From assembly GCA_965204345.1 (NCBI GenBank), contig OZ241981.1, positions 1,888,001 through 1,952,000 on the forward strand: a stretch of 64,000 nucleotides of DNA, in the 5' to 3' direction. Below, in pieces: positions 1 through 64,000 of this stretch (positions within the stretch are counted from its first letter, which is position 1; each line of letters opens with the position of its first letter). Origin of the DNA: Nitrosopumilus sp. Lineage in GTDB: Archaea > Thermoproteota > Nitrososphaeria > Nitrososphaerales > Nitrosopumilaceae. Position numbers and translations under genes: made by a program. A model generated the notes under the pieces. The model searched no databases, was not told the DNA's origin, and saw only the letters and a list, made by a program, of their open reading frames with translations.

Positions 1-680
1 TTTAGTGCCACGTTGAATTCATCGAGTCCCGGATTCTGCGTTCTTTTTTTAAACTGCCATTTCTTGGCAAGGCATGCAGATATCATCTGAAAGTATAATG
101 TGGCACAGCTGCCTTCATGCCCTAGAAACTGCTGTGCGTAGTGCTTTTGGTACGGTTTTATTTTTATGACAATTATAGATGAAGATTATATGAGGTCTTA
201 TTGTAGTGCGTAGTGCTTTTGGTACGGTTTTATTTTTATGACAGTCTCTGTGTCTGCAATAAACGATGCTGCATCGTGCAGCTTTGTTCTTAGCTGCTCT
301 TGCTTTCTGTTTTGCCTTAAGGTTGTGAGGACCTGCCTCTGCTTTGATAGTTTTTCTGATAACAGCTTTTTTGTTAGACTGAATGCAAATTTTGTATCTG
401 CATTTAGGTACTGTTGCCGCCTTATCTGAGTCTGGCGTCCAAGTGCACTTGACCAGATGCGTGCCAAGGGCTTGCCGGACCAGGATGTAATTACTAGCTG
501 TATCTGCCTTTCTATGCACAGTCTGATTGCAGACGTGCTGATCATTGCATTTGAGCTGACCAGTATCGTGTCTGTCTTTTTAGCTGGAATTTCCGCGTCC
601 TTTTGGTCCGGTGTTTTTATTACAAATCGCTCACGCCTTCTGTGTATGCTAGAGCCATGCGTGGTCAGTTCAATTATCAT
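1..680 (-). pseudogene. cas1: CRISPR-associated endonuclease Cas1, interrupted by a 72-bp insertion carrying in-frame stops; runs off the left edge
   Basis: N-terminus MIIELTTHGSSIHRRRERFVIK..ISTSAIRLCIERQIQLV..SGKPLARIW..IRRQQY is Cas1-like. After removing the insertion the same frame continues YAQQFLGHEGSCATLYFQMISACLAKKWQFKKRTQNPGLDEFNVAL, which matches the Cas1 LGxEG..YF..F.R..P..D.FN.AL signature. Confidence 0.9.
134..242. repeat. 37-bp direct repeat (134-170, 206-242) flanking a 35-bp unique spacer-like sequence (171-205)
   Basis: Two identical copies of GTGCGTAGTGCTTTTGGTACGGTTTTATTTTTATGAC with a 72-bp period; the next base (A) also matches. Confidence 0.95.
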
Positions 681-1110
681 TTGTCTTGATCTTTGAGACA
701 CTTTGATATATCTTGATCATTTAATAATTTTAGAAATGACTGCTATGTGGCGTGACAAGCTATTTAGCTGATGGACTTTTTTTTACAAAAAAAAAAGCCA
801 AAGCACAATGTGCAATCTAGCTAATCAGGTTCTTTTGAAGGAGATGAGAAATATGATATCTCAGCCAAATATATGAAATAACCATTATTCACAAAATGAT
901 TTTTGGTGGTTAATGGCACAATGATGCCATCTGACATCGTCCATACTTGTTGGGTTTGATGGCATTTTAAAATAAACCCCAAAAAATACGTATAATCTGA
1001 TGATTTTAGTCATTAAATGGATAAAAAACCGCGCGATTATTGTTAAAATGCATGATAATAGTCGGTTTTATTCAAAATATAAATAAACAATGCAATATTA
1101 ACTCAAAGCA

Positions 1111-2181
1111 ATGGCAACAAAAAGCAAGGCAACAAAAAAAGATCTAGAGACAAAAATTGCTGAATTGGAGGCAAAGTTAAGCAAATTATCAACACAACTT
1201 AAAGCCAAACCAAAACCTGCTGAAACCAAACCTGCTGAAACCAAACCTGCTGAAACCAAACCTGCTGAAACCAAACCAGGTAAAGCAAAGCCGGCAGAAG
1301 CCAAACCCGCTGAAAGACCTGCTGCTGCAACAACCAAGCCAAAGGGCACACTGCCCAAAGGATTTGAAGCAAAGCCGGCAGAAGCCAAACCGGCAGAAGC
1401 CAAACCGGCAGAAGCCAAACCCGCTGAAAGACCTGCTGCTGCAACAACCAAGCCAAAGGGCACACTACCCAAAGGATTTGAAGCAAAGCCAGCAGATGTC
1501 CCAAAGCCGGCTGAAACAACAACGTCACAGCCACCTGCAACTGTGCAAGAAGCACTAGAGAATGCATACATGACTGCCCCGACATCTGACTTTCATCAGT
1601 ACAGAGCCAAAGTCACAGGTTACTCACCAGCTCCCAACAGATACTTTGTGAGACTGACTGCTCCTGTGGGAAAGGTTCCAACCACAAATTGGAATCTCCA
1701 AAAATCTAAAGTGACCGGCTATACTGCATGCTCAAACCAGTACTATGCAACAAGGGCAAGACTTGCATATCATCCTGCCGATAAAACATTTGGAAGTTTT
1801 AGCGGGATCAACATGAGCGTTGAGGGAATCAAGGCACAGCAAGCTCCTCCGACACCAGAGCCACCAAAGCCTGCAAAGGGAAAGCTCCCAAAAGGCATGG
1901 AACAGGCACAGCAAACTCCACCACCACAGCAACAACAGCAGTCCGCATATGGCGGTGATGCAAAGTCTAGAGAAGAAAAACTCGCAGACTATGAGGCAGA
2001 ATACTTGCAAAGAATAGAACAGCAAAAAATAGATGATGAGAAGGCCTACCAAGAACTGCTTGAATCCGAAGCAAAGGCTAGGCAAACAGCTAGTAGGGGT
2101 ACTTTGCCAAAAGGCTTTGAACCAAAACCAGAACCCAAGACACCAAAAGAGTCTAGGGGAACACTGCCAAAAGGTTTCTAA
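1111..2181 (+). CDS. Pro/Lys/Ala-rich low-complexity repeat protein with N-terminal coiled coil
   Basis: 356-aa ORF with PAETK/PAEAK 15-bp repeats and a recurrent GTLPKGF motif. Confidence 0.8.
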   Translation: MATKSKATKKDLETKIAELEAKLSKLSTQLKAKPKPAETKPAETKPAETKPAETKPGKAKPAEAKPAERPAAATTKPKGTLPKGFEAKPAEAKPAEAKPAEAKPAERPAAATTKPKGTLPKGFEAKPADVPKPAETTTSQPPATVQEALENAYMTAPTSDFHQYRAKVTGYSPAPNRYFVRLTAPVGKVPTTNWNLQKSKVTGYTACSNQYYATRARLAYHPADKTFGSFSGINMSVEGIKAQQAPPTPEPPKPAKGKLPKGMEQAQQTPPPQQQQQSAYGGDAKSREEKLADYEAEYLQRIEQQKIDDEKAYQELLESEAKARQTASRGTLPKGFEPKPEPKTPKESRGTLPKGF

Positions 2182-2209
2182 TCTATTTGCAATCTCTTCC
2201 TACTTATTT

Positions 2210-2674
2210 TTATTTCAAGCTTAGAAACTCTTCTAGCACTTCCTTGGAATGTCCTGCAGGCTTTACCTTGGGATATATCTTGAAAATCCTTCCCTCTTCG
2301 TTTACAAGAAATGTGCTTCTCATGACTCCCATGTATTCTCTGCCCATGAATTTCTTCTTGCCCCATACCCCAAACAGATTTGATATCTCCTTCTTGACAT
2401 CTGCCAGCAATGGATATTTGATTCCCATCTTGTCGCAGAACTTTCTATGGGATTTGACATCATCAGGACTGACCCCTATGATCTCAATTCCTTCCTCTTG
2501 GAATTTTTCATAGTCCCTGGAAAACTCGTCTGCCTCTGTGGTACATCCTGGGGTAAAGTCCTTTGGATAAAAGTAGATTGCATGTCTTTTGCCTTTAAAA
2601 TCATCTGATCTTACAATGTCTCCGTTTGCGTCGCTTGCTGCAAATTTTGGCACAGAATCGCCTTTAGAAACCAT
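2210..2674 (-). CDS. bcp: Peroxiredoxin, BCP/PrxQ type
   Basis: YFYPKDFTPGCTTEA active-site motif. Confidence 0.92.
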   Translation of the reverse strand: MVSKGDSVPKFAASDANGDIVRSDDFKGKRHAIYFYPKDFTPGCTTEADEFSRDYEKFQEEGIEIIGVSPDDVKSHRKFCDKMGIKYPLLADVKKEISNLFGVWGKKKFMGREYMGVMRSTFLVNEEGRIFKIYPKVKPAGHSKEVLEEFLSLK

Positions 2675-2774
2675 GCATTCTCAAAGAATCAGTCCGTAAT
2701 TAATTGCTTTTTAGATCAGCTTATCAAAAAATAAAGCCGAATGTTTTATATGGATACTGACAAGGCTTTGCTTA

Positions 2775-3488
2775 ATGGTCAATCCAAGGGCATATCTTGC
2801 AGAGGCAATTGCAACTTATGGACTGGTGTTCTTTGGCCCTCTTTCAGTAATTTTGGCAGTATCTGCATTTGGCGAGGAACTAACCACCCAGTCAGTACTG
2901 TTTATCTCCCTTGGACACGGCGGTGCCATTGCCCTGATGGTCTATGCGTTTGGGCATGTCTCTGGCGCCCACATTAATCCTGCCGTCACCATTCCAATGA
3001 TGATTACAAGAAAAATTGGAATCGCAGACGGGGTCGGATACATTGTCTCGCAGCTAATCGGTGCTGTGGCAGCAGCTGCAACACTTATGGTCATGCTGCC
3101 TGAACTTGGCTCCAAGGTCAACTTTGCAACCCAGGGCGGTCCAAGCGACCTTATCAATAACAGCATTGGTTCTGGATTTGCAATTGAGGCGATCCTGACA
3201 TTCTTCTTAGTTACTGTAATCTTTATGACTGCCGTTCACAAAAAGGCATCTCCCGGGCTGCACGGGCTGTCTATTGGCGGGATGGTCTTCCTAATTCACC
3301 TGATTGCCGTGCCCCTGACTGGCGCCTCTGTAAATCCTGCAAGGACATTTGGTCCTGCCTTGATCTCCGGATTTTGGGAGTTCCACTGGCTGTACTGGGC
3401 AGCACCAATTTTGGGTGGGGTTATTGCAGGGCTGATAATGAATTACGTGTATACAAAACCTGCAGAAGAAGAAAAAGAAGAGGCATAA
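2775..3488 (+). CDS. MIP-family aquaporin
   Basis: Two NPA motifs (SGAHINPAVT, ASVNPART) and six hydrophobic helices. Confidence 0.95.
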   Translation: MVNPRAYLAEAIATYGLVFFGPLSVILAVSAFGEELTTQSVLFISLGHGGAIALMVYAFGHVSGAHINPAVTIPMMITRKIGIADGVGYIVSQLIGAVAAAATLMVMLPELGSKVNFATQGGPSDLINNSIGSGFAIEAILTFFLVTVIFMTAVHKKASPGLHGLSIGGMVFLIHLIAVPLTGASVNPARTFGPALISGFWEFHWLYWAAPILGGVIAGLIMNYVYTKPAEEEKEEA

Positions 3489-3528
3489 CCATAATGTTCT
3501 TTAAAAGTCCAAACCCTGGCTTTCTTGT

Positions 3529-3978
3529 ATGACTTTGTCATCATCATCATCATCAACTGACATCTTTGAAATGTTTGAAAATGAGTCTCAAAAGCTCAAA
3601 GACTTGATTAGTTCTACAGATGTGAGTTCTGGGCTGAGCATCTCTGAGATTGTTGAGACCTACCATAAGGTCATCAGTGTCTCATCTATTATTTCGGTGA
3701 TAAAACAGCAGCAGCATCCCAGCTCTGAGCAGCTCTTAGAGAAAATTCAGAAAACTCAGGCAATGATATCTGAAAAATTTGACTCTTGCATGCACCCTGA
3801 AATTTTGAAGCATCTGTCTGATTCAGTCAAAAGGGCTACTTGGGACCTGCAATCTGAAAATTCTGCTGAAAAATCAGTGGAGCAAACCCGGCAAGATGCA
3901 AAATTATTTGAGGAGCTGCGAGAGATTATGAGCACCCTGGAATTTGCCAAGCAGTATGATCGTGGACTGGCCAAATGA
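3529..3978 (+). CDS. Hypothetical helical protein
   Basis: 149-aa ORF whose stop overlaps the next start (ATGA). Confidence 0.7.
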   Translation: MTLSSSSSSTDIFEMFENESQKLKDLISSTDVSSGLSISEIVETYHKVISVSSIISVIKQQQHPSSEQLLEKIQKTQAMISEKFDSCMHPEILKHLSDSVKRATWDLQSENSAEKSVEQTRQDAKLFEELREIMSTLEFAKQYDRGLAK

Positions 3979-4820
3979 TTCGGGAACTTGGAAAAAATTT
4001 AGTTGCCTTAAAAAAAGAATTTGCCAAGAAAGAAGAAGAAGAAGAAAAACCAGGTGACGGCAAAAGCCAGATTCAGGAGGTCATTCCAAAATCAAAATCC
4101 GAACTGTTTCCCATTGAGGATTCTCATCTGAAGCTGCTGCATAAATTTGCACAAGAAAATCCCATCTACTACAACTCCTTTGAGAGAATCATAGGTACCG
4201 TCAAGTGTACCGTATATGAGGGAGACATTAACAGATACTGGCTAAACAGTATCCAGCACGGCTCAAGCAAGGCCCCCTTTTCCCCTACCTGGATGATGTC
4301 CGGATATGTCTGCACGCTGCTTGCAAAGGAGCTTGGCTATTCTGAAATAATTGATGTCGGTTCAGGTGATGGACGCATTGCATTTTGCGCAAAAATTCTT
4401 GGCATGGATTCATCTAGCATCGAAATTGATCAAACGCTGGTGGAATTACAAAACCATTTGATCCCAATTTTGGATTTTAACCCGTACTGTTCTGATGCTG
4501 TCTCCTTTGAGTATTCTTCCCTGAATTTAACACGCCCGATTTTTTTTATTGGCGGCCTGGCCCAGATGGGCGGCACCTCTCTTGCCTCTGGTGTGCTAGA
4601 TAAAATAAAATCTATCTCTCATCTGAAAAACAAGTCTGGTTGGGCTTTTGCTGGAACCCTCTCAAAAAAATACTCCGTTGATCCTAAAAACGAGGCAGGC
4701 TGGGGCACCTTGTTATATGAGAACAATCTCAAGTGCGTCCAAAACATTCAGCTGCCTACTGCTTGGACATTTCGTGAGTCCGATGAGACCCCCTACATTT
4801 TTGCCGAACCGTCACAATAG
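3975..4820 (+). CDS. Putative SAM-dependent methyltransferase-fold protein
   Basis: IIDVGSGDGRI motif I, followed by SIEID. Confidence 0.65.
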   Translation: MIRELGKNLVALKKEFAKKEEEEEKPGDGKSQIQEVIPKSKSELFPIEDSHLKLLHKFAQENPIYYNSFERIIGTVKCTVYEGDINRYWLNSIQHGSSKAPFSPTWMMSGYVCTLLAKELGYSEIIDVGSGDGRIAFCAKILGMDSSSIEIDQTLVELQNHLIPILDFNPYCSDAVSFEYSSLNLTRPIFFIGGLAQMGGTSLASGVLDKIKSISHLKNKSGWAFAGTLSKKYSVDPKNEAGWGTLLYENNLKCVQNIQLPTAWTFRESDETPYIFAEPSQ

Positions 4821-4855
4821 CAATCCAAATTAAGCCTAAATCTGCAAAACTTTTC

Positions 4856-4930
4856 GGACTCGTTGCATAGCTTGGATAGTGCGAACGCTTGCGGAGCGTT
4901 AGGTCACCGGTTCGAATCCGGTCGGGTCCG
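4856..4930 (+). tRNA. tRNA-Arg (GCG)
   Basis: Cloverleaf with GGACTCG/CGGGTCC acceptor stem, anticodon arm AACGC-TT-GCG-GA-GCGTT and T-loop GGTTCGAATCC. Confidence 0.95.
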
Positions 4931-5079
4931 TATACCATCCTCCTAAAAACTAAACATTTTACCTATGAGATCAGTTACAGTCAGCAAGTCGTCATAGTGC
5001 AGATACGGACACTCAAGGATATACAAGGAACATGTCATCTGCAGGCAATAGAATATAAGCAAATTATTCAAAGCAGTCA

Positions 5080-6183
5080 TTGTTGTCAGCCAGCAAAGAA
5101 GTCAGGTGCATTACCATAAGTGACGGAAAACTGCGAATTGAGAACTGGGTTACAGATGATCCTGACATTGTAGGTTTTTTTCAGGACTTTGACGAATCTG
5201 ACAATCTTGAGGAAAGATTGACATCCTTGGTAAAGACTGGAATCAGTGTAGCCAAATCAGCAAAAACCCAAGACAACATAGATTATGTAGAGGCTGCATT
5301 TGAGAATCTCAATTCCAGATTTGATAAACGGATGAAAGACATCTTTGGGGATGACGGGGACTTTGCCAGCCTGATAAAGGATCACTTTGGCCAAGACGGT
5401 CGGATCATCAAGGAAGTGTTCAGTCCAAGCCGAGAGGAAAGTCCCCTGTACGTTCTAAAACAGGAACTGGGTGCAAGCCTCTCAGAAATTATGAATCAGC
5501 TGGCAGCCAACAAGGGAGCTGCCATAGAACGGGAAAAGGGAACGCAAAAAGGGTTTGACTTTGAGGATAGGTGCAGCAGACAACTTGAGATGATTGCCAG
5601 AACACACTCAGACAAGCTGGAGAAAACTGGAACTCTGTCCGGCAAATTGGGCAACTCAAAGAAAGGCGACTTTGTAATCACTCTTGGTGATACTGGGCAG
5701 GTGATAGTTTTTGAGGTCAAGGACAACAGGTCAGTCAGCCAAAATGCTATACAAAAAGAGATGTCTGAGGCCATGAAGAACAGAAATGCTGACTATGGAA
5801 TATTCATAATGAGAAAACGGTCAATGCTGCCAGATGCAGTGGGATGGTTCAACGAGTATGACGGAAATCATCTGATCTGTGCAGTCGAGGATGACGATGG
5901 AGTGATACTAGACCATGAGATAATTGAGATTGCATACAAGTGGGCAAGGGCCAGACTGCGTCTGACTGACATGGACGGTACAAAGTCAGACATATCATTT
6001 ATGCTCGAAAAGTCAAATGAGATCAAATTAAAGATAGCAGAGATGAAGCAGATAAGGCGCCAATGCACTATCATCGAAAATGCATCAGGTGAGATAAGGC
6101 ACACTGCCACTAGTGCAGAGAATGGGATCAAAAGTGATCTTGAAGAGATTATACAGTCTCTCTCAAAACAGCGCTCCTGCTAG
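5080..6183 (+). CDS. Coiled-coil protein with PD-(D/E)XK nuclease-like domain (RmuC/DUF2130-like)
   Basis: KGFDFED...KGDFVI...IVFEVKD motif flanked by coiled coils. Confidence 0.6.
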   Translation: MLSASKEVRCITISDGKLRIENWVTDDPDIVGFFQDFDESDNLEERLTSLVKTGISVAKSAKTQDNIDYVEAAFENLNSRFDKRMKDIFGDDGDFASLIKDHFGQDGRIIKEVFSPSREESPLYVLKQELGASLSEIMNQLAANKGAAIEREKGTQKGFDFEDRCSRQLEMIARTHSDKLEKTGTLSGKLGNSKKGDFVITLGDTGQVIVFEVKDNRSVSQNAIQKEMSEAMKNRNADYGIFIMRKRSMLPDAVGWFNEYDGNHLICAVEDDDGVILDHEIIEIAYKWARARLRLTDMDGTKSDISFMLEKSNEIKLKIAEMKQIRRQCTIIENASGEIRHTATSAENGIKSDLEEIIQSLSKQRSC

Positions 6184-6657
6184 CCTGCTCATAAGATCCA
6201 AAATAGCCGTCACCAGAAAGAATACTTGTTAAACAAGACGATAATTTTTGGGCGTTATGTCTAATGTACATCCTTTTAATACTCAGATGAAGACCTTCTT
6301 CCAATAGATCAACAATATGGGCAGGCAATTTCTGGCAAAAACGTCATGATTGGCGGCTTTTAATGGTATATTTCCAAGTATTGCATAATCATGCATCTTC
6401 TAAGCAAGGCATGCCTTCTGATGTGAATTTTTAGCATCCAAACAACCCAAAGATATTCCATATGCAGAAAATACGGATGGGCATATGTGGCTGTACAATC
6501 TGCAAAAATCTGTCAAATCCGAGAATTTGTAATCATTAAATACTCTTAATTTTTTTACAATGTGTTAATAGATGCTAATTATGATCTTGCTGTTAAATGG
6601 GGGGAGGGTTAACTGAGATATCCTTACTGTTCTAGGCATTGGCTCCTCCTGCTGGTT

Positions 6658-9600
6658 ATGATCCCGCTGCTAGTGGGAGGGGGAACTCTGATATCATCTG
6701 CACCCCCTGCATTTGCCCAGTCTATATCCATTGACGATGTCACCATTGCCGAGGGTGAATCTCTTTCGCATCCGATAACACTCTCTGGTTTCGGACCCAC
6801 TCCTGATATCTTTCTCTCATCTATTGTGGGTTCAGATTCTTCGATTCCTCTGTCCATATCTCAAGGTGGAATAATCACCGCTGACATATCTTTTGATGTA
6901 GTGGCTCATCCCTCAACTGGCACTGACATAAGAACAAACTTTGACCTCTCTAATGACATTCAGATACGCATAGGTGTAGATGGTAGTGGTGCTTTTAGGA
7001 CTAGTGCTTTTACACTGACTGTCACAGATGTCAACCGTATTCCTGCAGGAACTGCACCTAGTTTTTCATTGAATATTGGTGAGACACACACAGGCAACCT
7101 AGCTAGCAACATTGCAGATCCGGACGGTGATACCCTGTCCTATACCCTGACTAACAATGCATGCCAGTCATCTAGCGTAACTGTAAATCCGACGGGTGCC
7201 TTTACCGTTACTGCAACAAATAACAACGCGGTGACATATCCTGAAGACTGTAGCTTTACCTTTGAAGTGACAGACGGCTCTGCAACAGAGCAGTTTACAT
7301 CCTCATACCGTGTGTTATCTACTGTATCCAACTCCCTGCCACCAATACCTGCCTCCGTACCATCTGCAACAGTCGAATATCCAAACCTAACTGTTCCTCA
7401 AATTTCACTGCGTGATCACTTTGTGGATCCCGAATTTGACACGCTGTCTTTCAATAATTTCTCAAGCTGCGCTGCTGGTGTCACCTTGGATGTTACACTG
7501 GTAAACGCCACTATTATGCAAATTAATCCCGTCGCAAGTGATGTCGGCACTACATGTGTGGTATCCTTTGACATCTCAGACGGCACGACGCAAAGCACGG
7601 GACAGCCATATTCTTTTGAGCTGGTAATCACAGAAAACCCCGCACCCGTACGTACTGCAACACCGCTGGTAATTGATGTTCCAGCAGACCAGCCTCAGAC
7701 ATCTACAATTAACATTAACGATTATTACACAGATGACAAGCCACTATCAATAAATTCTGTCACCTCTGATGACTGTTCATTTAGACAGGTCATCGTGGAT
7801 GTTGGGATAATCGAGTTTACGCTTCTCGCTAATGATCCCGAGGGGGTAACATGCACAGTAGAGATGGATGTCTCTGATGGAAACCGATCGATAACTGCAA
7901 CGCTCACAATAAACCATCTGGAACGTGCAACCGCATCTCTGAATACAGATGCAAGTGATCCGACCAACCTTGAGGCCATACCATATACGGTAACATTTGG
8001 CAGAGATGTCACAGGTTTTGAGCTGGATGATATTATTGTGCGTCATGATGATGTCATCATCAGATCTGGCCTGATAACTTCCATTGCGGGAGAGGGAGAC
8101 GAATACACCTTTACAGTCACACACAGCTTCACAGAAGGACTGCTAGTAGTAATCGTATCTCAAGATGCAGTTGTTGGCGGCAATGATTCTGCTGTATCTC
8201 GTATTACGGTGGACAGGATAAAGCCAACAGTATCCATTGCACCTGTCGATGGTACCACCACAGGTGATGACCCGGTAACGTTTACTGCAACATTTAGCGA
8301 GGACGTTAGAAACTTTGTGCTAGGTGACATTACAGTATCTGGTACCGCAAACGACGGCAGTCCAGTAGCATCCAACCTTCTTGGAACAGGAAGTGTATAC
8401 ACATTTGATGTTGCTCGAGGCTCTACAGACGGAACCGTAATTGCCTCAATTGCAGCAGACGTAGCAGAAGATCTTGCAGGCAACCTCAATGAGGCATCTG
8501 CTCCGGTCACTGCCACCATATACACTGTTCCGGTGCCAACTATCACCTCCGTCAGGGGTCTCATTGATAGCACTGATCCGTCTGAAACATTTAGAGTAAC
8601 ATTTAGCAACCCTGTCACAGACTTTGTTGCCGATGACATTCTCATAACTGGTACCGCAAACGGCGGCAATCCTGAAATATCAAACTTTGCAGGTTCCGGA
8701 GATACGTACACCTTTGATGTCGCAGGTGGGGTCTCAGATGGAAGCGTAATAATATCCATACCTGCAGGCGTTGCAGTACATCACTTATCAGGTGCAGACA
8801 ATGCGGCATCTGCTCAGTTTGACTTTCTCTTTCTCTTTTTTGGCCCAACCACTACCATTAGTACGACTGCCGATCCCCTGACTCCTCTTCATACAGTACC
8901 ATTTATCGTGACATTCAGTCAGGATGTCTTCCCTCTTACCCTAAGTGACATTACAGTAACTGGTACCGCAAACGGCGGCAACCCGGTTGCATCAAACCTT
9001 CAGATACTTAATTCCCGTACAACTAGCGATGGTGAAACTGTTGCCCCGAGATTTAGCTTTGATGTTGTCCGCGGATCCTCAGACGGAACCGTAACTGTAT
9101 CCATACCTGCAGCCGCGGCAACAAGTAGTAATTTTGATTCCAATATTGCATCCAACGAGATCACCGTCACAATAGACACCACCATACTGCCACCGGTTCC
9201 TGCAGTAGCGCCAGTCATAAACCTAGAGCACCCTGTGCTAGACCCACACCAAGAGTTCTCACTTGATGACCACTTTACAGATCCTCAAGGTGATACGCTA
9301 TCGTACACCAATATATCAGATGACTGTACTGGAACCCTGACGCAGCAGTCACCAGCTGGCTCTGATACGTTCAGGTTTGTATCCTCTGCTGCTGAGACAT
9401 GTACGCTCTCCTTTGACATCTCTGATGGTACTGGTGCCAGCACAGGCGGTGCATACACTGTAAACATATCTGTGGTATTGGATGCCGCACCAGTACGTAC
9501 TGCAACACCCCTGACAGTTGATGTCCTATCAAGCCAGCCCAGAAAGGTTACACTTGACATTAACAATTATTACACAGATACCCAGACACTGACACTAGTC

Positions 9601-12600
9601 TCTGCCCCCACATCTAGTGACTGTACGGACTTTGTCTCTACCATCCTGTCAAACGGACAGTTTGACTTTGAGCCTATCAATGCTTTTGCCAGTGCATCAA
9701 CATGTACAGTACAGGCAACTTTCTCTGATGGAAACAGGCATACAACTGCAGAGCTTACAATAAACTATCTGGATGCTGCAACCGTATCCCTAGATACAGA
9801 TGTAACTGATCCTACCAACTCTGAGGCCATACAATTTACGGCAACATTTGGCAGTGACGTCACAGGATTTATCGCAGATGACATTGTAGTGACAATTGAT
9901 GGAAACCCCGCCACACCTGGCAGCCTGATATCTGCATTTAGTGGAAGCGGTGCTGACTATGCCTTTACAGTAACACACGGCATCACCGCAGAAGGACAGC
10001 TAACAGTTACCATACCTGCCAATGCGGTAGCAGAGGGTAACACAGCAAGTACTGTCACTACATTCACAGTGGACAGAATAGTCCCAACTGTAACCATCAC
10101 ACCTGCCGATGGCACTACCACCAGCGATGACCCAGTAACGTTTACGGCAACATTTAGCGAGGACGTTGTGAACTTTGAGATAGGTGACATTACAGTAACT
10201 GGCACTGCCAATGCCACCAATCCTGTAGCATCCAACCTTCTTGGAACAGGCAGTGTCTACACCTTTGATGTTGCTCGCGGCACCACAGACGGAACCGTAA
10301 CTGCATCAATAGATGCAGGTGTACTAGCAGACCTTGCAGGCAATCTTAACACTGCATCTAATTCAGTTACAGTTACCATAACTACCAACACACTGCCACC
10401 GGTTCCTGCTGTAACACCTGGCATAACCCTACAGCACCCAGTACTGGCCGCACACCAAGAGTTCTCACTTGATGACCACTTTACAGATCCCGAAGGTGAT
10501 ACGCTATCATACACCAATCCATCAGATGACTGTACTGGAACCCTGACGCAGCAGCCACCAGCTGGCTCTGATACGTTCAGGTTTGTATCCTCTGATGCTG
10601 AGACATGTACGCTCTCCTTTGACATCTCTGATGGCACTATTGCCAGCACTGGCAGTGCCTACACTGTAAACATATCTGTGGTATTGGATGCCGCACCAGT
10701 ACGTACTGCAACACCGCTGACAGTTGATGTACCTGTAGACCAGCCCCGAAAGGTTACACTTGACATTAACAATTATTACACCGATGACGGCACACTGACA
10801 CTAGTCTCTGCCCCCACATCTAGTGACTGTACGGACTTTGTCTCTACCATCCTGTCAAACGGACAGTTTGACTTTGAACCTATCAATGCTTTTGCTAGTG
10901 CATCAACATGTACAGTACAGGCAACCTTCTCTGATGGAAACAGGCACACAGATACAGAGATTACAATAAACTATCTTAGCCTTCCAACCGTAACTGTTGC
11001 AGAGGGTGAATCTCTTTCACATCAGGTATCATTACCTGCTAACTTTTTCCCCGCTGATGTCGGTCTCATAAGCACCGGTCATCGTTATCTAAGCATAAAT
11101 TTGGATGGACTAGTCACAGGCAACATACCTTTTGATGTAGTGACTCATCCCCCAACTGGCACCAGCATAAGGGATGACTTTGACCTCTCTACTGAAATCC
11201 AGGTAGAATATCAACTAGATGATGGTGCTGATATCATTACTGGGTCATTTACACTGACTGTCACAGATGTCAACCGTGTTCCTGCTGGAACTGTACCACC
11301 TAGTTTTTCATTTAATATTGATGAGACACACACAGGCAACCTAGCTACCAACATTGCAGATCCGGACGGTGATACCCTGTCCTATACCCTAGATAACAAT
11401 GCATGCCAGTCATCTAGCGTGACTGTAAATCCGACGGGTGCCTTTACCGTTACTGCAACGCCAAACAACGCGGTGACATATCCTGAAGACTGTAGCTTTA
11501 CCTTTGATGTGACAGACGGCTCTGCAACAGAACAGTTTACATCCTCATACCGTGTGTTATCTACCGTAACTAACCTACTGCCACCAATACCTGCCTCCGT
11601 ACCATCTGCAACAGTCGAATATCCAAGCATAACAGATCCGCAAATTTCACTGCGTGACCACTTTGAGGATCCCGAATTTGACACGCTGTCTTTCAATAAT
11701 TTCTCAAGCTGCGCTGCTGGTGTCACCTTGGATGTTACACTGCTAGACAATCATAACATGCAAATTGCTCCCTTCGCACGTGATGTCGGCACTACATGTG
11801 TGGTATCCTTTGACATCTCAGACGGCACGACGCAAAGCACGGGGCAGCCATACTCTTTTGAGCTGGTAGTCACAGAAAATCCCGCACCCGTACGAACTGC
11901 AACGCCTCTGGTAATTGACGTCCTATCAGACCAGTCTAGGACAGTTACAATTGACATTAACGACTATTACACAGATGACAAGTCACTGTCAATATTTAGT
12001 ACTATAACCTCTGATGACTGTACATTTAGATCTACCTCACCAGACAGTGGCGTGTTTACATTTGAGGCCATAGAAGACTCTACTGGCGGGCTAACATGCA
12101 CAGTACAGACAACCTTCTCTGATGGAAACTACCTTACACCTGTAGCGTTTACAATAAACTATCTGGATCGTACATCCGTATCTCTGACTACGGATGTAGG
12201 CGATCTCACCAACCTTGAGGCCATACCATATACGGTAACATTTGGCAGAGCTGTCACAGGATTTGATCAGGATGATATTATAGTGCGTATTGATGAAACC
12301 ACCACCACACCTGGCCTGATAACTTCCTTTGCGGGAGAGGGAGCCCAATACACCTTTACAGTCACACACGGCCTCACAGAAAGCCTGCTAGTAGTAGTCA
12401 TACCTGCTGATGCAGCTGATGGTGGCAGTGCTAGTGATATATCTCGTATTACGGTGGACAGGGCAAACCCCACAGTATCCATTACGCCTGCCGATGGCAC
12501 CATCACTAGTGATGACCCAGTAACATTTACTGCAACATTTAGCGAGGATGTCCAGAACTTTATCCTATCTGACATTACAGTAACAGGCACCGCAAACGGC

Positions 12601-15600
12601 ACCAATCCGGCAGCAGCCAACTTTGTAACAGTTGATGCCCGCACATACACCTTTGATGTTGCTCGCGGAACCTCAGACGGAACCGTAACTGCATCCATAG
12701 CAGCAGATGTAGCAACAGACCTTGCAGGCAACCTCAACGCCGCATCTGCCCCGGTTACCGTCACCATAGACACCACTGTCCCATCAGTATCCCTGGACAC
12801 AACTGCTGCTGATACTACCAACTCTGAGGCCATCGAATTTACTGCAACATTTGACAGGGATGTCACACAATTCGTCCAAGAGGACATTGTCGTGGCAATT
12901 AACGGAACCGACACATCTGGCCTGATATCTGCATTTAGTGGAAGCGGTGCTGACTATGCCTTTACAGTAACACACGGCATCGCCACACAAGGTGAACTAG
13001 CAGTAACAATACCTGACGGTGTGGTAGCAGAGGGCAACACGGCAAGTACTCATACACTTACCGTGGACAGAATAAGACCATCAGTATCCATTACACCTGC
13101 CGATGGTACCACCACCAGTGATAACTCAGTAACATTTACTGCAACATTTAGCGAGGACGTCGAAGACTTTGAACTAACTGACATTACAGTAACGGGCACT
13201 GCAAACGGTGGTGTTCCGGCAGCAGCCAACTTTGTAACAGTTGATGCCAGCACATACACCTTTGATGTGGCTCGAGGCTCTACAGACGGAACCGTAATTC
13301 CATCCATTGCAGCAGACATAGCAACAGACCTTGCAGGCAACCTCAACACTGCATCTAATTCAGTTACAGTTACCATAACTACCAACACACTGCCACCAGT
13401 TCCTGCTGTAACACCGGGCATAACCCTACAGCATCCTGTATTGGCTGCACACCAAGAGTTCTCACTTGATGCCCACTTTACAGATCCCGAAGGTGATACG
13501 CTATCATACACCAACATATCAGATGACTGTACTGGAACCCTGACGCAGCAGCCACCAGCTGGCTCTGATACGTTCAGGTTTGTATCCTCAACTGCTGAGA
13601 CATGTACGCTCTCCTTTGACATCTCTGATGGCACTGATGCCAGCACTGGTGCTGCCTACACTGTAAACATATCTGTGGTATTGGATGCCGCACCAGTACG
13701 TACTGCAACACCGCTGACAGTTGATGTCCTATCAAGCCAGCCCAGAAAGGTTACACTTGACATTAACAATTATTACACAGATGACGGCACACTGACACTA
13801 GTCTCTGCCCCCACATCTAGTGACTGTACGGACTTTACCTCTACCATCCTGTCAAACGGACAGTTTGACTTTGAGCCTATCAATGCTTTTGCTGGTGCAT
13901 CAACATGTACAGTACAGGCAACCTTCTCTGATGGAAACAGGCATACGACTGCAGAGCTTACAATAAACTATCTGGATGCTGCAACCGTATCCCTAGATAC
14001 AGATGTAACTGATCCTACCAACTCTGAGGCCATACAATTTACGGCAACATTTGGCAGTGACGTCACAGGATTTATCGCAGATGACATTGTAGTGACAATT
14101 GACGGAAACCCCGCCACACCTGGCAGCCTGATATCTGCCTTTAATGGAAGCGGTGCTGACTATACCTTTACAGTAACACACGGCATCACCGCAGAAGGAC
14201 AGCTAACAGTAACCATACCTGCCAATGCGGTCGTAGAGGGTAACACAGCAAGTGCTACGACTACACTCACAGTAGACAGAATAGTCCCAACTGTAACTAT
14301 CACACCTGCCGATGGTACTACCACTGGCGATGACCCAGTAACGTTTACGGCAACATTTAGCGAGGACGTCGAGGACTTTGAACTAACTGACATTACAGTA
14401 ACTGGTACCGCAAACGGCGGCAGTCCTGAGGCATCCAACCTTCTTGGAACAGGAAGTGTCTACACCTTTGATGTTGCTCGAGGCTCCACAGACGGAACCG
14501 TAATTCCATCCATTGCAGCAGACGTAGCAACAGATCTTGCAGGCAACTCCAACACCGCATCTGCCCCAGTTACTGTCACAATAGACACCGTTCCCCTAAC
14601 AGTCTCTGTGACTACAACTGTAGGAGAGAACACCAACTCTGATACGGTAACATTTACGGCAACATTTAGCAAGGACGTTGAGGACTTTATCCTTACTGAC
14701 ATTACAGTAACTGGTACCGCAAACGGCGGCAGTCCCGCAGCATCCAACCTTCTTGGAACAGGAAGTGTCTACACCTTTGATGTTGCTCGAGGCTCCACAG
14801 ACGGAACCGTAATTCCATCCATTGCAGCAGACGTAGCAACAGACCTTGCAGGCAACCCCAACACCGCATCTGCCCCAGTTACTGTCATAATAGACACTCT
14901 TGCCCCAACTGTCTCTGTCAGTTCATCTACAGGCAGTAGCACCGGACTTGATACGGTACCATTTAGAGTAACATTTGACGAAGACGTTGAGAACTTTGTC
15001 CTAGATGACATTACAGTAGCTGGTACCGCAAACGGCGGCACCCTCACAGCATCCGGCTTTGCAACAGTTGATGCCCGCACATACACCTTTAACGTTGCAG
15101 GCATATCTTCTGACGGAACAGTAATTGCATCCATTGCAGCAGATGTGGCAACAGACCTTGCAGGCAACCCCAACACCGCATCTGCTCCAGTTACCGTCAC
15201 CGTAGACACCACTGTCCCATCAGTATTCTTGGACACAACTGCTACTGATCCTACCAACTCTGATACCGTCAACTTTACTGCAACATTTGACGAGGATGTC
15301 ACAGGATTTGTGCAATCTGACATCGTTGTAGCAATTGACGGAACCCCAGCAGCTAATAGCCTGATAACTGCCTTTAGTGGGAGCGGTGCTGACTATACCT
15401 TTACAGTAACACACGGCATCGCCGCAGAAGGACAGCTGACAGTAACCATACCTGACGATGCGGTAGTAGAGGGCAACACAGCAAATACTCGTACACTTAC
15501 AGTGGACAGAATAGATCCAACTGTAACCATCACACCTGTCGATGGTACTATCACTGGCGATGACCCCGTAACCTTTACGGCAACCTTTAGTGAGGATGTT

Positions 15601-18600
15601 GAGAACTTTGTCCTAGCTGACATTACAGTAACTGGTACTGTCAACGGCGGCAGTCCAGTAGCATCCAACCTTCTTGGAGACGGCAGTGTCTACACCTTTG
15701 ATGTTGCTCGCGGCTCGACAGACGGAACCGTAACCGTATCAATTGCAGGAGATGTGGCAAGAGATCTTGCAGACAATCCCAACACTGCATCTAATTCAGT
15801 TACCATAACTATTACAACACTGCCTCCGGTTCCTGCGGTATCGCCTGGCATAACCCTGCAGCATCCTGTATTAGACCCACACCAAGAGTTCTCACTTGAT
15901 GACCACTTTACAGATCCTAATGGTGATACGCTATCATACACCAACATATCAGATGACTGTACTGGAACCCTGACGCAGCAGCCACCAGCTGGCTCTGATA
16001 CGTTCAGGTTTGTATCCTCAGATGCTGAGACATGTACGCTCTCCTTTGACATCTCTGATGGCACATATACCAGCACAGGCGGTGCATACACTGTAAACAT
16101 ATCTGTGGTATTGGATGCCGCACCAGTACGTACTGCAACACCGCTGACAGTTGATGTCCTATCAAGCCAGCCCAGAAAGGTTACACTTGACATTAACAAT
16201 TATTACACAGATACCCAGACACTGACACTAGTCTCTGCCCCCACATCTAGTGATTGTACGGACTTTACCTCTACCATCCTGTCAAACGGACAGTTTGACT
16301 TTGAGCCTATCAATGCTTTTGCCAGTGCATCAACATGTACAGTACAAGCAACTTTCTCTGATGGAAACAGGCATACAACAGCAGATCTTACAATAAACTA
16401 TCTGGATGCTGCAACCGTATCCCTAGATACGGATGTAACTGATCCTACCAACTCTGAGGCCATACCATTTACGGCAACATTTGGCAGTGACGTCACAGGA
16501 TTTATCGCAGATGACATTGTAGTGACAATTGATGGAAACTCCGCCACACCTGGCAGCCTGATAACTGCCTTTAGTGGAAGCGGTGCTGACTATGCCTTTA
16601 CAGTCACACACGGCATCGCCGCAGAAGGACAGCTAGCAGTAACCATACCTGCCAATGCGGTAGTAGAGGGTAACACAGCAAGTGCTACGACTACACTCAC
16701 AGTGGACAGAATAGATCCAACTGTAACTATCACACCTGCCGATGGTACTACCACTGGCGATGACCCAGTAACGTTTACGGCAACATTTAGCGAGGACGTT
16801 GAGAACTTTGAGCTAGCTGACATTACAGTAACTGGCACTGCCAATGGCGGCAGTCCAGTAGCATCCAACTTTGTAACCCTTGATGCCCGCACATACACCT
16901 TTGATGTTGCTCGCGGCACCACAGACGGAACCGTAATTGCGTCCATTGCAGCAGACGTAGCAACAGACCTTGCAGGCAACTCCAACACCGCATCTAATTC
17001 AGTTACCGTCACCGTAGACACCACTGTCTCATCAGTATCCCTGGACACAACTGCTGCTGATCCTACCAACTCTGAGGCCATCGAATTTACTGCAACATTT
17101 GACAGGGATGTCACACAATTCACCCTAGAGGACATTGTCGTGGCAATTAACGGAACTGACACATCTGGCCTGATATCTGCATTTAGTGGAAGCGGTGCTG
17201 ACTATGCCTTTACAGTAACACACGGCATCACCACACAAGGTGAACTAACAGTAACAATACCTGCCAATGCGGTCGTAGAGGGCAACACGGCAAGTACTCA
17301 TACACTTACCGTGGACAGAATAAGACCATCAGTATCCATTACACCTGCCGATGGTACCACCACCAGCGATAACTCAGTAACATTTACTGCAACCTTTAGT
17401 GAGGACGTCGAGGACTTTGAACTAGCTGACATTAGAGTAACTGGTACTGCCAATGGCACCAATCCAGTAGCATCCAACCTTCTTGGAACAGGAAATGTCT
17501 ACACCTTTGATGTTGCTCGAGGCACCACAGACGGAACCATAATTCCATCCATTGCAGCAGACGTAGCAACAGACCTTGCAGGTAACCTCAACACTGCATC
17601 TAATTTAGTTACAGTTACCATAACTACCAACACACTGCCACCAGTTCCTGCTGTAACACCGGGCATAACCCTACAGCATCCTGTACTGGCCGCACACCAA
17701 GAGTTTTCACTTGATGCCCACTTTACAGACCCCGAAGGTGATACGCTATCATACACCAACATATCAGATGACTGTACTGGAACCCTGACGCAGCAGCCAC
17801 CAGCTGGCTCTGATACGTTCAGGTTTGCATCCTCTGCTGCTGAGACATGTACGCTCTCCTTTGACATCTCTGATGGCACTGATGCCAGCACTGGTGCTGC
17901 CTACACTGTAAACATATCTGTGGTATTGGATGCCGCACCAGTACGTACTGCAACACCGCTGACAGTTGATGTCCTATCAAGCCAGCCCAGAAAGGTTACA
18001 CTTGACATTAACAATTATTACACAGATACCCAGACACTGACACTAGTCTCTGCTCCCACATCTAGTGACTGTACGGACTTTACCTCTACCATCCTGTCAA
18101 ACGGACAGTTTGACTTTGAGCCTATCAATGCTTTTGCCAGTGCATCAACATGTACAGTACAGGCAACCTTCTCTGATGGAAACAGGCATACAACAGCAGA
18201 TCTTACAATAAACTATCTGGATGCTGCAACCGTATCCCTAGATACGGATGTAACTGATCCTACCAACTCTGAGGCCATACCATTTACGGCAACATTTGGC
18301 AGTGACGTCACAGGATTTATCGCAGATGACATTGTAGTGACAATTGATGGAAACTCCGCCACACCTGGCAGCCTGATATCTACCTTTAGTGGAAGCGGTG
18401 CTGACTATGCCTTTACAGTCACACACGGCATCACCGCAGAAGGACAGCTAACAGTAACCATACCTACCAATGCGGTAGTAGAGGGTAACACAGCAAGTGC
18501 TACGACTACACTCACAGTAGACAGAATAGTCCCAACTGTAACTATCACACCTGCCGATGGTACTACCACTGGCGATGACCCAGTAACGTTTACGGCAACA

Positions 18601-21600
18601 TTTAGCGAGGACGTTGAGAACTTTGTTCTGGCTGACATTACAGTAGCAGGCACCGCAAACGGCGGCACTCCAACAGCATCCAACTTTGTAACCCTTGATG
18701 CCCGCACATACACCTTTGATGTTGCTCGCGGCACCACAGACGGAACCGTAATTGCGTCCATTGCAGCAGACGTAGCAACAGACCTTGCAGGCAACTCCAA
18801 CACCGCATCTAATTCAGTTACCGTCACCGTAGACACCACTGTCTCATCAGTATCCCTGGACACAACTGCTGCTGATCCTACCAACTCTGAGGCCATCGAA
18901 TTTACTGCAACATTTGACAGGGATGTCACACAATTCACCCTAGAGGACATTGTCGTGGCAATTAACGGAACTGACACATCTGGCCTGATATCTGCATTTA
19001 GTGGAAGCGGTGCTGACTATGCCTTTACAGTAACACACGGCATCACCACACAAGGTGAACTAACAGTAACAATACCTGCCAATGCGGTCGTAGAGGGCAA
19101 CACGGCAAGTACTCATACACTTACCGTGGACAGAATAAGACCATCAGTATCCATTACACCTGCCGATGGTACCACCACCAGCGATAACTCAGTAACATTT
19201 ACTGCAACCTTTAGTGAGGACGTCGAGGACTTTGAACTAGCTGACATTAGAGTAACTGGTACTGCCAATGGCACCAATCCAGTAGCATCCAACCTTCTTG
19301 GAACAGGAAATGTCTACACCTTTGATGTTGCTCGAGGCACCACAGACGGAACCATAATTCCATCCATTGCAGCAGACGTAGCAACAGACCTTGCAGGTAA
19401 CCTCAACACTGCATCTAATTTAGTTACAGTTACCATAACTACCAACACACTGCCACCAGTTCCTGCTGTAACACCGGGCATAACCCTACAGCATCCTGTA
19501 CTGGCCGCACACCAAGAGTTTTCACTTGATGCCCACTTTACAGACCCCGAAGGTGATACGCTATCATACACCAACATATCAGATGACTGTACTGGAACCC
19601 TGACGCAGCAGCCACCAGCTGGCTCTGATACGTTCAGGTTTGCATCCTCTGCTGCTGAGACATGTACGCTCTCCTTTGACATCTCTGATGGCACTGATGC
19701 CAGCACTGGTGCTGCCTACACTGTAAACATATCTGTGGTATTGGATGCCGCACCAGTACGTACTGCAACACCCCTGACAGTTGATGTCCTATCAAGCCAG
19801 CCCAGAAAGGTTACACTTGACATTAACAATTATTACACAGATACCCAGACACTGACACTAGTCTCTGCCCCCACATCTAGTGATTGTACGGACTTTACCT
19901 CTACCATCCTGTCAAACGGACAGTTTGACTTTGAGCCTATCAATGCTTTTGCCAGTGCATCAACATGTACAGTACAAGCAACTTTCTCTGATGGAAACAG
20001 GCATACAACAGCAGATCTTACAATAAACTATCTGGATGCTGCAACCGTATCCCTGAGTACTGATGTAACTGATCCTACCAACTCTGAGGCCATACCATTT
20101 ACGGCAACATTTGGCAGTGACGTCACAGGATTTATCGCAGATGACATTGTAGTGACAATTGATGGAAACTCCGCCACACCTGGCAGCCTGATAACTGCCT
20201 TTAGTGGAAGCGGTGCTGACTATGCCTTTACAGTCACACACGGCATCGCCGCAGAAGGACAGCTAGCAGTAACCATACCTGCCAATGCGGTAGTAGAGGG
20301 TAACACAGCAAGTGCTACGACTACACTCACAGTGGACAGAATAGATCCAACTGTAACTATCACACCTGCCGATGGTACTACCACTGGCGATGACCCAGTA
20401 ACGTTTACGGCAACATTTAGCGAGGACGTTGAGAACTTTGAGCTAGCTGACATTACAGTAACTGGCACTGCCAATGGCGGCAGTCCTGAGGCAACCAACC
20501 TTAATGGTGAAGGAAGTGTCTACACCTTTGATGTTGCTCGCGGCTCCACAGACGGAACCGTAACTCCATCCATTGCAGCAAATGTGGCAACAGACCTTGC
20601 AGGCAACTCCAACACCGCATCTGCCCCAGTTACTGTCACCGTAGACACCACTGTTCCATCAGTATCCCTGGACACAACTGCTGCTGATCCTACCAACTCT
20701 GAGGCCATCGAATTTACTGCAACATTTAACGAGGATGTCACAGGATTTATCGCAGATGACATTGTCGTGGCAATTAACGGAACTGACACATCTGGCCTGA
20801 TATCTGCATTTAGTGGAAGCGGTGCTGACTATGCCTTTACAGTAACACACGACATCACCACACAAGGCGAACTAACAGTAACAATACCTGACGGTGCTGT
20901 AGCAGAGGGCAACACGGCAAGTATTCATACACTCACAGTGGACAGAATAGATCCATCTGTAACTATTACACCAGCCGATGGTACCACCACCAGCGATAAC
21001 TCAGTAACATTTACTGCAACCTTTAGTGAGGACGTCGAGGACTTTGAACTAGCTGACATTACAGTAACTGGTACCGCAAACGGCGGCAATCCAGTGGCAG
21101 ACAACTTTGTAACAGTTGATGACCGCACATACACCTTTGATGTTGCTCGCGGTTCCTCAGACGGAACCGTATCTCCATCCATAGGAGCAAATGTGGCAAC
21201 AGACCTTGCAGGCAACTCCAACACCGCATCTGCCCCAGTTACCGTCACAATAGACACCATTGTCCCAACCGTATCCATTACACCTGCCGATGGCACCATC
21301 ACTGGTGATGACCCCGTAACCTTTACGGCAACCTTTAGCGAGGATGTCCAGAACTTTGTCCTAGCTGATATTACAATAACTGGTACTGCCAACGACGGCA
21401 ATCCAGCAGCAGCCAACTTTGTAACAGTTGATGACCGCACATACACCTTTGATGTTGCTCGCGGTTCCTCAGACGGAACCGTAACTTCATCCATAGCAGC
21501 AGACGTAGCAACAGACCTTGCAGGCAATTCCAACACCGCATCTGCCCCAGTTACCGTCACAATAGATACTACTGCCCTAACCGTATCCATTACACCTGCC

Positions 21601-24600
21601 GATGGCACCATCACTGGTGATGACCCCGTAACCTTTACGGCAACCTTTAGCGAGGATGTCCAAGACTTTGTCCTAGCTGACATTACAATAACTGGTACTG
21701 CCAACGACGGCAATCCAGTAGCAACCAACTTTGCAACAGTTGATGCCCGCACATACACCTTTGATGTTGCTCGCGGCTCTACAGACGGAACCGTATCTCC
21801 ATCCATTGCAGCAAATGTGGCAACAGACCTTGCAGGCAACTCCAACACCGCATCTGCCCCAGTTACTGTCACAATAGACACTATTGTCCCAACCGTATCC
21901 ATTACACCTGCCGATGGCACCATCACTGGTGATGACCCCGTAACCTTTACGGCAACCTTTAGCGAGGATGTCCAGAACTTTGTTCTGGCTGACATTACAG
22001 TAACGGGCACTGCCAACGGAGATGCTCCAGCAGCAACCAACTTTGCAACAGTTGATGCCCGCACATACACCTTTGATGTTGCTCGCGGCACCACAGACGG
22101 AACCGTAACTCCATCCATAGCAGTAGACGTAGCAACAGACCTTGCAGGCAACTCCAACACCGCATCTGCCCCAGTTACCGTCACAATAGACACTCTTGTT
22201 CCAACTGTCTCTGTAACTACAACTGCCAATGATCTCACCAACTCTGATACCATAACCTTTACGGCAACCTTTAACGAGGATGTCCAGAACTTTGTTCTGG
22301 CTGACATTACAGTGGCAGGCACCGCAAACGACGGCGCCCCAGCAGCAGCCAACCTTGTAACAGTTGGTGCCCGCACATACACCTTTGATGTTGCTCGCGG
22401 CTCCTCAGACGGAACCGTAACTGCATCAATAGATGCTGGTGCGCTAACAGACCTTGCAGGCAACTCCAACACCGCATCTAATTTAGTCACCGTCACAATA
22501 GACACCACTGCCCCAACAGTCTCTGTCAGTTCACCTGCTGGCAGCAGCACCGGACTTGATACGGTACCATTTATAGTAGAATTTAGAGAGGATGTTGAAG
22601 AGTTTATCCTAACTGACATTACAGTAACAGGCACTGCCAACAACGGCACCCTCACAGCAACTGACTTTGTAGCAGTTGATGCCAGCACATACACCTTTAA
22701 CGTTGCAGGCATATCCTCTGACGGAACAGTAATTATATCCATTGCAGCAGACGTGGCAGCAGACCTTGCAGGCAACCCCAACACCGCATCTGCTCCAGTT
22801 ACCGTTACCATAAACACCGATGTCCCATACGTATCCCTGAGCACAGATGCTGCTGATCCTACAAACTCTGAGGCCATCTCATTTACTGCAACCTTTAGCG
22901 AGGATGTCACAGGATTTGTACAATCTGACATCGGTGTGGAAATTGACGGAACCCCAGCAGCTAATAGCCTGATAACTGCCTTTACTGAAACCAGTGGTAT
23001 CCAATACGACTTTACAGTCGCACACGGCATCACTCTAGAAGGTCAGCTGACAGTAAGAATACCTGACAATGTAGTAGAGGGTGACAACACCGATGCTGTA
23101 CATATTATCACTGTGGACATGGTAAGGCCATCCGTAACCATCACGTCTGCTGATGGCACCACCACTGGTGATGATCCAGTAACCTTTACTGCAACCTTTA
23201 ACGAGGATGTCCAGAACTTTGAACTAGGTGACATTACAGTAGAAGGCACTGCCAACGGCGGCAGTCCCACAGCATCCAACATTGGTGGTACTGGCAGTGT
23301 CTACACCTTTAATGTGGCACGCGGCTCATCAGACGGAACCGTAATTGTATCAATAGCAGCAGACGTAGCAACAGACCTTGCAGGCAACCCCAACACCGCA
23401 TCTGCTCCAGTTACTGTCACCATCAACACTACAGGAGATGACATTGAGGATAATATCCCGCTTGGAGGTCCTGATGGCCAACCTACATACGAGCCATCCT
23501 CAAATCTGATCACCCTTAATGTAATACATGACACATTACCTGACACAATTATTGCCACTGATGGCCAACTGATTAACTTTAATGGCGCACCAACATTTGC
23601 TGATGATAGTGCAAACGGAGTAAAGAGTGTGACAATCTCTAATTCTACAACTGTTGTTACTTCTGCTGTCTCTAATTCTCAAACAGTAACTGTCACTTAT
23701 CCAGCTAATGTCGTTGTAACCGGTTCATTTGGTGATTGGACTGGCCGTATTGCCGTTCCATCACTTTCTACTGGTACTGCTACTCCTCCAACACCAAATG
23801 ATGAGATAGGACTGGCATTCTCTGTAGGTGATGACAACACTAGACTAACATTTGATCAGGCAGTCAGGTTACTATTGCCTGGACAAGCAAGCCATGATGG
23901 TGCCTTCTTCCAAGGAGAAGATGCTGATGGCGTTATAGATTCACGACCACTAGTTGTATGTCCGTTTGTTCCTGTCAATCAGGCTACTGCCAATGATAAT
24001 CTTGAAGCTGGCAGCGCACTGGAATCCTGTTTTACTCGTCCTGGCTCTGATATGATCATCTGGACCACACACTTTAGCTCATTTGGCTCATTCTCTGTAT
24101 CTGATGATCAGCCTGCTGTTACACCATCCGCATCTTCTGGCGGTAACCGCGGTGGCGGTGGCGGCGGTGGCGGCGGAGGAGGAGGAGGCAACAGCGGCCA
24201 GTCTCCTGACTCGCGCATATGTGGCCTCCAGCTTTGCAGTGAGATCAACACAGGAACGGGCTCTTCATCTGGTTCTAGCATATCTACAAACAATACTCAG
24301 ACTGGAGCAGGACAAGATCTGATGGATCCAGAACCACAGGTACCCGGTCTGAATGAGGCAGAGGAGGAGAAGAAGGAAGAAGGGCTGATAAAGATGGACC
24401 CAGAACCAGCTATGGAAACTCAGATGGACCCAGAACCAGCTATGGAAACTGATATGGACCCAGAACCAGCTATGGAAACCCAGATGGACCCAGAACCATC
24501 TATGGAAATTGAGATGGATCCAGAACCACAGGTACCAGGTTTGAATGAAAAGACAGACCCAGAACCAACAGCAGAAGCAGGAACGTCTACAATGATGGAT

Positions 24601-24780
24601 TCAGAACCACCTCAAACCGGCACAGATAAGAACAATGATCAAGAGTCAACATGCGGCCCCGGAACACAGCTGGTAGACGGAAAATGCGTGCCTGCTGATT
24701 CACAGAGCAGCTCCGAGGATCAAAAGGGCTTCTTTGCTGCAATCCAAGACTTTTTTAGCTCCCTGTTTGGATTTGCATAA
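6658..24780 (+). CDS. Giant (6040 aa) secreted surface protein/adhesin with tandem Ig-like beta-sandwich repeats
   Basis: Signal-peptide-like start (..PPAFAQ). Dozens of ~100-aa Thr/Asp/Val-rich repeats (FTATFSEDV..DITVTG..YTFDV..DLAGN.N.AS) and Cys-paired cadherin-like repeats (DPxGDTLSY). Gly-rich C-terminal linker. Confidence 0.9.
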   Translation: MIPLLVGGGTLISSAPPAFAQSISIDDVTIAEGESLSHPITLSGFGPTPDIFLSSIVGSDSSIPLSISQGGIITADISFDVVAHPSTGTDIRTNFDLSNDIQIRIGVDGSGAFRTSAFTLTVTDVNRIPAGTAPSFSLNIGETHTGNLASNIADPDGDTLSYTLTNNACQSSSVTVNPTGAFTVTATNNNAVTYPEDCSFTFEVTDGSATEQFTSSYRVLSTVSNSLPPIPASVPSATVEYPNLTVPQISLRDHFVDPEFDTLSFNNFSSCAAGVTLDVTLVNATIMQINPVASDVGTTCVVSFDISDGTTQSTGQPYSFELVITENPAPVRTATPLVIDVPADQPQTSTININDYYTDDKPLSINSVTSDDCSFRQVIVDVGIIEFTLLANDPEGVTCTVEMDVSDGNRSITATLTINHLERATASLNTDASDPTNLEAIPYTVTFGRDVTGFELDDIIVRHDDVIIRSGLITSIAGEGDEYTFTVTHSFTEGLLVVIVSQDAVVGGNDSAVSRITVDRIKPTVSIAPVDGTTTGDDPVTFTATFSEDVRNFVLGDITVSGTANDGSPVASNLLGTGSVYTFDVARGSTDGTVIASIAADVAEDLAGNLNEASAPVTATIYTVPVPTITSVRGLIDSTDPSETFRVTFSNPVTDFVADDILITGTANGGNPEISNFAGSGDTYTFDVAGGVSDGSVIISIPAGVAVHHLSGADNAASAQFDFLFLFFGPTTTISTTADPLTPLHTVPFIVTFSQDVFPLTLSDITVTGTANGGNPVASNLQILNSRTTSDGETVAPRFSFDVVRGSSDGTVTVSIPAAAATSSNFDSNIASNEITVTIDTTILPPVPAVAPVINLEHPVLDPHQEFSLDDHFTDPQGDTLSYTNISDDCTGTLTQQSPAGSDTFRFVSSAAETCTLSFDISDGTGASTGGAYTVNISVVLDAAPVRTATPLTVDVLSSQPRKVTLDINNYYTDTQTLTLVSAPTSSDCTDFVSTILSNGQFDFEPINAFASASTCTVQATFSDGNRHTTAELTINYLDAATVSLDTDVTDPTNSEAIQFTATFGSDVTGFIADDIVVTIDGNPATPGSLISAFSGSGADYAFTVTHGITAEGQLTVTIPANAVAEGNTASTVTTFTVDRIVPTVTITPADGTTTSDDPVTFTATFSEDVVNFEIGDITVTGTANATNPVASNLLGTGSVYTFDVARGTTDGTVTASIDAGVLADLAGNLNTASNSVTVTITTNTLPPVPAVTPGITLQHPVLAAHQEFSLDDHFTDPEGDTLSYTNPSDDCTGTLTQQPPAGSDTFRFVSSDAETCTLSFDISDGTIASTGSAYTVNISVVLDAAPVRTATPLTVDVPVDQPRKVTLDINNYYTDDGTLTLVSAPTSSDCTDFVSTILSNGQFDFEPINAFASASTCTVQATFSDGNRHTDTEITINYLSLPTVTVAEGESLSHQVSLPANFFPADVGLISTGHRYLSINLDGLVTGNIPFDVVTHPPTGTSIRDDFDLSTEIQVEYQLDDGADIITGSFTLTVTDVNRVPAGTVPPSFSFNIDETHTGNLATNIADPDGDTLSYTLDNNACQSSSVTVNPTGAFTVTATPNNAVTYPEDCSFTFDVTDGSATEQFTSSYRVLSTVTNLLPPIPASVPSATVEYPSITDPQISLRDHFEDPEFDTLSFNNFSSCAAGVTLDVTLLDNHNMQIAPFARDVGTTCVVSFDISDGTTQSTGQPYSFELVVTENPAPVRTATPLVIDVLSDQSRTVTIDINDYYTDDKSLSIFSTITSDDCTFRSTSPDSGVFTFEAIEDSTGGLTCTVQTTFSDGNYLTPVAFTINYLDRTSVSLTTDVGDLTNLEAIPYTVTFGRAVTGFDQDDIIVRIDETTTTPGLITSFAGEGAQYTFTVTHGLTESLLVVVIPADAADGGSASDISRITVDRANPTVSITPADGTITSDDPVTFTATFSEDVQNFILSDITVTGTANGTNPAAANFVTVDARTYTFDVARGTSDGTVTASIAADVATDLAGNLNAASAPVTVTIDTTVPSVSLDTTAADTTNSEAIEFTATFDRDVTQFVQEDIVVAINGTDTSGLISAFSGSGADYAFTVTHGIATQGELAVTIPDGVVAEGNTASTHTLTVDRIRPSVSITPADGTTTSDNSVTFTATFSEDVEDFELTDITVTGTANGGVPAAANFVTVDASTYTFDVARGSTDGTVIPSIAADIATDLAGNLNTASNSVTVTITTNTLPPVPAVTPGITLQHPVLAAHQEFSLDAHFTDPEGDTLSYTNISDDCTGTLTQQPPAGSDTFRFVSSTAETCTLSFDISDGTDASTGAAYTVNISVVLDAAPVRTATPLTVDVLSSQPRKVTLDINNYYTDDGTLTLVSAPTSSDCTDFTSTILSNGQFDFEPINAFAGASTCTVQATFSDGNRHTTAELTINYLDAATVSLDTDVTDPTNSEAIQFTATFGSDVTGFIADDIVVTIDGNPATPGSLISAFNGSGADYTFTVTHGITAEGQLTVTIPANAVVEGNTASATTTLTVDRIVPTVTITPADGTTTGDDPVTFTATFSEDVEDFELTDITVTGTANGGSPEASNLLGTGSVYTFDVARGSTDGTVIPSIAADVATDLAGNSNTASAPVTVTIDTVPLTVSVTTTVGENTNSDTVTFTATFSKDVEDFILTDITVTGTANGGSPAASNLLGTGSVYTFDVARGSTDGTVIPSIAADVATDLAGNPNTASAPVTVIIDTLAPTVSVSSSTGSSTGLDTVPFRVTFDEDVENFVLDDITVAGTANGGTLTASGFATVDARTYTFNVAGISSDGTVIASIAADVATDLAGNPNTASAPVTVTVDTTVPSVFLDTTATDPTNSDTVNFTATFDEDVTGFVQSDIVVAIDGTPAANSLITAFSGSGADYTFTVTHGIAAEGQLTVTIPDDAVVEGNTANTRTLTVDRIDPTVTITPVDGTITGDDPVTFTATFSEDVENFVLADITVTGTVNGGSPVASNLLGDGSVYTFDVARGSTDGTVTVSIAGDVARDLADNPNTASNSVTITITTLPPVPAVSPGITLQHPVLDPHQEFSLDDHFTDPNGDTLSYTNISDDCTGTLTQQPPAGSDTFRFVSSDAETCTLSFDISDGTYTSTGGAYTVNISVVLDAAPVRTATPLTVDVLSSQPRKVTLDINNYYTDTQTLTLVSAPTSSDCTDFTSTILSNGQFDFEPINAFASASTCTVQATFSDGNRHTTADLTINYLDAATVSLDTDVTDPTNSEAIPFTATFGSDVTGFIADDIVVTIDGNSATPGSLITAFSGSGADYAFTVTHGIAAEGQLAVTIPANAVVEGNTASATTTLTVDRIDPTVTITPADGTTTGDDPVTFTATFSEDVENFELADITVTGTANGGSPVASNFVTLDARTYTFDVARGTTDGTVIASIAADVATDLAGNSNTASNSVTVTVDTTVSSVSLDTTAADPTNSEAIEFTATFDRDVTQFTLEDIVVAINGTDTSGLISAFSGSGADYAFTVTHGITTQGELTVTIPANAVVEGNTASTHTLTVDRIRPSVSITPADGTTTSDNSVTFTATFSEDVEDFELADIRVTGTANGTNPVASNLLGTGNVYTFDVARGTTDGTIIPSIAADVATDLAGNLNTASNLVTVTITTNTLPPVPAVTPGITLQHPVLAAHQEFSLDAHFTDPEGDTLSYTNISDDCTGTLTQQPPAGSDTFRFASSAAETCTLSFDISDGTDASTGAAYTVNISVVLDAAPVRTATPLTVDVLSSQPRKVTLDINNYYTDTQTLTLVSAPTSSDCTDFTSTILSNGQFDFEPINAFASASTCTVQATFSDGNRHTTADLTINYLDAATVSLDTDVTDPTNSEAIPFTATFGSDVTGFIADDIVVTIDGNSATPGSLISTFSGSGADYAFTVTHGITAEGQLTVTIPTNAVVEGNTASATTTLTVDRIVPTVTITPADGTTTGDDPVTFTATFSEDVENFVLADITVAGTANGGTPTASNFVTLDARTYTFDVARGTTDGTVIASIAADVATDLAGNSNTASNSVTVTVDTTVSSVSLDTTAADPTNSEAIEFTATFDRDVTQFTLEDIVVAINGTDTSGLISAFSGSGADYAFTVTHGITTQGELTVTIPANAVVEGNTASTHTLTVDRIRPSVSITPADGTTTSDNSVTFTATFSEDVEDFELADIRVTGTANGTNPVASNLLGTGNVYTFDVARGTTDGTIIPSIAADVATDLAGNLNTASNLVTVTITTNTLPPVPAVTPGITLQHPVLAAHQEFSLDAHFTDPEGDTLSYTNISDDCTGTLTQQPPAGSDTFRFASSAAETCTLSFDISDGTDASTGAAYTVNISVVLDAAPVRTATPLTVDVLSSQPRKVTLDINNYYTDTQTLTLVSAPTSSDCTDFTSTILSNGQFDFEPINAFASASTCTVQATFSDGNRHTTADLTINYLDAATVSLSTDVTDPTNSEAIPFTATFGSDVTGFIADDIVVTIDGNSATPGSLITAFSGSGADYAFTVTHGIAAEGQLAVTIPANAVVEGNTASATTTLTVDRIDPTVTITPADGTTTGDDPVTFTATFSEDVENFELADITVTGTANGGSPEATNLNGEGSVYTFDVARGSTDGTVTPSIAANVATDLAGNSNTASAPVTVTVDTTVPSVSLDTTAADPTNSEAIEFTATFNEDVTGFIADDIVVAINGTDTSGLISAFSGSGADYAFTVTHDITTQGELTVTIPDGAVAEGNTASIHTLTVDRIDPSVTITPADGTTTSDNSVTFTATFSEDVEDFELADITVTGTANGGNPVADNFVTVDDRTYTFDVARGSSDGTVSPSIGANVATDLAGNSNTASAPVTVTIDTIVPTVSITPADGTITGDDPVTFTATFSEDVQNFVLADITITGTANDGNPAAANFVTVDDRTYTFDVARGSSDGTVTSSIAADVATDLAGNSNTASAPVTVTIDTTALTVSITPADGTITGDDPVTFTATFSEDVQDFVLADITITGTANDGNPVATNFATVDARTYTFDVARGSTDGTVSPSIAANVATDLAGNSNTASAPVTVTIDTIVPTVSITPADGTITGDDPVTFTATFSEDVQNFVLADITVTGTANGDAPAATNFATVDARTYTFDVARGTTDGTVTPSIAVDVATDLAGNSNTASAPVTVTIDTLVPTVSVTTTANDLTNSDTITFTATFNEDVQNFVLADITVAGTANDGAPAAANLVTVGARTYTFDVARGSSDGTVTASIDAGALTDLAGNSNTASNLVTVTIDTTAPTVSVSSPAGSSTGLDTVPFIVEFREDVEEFILTDITVTGTANNGTLTATDFVAVDASTYTFNVAGISSDGTVIISIAADVAADLAGNPNTASAPVTVTINTDVPYVSLSTDAADPTNSEAISFTATFSEDVTGFVQSDIGVEIDGTPAANSLITAFTETSGIQYDFTVAHGITLEGQLTVRIPDNVVEGDNTDAVHIITVDMVRPSVTITSADGTTTGDDPVTFTATFNEDVQNFELGDITVEGTANGGSPTASNIGGTGSVYTFNVARGSSDGTVIVSIAADVATDLAGNPNTASAPVTVTINTTGDDIEDNIPLGGPDGQPTYEPSSNLITLNVIHDTLPDTIIATDGQLINFNGAPTFADDSANGVKSVTISNSTTVVTSAVSNSQTVTVTYPANVVVTGSFGDWTGRIAVPSLSTGTATPPTPNDEIGLAFSVGDDNTRLTFDQAVRLLLPGQASHDGAFFQGEDADGVIDSRPLVVCPFVPVNQATANDNLEAGSALESCFTRPGSDMIIWTTHFSSFGSFSVSDDQPAVTPSASSGGNRGGGGGGGGGGGGGNSGQSPDSRICGLQLCSEINTGTGSSSGSSISTNNTQTGAGQDLMDPEPQVPGLNEAEEEKKEEGLIKMDPEPAMETQMDPEPAMETDMDPEPAMETQMDPEPSMEIEMDPEPQVPGLNEKTDPEPTAEAGTSTMMDSEPPQTGTDKNNDQESTCGPGTQLVDGKCVPADSQSSSEDQKGFFAAIQDFFSSLFGFA
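15820..20480 (+). repeat. Near-identical 1815-bp (605-aa) tandem repeat unit, about 2.5 copies, inside the giant gene
   Basis: Equivalent positions recur at 16141/17956/19771; shadow ORFs repeat with a 1815-bp offset (17499 vs 19314, 16590 vs 18405). Boundaries approximate. Confidence 0.85.
24322..24570 (+). repeat. 30-bp coding repeats (MDPEPAMET[Q/D])
   Basis: ATGGACCCAGAACCAGCTATGGAAAC recurs in tandem. Confidence 0.85.
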
Positions 24781-25551
24781 TTACTGGGACAAACAAGTCA
24801 GGATGATTCTATTGAAACACTACCATGTACAACTTGTTTGCCACCAATGCAATACTTTGAACCAATTGGCTCCAAATGACTTGAGAGACCTGTGAAGATA
24901 ATAGCAAGCCACGGATCAAACATCTCAGAATCTGCAGAAATGCATGACAGAAATGCCCTTAGGCCTGCAGGCGAGGAAATAAAATCTGCCAACATACTTT
25001 CTTTCAATACTCAAATCATTCTAATTTTTGTTACCTCAGATGAAAGATTAAAAATCCTCCTCAATACTGCCTTGATGTAAAATACAGTCCATTTCCGTAT
25101 TGGTTGTTGAAGAAATGCTAGAGGATTCAAACATAAAACAAAAACTAAAATCATAAAAGATTTAAAATTTCAGACTAGTCTTGCCCGAAAGAATACTAGA
25201 GAATTAAACTCTATGACAAAAAAAAAACACAGACTGATTGGGATGTTGCCATGCAAAAATCTGAAGAAATAATTTTACATGCCGGGAAAAAAGGATACAA
25301 AATAAGTGAAAAAATTGCCATACAATGCGGATCACTTGGCCCTAAATTCAAAAGAAAAACAAAGGCAAGCATAAAAGCCGGAAAGATACAGCTGACTTTT
25401 AAAGTGATGATTTGGATTTGCTAAAAAAACTTGTAGATTTCCAAAAAGCAGAAATCATCACAAACAAGGCATTCCAAGAAAAAAAATAAAGGCAATCCTT
25501 TCAAAAATTCAGATCTCTTTTCAGGCTCATTTTTTATAAACTTCTTAAATA

Positions 25552-25971
25552 TTGCAATCTCTTAACTATGTGATGAGTCGTGAGGATTTCAACTATGCTT
25601 CTATTTTGGTGCAAGATATTATGACTAGGGCACTAATTACCGTAAACTTATCCACTACTGCATTACAGATTGCAAAAATGATGGAACAAGGAGGAATTGG
25701 TGCAATTATTGTGCAGGAAAACAACAATCCTGTCGGAATTATAACTGATAGAGACTTTGCAACAAGGCTTGCTGCAAACAATCTTCCATTTGATACTCCT
25801 GTTGAAAAAATAATGTCTGCACCGCTGATCACAATTAATCACAATGAGCCCATCTCTGCTGCTGCTCAAAGAATGACTAGCAAAAAAATACGAAAACTTG
25901 CCGTTACTGAAAATGGCAGGGTAATTGGAATAATCACTTCTACTGACTTGGTCACTCAGCTGGCAAAATAG
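25552..25971 (+). CDS. CBS-domain pair protein
   Basis: VQDIMT..GIITDRD..VEKIMSAPLITI..GIITSTDL. Confidence 0.9.
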   Translation: MQSLNYVMSREDFNYASILVQDIMTRALITVNLSTTALQIAKMMEQGGIGAIIVQENNNPVGIITDRDFATRLAANNLPFDTPVEKIMSAPLITINHNEPISAAAQRMTSKKIRKLAVTENGRVIGIITSTDLVTQLAK

Positions 25972-26453
25972 CTGGAATGTTTTTGTCTCTCTCTGCGAAA
26001 GACTGACTCAAACATGTGGCAGCCTGCTAAATGACTCTTGGGAACAATGATGACAATGACAATACTGTTCTGCTTTTATTTTCAGAAAACAAGGCAACGC
26101 AGGCCTTTATTGCCAAATATACCGTTTACTGCCCCAAGTGATCAAACCAGTGTCTCATTTTCACCTGTGATTGCCTTTGATTCATCAAATTACATCCTTT
26201 TTTTATTATCAAAATAAAATATCATGAAAAAAAAAATTCCAAAATAAATTACGCATCCTATAACATCTGCAATTATGACACTATTTGGGCAACTCTTGTT
26301 CTTCTCTAGTTGTAACACTGCAGGTGATGCTCAGATGACAAAGCAAATCAGGGAATAAAGCCCCTATGCTACATGCAATGATTGCGGACTTGGCTTATGG
26401 TGTGCTTTTGTCTAGCTAACAACTAATATCTTGCATCATTTCATAACTAGGCT

Positions 26454-27008
26454 ATGAAAAAAAGATGCAGGTGGGCAAAAGGTGATCTCAATATCTCTTA
26501 CCATGATGCTGAATGGGGTGTGCCCCAGCACGATGATCAAAAACTGTTTGAATTTCTGATATTGGAAGGCGCACAAGCTGGATTGGCCTGGGTTACCATT
26601 CTTAGTCGCAGAGAAGGCTATAGGAAGGCCTTTTCTGACTTTGATGCATCCAAAGTCTCAAAATACACTAAAAGACACGTAAGAAGACTGCTTGAGGATG
26701 AGGGCATTATTCGTAATAAGCTAAAGATTCATTCTGCAATTAACAACGCAAAGCAATTTCTCAAGGTCCAATCCGAATTTGGCACCTTTGATCAGTATCT
26801 GTGGTCTTTTGTAAATTACAAGCCAGTCAAAAACAAATTCAAAAAACACTCTGATCTGCCTGCATCTACTCTGCTATCTGAAAAATTAAGCGCGGATCTT
26901 AAGAAGCGCGGATTTAGTTTTGTCGGTCCTACAATATGCTATGCCTTAATGCAGGCCGTAGGAATGGTAAATGATCATACTTCTGAGTGTTTTTTGTTTA
27001 AAAATTAA
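26454..27008 (+). CDS. tag: DNA-3-methyladenine glycosylase I
   Basis: RCRWA..YHDAEWGVP..LEGAQAGLAW..IIRNKLKI..FVGPTICYA.MQAVGMVNDH..C. Confidence 0.95.
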   Translation: MKKRCRWAKGDLNISYHDAEWGVPQHDDQKLFEFLILEGAQAGLAWVTILSRREGYRKAFSDFDASKVSKYTKRHVRRLLEDEGIIRNKLKIHSAINNAKQFLKVQSEFGTFDQYLWSFVNYKPVKNKFKKHSDLPASTLLSEKLSADLKKRGFSFVGPTICYALMQAVGMVNDHTSECFLFKN

Positions 27009-27038
27009 TTTTTAAGGAGGATTTATCCTTCTCTATAT

Positions 27039-27410
27039 ATGGCAGAAGGAAAGTTTGCAACGTCTGTGTCCTGTATGGATGGGAGGATACAGCTGCCCTT
27101 GGCAAGATGGATCAAAGAAAACCACTCTGTAGACTTTGTTGATGCAATTACAGAGCCTGGGATTGATAGGAAAGTTGCAGACGACTCTGACCTTGAGTCA
27201 GTTAGGGCCAAAATTGATATCTCAATTAATGCCCATAAATCCGAACTAGTTGTGGTGTCTGGCCATTATGACTGTGCTGGTAACCCTGTATCTGATGAGG
27301 AACATATTTCACACATCAAAAAAAGCGTTAAAGTAATTTCATCATGGAATCTAAACGCCAGGGTCATAGGCCTTTGGGTTGACGCCTCTTGGAACGTTCA
27401 CCCTGTTTGA
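27039..27410 (+). CDS. Small beta-carbonic-anhydrase-like protein
   Basis: Zn-ligand motifs SCMDGR and GHYDCAG. Confidence 0.75.
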   Translation: MAEGKFATSVSCMDGRIQLPLARWIKENHSVDFVDAITEPGIDRKVADDSDLESVRAKIDISINAHKSELVVVSGHYDCAGNPVSDEEHISHIKKSVKVISSWNLNARVIGLWVDASWNVHPV

Positions 27411-27414
27411 TGCC

Positions 27415-28683
27415 ATGAATCAAAAATTAGCCCAATTCTCAAAAACTGCTGGTCCGGGAATTTTGTTTGCCAGTACCGCCATTGGCGTTTCTCATCTAAT
27501 ACAATCCACAAGGGCAGGTGCAGATTTTGGATTGTTAATTATGGGGTTTGTAGTTTTAGCCATGGTCTTAAAATACCCGTTCTTTGAATACGGTTCCCGC
27601 TATGCAAGTTCCACGCAAACAAGCATAATTGACGGATACAAAAAGCTTGGCAAGCCTGCACTCTCCTTGTATTTTGTACTGATAGTATCCTCCATGTTCT
27701 TTGTCACCGGAGCAGTCGGCTTTGTCACTGCCGGCTTTTTTGAAAATCTTTTTGGCATAGATTTTCTTGGCAAATGGACTGTTGTTATCTTGTTTGCAGT
27801 GTGTGTGATAATTTTGGCTGTTGGAAAATACAATGCCCTTGATAGCCTAATCAAAATAGTCGCAATAGTGATGCTAGTATCCACCGTGACTGCATTTGTC
27901 TTGGTACTGTATGACGGGCCCATAGAGCCAGTAGAGGGATTCGTACCTGCGGACCTGCTGACCGTATCTGGCGTCTTCTTTTTGCTTGCACTGATGGGCT
28001 GGATGCCTGCACCCCTGGAAATCTCTAGCTGGAACAGCCTGTGGACACTGGAGAGAATCAGGCAATCCCGTTACAAGCCAAAACTAAAGGAGACGATATT
28101 TGAATTCAAGTTTGCATATGTGATTACGGGCATTCTTGCTGTGATGTTTGTAACTTTGGGCTCTTACATGTTCTTTGGCTCAGGCGAGCAGCTCCCAAAC
28201 AACAACGCACAATTTGCACACAAGGTGATCACTTTGTATACTAGTACCATTGGGGACTGGAGCCATCTTATCATCTCTGCATCTGCCTTTGCAATAATGT
28301 TTGGAACCATTATTGCCGTCTTTGATGGGTATTCCAGATCCCTGAGAAGAACCATTGAGTTGCTTTTTACCTCAAATGAGGGCGGTATCCAGGGAACAAA
28401 ATCCCGAGTTTTGTATGTTGTGCTGCTCTTGATAATTGCCATTGGCTCGCTTACCGTAATATTCCAATTCGGCGACAATCTAAAGGCACTAGTTGACTTT
28501 GCCACCGTCCTGTCTTTTGTTGTTGCGCCAGTAATTGCCATCTTTAATTTTAGGCTGGTCACTGGAAGGTTTCTCCCAGAGTCAGAGCACCCCTCCCTGC
28601 TGATGAGAATTATCAGTGCTGTTGGGATTGCATTTCTGATTGGTTTTGCACTGTTATTTTTAATAGTAAAGTTTGGCACATGA
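27415..28683 (+). CDS. NRAMP-like (APC fold) divalent metal transporter
   Basis: GPGILFASTAIGVSHLIQSTRAGA motif and about 11 TM segments; start placed at the ATG at 27415. Confidence 0.8.
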   Translation: MNQKLAQFSKTAGPGILFASTAIGVSHLIQSTRAGADFGLLIMGFVVLAMVLKYPFFEYGSRYASSTQTSIIDGYKKLGKPALSLYFVLIVSSMFFVTGAVGFVTAGFFENLFGIDFLGKWTVVILFAVCVIILAVGKYNALDSLIKIVAIVMLVSTVTAFVLVLYDGPIEPVEGFVPADLLTVSGVFFLLALMGWMPAPLEISSWNSLWTLERIRQSRYKPKLKETIFEFKFAYVITGILAVMFVTLGSYMFFGSGEQLPNNNAQFAHKVITLYTSTIGDWSHLIISASAFAIMFGTIIAVFDGYSRSLRRTIELLFTSNEGGIQGTKSRVLYVVLLLIIAIGSLTVIFQFGDNLKALVDFATVLSFVVAPVIAIFNFRLVTGRFLPESEHPSLLMRIISAVGIAFLIGFALLFLIVKFGT

Positions 28684-28715
28684 TCCTTTAAATTTGACGA
28701 ATCCAAATTCCTTTT

Positions 28716-29234
28716 ATGAAAATCTCAGCTAAAATAAAAAAATCCCTAAACGATCAGGTTCTGCTTGAGGCCTCTGCATCCAACAGCTATCTTGCAATGG
28801 CCTCTTGGTGTGAAGTCACCGGGTATCAGGGCGCCGCAAGTTACTTTTATGCCCAGTCCGATGAGGAACGAGCCCACATGCTAAAGATTGTTCATTACCT
28901 TAATGACGTGGGTGCAGCTGCCGTAATTCCTGCAACCAAAGCTCCTGCTGTCTCTTCCTACAAATCCCTTGAGGGACTAGTCAAGGCAGCACTAAAAAAT
29001 GAGCAGGCTGTAACTGCGGCCATTTACAATATCCTTGAAGTTGCACAAAAAGAAAAGGATCACTCGACATGTGTCTTTCTGGAATGGTTTGTCAATGAGC
29101 AAGTTCAGGAAGAAACAAAGTTTGAGACTCTCTTACAAAAGTTTGATCTGATTGGACGCGACAAACTGGCCATAAACGAGATTGACAAAATTCTTGCAGC
29201 AGAGGCTGCTGCACCTGCAGACCCTGCCGTCTAG
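28716..29234 (+). CDS. ftnA: Ferritin
   Basis: Ferroxidase residues (E..ASNSYLAM, QSDEERAH, EQAVT, FLEWFVNEQVQEE). Confidence 0.92.
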   Translation: MKISAKIKKSLNDQVLLEASASNSYLAMASWCEVTGYQGAASYFYAQSDEERAHMLKIVHYLNDVGAAAVIPATKAPAVSSYKSLEGLVKAALKNEQAVTAAIYNILEVAQKEKDHSTCVFLEWFVNEQVQEETKFETLLQKFDLIGRDKLAINEIDKILAAEAAAPADPAV

Positions 29235-29280
29235 ATGTGCGTTCTAAAATAATTAATACTGCGTTATTTTAATTTTTTTT

Positions 29281-29613
29281 ATGACAGTTACCGTTACAAG
29301 AAAGCCCGGCGGGATTACTCAGTTGTTTAACACTGACACCGGCCGTGTTACCTACAAGTGCAAGGCAGAATCTGCATATATGCTCATAGAGGCATTTGGC
29401 GGCATTGTAAAATTTAATCAGAAAGGGGCAATGGCTACCGTCACGGGGCATACTACATCCCTTGAGTCCTGTGATGTTATCAAAAAGGGACACTCCGATT
29501 ACAAAGAGGCACTAGATGCAATCATTTGGTCTCACAAGGAATTTGCCCAAGGCGTTTCTGATGCATATCAGAATGAAATCCAAGAGTTGGAAGACAAGCT
29601 GTCTGAAACATGA
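29281..29613 (+). CDS. Hypothetical protein
   Basis: 110-aa ORF with ATG start. Confidence 0.65.
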   Translation: MTVTVTRKPGGITQLFNTDTGRVTYKCKAESAYMLIEAFGGIVKFNQKGAMATVTGHTTSLESCDVIKKGHSDYKEALDAIIWSHKEFAQGVSDAYQNEIQELEDKLSET

Positions 29614-29663
29614 TTTTTTAGCATCATCATCTTTTTTTTAGAGCTGCTGCTGCTTTTTTTGTT

Positions 29664-29837
29664 TTAGCCATAAATCATACAGTGCTCACACTCGCAGGCC
29701 TCTTGTTCTTTTGATTTTTTAAGACATTTTTTGTGCTGACCTGCCTGGCACTGAACGCAAATCTCTTCAATGTTTTCCACACTTGTGTACTTTTTTGATT
29801 GGTCAAAACCAAATCCCCCGTCCTGTGGTCCTACCAT
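29664..29837 (-). CDS. Small Cys/His-rich (putative metal-binding) protein
   Basis: CVQC..H..C...CECEHC; start uncertain. Confidence 0.6.
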   Translation of the reverse strand: MVGPQDGGFGFDQSKKYTSVENIEEICVQCQAGQHKKCLKKSKEQEACECEHCMIYG

Positions 29838-29871
29838 GATTTTCTTTGATTGACGTTCTATTTCTACCTCA

Positions 29872-30170
29872 CTAATTGATGGCAGATCTAATCGTATCCT
29901 GCAATTCTTTTTTGTGCGTTTCAATAATCCCTCGTATCTCAAAGGTATCTACGTATCCTCCTGCTGAAGCCCTTGTGGCCTTTAGTAAGTAATGCAGGGC
30001 TCCCTCCTCGATCTTTCCTACATAATACCCGTATAGGAAATCTGATTCTGCATCACATCTCCAAATTTGCTTGACTGTGGGAAATGTCTGCCTGATTTCA
30101 GTTGGTATCTCCCTGATTCTTCTCTGAATGTATTGGTCAAGCGATCTTCTGATTGTAGAGTCCTCTAACA
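29872..30170 (-). CDS. Hypothetical protein
   Basis: Coding-like part of ORF 29872..30246 (..DFLYGYYVGKIEEG..); start approximate. Confidence 0.65.
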
Positions 30171-30200
30171 ACTTGTTTCTGGTTGTACATACTCTCTTTT

Positions 30201-30347
30201 TTAGTCCTTTTTTTCCTTGTCTGTCTTTTCTCCCGGCTTGTCCCACATGTGCATGGTGCCCCTGATCATAAATGAGCCTACTATTATTGCAACTAGCCCC
30301 CCTGCTATGAACAAAAAGAATCTCCCAATATCCTTAATGCCTGCCAT
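30201..30347 (-). CDS. 48-aa single-TM microprotein (not in the ORF track)
   Basis: Hand translation: MAGIKDIGRFFLFIAGGLVAIIVGSFMIRGTMHMWDKPGEKTDKEKKD. Confidence 0.6.
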   Translation of the reverse strand: MAGIKDIGRFFLFIAGGLVAIIVGSFMIRGTMHMWDKPGEKTDKEKKD

Positions 30348-30547
30348 ACTGGTATTTACGGCCTGACTAGTTATAACTGTCTAAACATTTCAATTAGATT
30401 CAATAATGAGTCTGCAGGCCTCTTTTCATGTCTAAAATTAAACAAATTGCTGCCTGGGTTGCAATTATCGGGGGAGGAATTGGATTTTTCTTCTTCTCCA
30501 TTGAAATGGCAGAATTCATGCGCTAGGCATGAAACCTAAATACGTTC

Positions 30548-31012
30548 TTGCCCCTTGCAATATTGCGTCTGATGATCACCCCTGAAATCTCCGATTTTCT
30601 GAATTTACAGAGACTGGGGTATGTTGCAACTGTAGCCCCTGATGGCAAACCAAACATCTCTCCAAAGGGTACCATAATTGGCTGGGATGCCAAAACACTT
30701 GCCTTTGCAGATATCCGTTCCCCTGATACTGTGAAAAACCTGCAAAGCAATCCTGATGTGGAGATCAACGTAATTGATCCCATTCTTCGAAGAGGCTACC
30801 TGTTCCAAGGCACATCTAGAATTATCACAAACGGAACTCTTTATGACCAAATACTGAGCCGCTATAGAGGCTGCGGCATCAAAAGTCCGATAAGTTCCAT
30901 CGTTTTAGTTGACGTCTCAAGGGTATCTAAAGTGACCTCTCCATTGTATGATCTTGGGATTTCAGAGTCTGAGATAAAATCAAAATGGAAAAAGCATTTT
31001 ACAGATTTATGA
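30548..31012 (+). CDS. Pyridoxamine 5'-phosphate oxidase-like FMN/F420-binding protein
   Basis: YVATVAPDGKPNISPKG..TVKNLQSNPDV. Confidence 0.85.
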   Translation: MPLAILRLMITPEISDFLNLQRLGYVATVAPDGKPNISPKGTIIGWDAKTLAFADIRSPDTVKNLQSNPDVEINVIDPILRRGYLFQGTSRIITNGTLYDQILSRYRGCGIKSPISSIVLVDVSRVSKVTSPLYDLGISESEIKSKWKKHFTDL

Positions 31013-31018
31013 TCCGTC

Positions 31019-31804
31019 CTAGCTCCTTGCTAGCTTTTTTTCCATTTCGATTAATTCTTCTTTTGTTCTTCTGTGTTCCTCACGTTCCTTTTCTAATAGC
31101 GCCTGAAGCGTTTCTAGCTCCTTTTGTGTCATGTTGAGTTTTGATTTTAGCGAGCCTACCACTACACTTGCAGCCTCAATTATGCCTGCCGAACTCTTTT
31201 GGCCGTCATTTCTCCCCTCTTCTTCTTCTTCTATGAACTTCTTTTCTGAGGGGGTTAGGATGCTTGGGTCTTGAAAATGATCCTTTTTGTCTAGCTCCTG
31301 CTTTGCATTGTACAGCCTTGCATTTGCCTCATCCAATTCTTTTCGGACTTCGACTTGCTGCTTTCTGGCATTATGAAGCGATGCCTGTTGCTGTGCTATC
31401 TGCTCCTTGACCTTATCGCGCTCTTTTTTTGCCTCCTCCAACTCTAGTCTTATCTGCGAGCGTTCTCCCTCTGTTTTTTTGACATCGATGATGGCCTCTG
31501 CATCCTTGATCACTCTTTCTTTTTTGCTCTGTTCGCTGATCTCTTTGTATTCTCGCCGAATGACATCAAGCTCCATTCTTTTCTGGTTTAATTCTCTTTT
31601 GACTGTCATTAAATTTCCAACAGTCACATCGTATTCTTCCCTTACCGTCTGAACCCTTTGTGTAACGTCGTCTAGCTCTCTTTGCTTTTCTGCGGACTCT
31701 GTTTGCAACTTTTGGACTTTAGATTCAAGATCCTCCGTTACCGTGTCATTCTCAGTTGGTTCTGCCGCTTTCTCTTCTTTCTTCTTTTTACTAAAAAATC
31801 CCAT
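31019..31804 (-). CDS. Long coiled-coil protein
   Basis: E/K/Q-rich heptad pattern throughout. Confidence 0.75.
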   Translation of the reverse strand: MGFFSKKKKEEKAAEPTENDTVTEDLESKVQKLQTESAEKQRELDDVTQRVQTVREEYDVTVGNLMTVKRELNQKRMELDVIRREYKEISEQSKKERVIKDAEAIIDVKKTEGERSQIRLELEEAKKERDKVKEQIAQQQASLHNARKQQVEVRKELDEANARLYNAKQELDKKDHFQDPSILTPSEKKFIEEEEEGRNDGQKSSAGIIEAASVVVGSLKSKLNMTQKELETLQALLEKEREEHRRTKEELIEMEKKLARS

Positions 31805-31841
31805 ACTTACCAACACTTTTTCCCAAAAGATGAACCTTTCT

Positions 31842-32042
31842 TTACTCTTGCCTGACTCGTCCTCTCAGGAATTTCAAATAAAACCCGATGCTGCCAACAA
31901 CTATTCCCCCAAACAGCGACATTGTGCCCAGTTCCCGCATGTCCTGATAGATGTTTGGCGCAAGAAATAGCAACAGTGCGCCTAGTATGATTAGTGCAAA
32001 TCCCCCGCTGTTCCTTGATCTGTTGTGCTCTCCGTGGACCAT
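31842..32042 (-). CDS. Small two-TM membrane protein
   Basis: Two hydrophobic segments; abuts the lysS stop. Confidence 0.6.
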   Translation of the reverse strand: MVHGEHNRSRNSGGFALIILGALLLFLAPNIYQDMRELGTMSLFGGIVVGSIGFYLKFLRGRVRQE

Positions 32043-33638
32043 TTACGTGTACTCTGACAGTGTTCTTGCCACTTGCCTTGCCCCGATGTCTGAGATAAAC
32101 GGTCCTATTTTTGGCCCCCTTGATGTCCCAAGTATGATTTGGTATAGCGTTCTAAAGAAGTCTTTTGGCTCAATATCACTTGTTTTTGCAATCTGGTATA
32201 TTGTATTTTGAATATCTTCTGGCTCTTTGCCCTCTTCCACCTCCAGTTCATTGACAAGCAGCTTTAGTGCTTTTTTTGTAATTTCATCCAAATCAATCTG
32301 TATTTTTTCCTGCTCGTCAAACTCGTCTGAAAAATTCCCTGCAAGCTCGATTAGTCTCTCTATCTCCGGCTCTGGGTTTTTTATTACTCTGTAATCTAGC
32401 AGCTTCTTCATCACTCTTTGGCTTCTGTCCTCCTTGAAAATTCTTGCCAGTTCCACGGCCAGTCGGTAGTTGACATGCGTACTTGGCTGCTTTGGGGGAC
32501 TGAGGAGGTTTACATATTCATACAATCCTTTTGATTTTATCAGCTTTGCCTGATTCTCTACCCTGATTCGTCCAAAGTAAATGTCCTCCAACTCGTTGTA
32601 TTCTGTCATCAGCGATGGAATGTCATCCAATCCTAATTCTCTTGCGCCCGTAATTCTCTTGTAAAGCAGCAGCAGAACTGATTTTGGACTCCCAAATTCC
32701 AGCCATTTTTGGGCCGTGATGACATTGCCTGATGATTTTGAGATCTTTTTTCCTCCCTTGTCTAGGAACATCTCATATTTTACGTGGTGCGGGTGTGCAA
32801 ATCCTAAAATTTCGTCTGCTACCCAGTCGTTTACTTTGACTGAGTCCATAATGTCCTTCCCATATGCCTCGAATCTGATATCAAATGCTGTCCAGCGTGC
32901 CGCAAACTCTACTTTCCAGGCCAACTTTCCAAGATCCCTTCTGATGTCTGCCTCTCCGGCATGACCGCATCCCTTGAGCATTTTTGAGCCAATTTCTGCA
33001 TCATGGCAGCCGTACTTTACTTTCTTTTCCCCTGCAATGTATTCTGAGGCTTTTGCAGTGTAAAGCCGATTGCAGTTTGCACATACTGGAAAATATGGCA
33101 AGTATCTCTGATATTTTTCCTGCCCTACAAGCTCTGAAATCTTGTCTCCTATTTTGGCACTGTTTTGCAGTATTGTGTGGATTTGATCTTTTAGCAATCC
33201 CTCTTTGTAGGTATCTTTTGCCCTTCTAAACTCGTATTTTATTCCGACCCTGTCTAGTCCCTCCAAAAGAATGCTGCTCATGTGCATCCCGTAAGAGTCA
33301 TGGCACCCATAGGGGTCAGGAATGAGCGAAACGGGCTTTGCAATGTGCTCCTCCAAATCAAATTTCTGCATTCCGTCTGGAATCTTTCTTAACCCGTCAA
33401 GATCGTCTGAATACGCAATCAGTTCTGATTTATGTCCTAAATTCTCCAATGCCAGTTTGACTCCATATGCCCTTACTGCATCTCCCATGCTTCCAATATG
33501 TGGTATGCCTGATGCGCCAAGCCCGCTCTCCACCCTTAGCATGTCTGTATTTCTCCCGAGTTTTTTCTCACGCTCAAGTAATTCTGAAGCTAGTTTGTCT
33601 ATCCATGTTCCCTTTCCGATAGTTTCTTGCCCTGACAT
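32043..33638 (-). CDS. lysS: Lysyl-tRNA synthetase, class I
   Basis: ASGIPHIGS, Zn-binding CxxC, GKLAWKVEFAARW and KISKSSGN motifs. Confidence 0.95.
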   Translation of the reverse strand: MSGQETIGKGTWIDKLASELLEREKKLGRNTDMLRVESGLGASGIPHIGSMGDAVRAYGVKLALENLGHKSELIAYSDDLDGLRKIPDGMQKFDLEEHIAKPVSLIPDPYGCHDSYGMHMSSILLEGLDRVGIKYEFRRAKDTYKEGLLKDQIHTILQNSAKIGDKISELVGQEKYQRYLPYFPVCANCNRLYTAKASEYIAGEKKVKYGCHDAEIGSKMLKGCGHAGEADIRRDLGKLAWKVEFAARWTAFDIRFEAYGKDIMDSVKVNDWVADEILGFAHPHHVKYEMFLDKGGKKISKSSGNVITAQKWLEFGSPKSVLLLLYKRITGARELGLDDIPSLMTEYNELEDIYFGRIRVENQAKLIKSKGLYEYVNLLSPPKQPSTHVNYRLAVELARIFKEDRSQRVMKKLLDYRVIKNPEPEIERLIELAGNFSDEFDEQEKIQIDLDEITKKALKLLVNELEVEEGKEPEDIQNTIYQIAKTSDIEPKDFFRTLYQIILGTSRGPKIGPFISDIGARQVARTLSEYT

Positions 33639-33644
33639 TTGCTT

Positions 33645-35234
33645 TCACTGGTTCAACGTCTTTGACATGTATGGCCCATATAACGAATACCCTAATCTCT
33701 GATAGTATTCCCTTGTACCCACTGCACTGATGACCAGAATCTTCTTTGCATCAAACTCTTCTTTTGATATCTTTTCAGCTTCTCTCATCAAACTTTTCCC
33801 CAATCCCAAATGCTGTATTTGGTCTTTTTGTTTTTCTCCTAATTTCAGTGATCTTCCATACACGTGAATCTCTCTAACTATGCAGCACGTGCTGCCTTTG
33901 ATTTCGTCTCTGTGTGCATCCATGCTTGGTTTTCGCAATCTTAGAAATCCATACACTGATTCATCCTTGTCTTCATAGGATAGGAAAACTTCTTTTCCTC
34001 CCGATGAATCATAATCAATTCTGCATAGTCTGATCTCCTCATTTGGCTCCTTTTTTGAGAGGCCTGCTTCCCTGCACCTGATACACTTGCATGACAGTCC
34101 TAGCTTGGCAAGGTTTTGGTGCACAATCTGTCTTAAATTTCCTGATTTTGGGCCTGCAGTGATTTCTTTGGGCGATATCTCCCTTTGCACCCTCATGATT
34201 CTGACCCATTTTGGAACGTTTCTTTTGGCCTCTGTTAGCACCCTGATCATATCCTCATCTGAGTATGGCGTGTACTTTTTCTGCTCGTATTCTTTGTATA
34301 ACGGAGTATTCTCAATTACCAGCGATGGATAAATTTTCAACATGTCCGGGCGTAGCTGCGGATCTGAAAACAGCTTTTTAAAATCTGCAATATCCCCTTC
34401 TGGGGTCATTGTGGGCAATCCCGGCATCATGTGTGCCACAATTTTGTATCCTGCATCTTTTGAAATCTGAAATGATTCCACTACATCGCCATAGCTGTGG
34501 CCCCTGTTGACTAATTCATATACCCGTTCTTGTAATGACTGTACCCCGATTTCTATCCTGGTTATCCCGTAACCTAGCATCAAATCAACATGCTCTTCTT
34601 TGCAATAATCCGGCTTTGTCTCAATTGTAAATCCCACGTTTCTTATTGACGCATGCTCGTTGTTTGATTTGGCCTCTTCTAGGCTCTTTGAATCGTTTCC
34701 ATTTAGGGCATCATAGCATGATTTTATAAAGTTCCTTTGGTAATCCTTTGGCATAAACAAAAATGTTCCGCCGACAATAACAACCTCCATTTTAGATGGA
34801 TCATGTCCAAACGCAATTAGTTTTTCTATCTTTGATGTGATCTGTAATTTGGGGTCAAATTCATTCTGAATCGCATTAAGTGATGAGGGCTCTTTTCCTG
34901 TATAGCTGTTGGGGGAGTTAAACTCGATTCCTCCCGGACAGTACGTACACCGGCCATGCGGGCATGCATATGGCTTTGGCATTAATGCAACTACTGATAC
35001 TCCTGATGCTGTTTTGGCAGGCTTTCTTAGCAGCACGTTTCTTAGCTTATCAAAATCATCCTCTTTTGCCACTGATAAGATCTCATAATTTCTTGGAATT
35101 CTCTCTAGTGCATATTTTGTACAAATCTTTATAATTTCCTCTTTTACCTGCTTTTTACTTGGTTCTTGAATTGTTAGCAAGTTTTGGGTAATTTCGCTGC
35201 ACGCTTTGGATAAGACAGGATCTAGTCTATTCAT
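33645..35234 (-). CDS. elp3: Elp3 tRNA U34 acetyltransferase (radical SAM + GNAT)
   Basis: CPHGRCTYCPGG, GGTF, ETKPD, KIYP and VREIHVYG..QHLGLGK..ISAVGTREYY. Confidence 0.95.
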   Translation of the reverse strand: MNRLDPVLSKACSEITQNLLTIQEPSKKQVKEEIIKICTKYALERIPRNYEILSVAKEDDFDKLRNVLLRKPAKTASGVSVVALMPKPYACPHGRCTYCPGGIEFNSPNSYTGKEPSSLNAIQNEFDPKLQITSKIEKLIAFGHDPSKMEVVIVGGTFLFMPKDYQRNFIKSCYDALNGNDSKSLEEAKSNNEHASIRNVGFTIETKPDYCKEEHVDLMLGYGITRIEIGVQSLQERVYELVNRGHSYGDVVESFQISKDAGYKIVAHMMPGLPTMTPEGDIADFKKLFSDPQLRPDMLKIYPSLVIENTPLYKEYEQKKYTPYSDEDMIRVLTEAKRNVPKWVRIMRVQREISPKEITAGPKSGNLRQIVHQNLAKLGLSCKCIRCREAGLSKKEPNEEIRLCRIDYDSSGGKEVFLSYEDKDESVYGFLRLRKPSMDAHRDEIKGSTCCIVREIHVYGRSLKLGEKQKDQIQHLGLGKSLMREAEKISKEEFDAKKILVISAVGTREYYQRLGYSLYGPYMSKTLNQ

Positions 35235-35501
35235 GTATAGTCATACTGGTTTCTACATAAATTCGTTAAATAATTTGGGATCTTGCCCACTATTTGTGCC
35301 TGGTATTTCTTGGGTCTGGAATTTTCCGGCCGTTTTTCTACTTGCAATGCCTTTTCCAATATTTTTTTTAAACTCTGTTATTCCAGTTGATTTTTTTTCA
35401 TTTCTGCAACTATTTTTGTCTTAAATGAATCATCATCATCCATTGTCTCTGGCATGCGTTGCCCTAAGAATCATCCATGCAATTTAGGGCGGGCTGGTAT
35501 C

Positions 35502-36752
35502 TTATTCTGGTTTTGTCTCAATGCCTTTTGGGGATGCATTGGCGTCGTTTTTCTGTTCTTTTCTGTATTCCATTTTTAGCCATATTGGCGTGATGATTGT
35601 TGTTACTGCCACCATGATTACAATCGTAGAGTATACTTCTGAGGTTAGAACGCCTGCTGTAACCCCGACTCCGGCCACGATCAGTCCTACCTCTCCCCTT
35701 GAAATCATTCCTATCCCTACTCTCATTCCCTGTGCCTTGCTTTTCAAAAATAGTATCGATGGCAATCCACATCCAAACAGTTTTGTCACAATGGCCACTA
35801 TGATGATTATTCCACTTAGCATCAAAATATTCAAGTCTACTGCTCTTAGATCCACCTGTGCCCCAATTATTGCAAAGAACAGCGGTGCAAAAATTAACCC
35901 AATCTTGCCAATAAAGTTCTCCACCTTCTCAAAGACCTTGGTAGTTGATAGGGCCATTCCTACTGCAAACGCCCCGACAATGGGGGACAGTCCTATTGAT
36001 CCTGCCAGTGCCGCTGCCCCAAAGAATGCCGCAGTCGCTATTCCTTCAACGCTTCCCTTTGCCTTCCATAATCTTGGGGTAATGACCTTTGGAATTATTA
36101 CCACTGCTGTGACTAGCATTATTGCAAAGAATCCCAGCACCTTCAAAATCGTTATTGTTACTTCTGTAATGTCTATGCTTTCTATTCCCACGTCTGAGCC
36201 TGTGATTGATATTACTACTGACAATACTGCAATTGCCAAGATATCATCCACCACTGCTGCCCCGATAATCAGTCTGGCCTCTGGCGTCTTGATCTTTCCA
36301 AACTCGTTTAGTACCTGAATTGAGATTGCAATACTTGTGGCAGTAAGCGCAGTTGCAATCAGCATTGATTCTAGTGCCTCAAATCCAAACACCTGGAACA
36401 CTGCAAGCCCTGCAAAAAATGGAACTACTACCCCTAGTGTTCCTACTGTAAATGATGCCTTGCCTCCCTTGAGAAATTCTTTTGGCGTCATTTCCAATCC
36501 TGCCATGAACAAAATGACAATTGCCCCCATCTCCCCCAGAATTTTGATCTCATCGTTGATCTGCAAAAGATGCCTGCCATCAATTATGAAAAACTGTCCT
36601 AATGCAAACGGACCAATAATCATTCCTGCAAGCAGCTCTCCTAGCACAATTGGGAGTTTTAATCTAAGGAAGAGCTCTGCCATCAGCTTTGCTGCAAATA
36701 AGAGTATTCCAACTCCTATGATTGTCTCAATTAAATGCGCCTCTGCTGCCAT
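35502..36752 (-). CDS. Cation:proton antiporter (CPA2)
   Basis: ATSIAI, AAVVDD and GMISRGEV motifs; multi-TM. Confidence 0.9.
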   Translation of the reverse strand: MAAEAHLIETIIGVGILLFAAKLMAELFLRLKLPIVLGELLAGMIIGPFALGQFFIIDGRHLLQINDEIKILGEMGAIVILFMAGLEMTPKEFLKGGKASFTVGTLGVVVPFFAGLAVFQVFGFEALESMLIATALTATSIAISIQVLNEFGKIKTPEARLIIGAAVVDDILAIAVLSVVISITGSDVGIESIDITEVTITILKVLGFFAIMLVTAVVIIPKVITPRLWKAKGSVEGIATAAFFGAAALAGSIGLSPIVGAFAVGMALSTTKVFEKVENFIGKIGLIFAPLFFAIIGAQVDLRAVDLNILMLSGIIIIVAIVTKLFGCGLPSILFLKSKAQGMRVGIGMISRGEVGLIVAGVGVTAGVLTSEVYSTIVIMVAVTTIITPIWLKMEYRKEQKNDANASPKGIETKPE

Positions 36753-36875
36753 ATTTTCCTGATAACTGTTGAAAAATCTGTCATATAAGGTAGTATCAGA
36801 TCTATTTTTTTTCATTTTTGTTTAAAAATCTGAAATTCCAGCTAAGTTATTATCTAGTTTAAAAAAAATTCCGGC

Positions 36876-37034
36876 ATGGGATTCAAAAAAGGCATTGACA
36901 CATGTGTGGAGTGTGAGAAGAAGATGAGGGAGGATCCTAACGAGACAGGAATGTGCAGCAAGTGTGGTGCGGCACAAAATCGCATCGAATCATCAATATA
37001 CAAAGAGCTAATCGGCGAGGGAAGGTTCCCCTAA
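36876..37034 (+). CDS. 52-aa Zn-finger microprotein (not in the ORF track)
   Basis: Hand translation: MGFKKGIDTCVECEKKMREDPNETGMCSKCGAAQNRIESSIYKELIGEGRFP, with two CxxC motifs. Confidence 0.6.
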   Translation: MGFKKGIDTCVECEKKMREDPNETGMCSKCGAAQNRIESSIYKELIGEGRFP

Positions 37035-37053
37035 CTGATCTCCTATAGGCAAG

Positions 37054-38076
37054 CTATGCAATTTTTGTAGAATTTACAAAAACTCCTTTTTTAGAAGTTA
37101 TCTGTCCTATCTCCTGACTTGGGATCTTGTACTTTTTGAATACTGTTTTGATCCGTGCTGCCTGATCCTTTGGTGCAACTACGCAGAATCCCACTCCCAT
37201 GTTAAATGTCTTGTACATTTCCTCAGGCCTTACTCCCTGCTCCTCTACCAGGCCCATGATTGGCGGGATCTTGGGCAGAGAGTCTATTTGATAGCCTATG
37301 TTTTTGAGGCGCAGCAATTTGGTAAATGCTCCTCCCGTAATATGTGCAAATCCGCTTACCCTGCACTTTTGATTAATCTCAAGGACCGGCTTTGCATAGA
37401 TTTGAGTCGGTTTTAGTAGTGCATCCCCTATTACCCCGACTCCTTTTACCCTGTCTTTTATCGAATATTTTTTTAATAGCGCTTTTCTTGCAAGCGAATA
37501 GCCGTTTGAGTGAATGCCTGAGCTGCCGGCCCCGATGATCACATCTCCTGCTTTGATCTTATCCCCCAAAACCATCTCTTTTTTTTCCAACAGTCCTACT
37601 ACCATTCCTGCCAAGTCAAATGCAAATCCCTTCCCCTCAATCACGTCTGCCATTATTGCGGTTTCTCCCCCCACAATTGGCATTGCTGATTTCTTTGCAC
37701 CTGCTACCAGACCCTCGACAATTTTTTTAAGCGCCGTTACGTCATTTTTGTTTGCAGCAATATAGTCTACAAAAGATATCGGGGTCGCTCCGATACATAT
37801 CACGTCATTGACGTTCATTGCAACGCAGTCAATTCCTATGGTACTGTATTTTTTCATCATGCTTGCAATCACTACTTTGGTTCCAACGCCGTCTGTATGT
37901 GTGGCCAGCAGCTTCCCCCCTGGGATTTCCACTATTCCCGCATAATGGCCAAACCCGTGTGCCATCTTTGCCTTTTTCTGTAGCTTGTGGGTTGAGGAAA
38001 TTAACTTGCCGATTGCCCTTTGACTCTGTTTAATCTTGGAAATATCCACGCCTGCTTCCTTGTATGTTAGTGCCAT
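37054..38076 (-). CDS. purM: Phosphoribosylformylglycinamidine cyclo-ligase
   Basis: TYKEAGVDI, TDGVGTK, GGETA, SSGIHSNGYS, AHITGG and TFNMGVG. Confidence 0.96.
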   Translation of the reverse strand: MALTYKEAGVDISKIKQSQRAIGKLISSTHKLQKKAKMAHGFGHYAGIVEIPGGKLLATHTDGVGTKVVIASMMKKYSTIGIDCVAMNVNDVICIGATPISFVDYIAANKNDVTALKKIVEGLVAGAKKSAMPIVGGETAIMADVIEGKGFAFDLAGMVVGLLEKKEMVLGDKIKAGDVIIGAGSSGIHSNGYSLARKALLKKYSIKDRVKGVGVIGDALLKPTQIYAKPVLEINQKCRVSGFAHITGGAFTKLLRLKNIGYQIDSLPKIPPIMGLVEEQGVRPEEMYKTFNMGVGFCVVAPKDQAARIKTVFKKYKIPSQEIGQITSKKGVFVNSTKIA

Positions 38077-38125
38077 AGTTTGATGCGCATCTGATATGAA
38101 TAAAAGAATTTGCCTGCCGTCTCGA

Positions 38126-38851
38126 TCACATGTACATTCCGGCTATCTCTTCTCTGTGTTCTACGTACTTTTGAGACAGCTCGCTGAATTCTGAATGAAT
38201 CCTGTCTTTTTCCTTTTGGAGTTCTGATGTGTCTATTTTCATATCATAAAAGCGGTTTATGGCCTCAATTAGGGTCGCAGCCGCCTCAGAATCAGGCGCA
38301 TCCTTGTTTGCCTTTGCCAGTAGGGTAAGTCCCTGAATTTCTCTTACCAGGCATTCGTTTAGTATTCCTCCCGGTATGCCTGTGATAAATCCTTGAGGTA
38401 TCATGCTGATGTCCTTGTCTGCCATTGTTCTTATCAGATCCTCCTCTGCTGCACAGTATGCCTTGTCATCGTGTTCCATGCTTGCGACTCCGTCTAAGAT
38501 CACAATCTCCTTAGAGCCCTTCTTTGCTGCCCAATCCAGAATTGAGGATACTAGCGAATATAGTCCTTCCATTCTTAGCGTTATTTCACAAATTATCGCG
38601 CAAATTGTCCCTTCTTTGTTTGCATAAAATCGGAACGGATGACGCAATCTTCCTCTCATAAATACCGTTGATGGCGGCAGATGTCTTGATCTCATGACTG
38701 CTATCTCCTCCATCTCCAACTCTGCAATTATGTGGTTAATTGAAACCGGCCCTACTAGGCCTGCCCCCACAAATCCTGCAAATATTACTGGACTCTTTAG
38801 TTCTGCTTTTTTAATTTCAAAGACTTCGGCTTCTGGAAATTCTCTTTGCAC
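38126..38851 (-). CDS. PAC2-family proteasome assembly chaperone
   Basis: FAGFVGAGLVG N-terminal motif, ITGIPGGIL and PDSEAAA. Confidence 0.85.
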   Translation of the reverse strand: MQREFPEAEVFEIKKAELKSPVIFAGFVGAGLVGPVSINHIIAELEMEEIAVMRSRHLPPSTVFMRGRLRHPFRFYANKEGTICAIICEITLRMEGLYSLVSSILDWAAKKGSKEIVILDGVASMEHDDKAYCAAEEDLIRTMADKDISMIPQGFITGIPGGILNECLVREIQGLTLLAKANKDAPDSEAAATLIEAINRFYDMKIDTSELQKEKDRIHSEFSELSQKYVEHREEIAGMYM

Positions 38852-38872
38852 TGTTTACATCAATTTTTCTGT

Positions 38873-39220
38873 CTAATTATCTTTGTTGATGAAGAGATTT
38901 AACATGACTCTTCCTTTGTCTGTTATGGTGTAGATCACGTTTGCCCCGACTGGCTCTTTTTTGATAAAATTATAGTCTACACACAGATGCAGATAGTTTA
39001 GAAATGATTTTTTCATTCTGATCTTTGATTTTGAATACAAGTCTGAGAATGTCATCGGACTGCCCCTGAGTTGGTATAGTAGTTTCAATAGTGACAGGGT
39101 ACTGTAATCTCTAGTCCTTGCCTTTACTGCATCTAGAATTTGCTCATCTCGCTTTATAATAAAATCTTCGAATTGATCTGCTACCTCTAGTGGTACATAT
39201 GTTAGTCTTGCTCGCATCAT
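38873..39220 (-). CDS. Winged helix-turn-helix protein
   Basis: MTFSDLY..FLNYL..YTITDKG wing motif. Confidence 0.75.
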   Translation of the reverse strand: MMRARLTYVPLEVADQFEDFIIKRDEQILDAVKARTRDYSTLSLLKLLYQLRGSPMTFSDLYSKSKIRMKKSFLNYLHLCVDYNFIKKEPVGANVIYTITDKGRVMLNLFINKDN

Positions 39221-39401
39221 ACCGTATAGTACGGTACATTACCTTATTAGTCTTTAACTTGAGCTTTTTTGATCTTCTAAGCTGGTTTTTTTACACCTGA
39301 TTGTGCCTAAATTTCTTTTTTTTAGAATTAGCTTGAATTGTTTGAATTGTGAAATTATAGTATATCATCTGATTTAAACGCCCATCATCTAAAATTCATC
39401 T

Positions 39402-40340
39402 GTGGAAATTGCAATAAGTGGCGTGCTGACCCTGGCTGGACTGGTCATGCTGTGTTTTGGCGGCAGTTGGCTAGTTGGCGGCGGTGTTGCCATTGCAAAG
39501 AAATTTCGCATCAGCAATCTTGTAATTGGAATGACTATTGTTGCTTATGGCACATCCACTCCCGAACTTGCCGCTAGTATTGCAGCAGCTGGCGAGCACA
39601 GTGCAATCATTCTTGGAAATGTCATAGGAAGCAACATTGCAAACGTGGGATTGGTAATTGGCATATCTGCAGTTTTTGTGCCCCTTGTTGTACGCAGGTC
39701 TATCTTGAAAAAAGAGGTTCCCATCATGCTGGGTGTTTCATTACTGCTTGTCCTGCTTTCAGCTGACGGTGATCTCTCCTATTATGATGGAATAGTGCTG
39801 CTTGCCGGCCTTGGCGCATTTGGATTTTACACGTATCGTGATGCGATAAGACAAAGGGAAAAAGATGATGCGCAAAGTCTCAAGGATACTAAAAAGAACG
39901 TCTACCTAAAATCATTTGGTCTGATTGGAATCGGCATTGCTTTTTTGTATGTTGGTGCCGAACTGACAGTTAGCAATGCTGTGATTTTGGCAAAAGAGTT
40001 TGGGCTGTCTGAAAAAATAGTCGGCTTGACTGTGATTGCAATTGGAACATCCCTTCCGGAACTAGTCACATCAGTTGTTGCCATCAGAAAGGGCCATGCA
40101 GATATTGGCATTGGAAATATCATTGGAAGCAACATCTACAATATTTTGATGATAATGGGCGTGGGTGCTGCGCTTGGCGGCGTAATGATTGGCACTGATG
40201 TTTATGCTGATTATGCAATTATGATTATCTTCAGTCTGTCCCTGCTTGTTGCCTTAAAGACCGGACTCATTGGCAGGACCATGGGAATCTGCTTGGCTGC
40301 AGGCTATGTTGCGTATCTGACAGTCACGTTTTTTAGATAA
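39402..40340 (+). CDS. Ca2+/Na+ antiporter (CaCA, YrbG-like)
   Basis: Two alpha repeats: GTSTPEL..GNVIGSN and GTSLPEL..GNIIGSN. Confidence 0.92.
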   Translation: MEIAISGVLTLAGLVMLCFGGSWLVGGGVAIAKKFRISNLVIGMTIVAYGTSTPELAASIAAAGEHSAIILGNVIGSNIANVGLVIGISAVFVPLVVRRSILKKEVPIMLGVSLLLVLLSADGDLSYYDGIVLLAGLGAFGFYTYRDAIRQREKDDAQSLKDTKKNVYLKSFGLIGIGIAFLYVGAELTVSNAVILAKEFGLSEKIVGLTVIAIGTSLPELVTSVVAIRKGHADIGIGNIIGSNIYNILMIMGVGAALGGVMIGTDVYADYAIMIIFSLSLLVALKTGLIGRTMGICLAAGYVAYLTVTFFR

Positions 40341-40360
40341 TCTGTGCCTATTTTCCAGAT

Positions 40361-41719
40361 TTAAATCGAGCTTACTGCAATGTCTTTTACCTTGATTGAT
40401 GGCGTAATTGATGGCAATGATGCCCATTGAATCACATTTTTTGGACTGTCTCCAACATCTGAAATATTCTTTAACATTTTTGGCAAACTGTGAATTATTC
40501 TAACTGATTTTCCGGGATTTGTTATCTCCCCATCTTTAATAATTCTGATTCCACTTCTTGCAGTACATGAAAAATCCCCCTTTATGGGATTCACTGCATA
40601 AGTGTACCACAGCCGTCCTACTAGCAATCCCTGCTTTGTATCCTTGATCATCTCTTCTTGTGTCTTTGTTCCCGGCATTAGCGTTAGATTGTGTGGCAAT
40701 GACGCTGGAATTGGCTCTGTGCTTCTTCCCATCTGAGATCCTGCACGTGACGCATTCCCTGTTGATTGCCTGTCTTTTTTGTATCCGTCAAACAGGTTTG
40801 AATACGTGTCTGTGAATATGCCGTTTGCCACCAGTGTCCTTTTCTTGGTTTCTGTGCCCTCATCATCGACTGATTTTGTTCCCATTCCATTTGGAACGTG
40901 CGGATCATCGACTAGACTGAATTCTTTGGCTGCAATCTCTTTTTCAAACTTGTCTGAAAAGCAGCTCTTCTTTTCTGAAAACAGTTTGAAATTAAAGTTT
41001 GCAGCCATCACAAATGCCAGTATCTCTCCAACTGAGTATGGCTCAAAAATTATCGAATATTTTTCTGATGGTATTTTTTGCGGGTTTATTGATTCAACGC
41101 ACATTTTTTTTGCATCGCCCCCTATCTGCTCTGCTGAAAAGCTTGACAGCATTCTTCCGCTACCGTGCCCTATTCCTGACACCGGGGTATTGCCTAATTC
41201 TGATTCGGCATTAATTATGCCTGCAATGTATGTTGCTTTTTCCTTAAAGCTTAGCCCGTTGGAATTTTCCAATTCAAAATTCTCTGATACTATGTTCAGT
41301 GATCCTGTAATGGTATCTATTTTACTGTCTTTGGCTGAATTGATCATGTTTTGTACGATATCCGTAATCTCTGATCCTGATATCTCTTCTAGTCTTTTAT
41401 CATATGTTCCTTTTATCTCCAAGCGATTTGTTGCATGCGGCAACCCCTTCCAAAATTTTATCGGCTTGCTTTTTGATAATGTTCTAAGGGTTTGATCCAT
41501 GGTATGTTCTATCTCCTGTTCATTAGTTGTCTGAATCGATGCAATTTTTTTATCCTGTATCAGCCGGATTCCTAGACTCTTATCAAAATTCTGTTTAATC
41601 TCTGCTATCTTCGAATCCGTAACCCTGATGGTTGTTGTTTTCTTTTTTACTGATACTATCTCACACTCGTCTATCTTTCTTTTCCTTGAATGCGCCAGTG
41701 CCTTTTCAAAGGCTGACAA
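40361..41719 (-). CDS. TldD/PmbA-family protein
   Basis: DDP..DDEG..STGNA.R and NPIKGDFS motifs. Confidence 0.88.
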   Translation of the reverse strand: MSAFEKALAHSRKRKIDECEIVSVKKKTTTIRVTDSKIAEIKQNFDKSLGIRLIQDKKIASIQTTNEQEIEHTMDQTLRTLSKSKPIKFWKGLPHATNRLEIKGTYDKRLEEISGSEITDIVQNMINSAKDSKIDTITGSLNIVSENFELENSNGLSFKEKATYIAGIINAESELGNTPVSGIGHGSGRMLSSFSAEQIGGDAKKMCVESINPQKIPSEKYSIIFEPYSVGEILAFVMAANFNFKLFSEKKSCFSDKFEKEIAAKEFSLVDDPHVPNGMGTKSVDDEGTETKKRTLVANGIFTDTYSNLFDGYKKDRQSTGNASRAGSQMGRSTEPIPASLPHNLTLMPGTKTQEEMIKDTKQGLLVGRLWYTYAVNPIKGDFSCTARSGIRIIKDGEITNPGKSVRIIHSLPKMLKNISDVGDSPKNVIQWASLPSITPSIKVKDIAVSSI

Positions 41720-41722
41720 TTA

Positions 41723-42979
41723 TTACTGCTTCCTTGGGTTTTTGTAATTAAATTTGTTTATCTTTATCAATTCTGCATATGAACCAAACTGCTTGTCTGA
41801 TACGCAGTCTAGCCTTTCTTCGACTATACTATCACTCTCAAACCTTTTTAGAATTTTATACTGTGTGTCTCTTTCTGCTGGCACCCTTCCTGTCTCCCTT
41901 ATCATTCTTCTAATTTCCTTGGGCTTTAGCAATTGACCGTGTTCTGAACCTGCCGATGTGGAGATGCTCTCATTAATGAGGGTTCCGCCAAAATCATTTG
42001 CTCCCCACATCAGCAATAATTGGGACATTTTTTGTCCCTCTTTTACCCATGACATTTGAATATTGTCTATGTGGTTGTTTAGCATAATTCTTGCGACTGC
42101 ATGTGTAAGCAAAACATCATTTCCACTGCCTCCCTGCCTGATTCCCTCATGCAGCTTGTGCTTGTACATTGGTGCCTCTGTATGGATGAAATTAAGCGGA
42201 ACAAACTCTGTAAACCCTCCCGTCTCTTTTTGAATGTCTCTTAATTTTGCAATATGTCTTACCCTGTCCCTGAGGGTCTCTACGTGGCCAAACATCATAG
42301 TCGATGTTGTATTAATCCCCATTCTGTGGGCACACTTGATGACTGTCTCCCAATCGTCTGCACTTATTCTTCCTGGTGAAATTCTGTCTCTTAGTTTTTG
42401 ATCCAGTATCTCAGCTGAGGTCCCGGGAAGTGTATTGACTCCTGCCTCCTTCATTCTTTTTAGAAACTCCTCAATTGAGACGTTTGATCTTGTTGCGCCA
42501 TACAAAATCTCCTCAGGCGAAAACCCGTGGATGTGTATATCTGGAATCTCTCTTTTGATTTCCCTGCAGATATTCTCATACAAGTCGCCTTCCATGTCAG
42601 GTGGCAGCCCTGCCTGTATGCATACCTCCGTTGCCCCTAGCTGGTATGCTTCTTTTGTTCTACGCACAATCTCCTCTGTTGGCAGAAAATATCCCTCTTC
42701 TTCTCTAAAATCCCTACTAAATGCGCAAAATCCACATTGTTTTATGCAGACATTTGTGAAATTGATGTTTCTGTTGACTATATATGATACTGTGTCCCCT
42801 ACCCTCCTTCTTCGTAACTCATCTGCGACAAGTCCCACTAGATGAAAGCTTATCCCGGTTGCATTAAACAGCTCTAATCCGTCATTTGCAGAGATCTCTT
42901 TTTCAGACAATGCATTCTCTAGTATTTCTGAAATTTTCGAATCTGCATTTTTAAAAAGTGAGTCCATGCTGCCTGTCAT
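41723..42979 (-). CDS. cofH: FO synthase subunit CofH
   Basis: NRNINFTNVCIKQCGFCAF, PGTSAEIL, TMMFGH and GANDFGGTLINESIS. Confidence 0.92.
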   Translation of the reverse strand: MTGSMDSLFKNADSKISEILENALSEKEISANDGLELFNATGISFHLVGLVADELRRRRVGDTVSYIVNRNINFTNVCIKQCGFCAFSRDFREEEGYFLPTEEIVRRTKEAYQLGATEVCIQAGLPPDMEGDLYENICREIKREIPDIHIHGFSPEEILYGATRSNVSIEEFLKRMKEAGVNTLPGTSAEILDQKLRDRISPGRISADDWETVIKCAHRMGINTTSTMMFGHVETLRDRVRHIAKLRDIQKETGGFTEFVPLNFIHTEAPMYKHKLHEGIRQGGSGNDVLLTHAVARIMLNNHIDNIQMSWVKEGQKMSQLLLMWGANDFGGTLINESISTSAGSEHGQLLKPKEIRRMIRETGRVPAERDTQYKILKRFESDSIVEERLDCVSDKQFGSYAELIKINKFNYKNPRKQ

Positions 42980-44145
42980 CTCCAGTATTCCTCCCTTACG
43001 AGTCCATCCTCGTCTTCAATGACTGACATCTTGCCTCTTAACTCTTTACTAATCAGAGAAAAGAATTCAGGATATGCTGGAAATCTGCATCTTAGCTCAA
43101 ATCCTGCCTTCCTTGAGTTTTCATCGACTTTGCTGATTTGCGGCCAAGAAAATTCCGGATTGACAAAGTCCGGGGTAAGCGGGGATATCCCTCCCCAGTC
43201 GTTTATTCCAGCTGATAGGAAACTTTGATATGATTTTGGGGAAAGATTTGGCGGAATCTGTATGTTCATTTGCGGCATGATTATTCTTGATAGTGCCACA
43301 ACTGTCTTGAAATATTTTTCATCTGCTGATGGCTCATCCCTCATTTTTGTATCTTGTTTTGGCTGAAAGTTTTGCAAAATTACCTCCTGAATATTTCCGT
43401 ACTTTTGGTGTAGATGCCTTATTGCAAATAACGAATCAATTATCTCCTCCATTGTTTCTCCTATTCCTACAAGAATGCCCGTAGTCATCGGTATTGCTAA
43501 TTTGCCTGAATTCTCCAAGATTCCCAACCTCGTCTCTGGTCTTTTACTTGCCGCTAGATGGTGCGGCATTCCTTTCTCTGTAAGTCTCTCACTTGTATTT
43601 TCCAGCATAATTCCCATTGATACATTTGTCTTTTTTAGTTCCCTCATTTCCTCATAATTTAGATTCCCTGCATTTGTGTGGGGAAATAGCCCGGCATCTA
43701 ATGCCCATTCTGATGCGTGAACCAGGTACTCTGAGGTTGACCTGAATCCGTTTTTCTTTAGCCATTCCCTTGCCTCCTGGTATCTCTGCTCTGGCTGTTC
43801 TCCTGTAACAAAAAGAGCCTCTACACACCCGTACTTTTTTGCCAGTCGCAGCAGTTCTGTAACCTGCTGTCTTGACATTAGTGACAGCTTTGCCTCTTCT
43901 GGCTCTGCCTTGTATGTGCAATAGGAACAAGTGTCCTTGCAGAGGTTTACAATGTTGAAAAATGCCTTTTTGGAGAATGTAACTGAACTGTCCTTGAACC
44001 TCATTCTTAGCTTTTGGGCGGCCAAAAACAGTTCATCTGATGACTGTGTTGATTTCTGATAAATTTCAATAGCATCCTGACGTGATACTGCTTTATCCTC
44101 TAAAACATTGTTTAGACCCTCAGAATCAAAGACAAGATTACTCAA
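42976..44145 (-). CDS. cofG: FO synthase subunit CofG
   Basis: LCKDTCSYCTY, PHTNAG, TTGILVGIGE, QIPPNL and GINDWGGISP. Confidence 0.92.
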   Translation of the reverse strand: MSNLVFDSEGLNNVLEDKAVSRQDAIEIYQKSTQSSDELFLAAQKLRMRFKDSSVTFSKKAFFNIVNLCKDTCSYCTYKAEPEEAKLSLMSRQQVTELLRLAKKYGCVEALFVTGEQPEQRYQEAREWLKKNGFRSTSEYLVHASEWALDAGLFPHTNAGNLNYEEMRELKKTNVSMGIMLENTSERLTEKGMPHHLAASKRPETRLGILENSGKLAIPMTTGILVGIGETMEEIIDSLFAIRHLHQKYGNIQEVILQNFQPKQDTKMRDEPSADEKYFKTVVALSRIIMPQMNIQIPPNLSPKSYQSFLSAGINDWGGISPLTPDFVNPEFSWPQISKVDENSRKAGFELRCRFPAYPEFFSLISKELRGKMSVIEDEDGLVREEYWR

Positions 44146-44187
44146 CAGAAAGATTTCTTGATTGGCAGTATTTATGCTTGTATTGGA

Positions 44188-45345
44188 CTAGTTAGAAGAC
44201 GGTCTCTCCTGTAGGGTAATTGTCACATTTGTTGTCCTGCCATCCCTTAGAATTTCTAATACCATCTCGTCTCCTACTGATTTTGCCCTTTGCAAGTGAA
44301 TCAAAATATCGCTAATCTTCCTAACCTCGATTCCGTCTACTGATAAAATTATGTCTCCGCCTATTGGGTAATTGGCTCCCTTGACTTCTATGGTCTTATC
44401 AGATCCAATCAATCCTGCATTGTATGCTGGACTGTCCTCCACCACTGTGATGACTAGAAATCCCACCGCATCTTTTAGATTCAGCACATCTGCCATGTCC
44501 GGATCAATGTCTCGACCTGAAATTCCAATCCACGGGTGCTTGTATTCTCCTGCCTCAATTAACGTTGGAACGATTTTGGCAACTGTTTGTGATGGTACTG
44601 CAAATCCCACCCCGGTAAATTCCCCTGTTGCTGATTGTATTGCGGTGTTTATTCCGACTATGTCCCCGCGCATATTAAGCAGCGGTCCCCCTGAATTACC
44701 CGGGTTGATTGCAGCATCTGTCTGAATCACATCCGGAATTGAAAAGCCTGCCCCTGACGGAAGCAATCTTCCTAACTGACTGACAATCCCCGATGTCATG
44801 GAGCCTGATAATCCAAACGGGTTTCCAATTGCCGCTATCTCTTCTCCCACCTTGAGATTAGACGAATCGCCAATTGACAACGGATTCAACAGGCTTAGAT
44901 CTGCATTGACCTTGATAATTGCGATATCTGTAAACTCATCCACTCCTATAATTTCTGCATTATATGACCTGCCATCAAGAAATGTCACCGTAACCTTGGT
45001 TGCATCCTTGACAACATGGGCATTTGTAATTATGTGTCCTTTTTTGTCAAATACAAATCCTGAACCAACTCCTCCCAGAATGTCTATTGTCTGGCTTCTT
45101 TGAACATTGACTCGTACCACTCCTGGCTCTGATTTTTCAAAGATTTCAATCAATGACAGGCTCTCTGAATAATCTGGTGCTGTTGTCTCTTTGACTGTAT
45201 CTTCTATGTCCTGCTCCTCTGCTATGGTGCTTGGTTTTAGAGATTCTGGAGGCGGCACAAACAGCACACCGACAATTACCAGTACTATTGCAGCTCCTAT
45301 AGCCCCGCCTGCTAGCATTCCTGATTTGTCCATAGAGTTTTTCAT
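44188..45345 (-). CDS. HtrA/DegP-like membrane serine protease with PDZ domain
   Basis: ITNAHVV, DIAII, IQTDAAINPGNSGGPL, C-terminal PDZ and an N-terminal TM anchor. Confidence 0.93.
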   Translation of the reverse strand: MKNSMDKSGMLAGGAIGAAIVLVIVGVLFVPPPESLKPSTIAEEQDIEDTVKETTAPDYSESLSLIEIFEKSEPGVVRVNVQRSQTIDILGGVGSGFVFDKKGHIITNAHVVKDATKVTVTFLDGRSYNAEIIGVDEFTDIAIIKVNADLSLLNPLSIGDSSNLKVGEEIAAIGNPFGLSGSMTSGIVSQLGRLLPSGAGFSIPDVIQTDAAINPGNSGGPLLNMRGDIVGINTAIQSATGEFTGVGFAVPSQTVAKIVPTLIEAGEYKHPWIGISGRDIDPDMADVLNLKDAVGFLVITVVEDSPAYNAGLIGSDKTIEVKGANYPIGGDIILSVDGIEVRKISDILIHLQRAKSVGDEMVLEILRDGRTTNVTITLQERPSSN

Positions 45346-45371
45346 TCCTTGTTTTCTATCTAAAAGGCTTG

Positions 45372-46595
45372 CTATACTCTGATGGAATTTTGGGTATGGT
45401 CTTTCATGGAATAGCTTCTTCCTCTCCATATTACTGATGATGATTTCTTTGCCTGCAGTAATCCGTTTAAAAATCCCAAGACTACTACAAAGCTGCCCAC
45501 TGGTGCAAACATGGCATATGCCATTCTCAGTTTTAGCCCAATTTTTATCTCAATTACTGCTCCAACGTAAATTAGGGCTGATGCAATGGCTGATGCCATG
45601 CATAGCATCTTTGCAGATGCTGTTTCAGCTGGAATTGACGATGCTGCTGTTGCTGCTGATATTGCAAATATTGGAAACGGCACAAATAACAAAAATGTTA
45701 CCGCAAAGAAGATTCCTATTGCAATCTTGCCATCCTGAAGATACAGTGGAATCATCAGTCTCTTCAAGGCATTCCACAGGGTATTCCTGTCTCGTGCCCA
45801 AACTGCGTCAATGAGATGCTCACCCCTGACCATCCTCATTTTGTATCCTCCCTCTTTGACCTTCTTGCCTAGTGCTCCATCCTCAATAATTTCCTGTTTT
45901 ACACCCTCATGTGTTCCTATTTGCTGATATGTTGTCTTTTTTAGAATAAAAAAACTGCCAAAAAAATATCCTGTTTTCTTTGATGGATTATTCACATTCA
46001 AAGCTGAGAACCTGGTATGCAGAAATGTAGAGATCATTGGAAGCGTAATGTTTGTCCAAAAATCAAATGTGAGCATTCTTGGAATCGCTGATAGTGCATC
46101 AAGATTAAATGAATTCAGATGTGATACTGCAAGTGACATTACATTTTTTGCATGATGCGTGTCTGCATCTGTAAATAACAGCAACTCTCCTGTTGCCTTG
46201 TCATATCCTTGCATACACGCCCAATTTTTCCCCATCCATCCATCCGGTTTTGGTTTTGCCGATACAGCAATTATTTTTTCATGCCTTTTTGCATATTCTG
46301 AAATTATTTTCCCTGTTGCATCATCAGACGAATCATCAATTGCAATAATTTCAAAATTTTCATAGTCTTGCCCTACTAGGGAATCCAGGCATCTCTTGAT
46401 GTGTTTTTCCTCATTTCGTGCCGGCAGAATTACTGAGACTCTGGGGCTTGTTTTTGACGTGTTTTCAAATTTATCCAGATACGGTGCTAGCCTAAACGAA
46501 TCTGTCATGGATTTTATCAGATATATCCAAGCACCCGAAATTCCAACCAGCACTGCAGTTAGCGAATAATTAAAGATATCCGTAAACAGTTCCAT
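45372..46595 (-). CDS. GT2 glycosyltransferase, membrane-bound
   Basis: LPARNEE, IDDSSDD, GWMGKNWA, FTDAD and IIED. Confidence 0.9.
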   Translation of the reverse strand: MELFTDIFNYSLTAVLVGISGAWIYLIKSMTDSFRLAPYLDKFENTSKTSPRVSVILPARNEEKHIKRCLDSLVGQDYENFEIIAIDDSSDDATGKIISEYAKRHEKIIAVSAKPKPDGWMGKNWACMQGYDKATGELLLFTDADTHHAKNVMSLAVSHLNSFNLDALSAIPRMLTFDFWTNITLPMISTFLHTRFSALNVNNPSKKTGYFFGSFFILKKTTYQQIGTHEGVKQEIIEDGALGKKVKEGGYKMRMVRGEHLIDAVWARDRNTLWNALKRLMIPLYLQDGKIAIGIFFAVTFLLFVPFPIFAISAATAASSIPAETASAKMLCMASAIASALIYVGAVIEIKIGLKLRMAYAMFAPVGSFVVVLGFLNGLLQAKKSSSVIWRGRSYSMKDHTQNSIRV

Positions 46596-46600
46596 GAATC

Positions 46601-47029
46601 CTATCTCTCTGCTTCTTCTTTAATTGCTTGCATGGCCTGCTCTGTCCCACTCTTGATGTGTTTTTTAATCATGCCTGTAAACATTCCCATAATGCCGGTT
46701 AGCTTAATGTCCCAGTCTGTGCACAGCATGGTCTTGTCCTCTTTTGGAACCAGTGATATGATCTTCTCTCCGTCTATGATTCCTTTGATGAATTTGGCCT
46801 CTATCCTTTCTTTGGGGTAAATTTTTACCTCTTGCAGGCATTTTTGATCCCTAAATGCAATTATGACCTCTCTGCTTATGATGTTGTCTTTTTTGGAGAT
46901 GTTTCTGACTTTTTTTGTTCCTTTCCAAAACTTTGGCTCATTATCAATATCTGATACAACCTCCCACACTCTGTCACTTTTTGCATTGATTTCTGTCTCT
47001 ACCCTGATTGTAGCCATGCTACCACGCAT
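46601..47029 (-). CDS. SRPBCC/START-fold (polyketide cyclase-like) protein
   Basis: IEINA..VWEVVSD..PKFW pattern. Confidence 0.8.
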   Translation of the reverse strand: MRGSMATIRVETEINAKSDRVWEVVSDIDNEPKFWKGTKKVRNISKKDNIISREVIIAFRDQKCLQEVKIYPKERIEAKFIKGIIDGEKIISLVPKEDKTMLCTDWDIKLTGIMGMFTGMIKKHIKSGTEQAMQAIKEEAER

Positions 47030-47190
47030 TTGTGTCGCATTAAATATATTAGATTCGTATTATATCTTGAGGTAGGCTGTGATGGGTAAATGCCTAAAAT
47101 CCGGAACACTAACTCCAGTTCCAACGGCGTTTGCCATTCTTCCGTCACAGCCACCTAAAATTTAAAAAGAAAACTATGTTCTCAAACTAT

Positions 47191-47388
47191 ATGCCAAAAA
47201 TTCAAACCCTGGATGGTGCCGGATTCTGGAAAAACGCATATGCACACCAACGCGGAAAGTTACTCAAAAAAGTAAACGTTCCTGAAGATCAAATTATTAT
47301 ACTTGTCAATAAGCAGTATATGGAAATTCCAGCTGCATTACGATATGAGATTGAAACTAGCGGAATAGATAAAAAAGAACTCCTATAA
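47191..47388 (+). CDS. Small hypothetical protein
   Basis: ATG at 47191; same strand and upstream of the next gene. Confidence 0.6.
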   Translation: MPKIQTLDGAGFWKNAYAHQRGKLLKKVNVPEDQIIILVNKQYMEIPAALRYEIETSGIDKKELL

Positions 47389-47423
47389 CATTCGAAATTG
47401 ATTTTAACTAGAAGAATCAGGGT

Positions 47424-47759
47424 TTGATTATGACTGATGTGTCTTATGATGACTTTGCAAAGCTGGATATTAGAGTTGCAAAAATCATTGCAACTGAACC
47501 TATTGAGGGCAAATCTCGAATCATTAAGGGAAGAATTGACTTGGGCGGAGACGACCAGCGTGATGTTATAATTGGCGGCGCACAATATTACCTGCCTGAA
47601 GACCTTGTGGGAAAGACTGTCATTGTAATTGCCAATCTTGAACCCAAGAGGATGGCAGGCGTTGAATCAAATGCAATGCTGTTGGCAGCTGACGTTGATG
47701 ACAAGCCATTCTGGCTTACTGTGTCCCAAGACGTTCCATTAGGCAGCCTGATAAAATAA
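47424..47759 (+). CDS. tRNA-binding OB-fold protein (Trbp111/CsaA-like)
   Basis: DFAKLDIRVAKI..LVGKTVIVIANLEP..GVESNAMLLA. Confidence 0.9.
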   Translation: MIMTDVSYDDFAKLDIRVAKIIATEPIEGKSRIIKGRIDLGGDDQRDVIIGGAQYYLPEDLVGKTVIVIANLEPKRMAGVESNAMLLAADVDDKPFWLTVSQDVPLGSLIK

Positions 47760-47954
47760 CTCTAAAAGTTTAGTTTTAGAAATGGGATATTTCAATTTCT
47801 CAAAGTGAGTTGCAATACAGAATCTGACCAGCTCTTTAATCTGTAATTCATTTTCCGTTTTAGACCCACTCCGATATTATTTTATGATGTGCAAAAAAAT
47901 TCATGTATTTTTTGCCTGATTATTGCATTTAACATTTAAGACTGTGTGATTTGC

Positions 47955-48683
47955 TCAAACACCAAATTCCTTGATCTTCATCTTCCCCTTGAGATAAACG
48001 GCGTAATGCTGCAATCCGGTATCTATGCAATAGTGCTCTGAATCTTTTGTTCTAGCATGCATTATTTTACTTCCTTTTGTGTGTCCAAAGATCTGATTGA
48101 CTCCTGGAACGTCCACAAATTCCCCATAATCACACCACAGTGGACCGCCTACCATGTTTGAACCGCCGCGAGAAAACCCTACCTGAAAAAAGGAATGCAT
48201 ACGATCTACATCATCAATATCTTTTAGATCCTCTTTAGAATAATCCAACACCTCCTGAACTGAATCTGATTTTTTTCTACGCTGCTGTTTGAGAAAATCA
48301 TGGGATAGCCCTGCATGAGTGCACAGCCAATCATCGATCCAATGATACATCTTTAGTTTACCCCAAGGAATAGACTGCTGTTTTATCAAGTCATGTTTTT
48401 CTTCTGCATACCCAGAGCACTTGAGATTTGGGTTATCAGTCATATAGCTAAGATCATGGTTGCCAATCAGATGAACTCGGTTTTGTATTTGCAATGATTT
48501 GTCAAGCCATCTTGCAGTATTTGCAGCGTCCTTGTCAGTATCATAAAAATTATCAAAATAATCTCCCAAAAATACAACCTGATCAGGTTTTTCTTTTTTG
48601 ATAATTTTTTCTGCAATCTCAAATTCATTATGGATATCAGCAATAATCACGAATTTTTCAGATGACAAAATGTTAGAAGACAT
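47955..48683 (-). CDS. Calcineurin-like metallophosphoesterase
   Basis: IADIH, LGDYFD, IGNHD, THAG and FGHT. Confidence 0.9.
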   Translation of the reverse strand: MSSNILSSEKFVIIADIHNEFEIAEKIIKKEKPDQVVFLGDYFDNFYDTDKDAANTARWLDKSLQIQNRVHLIGNHDLSYMTDNPNLKCSGYAEEKHDLIKQQSIPWGKLKMYHWIDDWLCTHAGLSHDFLKQQRRKKSDSVQEVLDYSKEDLKDIDDVDRMHSFFQVGFSRGGSNMVGGPLWCDYGEFVDVPGVNQIFGHTKGSKIMHARTKDSEHYCIDTGLQHYAVYLKGKMKIKEFGV

Positions 48684-49134
48684 GATTATTTTACCGCTTA
48701 GATGCTAATTTAGATTCTGTGATTTTAAAAATTTTTTTTAAACATGATTTATGAAAAGTATGTTAAGCATGCCTTGTTAGCTTGATGGCTTGCTGGAATT
48801 TTTACCGTCCTGCTAAACATGGTCCAGAAATATGATGTGTTTGCAGTGACTGGGCATGGCAAAAGATGTTCTCAGATGTTCAAGTAATAACAGAATATGG
48901 GAGATGTATGGCATATTGCTTGTAGTTAGTATGCAGTATTCCTTGCCTAAGTGGACTTGCTGCAATTGCAATATTGGGACCAAATGCATGGCTAATAGTT
49001 TGATATGTGATCATTGCATTGATAATTATTCTACTGTTCCAAACTCGAAACATTTCATAGGACTTCAATTTAGTTTGATAAATTCCCGTAATTAGATCAT
49101 TAAAATTTATCAAGAAGTTTGCACTAAAGATGCA

Positions 49135-49368
49135 ATGATAAGGTTCACATCCACTCTTTCTTTATTTGGCATTACGCTCATAATCTTTACGATAGTTGGC
49201 ATACTTTTGATACCCACATGTTCTTATTATTTTGATGATACAATAACATGCGGACCAGACCCGAATCTGCCTCCACAAATTGCTATTGATATATGTGTGC
49301 AGCGAACAGCTCCTATTGCGGTATGCTCAAGTGTTTGGGACGACATACAAGCCGCCTTAGAACCGTGA
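49135..49368 (+). CDS. Small secreted/membrane Cys-containing protein
   Basis: N-terminal hydrophobic helix and 4 Cys. Confidence 0.5.
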   Translation: MIRFTSTLSLFGITLIIFTIVGILLIPTCSYYFDDTITCGPDPNLPPQIAIDICVQRTAPIAVCSSVWDDIQAALEP

Positions 49369-49403
49369 AATGACTGGCAACTCATCCTAAAAACTGTCAA
49401 CAG

Positions 49404-49638
49404 TGCATCCTGGCAATAAATTGTCAAGTTCCAGTGATCAGATAATCAAAGTATGCCAAATCCATTAAATTGTATTTCTGACAGTTGATCCTACATGGCT
49501 GAAAAGTTTGCAGCAGACAGATGCATGGTCATTGACCAAAACAAGATGACTGTCATAAAAGTTACCTCATCCAAATTTGATTCTGTCTCACATTCCAAAA
49601 TAGACCGGAGATATGCACAGACACTGTCAGGCAAAGAC
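49404..49638 (+). repeat. 235-bp repeat, inverted copy of 53958-54192
   Basis: Aligns by eye at roughly 85-90% to the reverse complement of 53958-54192. Confidence 0.9.
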
Positions 49639-49692
49639 TGTGTATTACAAGATACACTGTTTCAAACTCTGGGCATTGCCCCTAGTGCTTAA
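49495..49692 (+). pseudogene. Truncated paralogue of the HEAT-repeat gene at 53592-54101
   Basis: MAEKFAADRCMVIDQNKMTVIK..RYAQTLSGKD matches the first ~48 aa of the paralogue, then diverges. Confidence 0.8.
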
Positions 49693-49946
49693 TTTGGGAC
49701 ATGGAATAACCTTCTAATCCAAAGGATGGCCTAATGCATGTCTACTTTAACATTATAATCTGTCAGTCCGTTGTTCCAAACTAGTTCGTACTTTATTTGG
49801 AGATATGATCATATGCAAGTATAATATTTTGCAGCATTAAAGCAGATGTGTTTGCATTAGATTTGCCAAAACATATTTGAGAAAATCAACCAAAATGAGA
49901 CAAGGAGAAGATCCTAACTAATGATGTTACAAAGCCATTTGTGACA

Positions 49947-50507
49947 TTAATCATAAATCATTAATTTTTTCTCTTCTAGTAGTGAATGCAGGTTGTTTAC
50001 AGATCTGTAGACATCTGTTTCCTGTTTTGCCCCGGTACAAACAAGCTTTCCTGATGAAAATAACAAAATGACTGTTTTTGGGTCTATCATTCTGTGAATA
50101 AGTCCTGGAAACTGCTCAGGCTCATACATGCTTCGTGGCAACGTTCTTGCTGCCTGTTCCAGATGGATCTTTCCGCCTAGATTAATTGATGCTACCATGT
50201 TTTGAATTGTAACCTCTGCATCTTTTTTCACTTTGATTCCGCCTTTTCGTAATTTCTGTACGACTGTCTTTACTGCTTTTCTGGCCATCTCTTCTGATTT
50301 TGAACCCGTACATACCATTTTGCCTGAAGTAAAGATCAGCGTTGCTGTCTTTGGAATTTTTAGTCTAAATACTAATCCTGGAAACTGATCCGGGTGATAT
50401 TCCACATCTGGAAATCTCCTGGTAATGTCGTTTAGATCCATTTTTTGCATTACGTCTGCTGAGGCTACTACGTTTTCTACACTAACGATGGGTTTTGTTT
50501 GTGGCAT
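49947..50507 (-). CDS. tbp: TATA-box binding protein
   Basis: Two repeats of NVVAS..Y.P.QFPGL..LIF.SGK.VCTG. Confidence 0.97.
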   Translation of the reverse strand: MPQTKPIVSVENVVASADVMQKMDLNDITRRFPDVEYHPDQFPGLVFRLKIPKTATLIFTSGKMVCTGSKSEEMARKAVKTVVQKLRKGGIKVKKDAEVTIQNMVASINLGGKIHLEQAARTLPRSMYEPEQFPGLIHRMIDPKTVILLFSSGKLVCTGAKQETDVYRSVNNLHSLLEEKKLMIYD

Positions 50508-50652
50508 ATTCGGCTTTTTTTGTATTTGAACTATAATAAAAGGACTCGCCGTCATTTTTCTCAGAAATGCACCTTTTTCTCATTTTGATCCGTAATTTGG
50601 TCCTTAATTTTAGGAAGAATGCTTTAATTTGGTTCTATGATCTGTTGATTCA

Positions 50653-51774
50653 GTGAATTTTACAAATTTTGATCTTGATCAGTTGTTTGCAATGAGCGAT
50701 GACTCTAATCCCTTGATGATGCTGGTTTGGATTTTACCGATAATTCTTTTTGTTTTTTACGGGCAACAGATCCAGTTATTTGTCACATCAAGGGAAATTA
50801 AAAAAAGCATCAAAAAATTAGACGGGTTTAGAGAAGGCTCTAGAGCCGAATTAATCAGTTATGTAAAAAATAACTTGGATCCTACGGGCAATCCTACAAA
50901 AAAAATTGATAAATTCTTGGATTATTTTACTATAATGCCCGTAGACATGGATCCTAATGGCATAGTTGACAAAGTCCAGCACACTGTGAGATCCAGAGAA
51001 GACTATACCAGAGAGCATGTTAAATCACTTTTGGCAGAAGTCAATGAGCTTGAACTGGCCAAGGTGCAAACTTTACTTGAAATTGCCTCTTCATTGCAGA
51101 TGATTTACAAAATAATTAACCACATGTTCCTAACTGCAAAAAAACAAAACAACTATCCTCTGATTTTGCCTTTACAGATGATTCTCCCCTTTATAATGGA
51201 GCAGGCAGAAGCCATGAAGGAAGCAATTCCCGCATTTAAAGCAGGCCAGCCTGTGGGGGACGGTATTGGTCCCATGGTTGTAGGAAAAATGATGCTAAAA
51301 CACAGCAAGGAAAAAATTGCATTTCAGACATCCCTTGCAAAGACTGATTTTGAAGACAGGCACTTGTTCTTACTAAAAGCTGAGGGTCCAAGTTCTACTG
51401 TGGGACGGCCAGCAGATGCCCTTCTGAGAATCGCCTCTAAAAACAAGCTTGATGCAATTATTATGATTGATGCTGCACTGAAAATGGAGGGTGAAGATTC
51501 TGCAACAATTGCCCAAGGCTTTGGTGCAGCTATTGGAGGCATTGGCACTGAAAGATTCCAAATTGAATCAGTAGGTGCCGCCAAAAACATACCGATATTT
51601 TCAATTGTAATCAAGCAATCTGTAAAGGAGGCAATAACTTTGATGACTAGGGATATTGCTGATACTGCCGATGATGTCAGGATGCAAGTTTATGATATGA
51701 TTCGAGAGAATACTGTTTCTGGCAACTCTGTAGTGATTGTCGGCGTAGGAAATACTTGTGGGGTGCCACAATGA
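50653..51774 (+). CDS. DUF1512-like conserved archaeal protein
   Basis: PVDMDPNG, PVGDGIGP, KAEGP..TVGRP, IDAALKMEGE and GVGNT.GV.Q. Confidence 0.75.
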   Translation: MNFTNFDLDQLFAMSDDSNPLMMLVWILPIILFVFYGQQIQLFVTSREIKKSIKKLDGFREGSRAELISYVKNNLDPTGNPTKKIDKFLDYFTIMPVDMDPNGIVDKVQHTVRSREDYTREHVKSLLAEVNELELAKVQTLLEIASSLQMIYKIINHMFLTAKKQNNYPLILPLQMILPFIMEQAEAMKEAIPAFKAGQPVGDGIGPMVVGKMMLKHSKEKIAFQTSLAKTDFEDRHLFLLKAEGPSSTVGRPADALLRIASKNKLDAIIMIDAALKMEGEDSATIAQGFGAAIGGIGTERFQIESVGAAKNIPIFSIVIKQSVKEAITLMTRDIADTADDVRMQVYDMIRENTVSGNSVVIVGVGNTCGVPQ

Positions 51775-51953
51775 TATTCTCAAAGAAGAAAATTACTATT
51801 GCATATACTGTGGAGCAATGTACAAAATGCGGTTCTATGAGCAAAAGAAAATTTCAAAAAGGCGATGTCTTATTTGCAGACACATCCAAATGTGCCTCCT
51901 GTAATGAGGCTGTTTGCATTGAGAAAATATTTGGCCAAACAACCGAACAATAA
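51771..51953 (+). CDS. Small Zn-ribbon protein
   Basis: CTKC..F..GD..CASC; overlaps the upstream stop. Confidence 0.7.
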   Translation: MIFSKKKITIAYTVEQCTKCGSMSKRKFQKGDVLFADTSKCASCNEAVCIEKIFGQTTEQ

Positions 51954-51961
51954 CTCTTGGA

Positions 51962-52075
51962 TCATTTTGTTCTATATTTTACGTTACAGCAAGGACAGAA
52001 CCATGAGACTGCCTCTCCCTGCTCTTTGAACATGAATCCTCTACATTTTGGACATGCCCTGACTTCTTCACTCAT
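51962..52075 (-). CDS. 37-aa Zn-finger microprotein (not in the ORF track)
   Basis: Hand translation: MSEEVRACPKCRGFMFKEQGEAVSWFCPCCNVKYRTK; lies directly downstream of map. Confidence 0.55.
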   Translation of the reverse strand: MSEEVRACPKCRGFMFKEQGEAVSWFCPCCNVKYRTK

Positions 52076-52099
52076 ACTTTTTCCTGGTGTTTTTTTGAG

Positions 52100-52996
52100 C
52101 TATTCTGCCTTGGTTGTGACTGTGACTCCTGTCTCACCTGGAATGAATGTGTGTTCTGCCTGAGCAACCCTTTGTTCGTTTACTTCTACAAGTACTGGAT
52201 ATGCCTGTACTGCCTTTTTCTTTACTAGAAAATCTAATAACTCCTTTCCCTTCTTTTCTTCCCATTCTTTTGCAATCCATCTTAGCGCAAATGGTAGCAT
52301 ATTGAAGTTTTCCCAGATAAAGTCTAGCAGTCTGTCTGCCTCTTCATTTTTTGTCTTCTTTCGTGAATTTAATGCAAAAATATTTTTTACTTGTCCGTTT
52401 CTCACAAATCCTCCGCCCTGCTCTGTTGTTACAAATGGTTCACATGCATAGGCTGAGTTTTCTGAAAGTGAAAATCCCCCAATTGACCAGATGTTTGGAA
52501 TTGACTTGCCTGCATGTATTGTGTACTGTTCTAGCGAGTGTCCGCTCAGATTTGCAATTGGCTTGAATCCCATTTTTTTAATTGTCGTCTCAATTGTTCG
52601 ACCCACATCACTTGCTTTGACTCCCGATTTTATCATGGACATTGCGTTTTCTAATGCTTCTTCTGCTGCTTGCACTAGCCCGTCAAACTGTGCATCATAA
52701 CATACTGTCACTGCCGTATCTGCAATGTATCCGTCAATCTGTGCGCCAAGATCAATTTTTACCAAATCCGTATCCCTGATTGTAATTGGGTCATTTGGCT
52801 CTGCCGTATAGTGAGCTGCAATTTCATTAATGCTTGCATTTACTGGAAATGCACATTTTGCACCCCTTTTCCTAATCTCTCCTTCTACTTCTTCACAAAT
52901 CTCAAAAACTGATTTGCCTATCCAGTCTTTTACTCTGACAATCTCTCTTACTTCTGCTGCAATTTTGCCAGCTTTGATGTATTGCTCTGTTTGCAC
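52100..52996 (-). CDS. map: Methionine aminopeptidase type II
   Basis: AAHYT, KIDLGAQIDGYIADTA, NLSGH, EPF and AQAEHT. Confidence 0.95.
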   Translation of the reverse strand: MQTEQYIKAGKIAAEVREIVRVKDWIGKSVFEICEEVEGEIRKRGAKCAFPVNASINEIAAHYTAEPNDPITIRDTDLVKIDLGAQIDGYIADTAVTVCYDAQFDGLVQAAEEALENAMSMIKSGVKASDVGRTIETTIKKMGFKPIANLSGHSLEQYTIHAGKSIPNIWSIGGFSLSENSAYACEPFVTTEQGGGFVRNGQVKNIFALNSRKKTKNEEADRLLDFIWENFNMLPFALRWIAKEWEEKKGKELLDFLVKKKAVQAYPVLVEVNEQRVAQAEHTFIPGETGVTVTTKAE

Positions 52997-53069
52997 GATT
53001 TCGATCGTAATTTTGCCTTTAAAATGATTATCTGTGAAGCTTAAATTTGGGCAATTCTTTGGATTTGTT

Positions 53070-53146
53070 GGGATTGTGGTCTAGCTTGGTATGATTCTGC
53101 GTTTGGGACGCAGAGGTCGGGAATTCAAATTTCCCCAATCCCACCA
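53070..53146 (+). tRNA. tRNA-Pro (TGG), CCA encoded
   Basis: GGGATTG/CAATCCC acceptor stem, anticodon arm CTGCG-TT-TGG-GA-CGCAG; ends ACCA. Confidence 0.93.
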
Positions 53147-53591
53147 TTTCATTATCTTATTATCAAATTGCATCCTAATCTAACTGCCGAGCAATGAAGA
53201 AGAGTTAGAGTAATGACCTTGGTATGAAGAAACTAATCGAGTCTGAGCTCCGGCTTTTTTTTATCAATTATCTGATTTTTGACCTTATTGAAATCTCAAA
53301 AATACAGGATGACTAGCTGCTGGACTCTTGTTTGTGATTGGCTTGTACCTTTCTGTTGCTGTACGAGTATTTTGAAATCAAAGTGTCTGTGGATAGATGT
53401 ACACAACCAATCAAAAGTGATGTGGGTTAGGTTTGTTGGAGTATATTCTAACAGTTCCATAGAAACTGCCTAACTGACCATTCTGAAGAATGATTTCTAC
53501 GTATGCCTTAATACTGAAAAACAAGGTTAATTTTTGATGTTTTTAAGATATCTGACTTTAACTATTAGCTCAACTTTTCCTCAATCCCCTT

Positions 53592-54101
53592 CTAAAATGA
53601 CACGTTGAAATTATCGCCGGTATTTTTCTCAATTATCCAAAAATATCTTTTATCTAGCATCTCTCCTAACACCTCTGTTGCCTCGTGTCTTACCAGTTCT
53701 GCCGGGTCACGTAGTGCCGCATATGCTAGTACGTGTGCCAATTCTGGATTATCGCTTCTAATCAGAATAAAACACGCCTCGTGCCTGATATGGGCATCAC
53801 TGTCATTTAGCAAAAGCCATTGGCCCATCATCTCAATGTGGTTTCGTATCAGATGGCCTTTGGGGTATTCCTTGATTAAATCTTGCATGACCCATACTGC
53901 CTCATTTCTGATGGACTCGTCTGGATGCACGATAAATTTTTTGCAAAATTCCAGCCTGTCCTCGCCTGAGAGTGTCTGTGCATATCTCTGGTCTATTTTG
54001 GAATCTGATATGGAATCAAATTTGGATGAGGTATCTTTTATGACAGTTATCTTGTTTTGGTCAACAACCATGCATCTGCCTGGTGCAAACTTTTCAGCCA
54101 T
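53592..54101 (-). CDS. HEAT/PBS-lyase repeat protein, possibly C-terminally truncated
   Basis: Repeats DESIRNEAVW, DAHIRHEACF and AELVRHEATEVLG. Confidence 0.75.
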   Translation of the reverse strand: MAEKFAPGRCMVVDQNKITVIKDTSSKFDSISDSKIDQRYAQTLSGEDRLEFCKKFIVHPDESIRNEAVWVMQDLIKEYPKGHLIRNHIEMMGQWLLLNDSDAHIRHEACFILIRSDNPELAHVLAYAALRDPAELVRHEATEVLGEMLDKRYFWIIEKNTGDNFNVSF

Positions 54102-54192
54102 GTCAGATTAACTGCCACAAATACAATTTAATGGATTTGGTATATTTTGGTTATCTGATCACTGGAATTTGACAATTTATTGCCAGGATGCA
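53958..54192 (-). repeat. 235-bp repeat, inverted copy of 49404-49638
   Basis: Covers the upstream region and first ~48 codons of the HEAT gene. Confidence 0.9.
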
Positions 54193-54207
54193 TCTTGGCG
54201 GTTTTTT

Positions 54208-54924
54208 CTAATCAATATCAAGAATTCTCAACTTGTGATCATCTTGAACAAAATAGAAACTGTAGGTGTTTTTATCAAGGGATTCAAATGTTCCCCCGCC
54301 AAAAGATAAAATTAGATCATCATAAAAAAATTCATCAAACCTTATGCTGTCAGGTATGCCCTGTCTCTCAATGAAATCAGTATGATTAGCCAACAAATCA
54401 ATGAACCTAGGGGTTGCTGAGAAATAAGTTGGTGATGCAACTTCCTCACCAGTTTCTACATTTTCAATAGAAAAATGCCTAAAACCAACTGAGCTTACTT
54501 GATAGTTAAAATTGTAGTCTACATTGTTATGTCCAATAAAAGTTCCATTACCATAAAATATTGGGGGATCTATGTCGATTCCACCCAATATCCTGGCAGT
54601 AATGCTATCAGGTATGCCACCAACTGAAATTAGTCCAGGCATGTGAATTGCACGCTCTTTTACTATCTCCTTTTTGTCATAGTCTGTATAGGGATCACGA
54701 TCTGTAAAACTTTTTATTTTCCAAAAGGCATACCTGCCATCGCCCCATCCTTTTTCAACTAATTTATCAAATGTGTCTTCAGTAACACAGTATATCTCGC
54801 GTGTTTTAAATTTTATAATCTCTTTTTTATCACCACATGCAATTGCAAAAGATTCATCGATGGCTGTAACGCCAACAACTACCGCAATTATCAACAAACC
54901 TGGCAATAATATGGACTGCATCAT
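54208..54924 (-). CDS. Secreted protein with C-x~15-CV..T..KL...GW motif
   Basis: Signal peptide; ACGDKKEIIKFKTREIYCVTEDTFDKLVEKGWG. Confidence 0.75.
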   Translation of the reverse strand: MMQSILLPGLLIIAVVVGVTAIDESFAIACGDKKEIIKFKTREIYCVTEDTFDKLVEKGWGDGRYAFWKIKSFTDRDPYTDYDKKEIVKERAIHMPGLISVGGIPDSITARILGGIDIDPPIFYGNGTFIGHNNVDYNFNYQVSSVGFRHFSIENVETGEEVASPTYFSATPRFIDLLANHTDFIERQGIPDSIRFDEFFYDDLILSFGGGTFESLDKNTYSFYFVQDDHKLRILDID

Positions 54925-55069
54925 ACTTCAAAAATTACACTCATATTAAAACAAGACGTAGGATTCACACTATAATATAAAAAATAACAGAGAAGAAGGG
55001 GTTGCTCATTGCAGTAATTCTTTTGCTCCTGTACGGTAAACTGATACTGCTTTATGTCTGCTACATTGC

Positions 55070-58000
55070 TCATCGCAGTCGCAGTAATTCCTTTGCGTCA
55101 TCCCAAGGAGTAAATACTCTGAAATAACCTACATCACCATCATCATTGTTACGGCAAAGACCTGGATGGTCTCTTATGTCAAATGATGTTGTATGAGTTG
55201 GTTGTATCGCATCAAAGAAACAGGTATAGCCCTGATGCAGGCCCACAAGTTTGTTTACATTATTTTCGACAAATATTATTGGAGCACCGCTATCACCATT
55301 TCTGCTAGGATAATTTGTTAATACTTGATTGGTAAGTACGCCATTGCCACTGTCAAAGATGGTTGCATCTGTGTACAAGACTGAACCTCCACCATTGTTT
55401 CTTATTCCATAGATGTTTACCTTAGAACCTGTTGATAGCGATGCTGATGTACCCTGTTCTACAATTACAAAAGCACCGTCATGTTTTATGATTTGATCTT
55501 GTGATACTTGGATGTCGGATTCAGTTATTGGTACAAAACCTACATCACCAATACCATTCAAATGATATTCCGCAGTAGTAGTTGCAAGCCTTCTTTTTTC
55601 TTCACCTATGAAATATCCGTCAATTGTGGTATTCGGTTCAATTTCAAGTTGATGGCCTGATGTTACAAAGCCCACCTGTCCGTTTGTTTTTGTTGCACCA
55701 ATGGTAATTGTACTATCTCTGATATCAATACCGCCAATCCTCTTTTCAATTTGCTTTGTAGTTTGTTGACCACCATAATATATCGTACCCGTTGGTTCTG
55801 GCACTTCTGGGCAACCACGGTTGGTTGCACTTGCCTCATTTGGACAGTTGTCAATTCCGTCATGGTATCCGTCACCGTCAGTGTCTGGATTAAAAGTTCC
55901 TGATCTTGGGTGTATGGTTATGGTAAAGCTGGCAGTTGATGGGTTGTTTGCAGCATCTCTTGCCGTACACGTTACCGTTGTTATGCCAATTGGGAAGAAT
56001 CCCGTATCATGGTTGCATGATGGCACAATAGTGCCATCTGCATCATCCACAGCAGTTACCCTAAACTCGATATATTTGACAATGCCTGCCCTGATTTTAG
56101 ATACAATGTCATCAGGCACCGTAATCACAGGCGGTGTGGTATCAGGACATCCCCTTAGTTTTACCGGTCCCGGTGTTTGTGGGCAATTATCTGACCTGTC
56201 TGGCACGCCATCACCATCAGAATCTAGTGGTACAGGTGGTGGAACAGGCATACTTGACGTGCTCTTAATTATCACATCATCAATTCCCACCTCCTCATGA
56301 GAAGAACTCATGGATGCCGTAAAGCGCACATTAAATGTATCAGACCTGTAGGCATTCAGGTCGTATTTCTCAGCATGCCATGCGTCATCATTATCGCCAT
56401 TCTCATCAGTCCAAAAGTCAAGCTGCCTCCAGGTGTTTCCGTTGGTTGTAACTTCTACTTTGAGATGCTCACCATGTTCATCATAGCTATCCAATGACCT
56501 GTCAACATATCTCCAAAACTCCAGTGTCGGGTTTTTCAGGTTTGAGATGTTAATTGGCTCTGATATGGTTATGGTGCAAAGCGAATGGCAGTCGTCAGCC
56601 TCTGCAACCTTGTTGCTGCTTGGATGGTCTGGAGGCAGCCGGTATTCATCAAAACTATCTGCCCTCCAGTCCGGCTCGTTTGTACTTGTCCACTTGTTTA
56701 GTGTACCGTCCTCAAAGTCATCTGAAAATACAACAGCATTGTCAGTAGATGCCGAGTTCTGAATCGACATGTTATCTATCATTATATTTTCACTAAATGC
56801 ACTACTGCGTGCTGTTATGCGCACCTGTAGATCATCTATTTGATATTCAGGTGACAGCTTGTATGATTCAGTATGCCATTTATGGTCATTGTCACTTGTA
56901 GATGGCCGCCAGTCAAATATCATATCCCATGATGAGCCATCATACAGCTCGACTTTGAGATATTCACCGGCATCCAGTTCAGAGCTAACAAACCTGTCAA
57001 ATGTGAGATGGCCTGACTGTCGGGAGGACAGATCCACGGGAGATAGCGTGATTGTGCATGTTCTATCACAGTTTGAGGAATAAGCTACCGTGTTGCCTGA
57101 CTGGCTGCCCGGTACTGCAGTAGATGGGGTGCGAATTATCCAGTTAGAGTCTCCGCTCTGAGTCCAGTTCTCCAGATTTCCAAAATCCTCAGATATTGTA
57201 GTTGGGGTGGTTGGTGGCGGTGGCGTCAGCATAATAGGATTGGTACTTGCCAGTGCAAAGTCTTGTACCGGCTTGTTTATGTTATCAATGTTAGAGCCGC
57301 TAACTGTTATGGTATATGTTCCAGTAATAGTAGGGTTAAACACTGCAAACTCGTTTGTCTGGTGGTCTGATGTTGCCCGTATTATTGTATTATCCGGAGA
57401 AGTTACTGTAAAATCCAAATTCGCAATTGGTACTGGTATATGTGTACGTGACAACTGTCCGTCTATGCTGCCATGCGGATGAACCAGCCATGACAGTATC
57501 ACTTTGACTGGCTTTGATGTGTCCTGTACTGTAAACCAATACTGCTTTGTGTCAGTATTTGACACAAGACGGTCTGATATTATGTGGGATGGTGCATTGT
57601 TAACATACCTGAGTGATTCAGCAGCATCTAGTATGCCAAATCCTACGTTATTGAGTATTTGAAGGGATGATGCCTCATTATTTGCAATAGTTATATCTGC
57701 TGGCTGCCTTGCGTGGGAACAGTTGTCCCTTGGATTAACTTGCTCGTATTGGGCTGACGTGCATGGTATCGGACCCATCCAGTTGGCACCCAAGAAAAGG
57801 GCAGCCTTTAGCTCAACAGGAGTCATCTCAGGCTTTAACTGCATCATAAGGGCAGTGACTCCACTTACCTCAGATGCCGCAAAGCTGCTTCCACCTCGAA
57901 TAAAAGTGTCAGTTGCTGCAACAGAGTTCAATACTTGAATGGCCGCTGTTGGTGCAACCAGCTCAGGCTTTAGTAATACAGTTCCTGGTGCAGGACCCCT

Positions 58001-59200
58001 ACTCGAATAGCCTGCTATTGCTGGCATACCATCAGCATTGCTCTTTATTACACCTACGGTAATTTCATTGTGTCCGCATCCGGGATGAGTTATTGACTGA
58101 AAAGCTGTCCCTCTTGCTATTCCGTTCTCATAAAGCATGCCCCTGTTTCCAGCTGCTGATACTGCAACCATTCCCTTGTCAACTGCCTCATTTGTGATCA
58201 GACTAATCGTGTTTGCATGGCTTGCACGACAGATTCCAAAACCAAAGCTCATGTTTGCTATGTCTGCTCCGTTATTAAAAGACCAATCAAGGGCATGTAC
58301 CACGTCTCTTGCATGTGTCTTGACAAAGACATGTTTGTTCTGACTATCCAAGCCGTGTCTTCCAATTGAGGCATCCAAAAGATTCACACCCGGTGCAATG
58401 CCGTTGTGGGCTGGCAGTCCTGATGCAGCAATGACCTGGGCTATCCACGTACCGTGGGATGGAAAGGCAGAAGAGACCGCTCCGTTATTGAATCCTACCA
58501 CGCTGGCAGCAGTTGCAGGACTACACATACCATTACTGCACTCTACACGGTCCGTGATTCTGTTGTTAAATGCGATGTTGTGGTTTATACCACTGTCAAT
58601 TACTGCCACAGCAACCCCGCGACCATCAAGATTGGTGCCTGCTGCAGTACGAATATTGTTTGGAGTTGCATGTATGGTTTCCCTAGATTTATCAACTTCC
58701 AGAGTTACGGGAGTTTCGCCATCTCCCATGGCATATACCTCGTCATAAAGTGAGAGTCCCGGAACTTTTGCAATTGGGATGGATGCAGTTACAAATGAGA
58801 GTGACTCGGCAGCCTCTATGTTGCGTGCACCAAGAAGATCAAGTTTCTCTACTATCGTATCCTTGTTCTCGCGTGCTGTCTCATCTGCATCTATACCATC
58901 ATCACTTCTGGCCACTACAATTGTGACATCATAGTATCGTGTGCCGTCATGTACGCCATAGTCGCCATCCTGGGGTACCTCAAATATGAGACCCTGGATT
59001 TTATCATAAAAACCTCCATCAAACTTGGATGGTATATCCACGTTTGCAGCAGAATCTGGGGAATTGTCACCTGGAATAAGATTGCCTGGCACTTCAAACT
59101 ATGCATTCTCATCATCAGTCTGGGATGCAGAATCCAGTGGATACGCAAATAAAAAAACTAGTGAAAAAACTATGATCGGTAACGTAATTTTTGCATTCAA
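55070..59200 (-). CDS. Multidomain secreted protease: S8 subtilase, beta-sandwich domains, TSP3/HYR-like repeats and a C-terminal S1 (chymotrypsin-like) domain; in-frame TAG at 59099-59101 after the signal peptide
   Basis: S8 triad VAVIDSG, SHGTW, GSSFAA with oxyanion AAGN. DSDGDGVPDRSDNCP repeats. S1 triad VTSGH, GDVGFV, GDSGAP. Upstream in-frame leader (TTG)NAKITLPIIVFSLVFLFAYPLDSASQ. Confidence 0.85.
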
Positions 59201-59300
59201 GATAGACTATGATCATTACTGTAGTTATTATCCTTATTGGTAGTCATCCTGACTGAATAAGTCAGGCATTGCTTGTATTGACTCTTAGGCAGAAGAAGAC

Positions 59301-59414
59301 TCAAAACATCTTAAATCATATCTAACTGCCTTTTTCACCTTATTATGTTGAAGCAAAACCTCCCGGCTTTGATCAAAACATCTTAAATCATATCTAACTG
59401 CCTTTTTCACCTTA
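59301..59414. repeat. 42-bp direct repeat (59301-59342, 59373-59414) around 30 unique bp, period 72
   Basis: TCAAAACATCTTAAATCATATCTAACTGCCTTTTTCACCTTA occurs twice. Confidence 0.92.
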
Positions 59415-59521
59415 ATTGCTGTGCCTTCATTACTTGTGTCCAAATCAGACAACCAGTAGTGTAGCAGTGTATGATATGATATTTGCAATAATCAGGTGTT
59501 CATCTACACATGTGAAATACT

Positions 59522-60145
59522 CTAAGGAAGTGTCAAAGATGGAGCCTGCCACATGTTGTTAGAATCCAACGTATAGCCAAGCATCTCTAAATTATCTGTC
59601 AATGCACTGCACAAACCATTTGTTGTTGGCAATATACATCTGAGTTCATACAATGATATAGCTGTGTCTATCTGTGTTGGCAAATCATCTGCATGGCTTT
59701 CGGGAATGAATACTCCAAACTCTATGCGAATTGACAGTTCCTCGGTTCCCAAAACATCCTCAATGTCTCCTGCATCTGGATATATTCCAAGACTTGGCAG
59801 TATTGGATCAAGCATCACAACTAGCTCTTCTGTCTCCTCATCGACAAAAGTTGCAGTAAATACCAGCTCATCAGCTATGGCATAATTGCCTTCTGAATGA
59901 TCTATCATGATGTTGGTAATGGTGCTATGGCCTTTATACAGCTCATTTACAGTTCCAACCGGTCCCACCGTGCCGTTATCGTCATTTATGACATCAAGAT
60001 TGCTCTTCTCTGAATTATCCTCGTTTACTAGCTGTGCAAAACTGATTCCTACTGGAACAATCAACAATACTGCAAAAATAGTTATTATTGTCTTGGCTGA
60101 AACCATTACAATATTATATTTGGGGTTTAATATAAGATAGATCAT
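59522..60145 (-). CDS. Secreted acidic protein, possibly a truncated protease prodomain
   Basis: Signal peptide (..VGISFAQ); LVVMLDP segment resembles MIVMVDP of the ORF at 63059. Confidence 0.6.
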   Translation of the reverse strand: MIYLILNPKYNIVMVSAKTIITIFAVLLIVPVGISFAQLVNEDNSEKSNLDVINDDNGTVGPVGTVNELYKGHSTITNIMIDHSEGNYAIADELVFTATFVDEETEELVVMLDPILPSLGIYPDAGDIEDVLGTEELSIRIEFGVFIPESHADDLPTQIDTAISLYELRCILPTTNGLCSALTDNLEMLGYTLDSNNMWQAPSLTLP

Positions 60146-60278
60146 TGTCAGGTTATCGGAATCTAGGTTGAATTTTCCTTGTAAAATGAGGCATTTTGCA
60201 TGATGAGGGTATTCTGCTCATTCTGGCCATCCGCCTCTGCCAGTCCTGAGATATCCCGAGATTTTACAAAAGTCATTT

Positions 60279-60791
60279 CTATCTCTTATCTTCAAACTCT
60301 ATTTCAAGGTCAAGGTTTCGGGCATTTCTGACTATTTGCACCACTTTCTCTATATCAATTGGAAATTTTGGGGTCCATTTGCCTGAAACAACCGCCCTTG
60401 TAATTGGAATTTCACTTGATACCCACACTGCATTAACTGATAAAATCCTGATTGGAAAAAACAGATCCTCAATGAATCTTTTGTCGGTTTCATCGGCTTC
60501 TACCAGCCAAATTTTGCCATTGAACTGCTCTTGCAATATGCGGTATAGCGTGCGACTCTTTCTGATTATCATGATGTCGTATGCTGCCAAGGATAAAACA
60601 AAATTTCCATCAAATTCCCTGCATGAGTATAGCGTAAAATTATCGATCTCTTTGTTTGATTTTGCAATGTTTGCAATATTCATTGATGCCTCGACATCTG
60701 CCTTTGTTAGTATCCCTGACTCTACTTTGCTCTCACACTGAGGACATAGCACCGAATTTTTTGCATCAAAGCCACAAATTGGAAGTTTCAT
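60279..60791 (-). CDS. Archaeal NusA-like protein with N-terminal Zn motif
   Basis: PICxFD....LCPQC N-terminus followed by a KH-like region; typical of TACK archaea. Confidence 0.6.
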   Translation of the reverse strand: MKLPICGFDAKNSVLCPQCESKVESGILTKADVEASMNIANIAKSNKEIDNFTLYSCREFDGNFVLSLAAYDIMIIRKSRTLYRILQEQFNGKIWLVEADETDKRFIEDLFFPIRILSVNAVWVSSEIPITRAVVSGKWTPKFPIDIEKVVQIVRNARNLDLEIEFEDKR

Positions 60792-61155
60792 TTAAATCGA
60801 CTTTTCATTCTTACAATCTTGTTTATATCCCTTGGTGTAAAATTAGAACTTTGATGTTTTTTACACCAGTGGGTTTTGCTGCATTTGATTTAATTTTCCA
60901 TAAATTTTTGATGAACTCTTTGATTTCATTTTCTTGGACTAGTGCTTTTCCAGTTACACAATATCTAGTCCCTTCAAATGTGGTACCCGTAGTATATGCT
61001 TGTAAGATATTTTTAGATGATTTCATAGAAGCGTTACGCATTGGTATACAGTTTGTATGTTTGTCCTTAGTACATCTAAACATGAAATACACTTCTTTCA
61101 TTTTAATCGACTTTTTTCATTCTTACAATCTTGTTTATGTTTATCGGTGTAAAAT
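60786..61155. repeat. Imperfect ~58-bp direct repeats (60786-60843, 61096-61155) bracketing a small ORF
   Basis: TTTCATTT(A/T)AATCGACTTTT(TT)CATTCTTACAATCTTGTTTAT.....GGTGTAAAAT occurs twice. Confidence 0.88.
60823..61101 (-). CDS. 92-aa basic hypothetical protein between the repeats
   Basis: ATG lies in the right repeat and the stop in the left repeat. Confidence 0.5.
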   Translation of the reverse strand: MKEVYFMFRCTKDKHTNCIPMRNASMKSSKNILQAYTTGTTFEGTRYCVTGKALVQENEIKEFIKNLWKIKSNAAKPTGVKNIKVLILHQGI

Positions 61156-61489
61156 GCCTGTTAAAATGCTTCATTGAGCAATGGCATTTCTGCAAGAAAA
61201 TAATTACTGCTCAATGGATAATGTTCCATCACATTGACATGACTTGCATTTTCCATTAACAATTTGTGATTTTCTGTCTGCTGTGATTATGTGGTTTGTA
61301 AGTGAATGCTCACATTTAGAACAAACACTTTTCTGTTCCACGCCAATTCCGACTCTCATAGTTTTCATACTGTCTTCTTGTTGTTAAATTTTTGTTGCCA
61401 TGTCTTGGACTATTGTTTCTTGGATAATATTTGTTGGGTGCATATGATGGTATCATACCCGGGGTCAAAAAACGGATTTGATAATCGCT

Positions 61490-62235
61490 GAACTGTACTT
61501 TGGGATTTTTTGATGGCTGGATATCTAAGAAAATCGTATCTTGTAGTTTGCTGCCAAATTCCAGTAATCAGATCATCAAAATATACCAACCCTGAATTGA
61601 ATCATCCTATGAAATGTCTAGGGTTTGGAACAATGTACAAGATTATTTATATGCTGATAGTAATATGCTATGATTATGGCAAATATATTGCTAAAAGGCT
61701 ATCAATGTGAGGTTGTGTTCACAAATGGATTCCAAGAGATGAATCAAACCGAGGACGAATGAGGTAAGATTTCATGGCAGACAAGAACAAAAATCATGAT
61801 TTTTCATGTGATAACTGTGGCAAAATAAATACCACATGTCCACCTGACAGTGTGCATACGCAATTTTTGGTCAAGAAGGACGGTGAGGAATGTATTGAAA
61901 GGTTTCCTGTGTGTACTGTATGTAATCATAAAAATAAAAGATATTGGTGTCGTGTTGGCAAGATCTTTTTTAGTTCTAAATCAAAAAAAACCTAGACAAC
62001 CTTATGATGCTTATTCCAAACCAGGATTATTTGACTGAATCATTGCAACATCTGTGTGTTAGAAATTTTTTCAGATATGCTTCTGTCCAGTTCGGTCTAT
62101 CCTCACCTAGATTTTCACCTCAAACACTATGTTGGATTTATCTCACATACAGCTAATTACTGGAATCTAACGGCAAACTGCAAGAGATGATTTTCTTAAA
62201 TTATCTAACCATCAAAAAGACTCAAAATACAATTC
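61490..62235. repeat. ~80-bp imperfect inverted repeats (61490-61568 / 62156-62235)
   Basis: ATTACTGGAAT..GCAAACT.CAAGA..GATTTTCTTA..TATC..CCATCAAAAA..CAAA.TACA.TTC, about 80% identical by eye. Confidence 0.75.
61774..61995 (+). CDS. Small Zn-finger protein
   Basis: CDNC...CPPD...CTVC..YWC. Confidence 0.6.
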   Translation: MADKNKNHDFSCDNCGKINTTCPPDSVHTQFLVKKDGEECIERFPVCTVCNHKNKRYWCRVGKIFFSSKSKKT

Positions 62236-62325
62236 CGAGAATAATATTTGTGATTTGTGGCATGAGACACCAAAATTTATCAAAACTTTACAACGCTATA
62301 ATTTGCACCTGATCCAACTGATCTT

Positions 62326-63000
62326 TTAGAGGGGACAAGAAACTACTATTTCAACCAATTCTGAATCAGACGCATAATGTAATTTTACAGTAGTAAAATT
62401 AGGTGTTGTGTTAATTTCTTCATACTCGTCTACTAGCACTTCCTTGCCATGAACTAAATAAATGAACTCGCGAAATTCTGCGGTTCCATTGAATTCAATA
62501 CAGTAATCTTTAAGCACATTAGATTCAAGGGATGGATGCGTCACCACCAAATTCCCTTCCTCTTTTGTTGGTGTTAAAGATATATTCAAAGTATAATACT
62601 CAATCACATATTCTGGATCTGAATAAATCTCAACAGAGTCAACTACCCCTTCATTTGTTTGATATGTAATGTAATGGTAATCCCCATCATAAAAAACGGA
62701 TGTGGTAATCTGTGGTGCGTCATATTCTGAATATAACACAGTATCCCAGTTTAGGTGTTTTGCGGTTTCAAAATAAACACAAGCCCAATTAGAATTAGGC
62801 CGTAAAACAAGTACGTGCTCGGGATTAGGGCAAGTGAGAGGATCACCTACTTGCCTGTCCTCTAGAATTTCTTTTAATGAGTTAAAGTGCCCATGTCCTT
62901 GATATATTTGTCCATAAGCATCAAAGTCAAAAGTAAATTGTGTTATGGCACCCAGTATTATGAGTATTGGCAACGATGCTAAGAGAATTGTTCTGTTCAT
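62326..63000 (-). CDS. Secreted protein with C-x~15-CV..TA..L.W motif
   Basis: Signal peptide; TCPNPEHVLVLRPNSNWACVYFETAKHLNWD. Confidence 0.75.
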   Translation of the reverse strand: MNRTILLASLPILIILGAITQFTFDFDAYGQIYQGHGHFNSLKEILEDRQVGDPLTCPNPEHVLVLRPNSNWACVYFETAKHLNWDTVLYSEYDAPQITTSVFYDGDYHYITYQTNEGVVDSVEIYSDPEYVIEYYTLNISLTPTKEEGNLVVTHPSLESNVLKDYCIEFNGTAEFREFIYLVHGKEVLVDEYEEINTTPNFTTVKLHYASDSELVEIVVSCPL

Positions 63001-63058
63001 AGTTGTGATCCAACTAGATTTGTTATTAACATTTCAAATAAAAAAAAGAAAGAGGAAA

Positions 63059-64000
63059 TCACCATTGTAGATTCAATTGTGATTTGATGTGATGATATGG
63101 TTCATATGAGGTATAACTACTACCAACCCTACTTATAGTTAAACCATAAACATCTGCATTGCCGTTAGATTGTGGTTTGAACATTGCTGAACCACTATCA
63201 CCAGGTGATGATGCTCCCCTAATTAGACCCCTATCTGATCTCTCATTGACAACTTGTCCATAATGGGCAAAACTTCCAAGTCCATCCCAAACTAAGATAG
63301 TTCCCGAGGGGGTCGGTGAATTATTTCTTGCTTGAACTGGGTATGTGGTGCCAATATCTGGAGCCCATATACTATCATACATCCAATGTCCGCCTGTAAA
63401 TTGTACAAATGCACAATCACATAAACGATCACCTATTGCTCTAGTTATGCCAACTACATCACTGCTCCTTTTTGGTTGAACAACTTGTTCATTTCCATTT
63501 GGAACTTCATGTTTTGCAATAATGAAGCCATAACCATAGTTTTTATGCAATGCTTTGAATCCCAATGTGTTTCCATAACCTGTTGAGCCTTGGTGAGCTA
63601 CTGATATTCCGCCCTTAGCTGGATGACATGACGATGTTGCATTTGGACAAGAGGTTGAATGTGTTAAAACCATTTCTTCAAAGATAGTTTCCACATCTAC
63701 CTCAATGACATTTTCTAATTCTGTAGTAAATGCATCTCGGTCTCCTGCATAACTGCTAGTCTCAAAGTCATCAGGATCAACCATGACTATCATCTTTCTG
63801 TATTTGTTTTCTGAAAATACATCATAGACACCATTTGTGTTCAGATAATTTTCAGTCAAGGTTTCCAAAGCATCATCAAAGATTGCCTGTGTCTCATCAT
63901 CTAAGATGTAAGACTCAATATTCAATTTTTCAACTTCATCAGCATTCTTCCATAGTTTGACGTTTTCTGCCTTTTTGTCTTTGATTCGTTTTTCAATTTT
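63059..64000 (-). CDS. S1 (chymotrypsin/alpha-lytic-like) serine protease with acidic prodomain; 5' end lies beyond the window
   Basis: GFIIAKH, CDCAFV and PGDSGS triad; the frame stays open to the window edge. Confidence 0.8.
   Translation of the reverse strand, partial: KIEKRIKDKKAENVKLWKNADEVEKLNIESYILDDETQAIFDDALETLTENYLNTNGVYDVFSENKYRKMIVMVDPDDFETSSYAGDRDAFTTELENVIEVDVETIFEEMVLTHSTSCPNATSSCHPAKGGISVAHQGSTGYGNTLGFKALHKNYGYGFIIAKHEVPNGNEQVVQPKRSSDVVGITRAIGDRLCDCAFVQFTGGHWMYDSIWAPDIGTTYPVQARNNSPTPSGTILVWDGLGSFAHYGQVVNERSDRGLIRGASSPGDSGSAMFKPQSNGNADVYGLTISRVGSSYTSYEPYHHIKSQLNLQW

Follow-up and report, generated by a model that had tools for sequence, protein, structure and literature searches.

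The window, i.e., the whole stretch of 64,000 nucleotides analysed here (C1:1888001-1952000), is part of the genome of a sponge-associated archaeon (2.12 Mb in 9 contigs, 99.7% complete) and starts within cas1, the gene of the CRISPR integrase. Close to the window start, cas1 is interrupted by a 72-bp insertion. A sequence-only reading had taken this insertion for a spacer which the integrase had placed at a repeat-mimicking site inside its own gene, either by accident or as an evolved self-limiting brake on adaptation. The locus thus raises the question of which process put the 72 bp into cas1, whether the same process left traces elsewhere in the genome, and whether the insertion is to be seen as an accident or as a device.

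The interrupted cas1 gene and its surroundings

The insertion consists of two identical 38-mers with a period of 72 bp that frame a unique insert of 34 nt (Table 1). The sequence-only reading had described a 37-bp duplication around 35 unique bp. The duplication as such stands, while the sizes are corrected to 38 and 34 bp, i.e., the duplication comprises the reported 37-mer plus a common A. When allowing for up to 3 mismatches, the 37-mer occurs 2 times in the window compared to 0 expected occurrences (100 shuffles). On the minus strand, the cas1 frame across the insert reads ...TETVIKIKPYQKHYALQ, stop, DLI, stop, SSSIIVIKIKPYQKHYAQQFLGHEG..., where both stops are TAA; the insertion is therefore in frame and carries two stop codons, as had been claimed.

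The N-terminal part of cas1 matches positions 3-141 of the Cas1 profile TIGR00287 (E 1.6e-23) and the part past the insert matches positions 152-297 (E 1.6e-39), i.e., the profile is continuous over the site. Deleting the 72 bp in silico extends the open frame over the site from 154 to 337 aa, which confirms that the Cas1 frame is restored without the insert. A PF01867 profile search of the own genome finds one Cas1-family gene only, namely the one with the 2 TAA stops within, and its LGHEG, FYHKD and DLIEP stretches, which we take to hold the Cas1 catalytic residues, are all located 3' of these stops. That is, cas1 is off in this allele and the genome's only cas1 is inactivated by the 72-bp insertion, in agreement with the knock-out proposed from the letters.

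Table 1. Coordinates of cas1 and of the two insertion events within the window.
Feature	Position in window	Strand	Basis
cas1, 5' two thirds	1..701, continues past window start to about C1:1887631	-	frame, TIGR00287, PF01867
cas1 event, duplication copy 1, 38 bp, coding for VIKIKPYQKHYA on minus strand	134..171	.	exact repeat
cas1 event, unique insert 34 bp, read as spacer, two in-frame TAA stops on minus strand	172..205	.	frame
cas1 event, duplication copy 2, 38 bp	206..243	.	exact repeat and empty-site contigs X2, X3
Second window event, duplication copy 1, 42 nt exact	59301..59342	.	
Second window event, unique insert 30 nt	59343..59372	.	donor C1:1288999-1289028 (30/30)
Second window event, duplication copy 2	59373..59414	.	

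Full-site integration by Cas1-Cas2 leaves a spacer-sized insert between two copies of a target segment that is roughly as long as the repeat. The 72 bp show this anatomy, and this central part of the sequence-only reading holds. The duplication is 2-4 bp longer than the CRISPR repeat, which measures 34 nt in this genome and 36 nt in a relative, and the 34-bp insert compares with spacers of 34-38 bp in the resident array. We also note an agreement in total size, i.e., the cas1 event sums up to 38 + 34 = 72 bp, where the units of the array span 68-72 bp.

Beside integration, we considered processes of a different kind. An RNA structure or archaeal intron at the insert is not indicated by its folding: around the insert (window 110-270, minus strand) no stable fold was found, i.e., the energy of -16.2 kcal/mol (z = +1.05) is reached or surpassed by 169 of 200 shuffles. 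Slippage or tandem duplication, by which the unique part might have derived from adjacent DNA, is ruled out since the 34-mer has no second match in the genome. A transposon, MITE or casposon is ruled out, too, given that the inserts of this and the similar events described below are 30-38 bp long and all different, and that there is no second Cas1-family gene.

The neighbourhood of cas1 provides the context. Just outside the window, upstream of its start, cas1 is adjoined by cas2 and cas4. The order found upstream of the window is cas2 and cas4, a CRISPR array, a SHOCT-domain gene, a cas6b fragment and a tyrosine integrase (563 aa). The array (C1:1886280-1886667) has six repeats of 34 nt, with units of 72, 68, 70, 72 and 72 bp. 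Arrays of the same repeat family are present in a relative of the same genus (G007), where the repeat has 36 nt and the units span 71-77, mostly 71-73 bp. Of cas6b, the C-terminal domain alone is kept, and this fragment is the sole basis for assigning a subtype to the system. The search for effectors covered four families: no match to the Cas7/DevR, Cas5 and RAMP families (PF01905, PF09704, PF03787) was found in the genome, and the Cas3 core model TIGR01587 hits, genome-wide, helicases alone, all below the cut-off. The locus thus looks like a decayed island which has kept its adaptation module without interference.

Empty and filled cas1 alleles in public contigs

The stretch is carried by 12 public runs from four studies, i.e., by sponge metagenomes and one coded organism. 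We compared one run per study (X1, X2, X3 and X9) with C1:1885001-1891800, in the following L002, within which the cas1 event is found at positions 3134-3243. For X2, a contig of 2,523 nt with one other letter joins L002 position 3133 to 3206 and skips exactly 72 bp; the 38 letters that are ambiguous between both sides of this skip are the single-copy empty site. A contig of X3 shows the same 72-bp skip, where X3 covers L002 in part and the uncovered parts are uninformative. Thus, X2 and X3, which belong to two studies, hold the empty site, i.e., an intact cas1.

The filled allele is found in X9. Its contigs stop at position 3163 and resume at 3214, and a 94-nt contig (3142-3235) spans the insert. 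The depth through the insert is 182 compared to 194-200 in the flanks. Such a contig pattern would be the outcome of a k=31 graph for a 38-mer that occurs twice. The contigs of X1 break at the same two positions, with no loop contig among those listed. Since this genome may stem from one of these two runs (X1 or X9), the filled allele is counted in at least one independent study.

Two linked variants accompany the alleles, i.e., 3581 T>C, which is present in X1, X2 and X3 and absent from X9, and the loss of 1 nt at 3787, which X1 and X2 share. These data are most simply ordered from the empty site (X3, X2) via the filled site (X1) to a filled site with one additional SNP, as found in X9 and in this genome; a reversion is not required. 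A reversal would be conceivable through recombination of the two 38-bp copies. Another spacer at the cas1 site was found in none of the four runs compared. Thus, of the variation that one may look for at this site, intact alleles do exist (X2, X3) while other spacers were not observed in the four runs.

An artefact of assembly or sequencing is excluded for the cas1 site. The filled allele is present as a contig in X9 and X1 breaks at the same two places (two studies, one of them possibly the source of this genome), and the exact 72-bp skip is found in two further studies (X2, X3). Public contigs therefore document the empty as well as the filled state, and the insertion is no product of the assembly. 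This comparison of public runs covers the cas1 site; the events described below are known from this assembly alone and from the paralogues therein, which is the one point that favours an artefact for them.

Looking for related cas1 loci in JGI metagenomes yielded 203 pattern matches, of which 0 were confirmed by tblastn, such that this search added no further alleles. Since species-level relatives are ~77% identical in DNA, empty sites were read from paralogues within the genome and from public contigs.

Similar events across the genome and their targets

In a genome-wide screen, we collected direct repeats that form isolated, exact pairs with a length of 31-42 nt and a period of 32-200. For 23 of the 25 pairs found, the period is in the range 69-75, while the remaining two show periods of 42 and 147. 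Three of the 23 are copies in a 3.6-kb tandem unit and two pairs are copies in larger inverted repeats; when copies within larger repeats are removed, 19 distinct events are left. With a looser filter (at least 27/30 matches), 37 of 48 isolated pairs show a period of 69-75, 18 of them exactly 72, where this set includes some coding repeats. As a control, forty 20-kb stretches of G007 (~792 kb) were screened, which revealed two isolated pairs, neither with a period of 69-75; other G007 pairs with periods of 66 to 75 are CRISPR arrays and multi-copy coding tandem repeats. Given the event density of the genome studied here, simple arithmetic yields about 8-9 expected events in ~792 kb.

The duplications of the events are 31-42 nt long by exact match with a mode of 38, and the inserts, which all differ from one another, have 30-38 nt. 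The exact duplications exceed the 34-nt repeat of the array, an observation that speaks against the integration reading.

Many events are located in short-frame or repeated DNA. In some long genes, i.e., those of a subtilase, a helicase and a D12 DNA methylase, the events are in frame and the frames stay open. Broken by events are cas1, an STT3-like gene and a frame of 1,014 aa. The exact event at C1:486377 (38/34) has a neighbour at 486267 (36/35, one mismatch); the two are 3 nt apart and directly 3' of tRNA-Ser(CGA), with the tRNA gene being intact. A second event is also found within the window (Table 1), for which paralogous empty sites exist at C1:414476-414915 (94.8%) and on C7.

Such empty sites are available for further events. 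When the insert is removed in silico, 7 events match paralogous copies in the genome over the insertion site, 6 of them end to end. No gaps are needed for event 162808 (438/438 nt, 94%), event 1400070 (428/428 nt, 100%, several paralogous copies) and event 167191 (435 nt, 90%, end to end). The end-to-end alignments of events 499885, 1406775 and 1947301 show 2-3 gap openings, and for event 1765720 302 of 435 nt are aligned over the site with 1 gap opening.

We also searched for the sources of the inserts. For the cas1 insert, BLAST against GenBank phages resulted in chance-level matches, which have a best E of 0.6 and cover no more than 71% of the query. No hit was obtained in IMG/VR (exact scan) or, when up to 3 mismatches were permitted, in 150 other genomes of the genus, and the own genome holds no second match. 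Three other inserts had no exact match in IMG/VR either, where exact scans are blind to diverged sources. Thus, these searches, which follow the suggestion of the sequence-only reading, revealed no source of the cas1 insert, and for most other inserts no source was found either. On the other hand, near-full-length donors within the chromosome were found for 4 of 30 BLASTed inserts (34/36, 30/32, 33/34 and 30/30). Three self-derived inserts differ by 1-2 letters from their donors while their flanking duplications are identical; they may therefore have been taken from a close relative, or from a paralogue that has since disappeared.

A further self-derived insert is found within the CRISPR array itself. 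Here, one unit is off-register, i.e., its 40-bp duplication is composed of 13 nt of an older spacer and 27 nt of repeat, and its insert equals C1:1209414-1209450 at 100%, the respective gene being conserved in relatives. The unit provides a connection between the CRISPR machinery and the ectopic events. Each of the 5 inserts with a known donor matches it beyond its own ends, where the similarity continues into the duplication by 1, 1, 1, 5 and 9 nt; for the second window event, this applies to both ends of the duplication (4 and 5 nt). The reason may be a true duplication that is shorter than the exact repeat (nearer 34-36), or else off-target integration may be aided by microhomology of prespacer ends and target. 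The overlap hints at microhomology, which is not required by the textbook mechanism. A common PAM, as would be expected with Cas4, is not visible beside these 5 donors of ambiguous orientation.

To characterize the targets, we aligned 42 half-sites from 21 events, where right-hand sides were reverse-complemented. A G is present 3 nt outside of the duplication for 26 of the 42 half-sites (binomial p = 1.8e-9) and a T at +2 for 23 of them (p = 0.0012), and A is frequent at positions +4 to +7. In the 34-nt register, the sequence at the true leader-repeat junction is gct/CTGAATAGAA (the slash marks the junction), i.e., G at -3 and T at +2 are common to this junction and the ectopic ones. The junctions of the cas1 site are gct/GTGCG and gac/TGTCATAAAAAT, which also fixes the length of its duplication at 38.

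Mimicry of the whole repeat, as proposed for the site in cas1, finds no support. In its best register, the cas1 38-mer agrees with the 36-nt repeat at 15/36 positions compared to a null mean of 14.75, with a null fraction of 0.54 being at least as good. The site is thus no closer to the repeat than random genomic 38-mers (p = 0.54). Averaged over 20 events, the likeness is 14.7, and the likeness of the ends to the repeat is weak (reached by 144 of 2000 null draws). What is left of the claimed repeat-like character is the approximate length and the short junction motif; the resident repeat has 34 nt (36 in the relative) and not 37.

Given motif, donors and the array unit, two of the rival explanations can be weighed. 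For the whole set of events, an artefact can practically be dismissed: three self-derived inserts deviate from their donors by 1-2 letters, the junctions bear a motif, and some events are copied within larger repeats. Events might also have been generated by a process other than Cas1-Cas2, i.e., by microhomology-guided template switching during replication or by an integrase with ~38-bp staggered cuts that are filled by stray DNA. The overlap of 1-9 nt between donor matches and duplication ends in 5/5 cases (together with the 4+5 nt of the second window event) is in line with such a process, and so are duplications that are somewhat longer than the repeat. We nonetheless consider it quite unlikely. 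Template switching leaves the period of 69-75 in 23/25 isolated pairs as well as the motif shared with the leader-repeat junction unexplained, the same geometry is found within the CRISPR array, and the sampled part of the relative (G007, ~792 kb) is without events.

Probable off-target integration and its relation to known systems

Our preferred explanation is integration. We consider it very probable that the 72 bp in cas1 result from an off-target full-site integration by the own Cas1-Cas2, probably together with Cas4, and are one of ~20+ such integrations. Under this explanation, the integrase would perform two staggered attacks ~38 bp apart inside cas1, a 34-bp prespacer would be joined in, and gap repair would yield the duplication of the 38 bp. 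The two TAA stops, placed ahead of LGHEG, FYHKD and DLIEP, would then switch off the only cas1. The ~20+ insertions would be the work of the adaptation module of a decayed island, which shows a truncated cas6b, a 6-repeat array and no recognisable effectors. We infer Cas1-Cas2 to be the enzyme behind the events, where the short junction motif and a ruler that is loosely set to ~34-39 bp would suffice for target choice. Without effectors, self-derived spacers would cause no interference cost, and the insertions themselves would mutate the genome.

Naively, the chance that one of ~25 random insertions falls into 1 kb of a 2.1-Mb genome is ~1% (arithmetic). Therefore, either selection or a proximity effect, i.e., the closeness to the array, is invoked for cas1. 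The hit may have persisted because the loss of a genotoxic integrase costs nothing or even helps.

This low chance also counts in favour of an evolved self-limiting brake, i.e., of a reversible switch for which cas1 keeps a decoy site by which high integrase activity turns itself off, and is re-activated by recombination of the 38-bp copies. Likewise in its favour, both cas1 junctions match the half-site motif, a pair of exact 38-bp direct repeats is a conceivable substrate for recombination, and the empty as well as the filled allele is natural. Several observations speak against it. The site in cas1 is no nearer to the repeat than random 38-mers, ~20 other sites were struck as well (including the now-broken STT3-like gene), none of the four runs shows a second spacer in cas1, and the alleles with their linked variants fit a single integration without reversion. 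Furthermore, the Cas1 of a relative is only 45% identical, and its alignment is gapped at the segment in question, such that the site is unalignable; the ~24 aa which this Cas1 lacks there are in line with the 72 bp being an insertion. The brake is thus very unlikely, and this part of the sequence-only reading is left unsupported: cas1 is one of ~20+ sites, with no other spacer seen there. We read the cas1 insertion as a casualty of promiscuous integration and not as a special device.

The wider finding is then a natural genome-wide burst of off-target spacer integration which includes the integrase's own gene. One may combine the observations into a more detailed scenario, towards which we lean slightly. 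Here, an orphan cas1-cas2-cas4 without effector would have mutated the genome of this wild ammonia-oxidising archaeon of sponges by insertions all over the chromosome. The module would have placed at least 20 non-CRISPR spacers guided by a 3-7-nt junction motif and a loose ~34-39-bp ruler, perhaps with the help of prespacer-end microhomology, using DNA from the own chromosome or from close kin. A nascent two-unit 'array' would have been formed beside a tRNA gene, and the burst would have ended by the hit of the own cas1, an allele that then spread.

If true, CRISPR adaptation comes at a real price in nature, namely off-target integration, and one of the ways in which cas1 is lost is self-inactivation. 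The natural record found here comprises many ectopic events with exact boundaries, from which the target rules intrinsic to an archaeal integrase can be read. It also comprises donors from the own genome, and a population with two states of the integrase gene, one intact and one broken by the reaction of its own product. As a result, three points become directly testable now, i.e., what adaptation costs when interference is missing, how new arrays are born, and one route by which CRISPR-Cas decays.

Off-target integration by Cas1-Cas2 is already known in vitro and under over-expression. For natural genome-wide ectopic spacers or a spacer within cas1, no report was found in the literature searched, the coverage of which is incomplete. 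Casposons are kilobase-size transposons with terminal inverted repeats and short duplications. The inserts found here differ from them as they consist of 30-38 bp of unrelated sequence, and no second Cas1-family gene is present. Integration of casposons by Cas1-like casposases is reported for the genus Nitrosopumilus (PMC8464041); casposases and the system described here have in common a Cas1-family integrase and target-site duplications.

Within arrays, deviations from the regular integration have been described. For the type I-B system of Haloarcula hispanica, it is reported that mid-repeat motifs set the duplication size, and that moved motifs lead to 29-33 instead of 30 bp (PMC4872114). 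This rule fits the variable duplications found here at sites without mid-repeat motifs, where the Haloarcula hispanica data stem from engineered repeats within an array and our events from genomic off-target sites. Ectopic spacer acquisition within arrays is reported for CRISPR1/3 of Streptococcus thermophilus (PMC7999890, PMC5338259). Like the off-register array unit of this genome, this concerns integration away from the leader-proximal repeat. The S. thermophilus events use genuine internal repeats, while most events found here are far from any repeat. For Sulfolobus islandicus, an accessory factor has been proposed to prevent integration outside of arrays (PMC9456107).

The closest precedents are the off-target integrations by Cas1-Cas2 of P. 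furiosus and of E. coli, which give rise to 'neo-CRISPR' loci. P. furiosus Cas1-Cas2 is reported to perform full-site integration in vitro at non-CRISPR sites with repeat features, with paired attacks one repeat length apart and a preference for G at the attack site (PMC6698737). For E. coli with up-regulated Cas1-Cas2, off-target integration can start new arrays, and 'circumstantial evidence' for off-target integration exists in two other species (both Nivala, Shipman and Church 2018, as cited in 10.1101/148544); whether new arrays commonly arise in this way is called unclear in the same text. The events presented here share with both systems a spacer-sized insert, a duplication of about repeat length, non-CRISPR sites and a base preference at the attack site. 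They differ in that they are natural and either fixed or polymorphic in a wild population, and in their number, i.e., ~20+ events in a single genome compared to 5 spacers in its array, with one event in cas1. Finally, the targets found here share a short junction motif alone with the repeat, and their spacing is looser (31-42 by exact match).

Variable spacers and an off-register unit in the CRISPR array

The contigs of two public sequencing runs, X9 and X3, depart from the reference exactly at repeat starts of the resident CRISPR array (L002 1490 and 1633) and continue with other sequence beyond, i.e., the spacer content of the array therefore varies both between and within samples. One unit of the same array carries an off-register integration (see table below). 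Here, the duplication comprises 40 bp, namely 13 nt of spacer 4 and 27 nt from the start of the repeat, and the insert is identical to chromosomal gene sequence (C1:1209414-1209450).

Features and their coordinates (C1, contig OZ241981.1; L002, L016 and L024, stretches of C1)
Feature	Position in window or stretch	Position on C1	Remark
Array unit with off-register integration	L002 1549-1660	1886549-1886660	just outside the window
Stretch with part of the CRISPR-cas island	L016	1880600-1886300	
Flanking paralogue of the island	window 1111-2181		
Second 72-bp event within the window	window 59301-59414		donor C1:1288999-1289028
Repeated units of ~3.6 kb		1400000-1441000; 2008000-2032200	tandem and inverted
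Two ectopic events	L024 568-787	486267-486486	3 nt apart, directly 3' of tRNA-Ser(CGA)
Coding repeats	window 24364-24609		

Two paralogues of a KPAE-repeat-rich gene flank the CRISPR-cas island, and the one at C1:1881139-1881926 is 86% identical to the copy in the window. The island contains a 563-aa tyrosine integrase, a C-terminal fragment of cas6b and two degenerate repeats, and could represent a mobile element that became integrated. A 50-bp tandem repeat (C1:1882395-1882495) adjoins the integrase gene and has a related copy at C1:1725516.

Donors of the captured DNA

For the second 72-bp event within the window, the donor, i.e., the chromosomal match of the insert, has 4 and 5 extra letters in common with the two duplication ends, and this microhomology exceeds chance expectation. 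The self-derived inserts at C1:330574, 500922 and 1385280 differ by 1-2 letters from their donors and are flanked by identical duplications. The source of the DNA captured at these three sites may have been a close relative, or a paralogue since lost, instead of the resident copy.

The window also holds 30-nt tandem coding repeats (MDPEPAMETQ-like), which are ordinary repeat-protein sequence and bear no relation to the ectopic-integration finding.

Events in repeated units and beside a tRNA gene

Most copies of the ~3.6-kb units show an empty site. One insert is common to two copies (C1:1400070 and 2017386) and another to three tandem copies (C1:1406775, 1410373 and 1413971).

Beside tRNA-Ser(CGA), the first event has a 36-nt duplication with one mismatch around a 35-nt insert; for the second, an exact 38-nt duplication surrounds 34 nt. 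In the latter case, the duplication takes in the final ~23 nt of the tRNA, but the gene stays whole. Taken as a pair, the two events resemble an array in the making, composed of two units whose 'repeats' are unlike.
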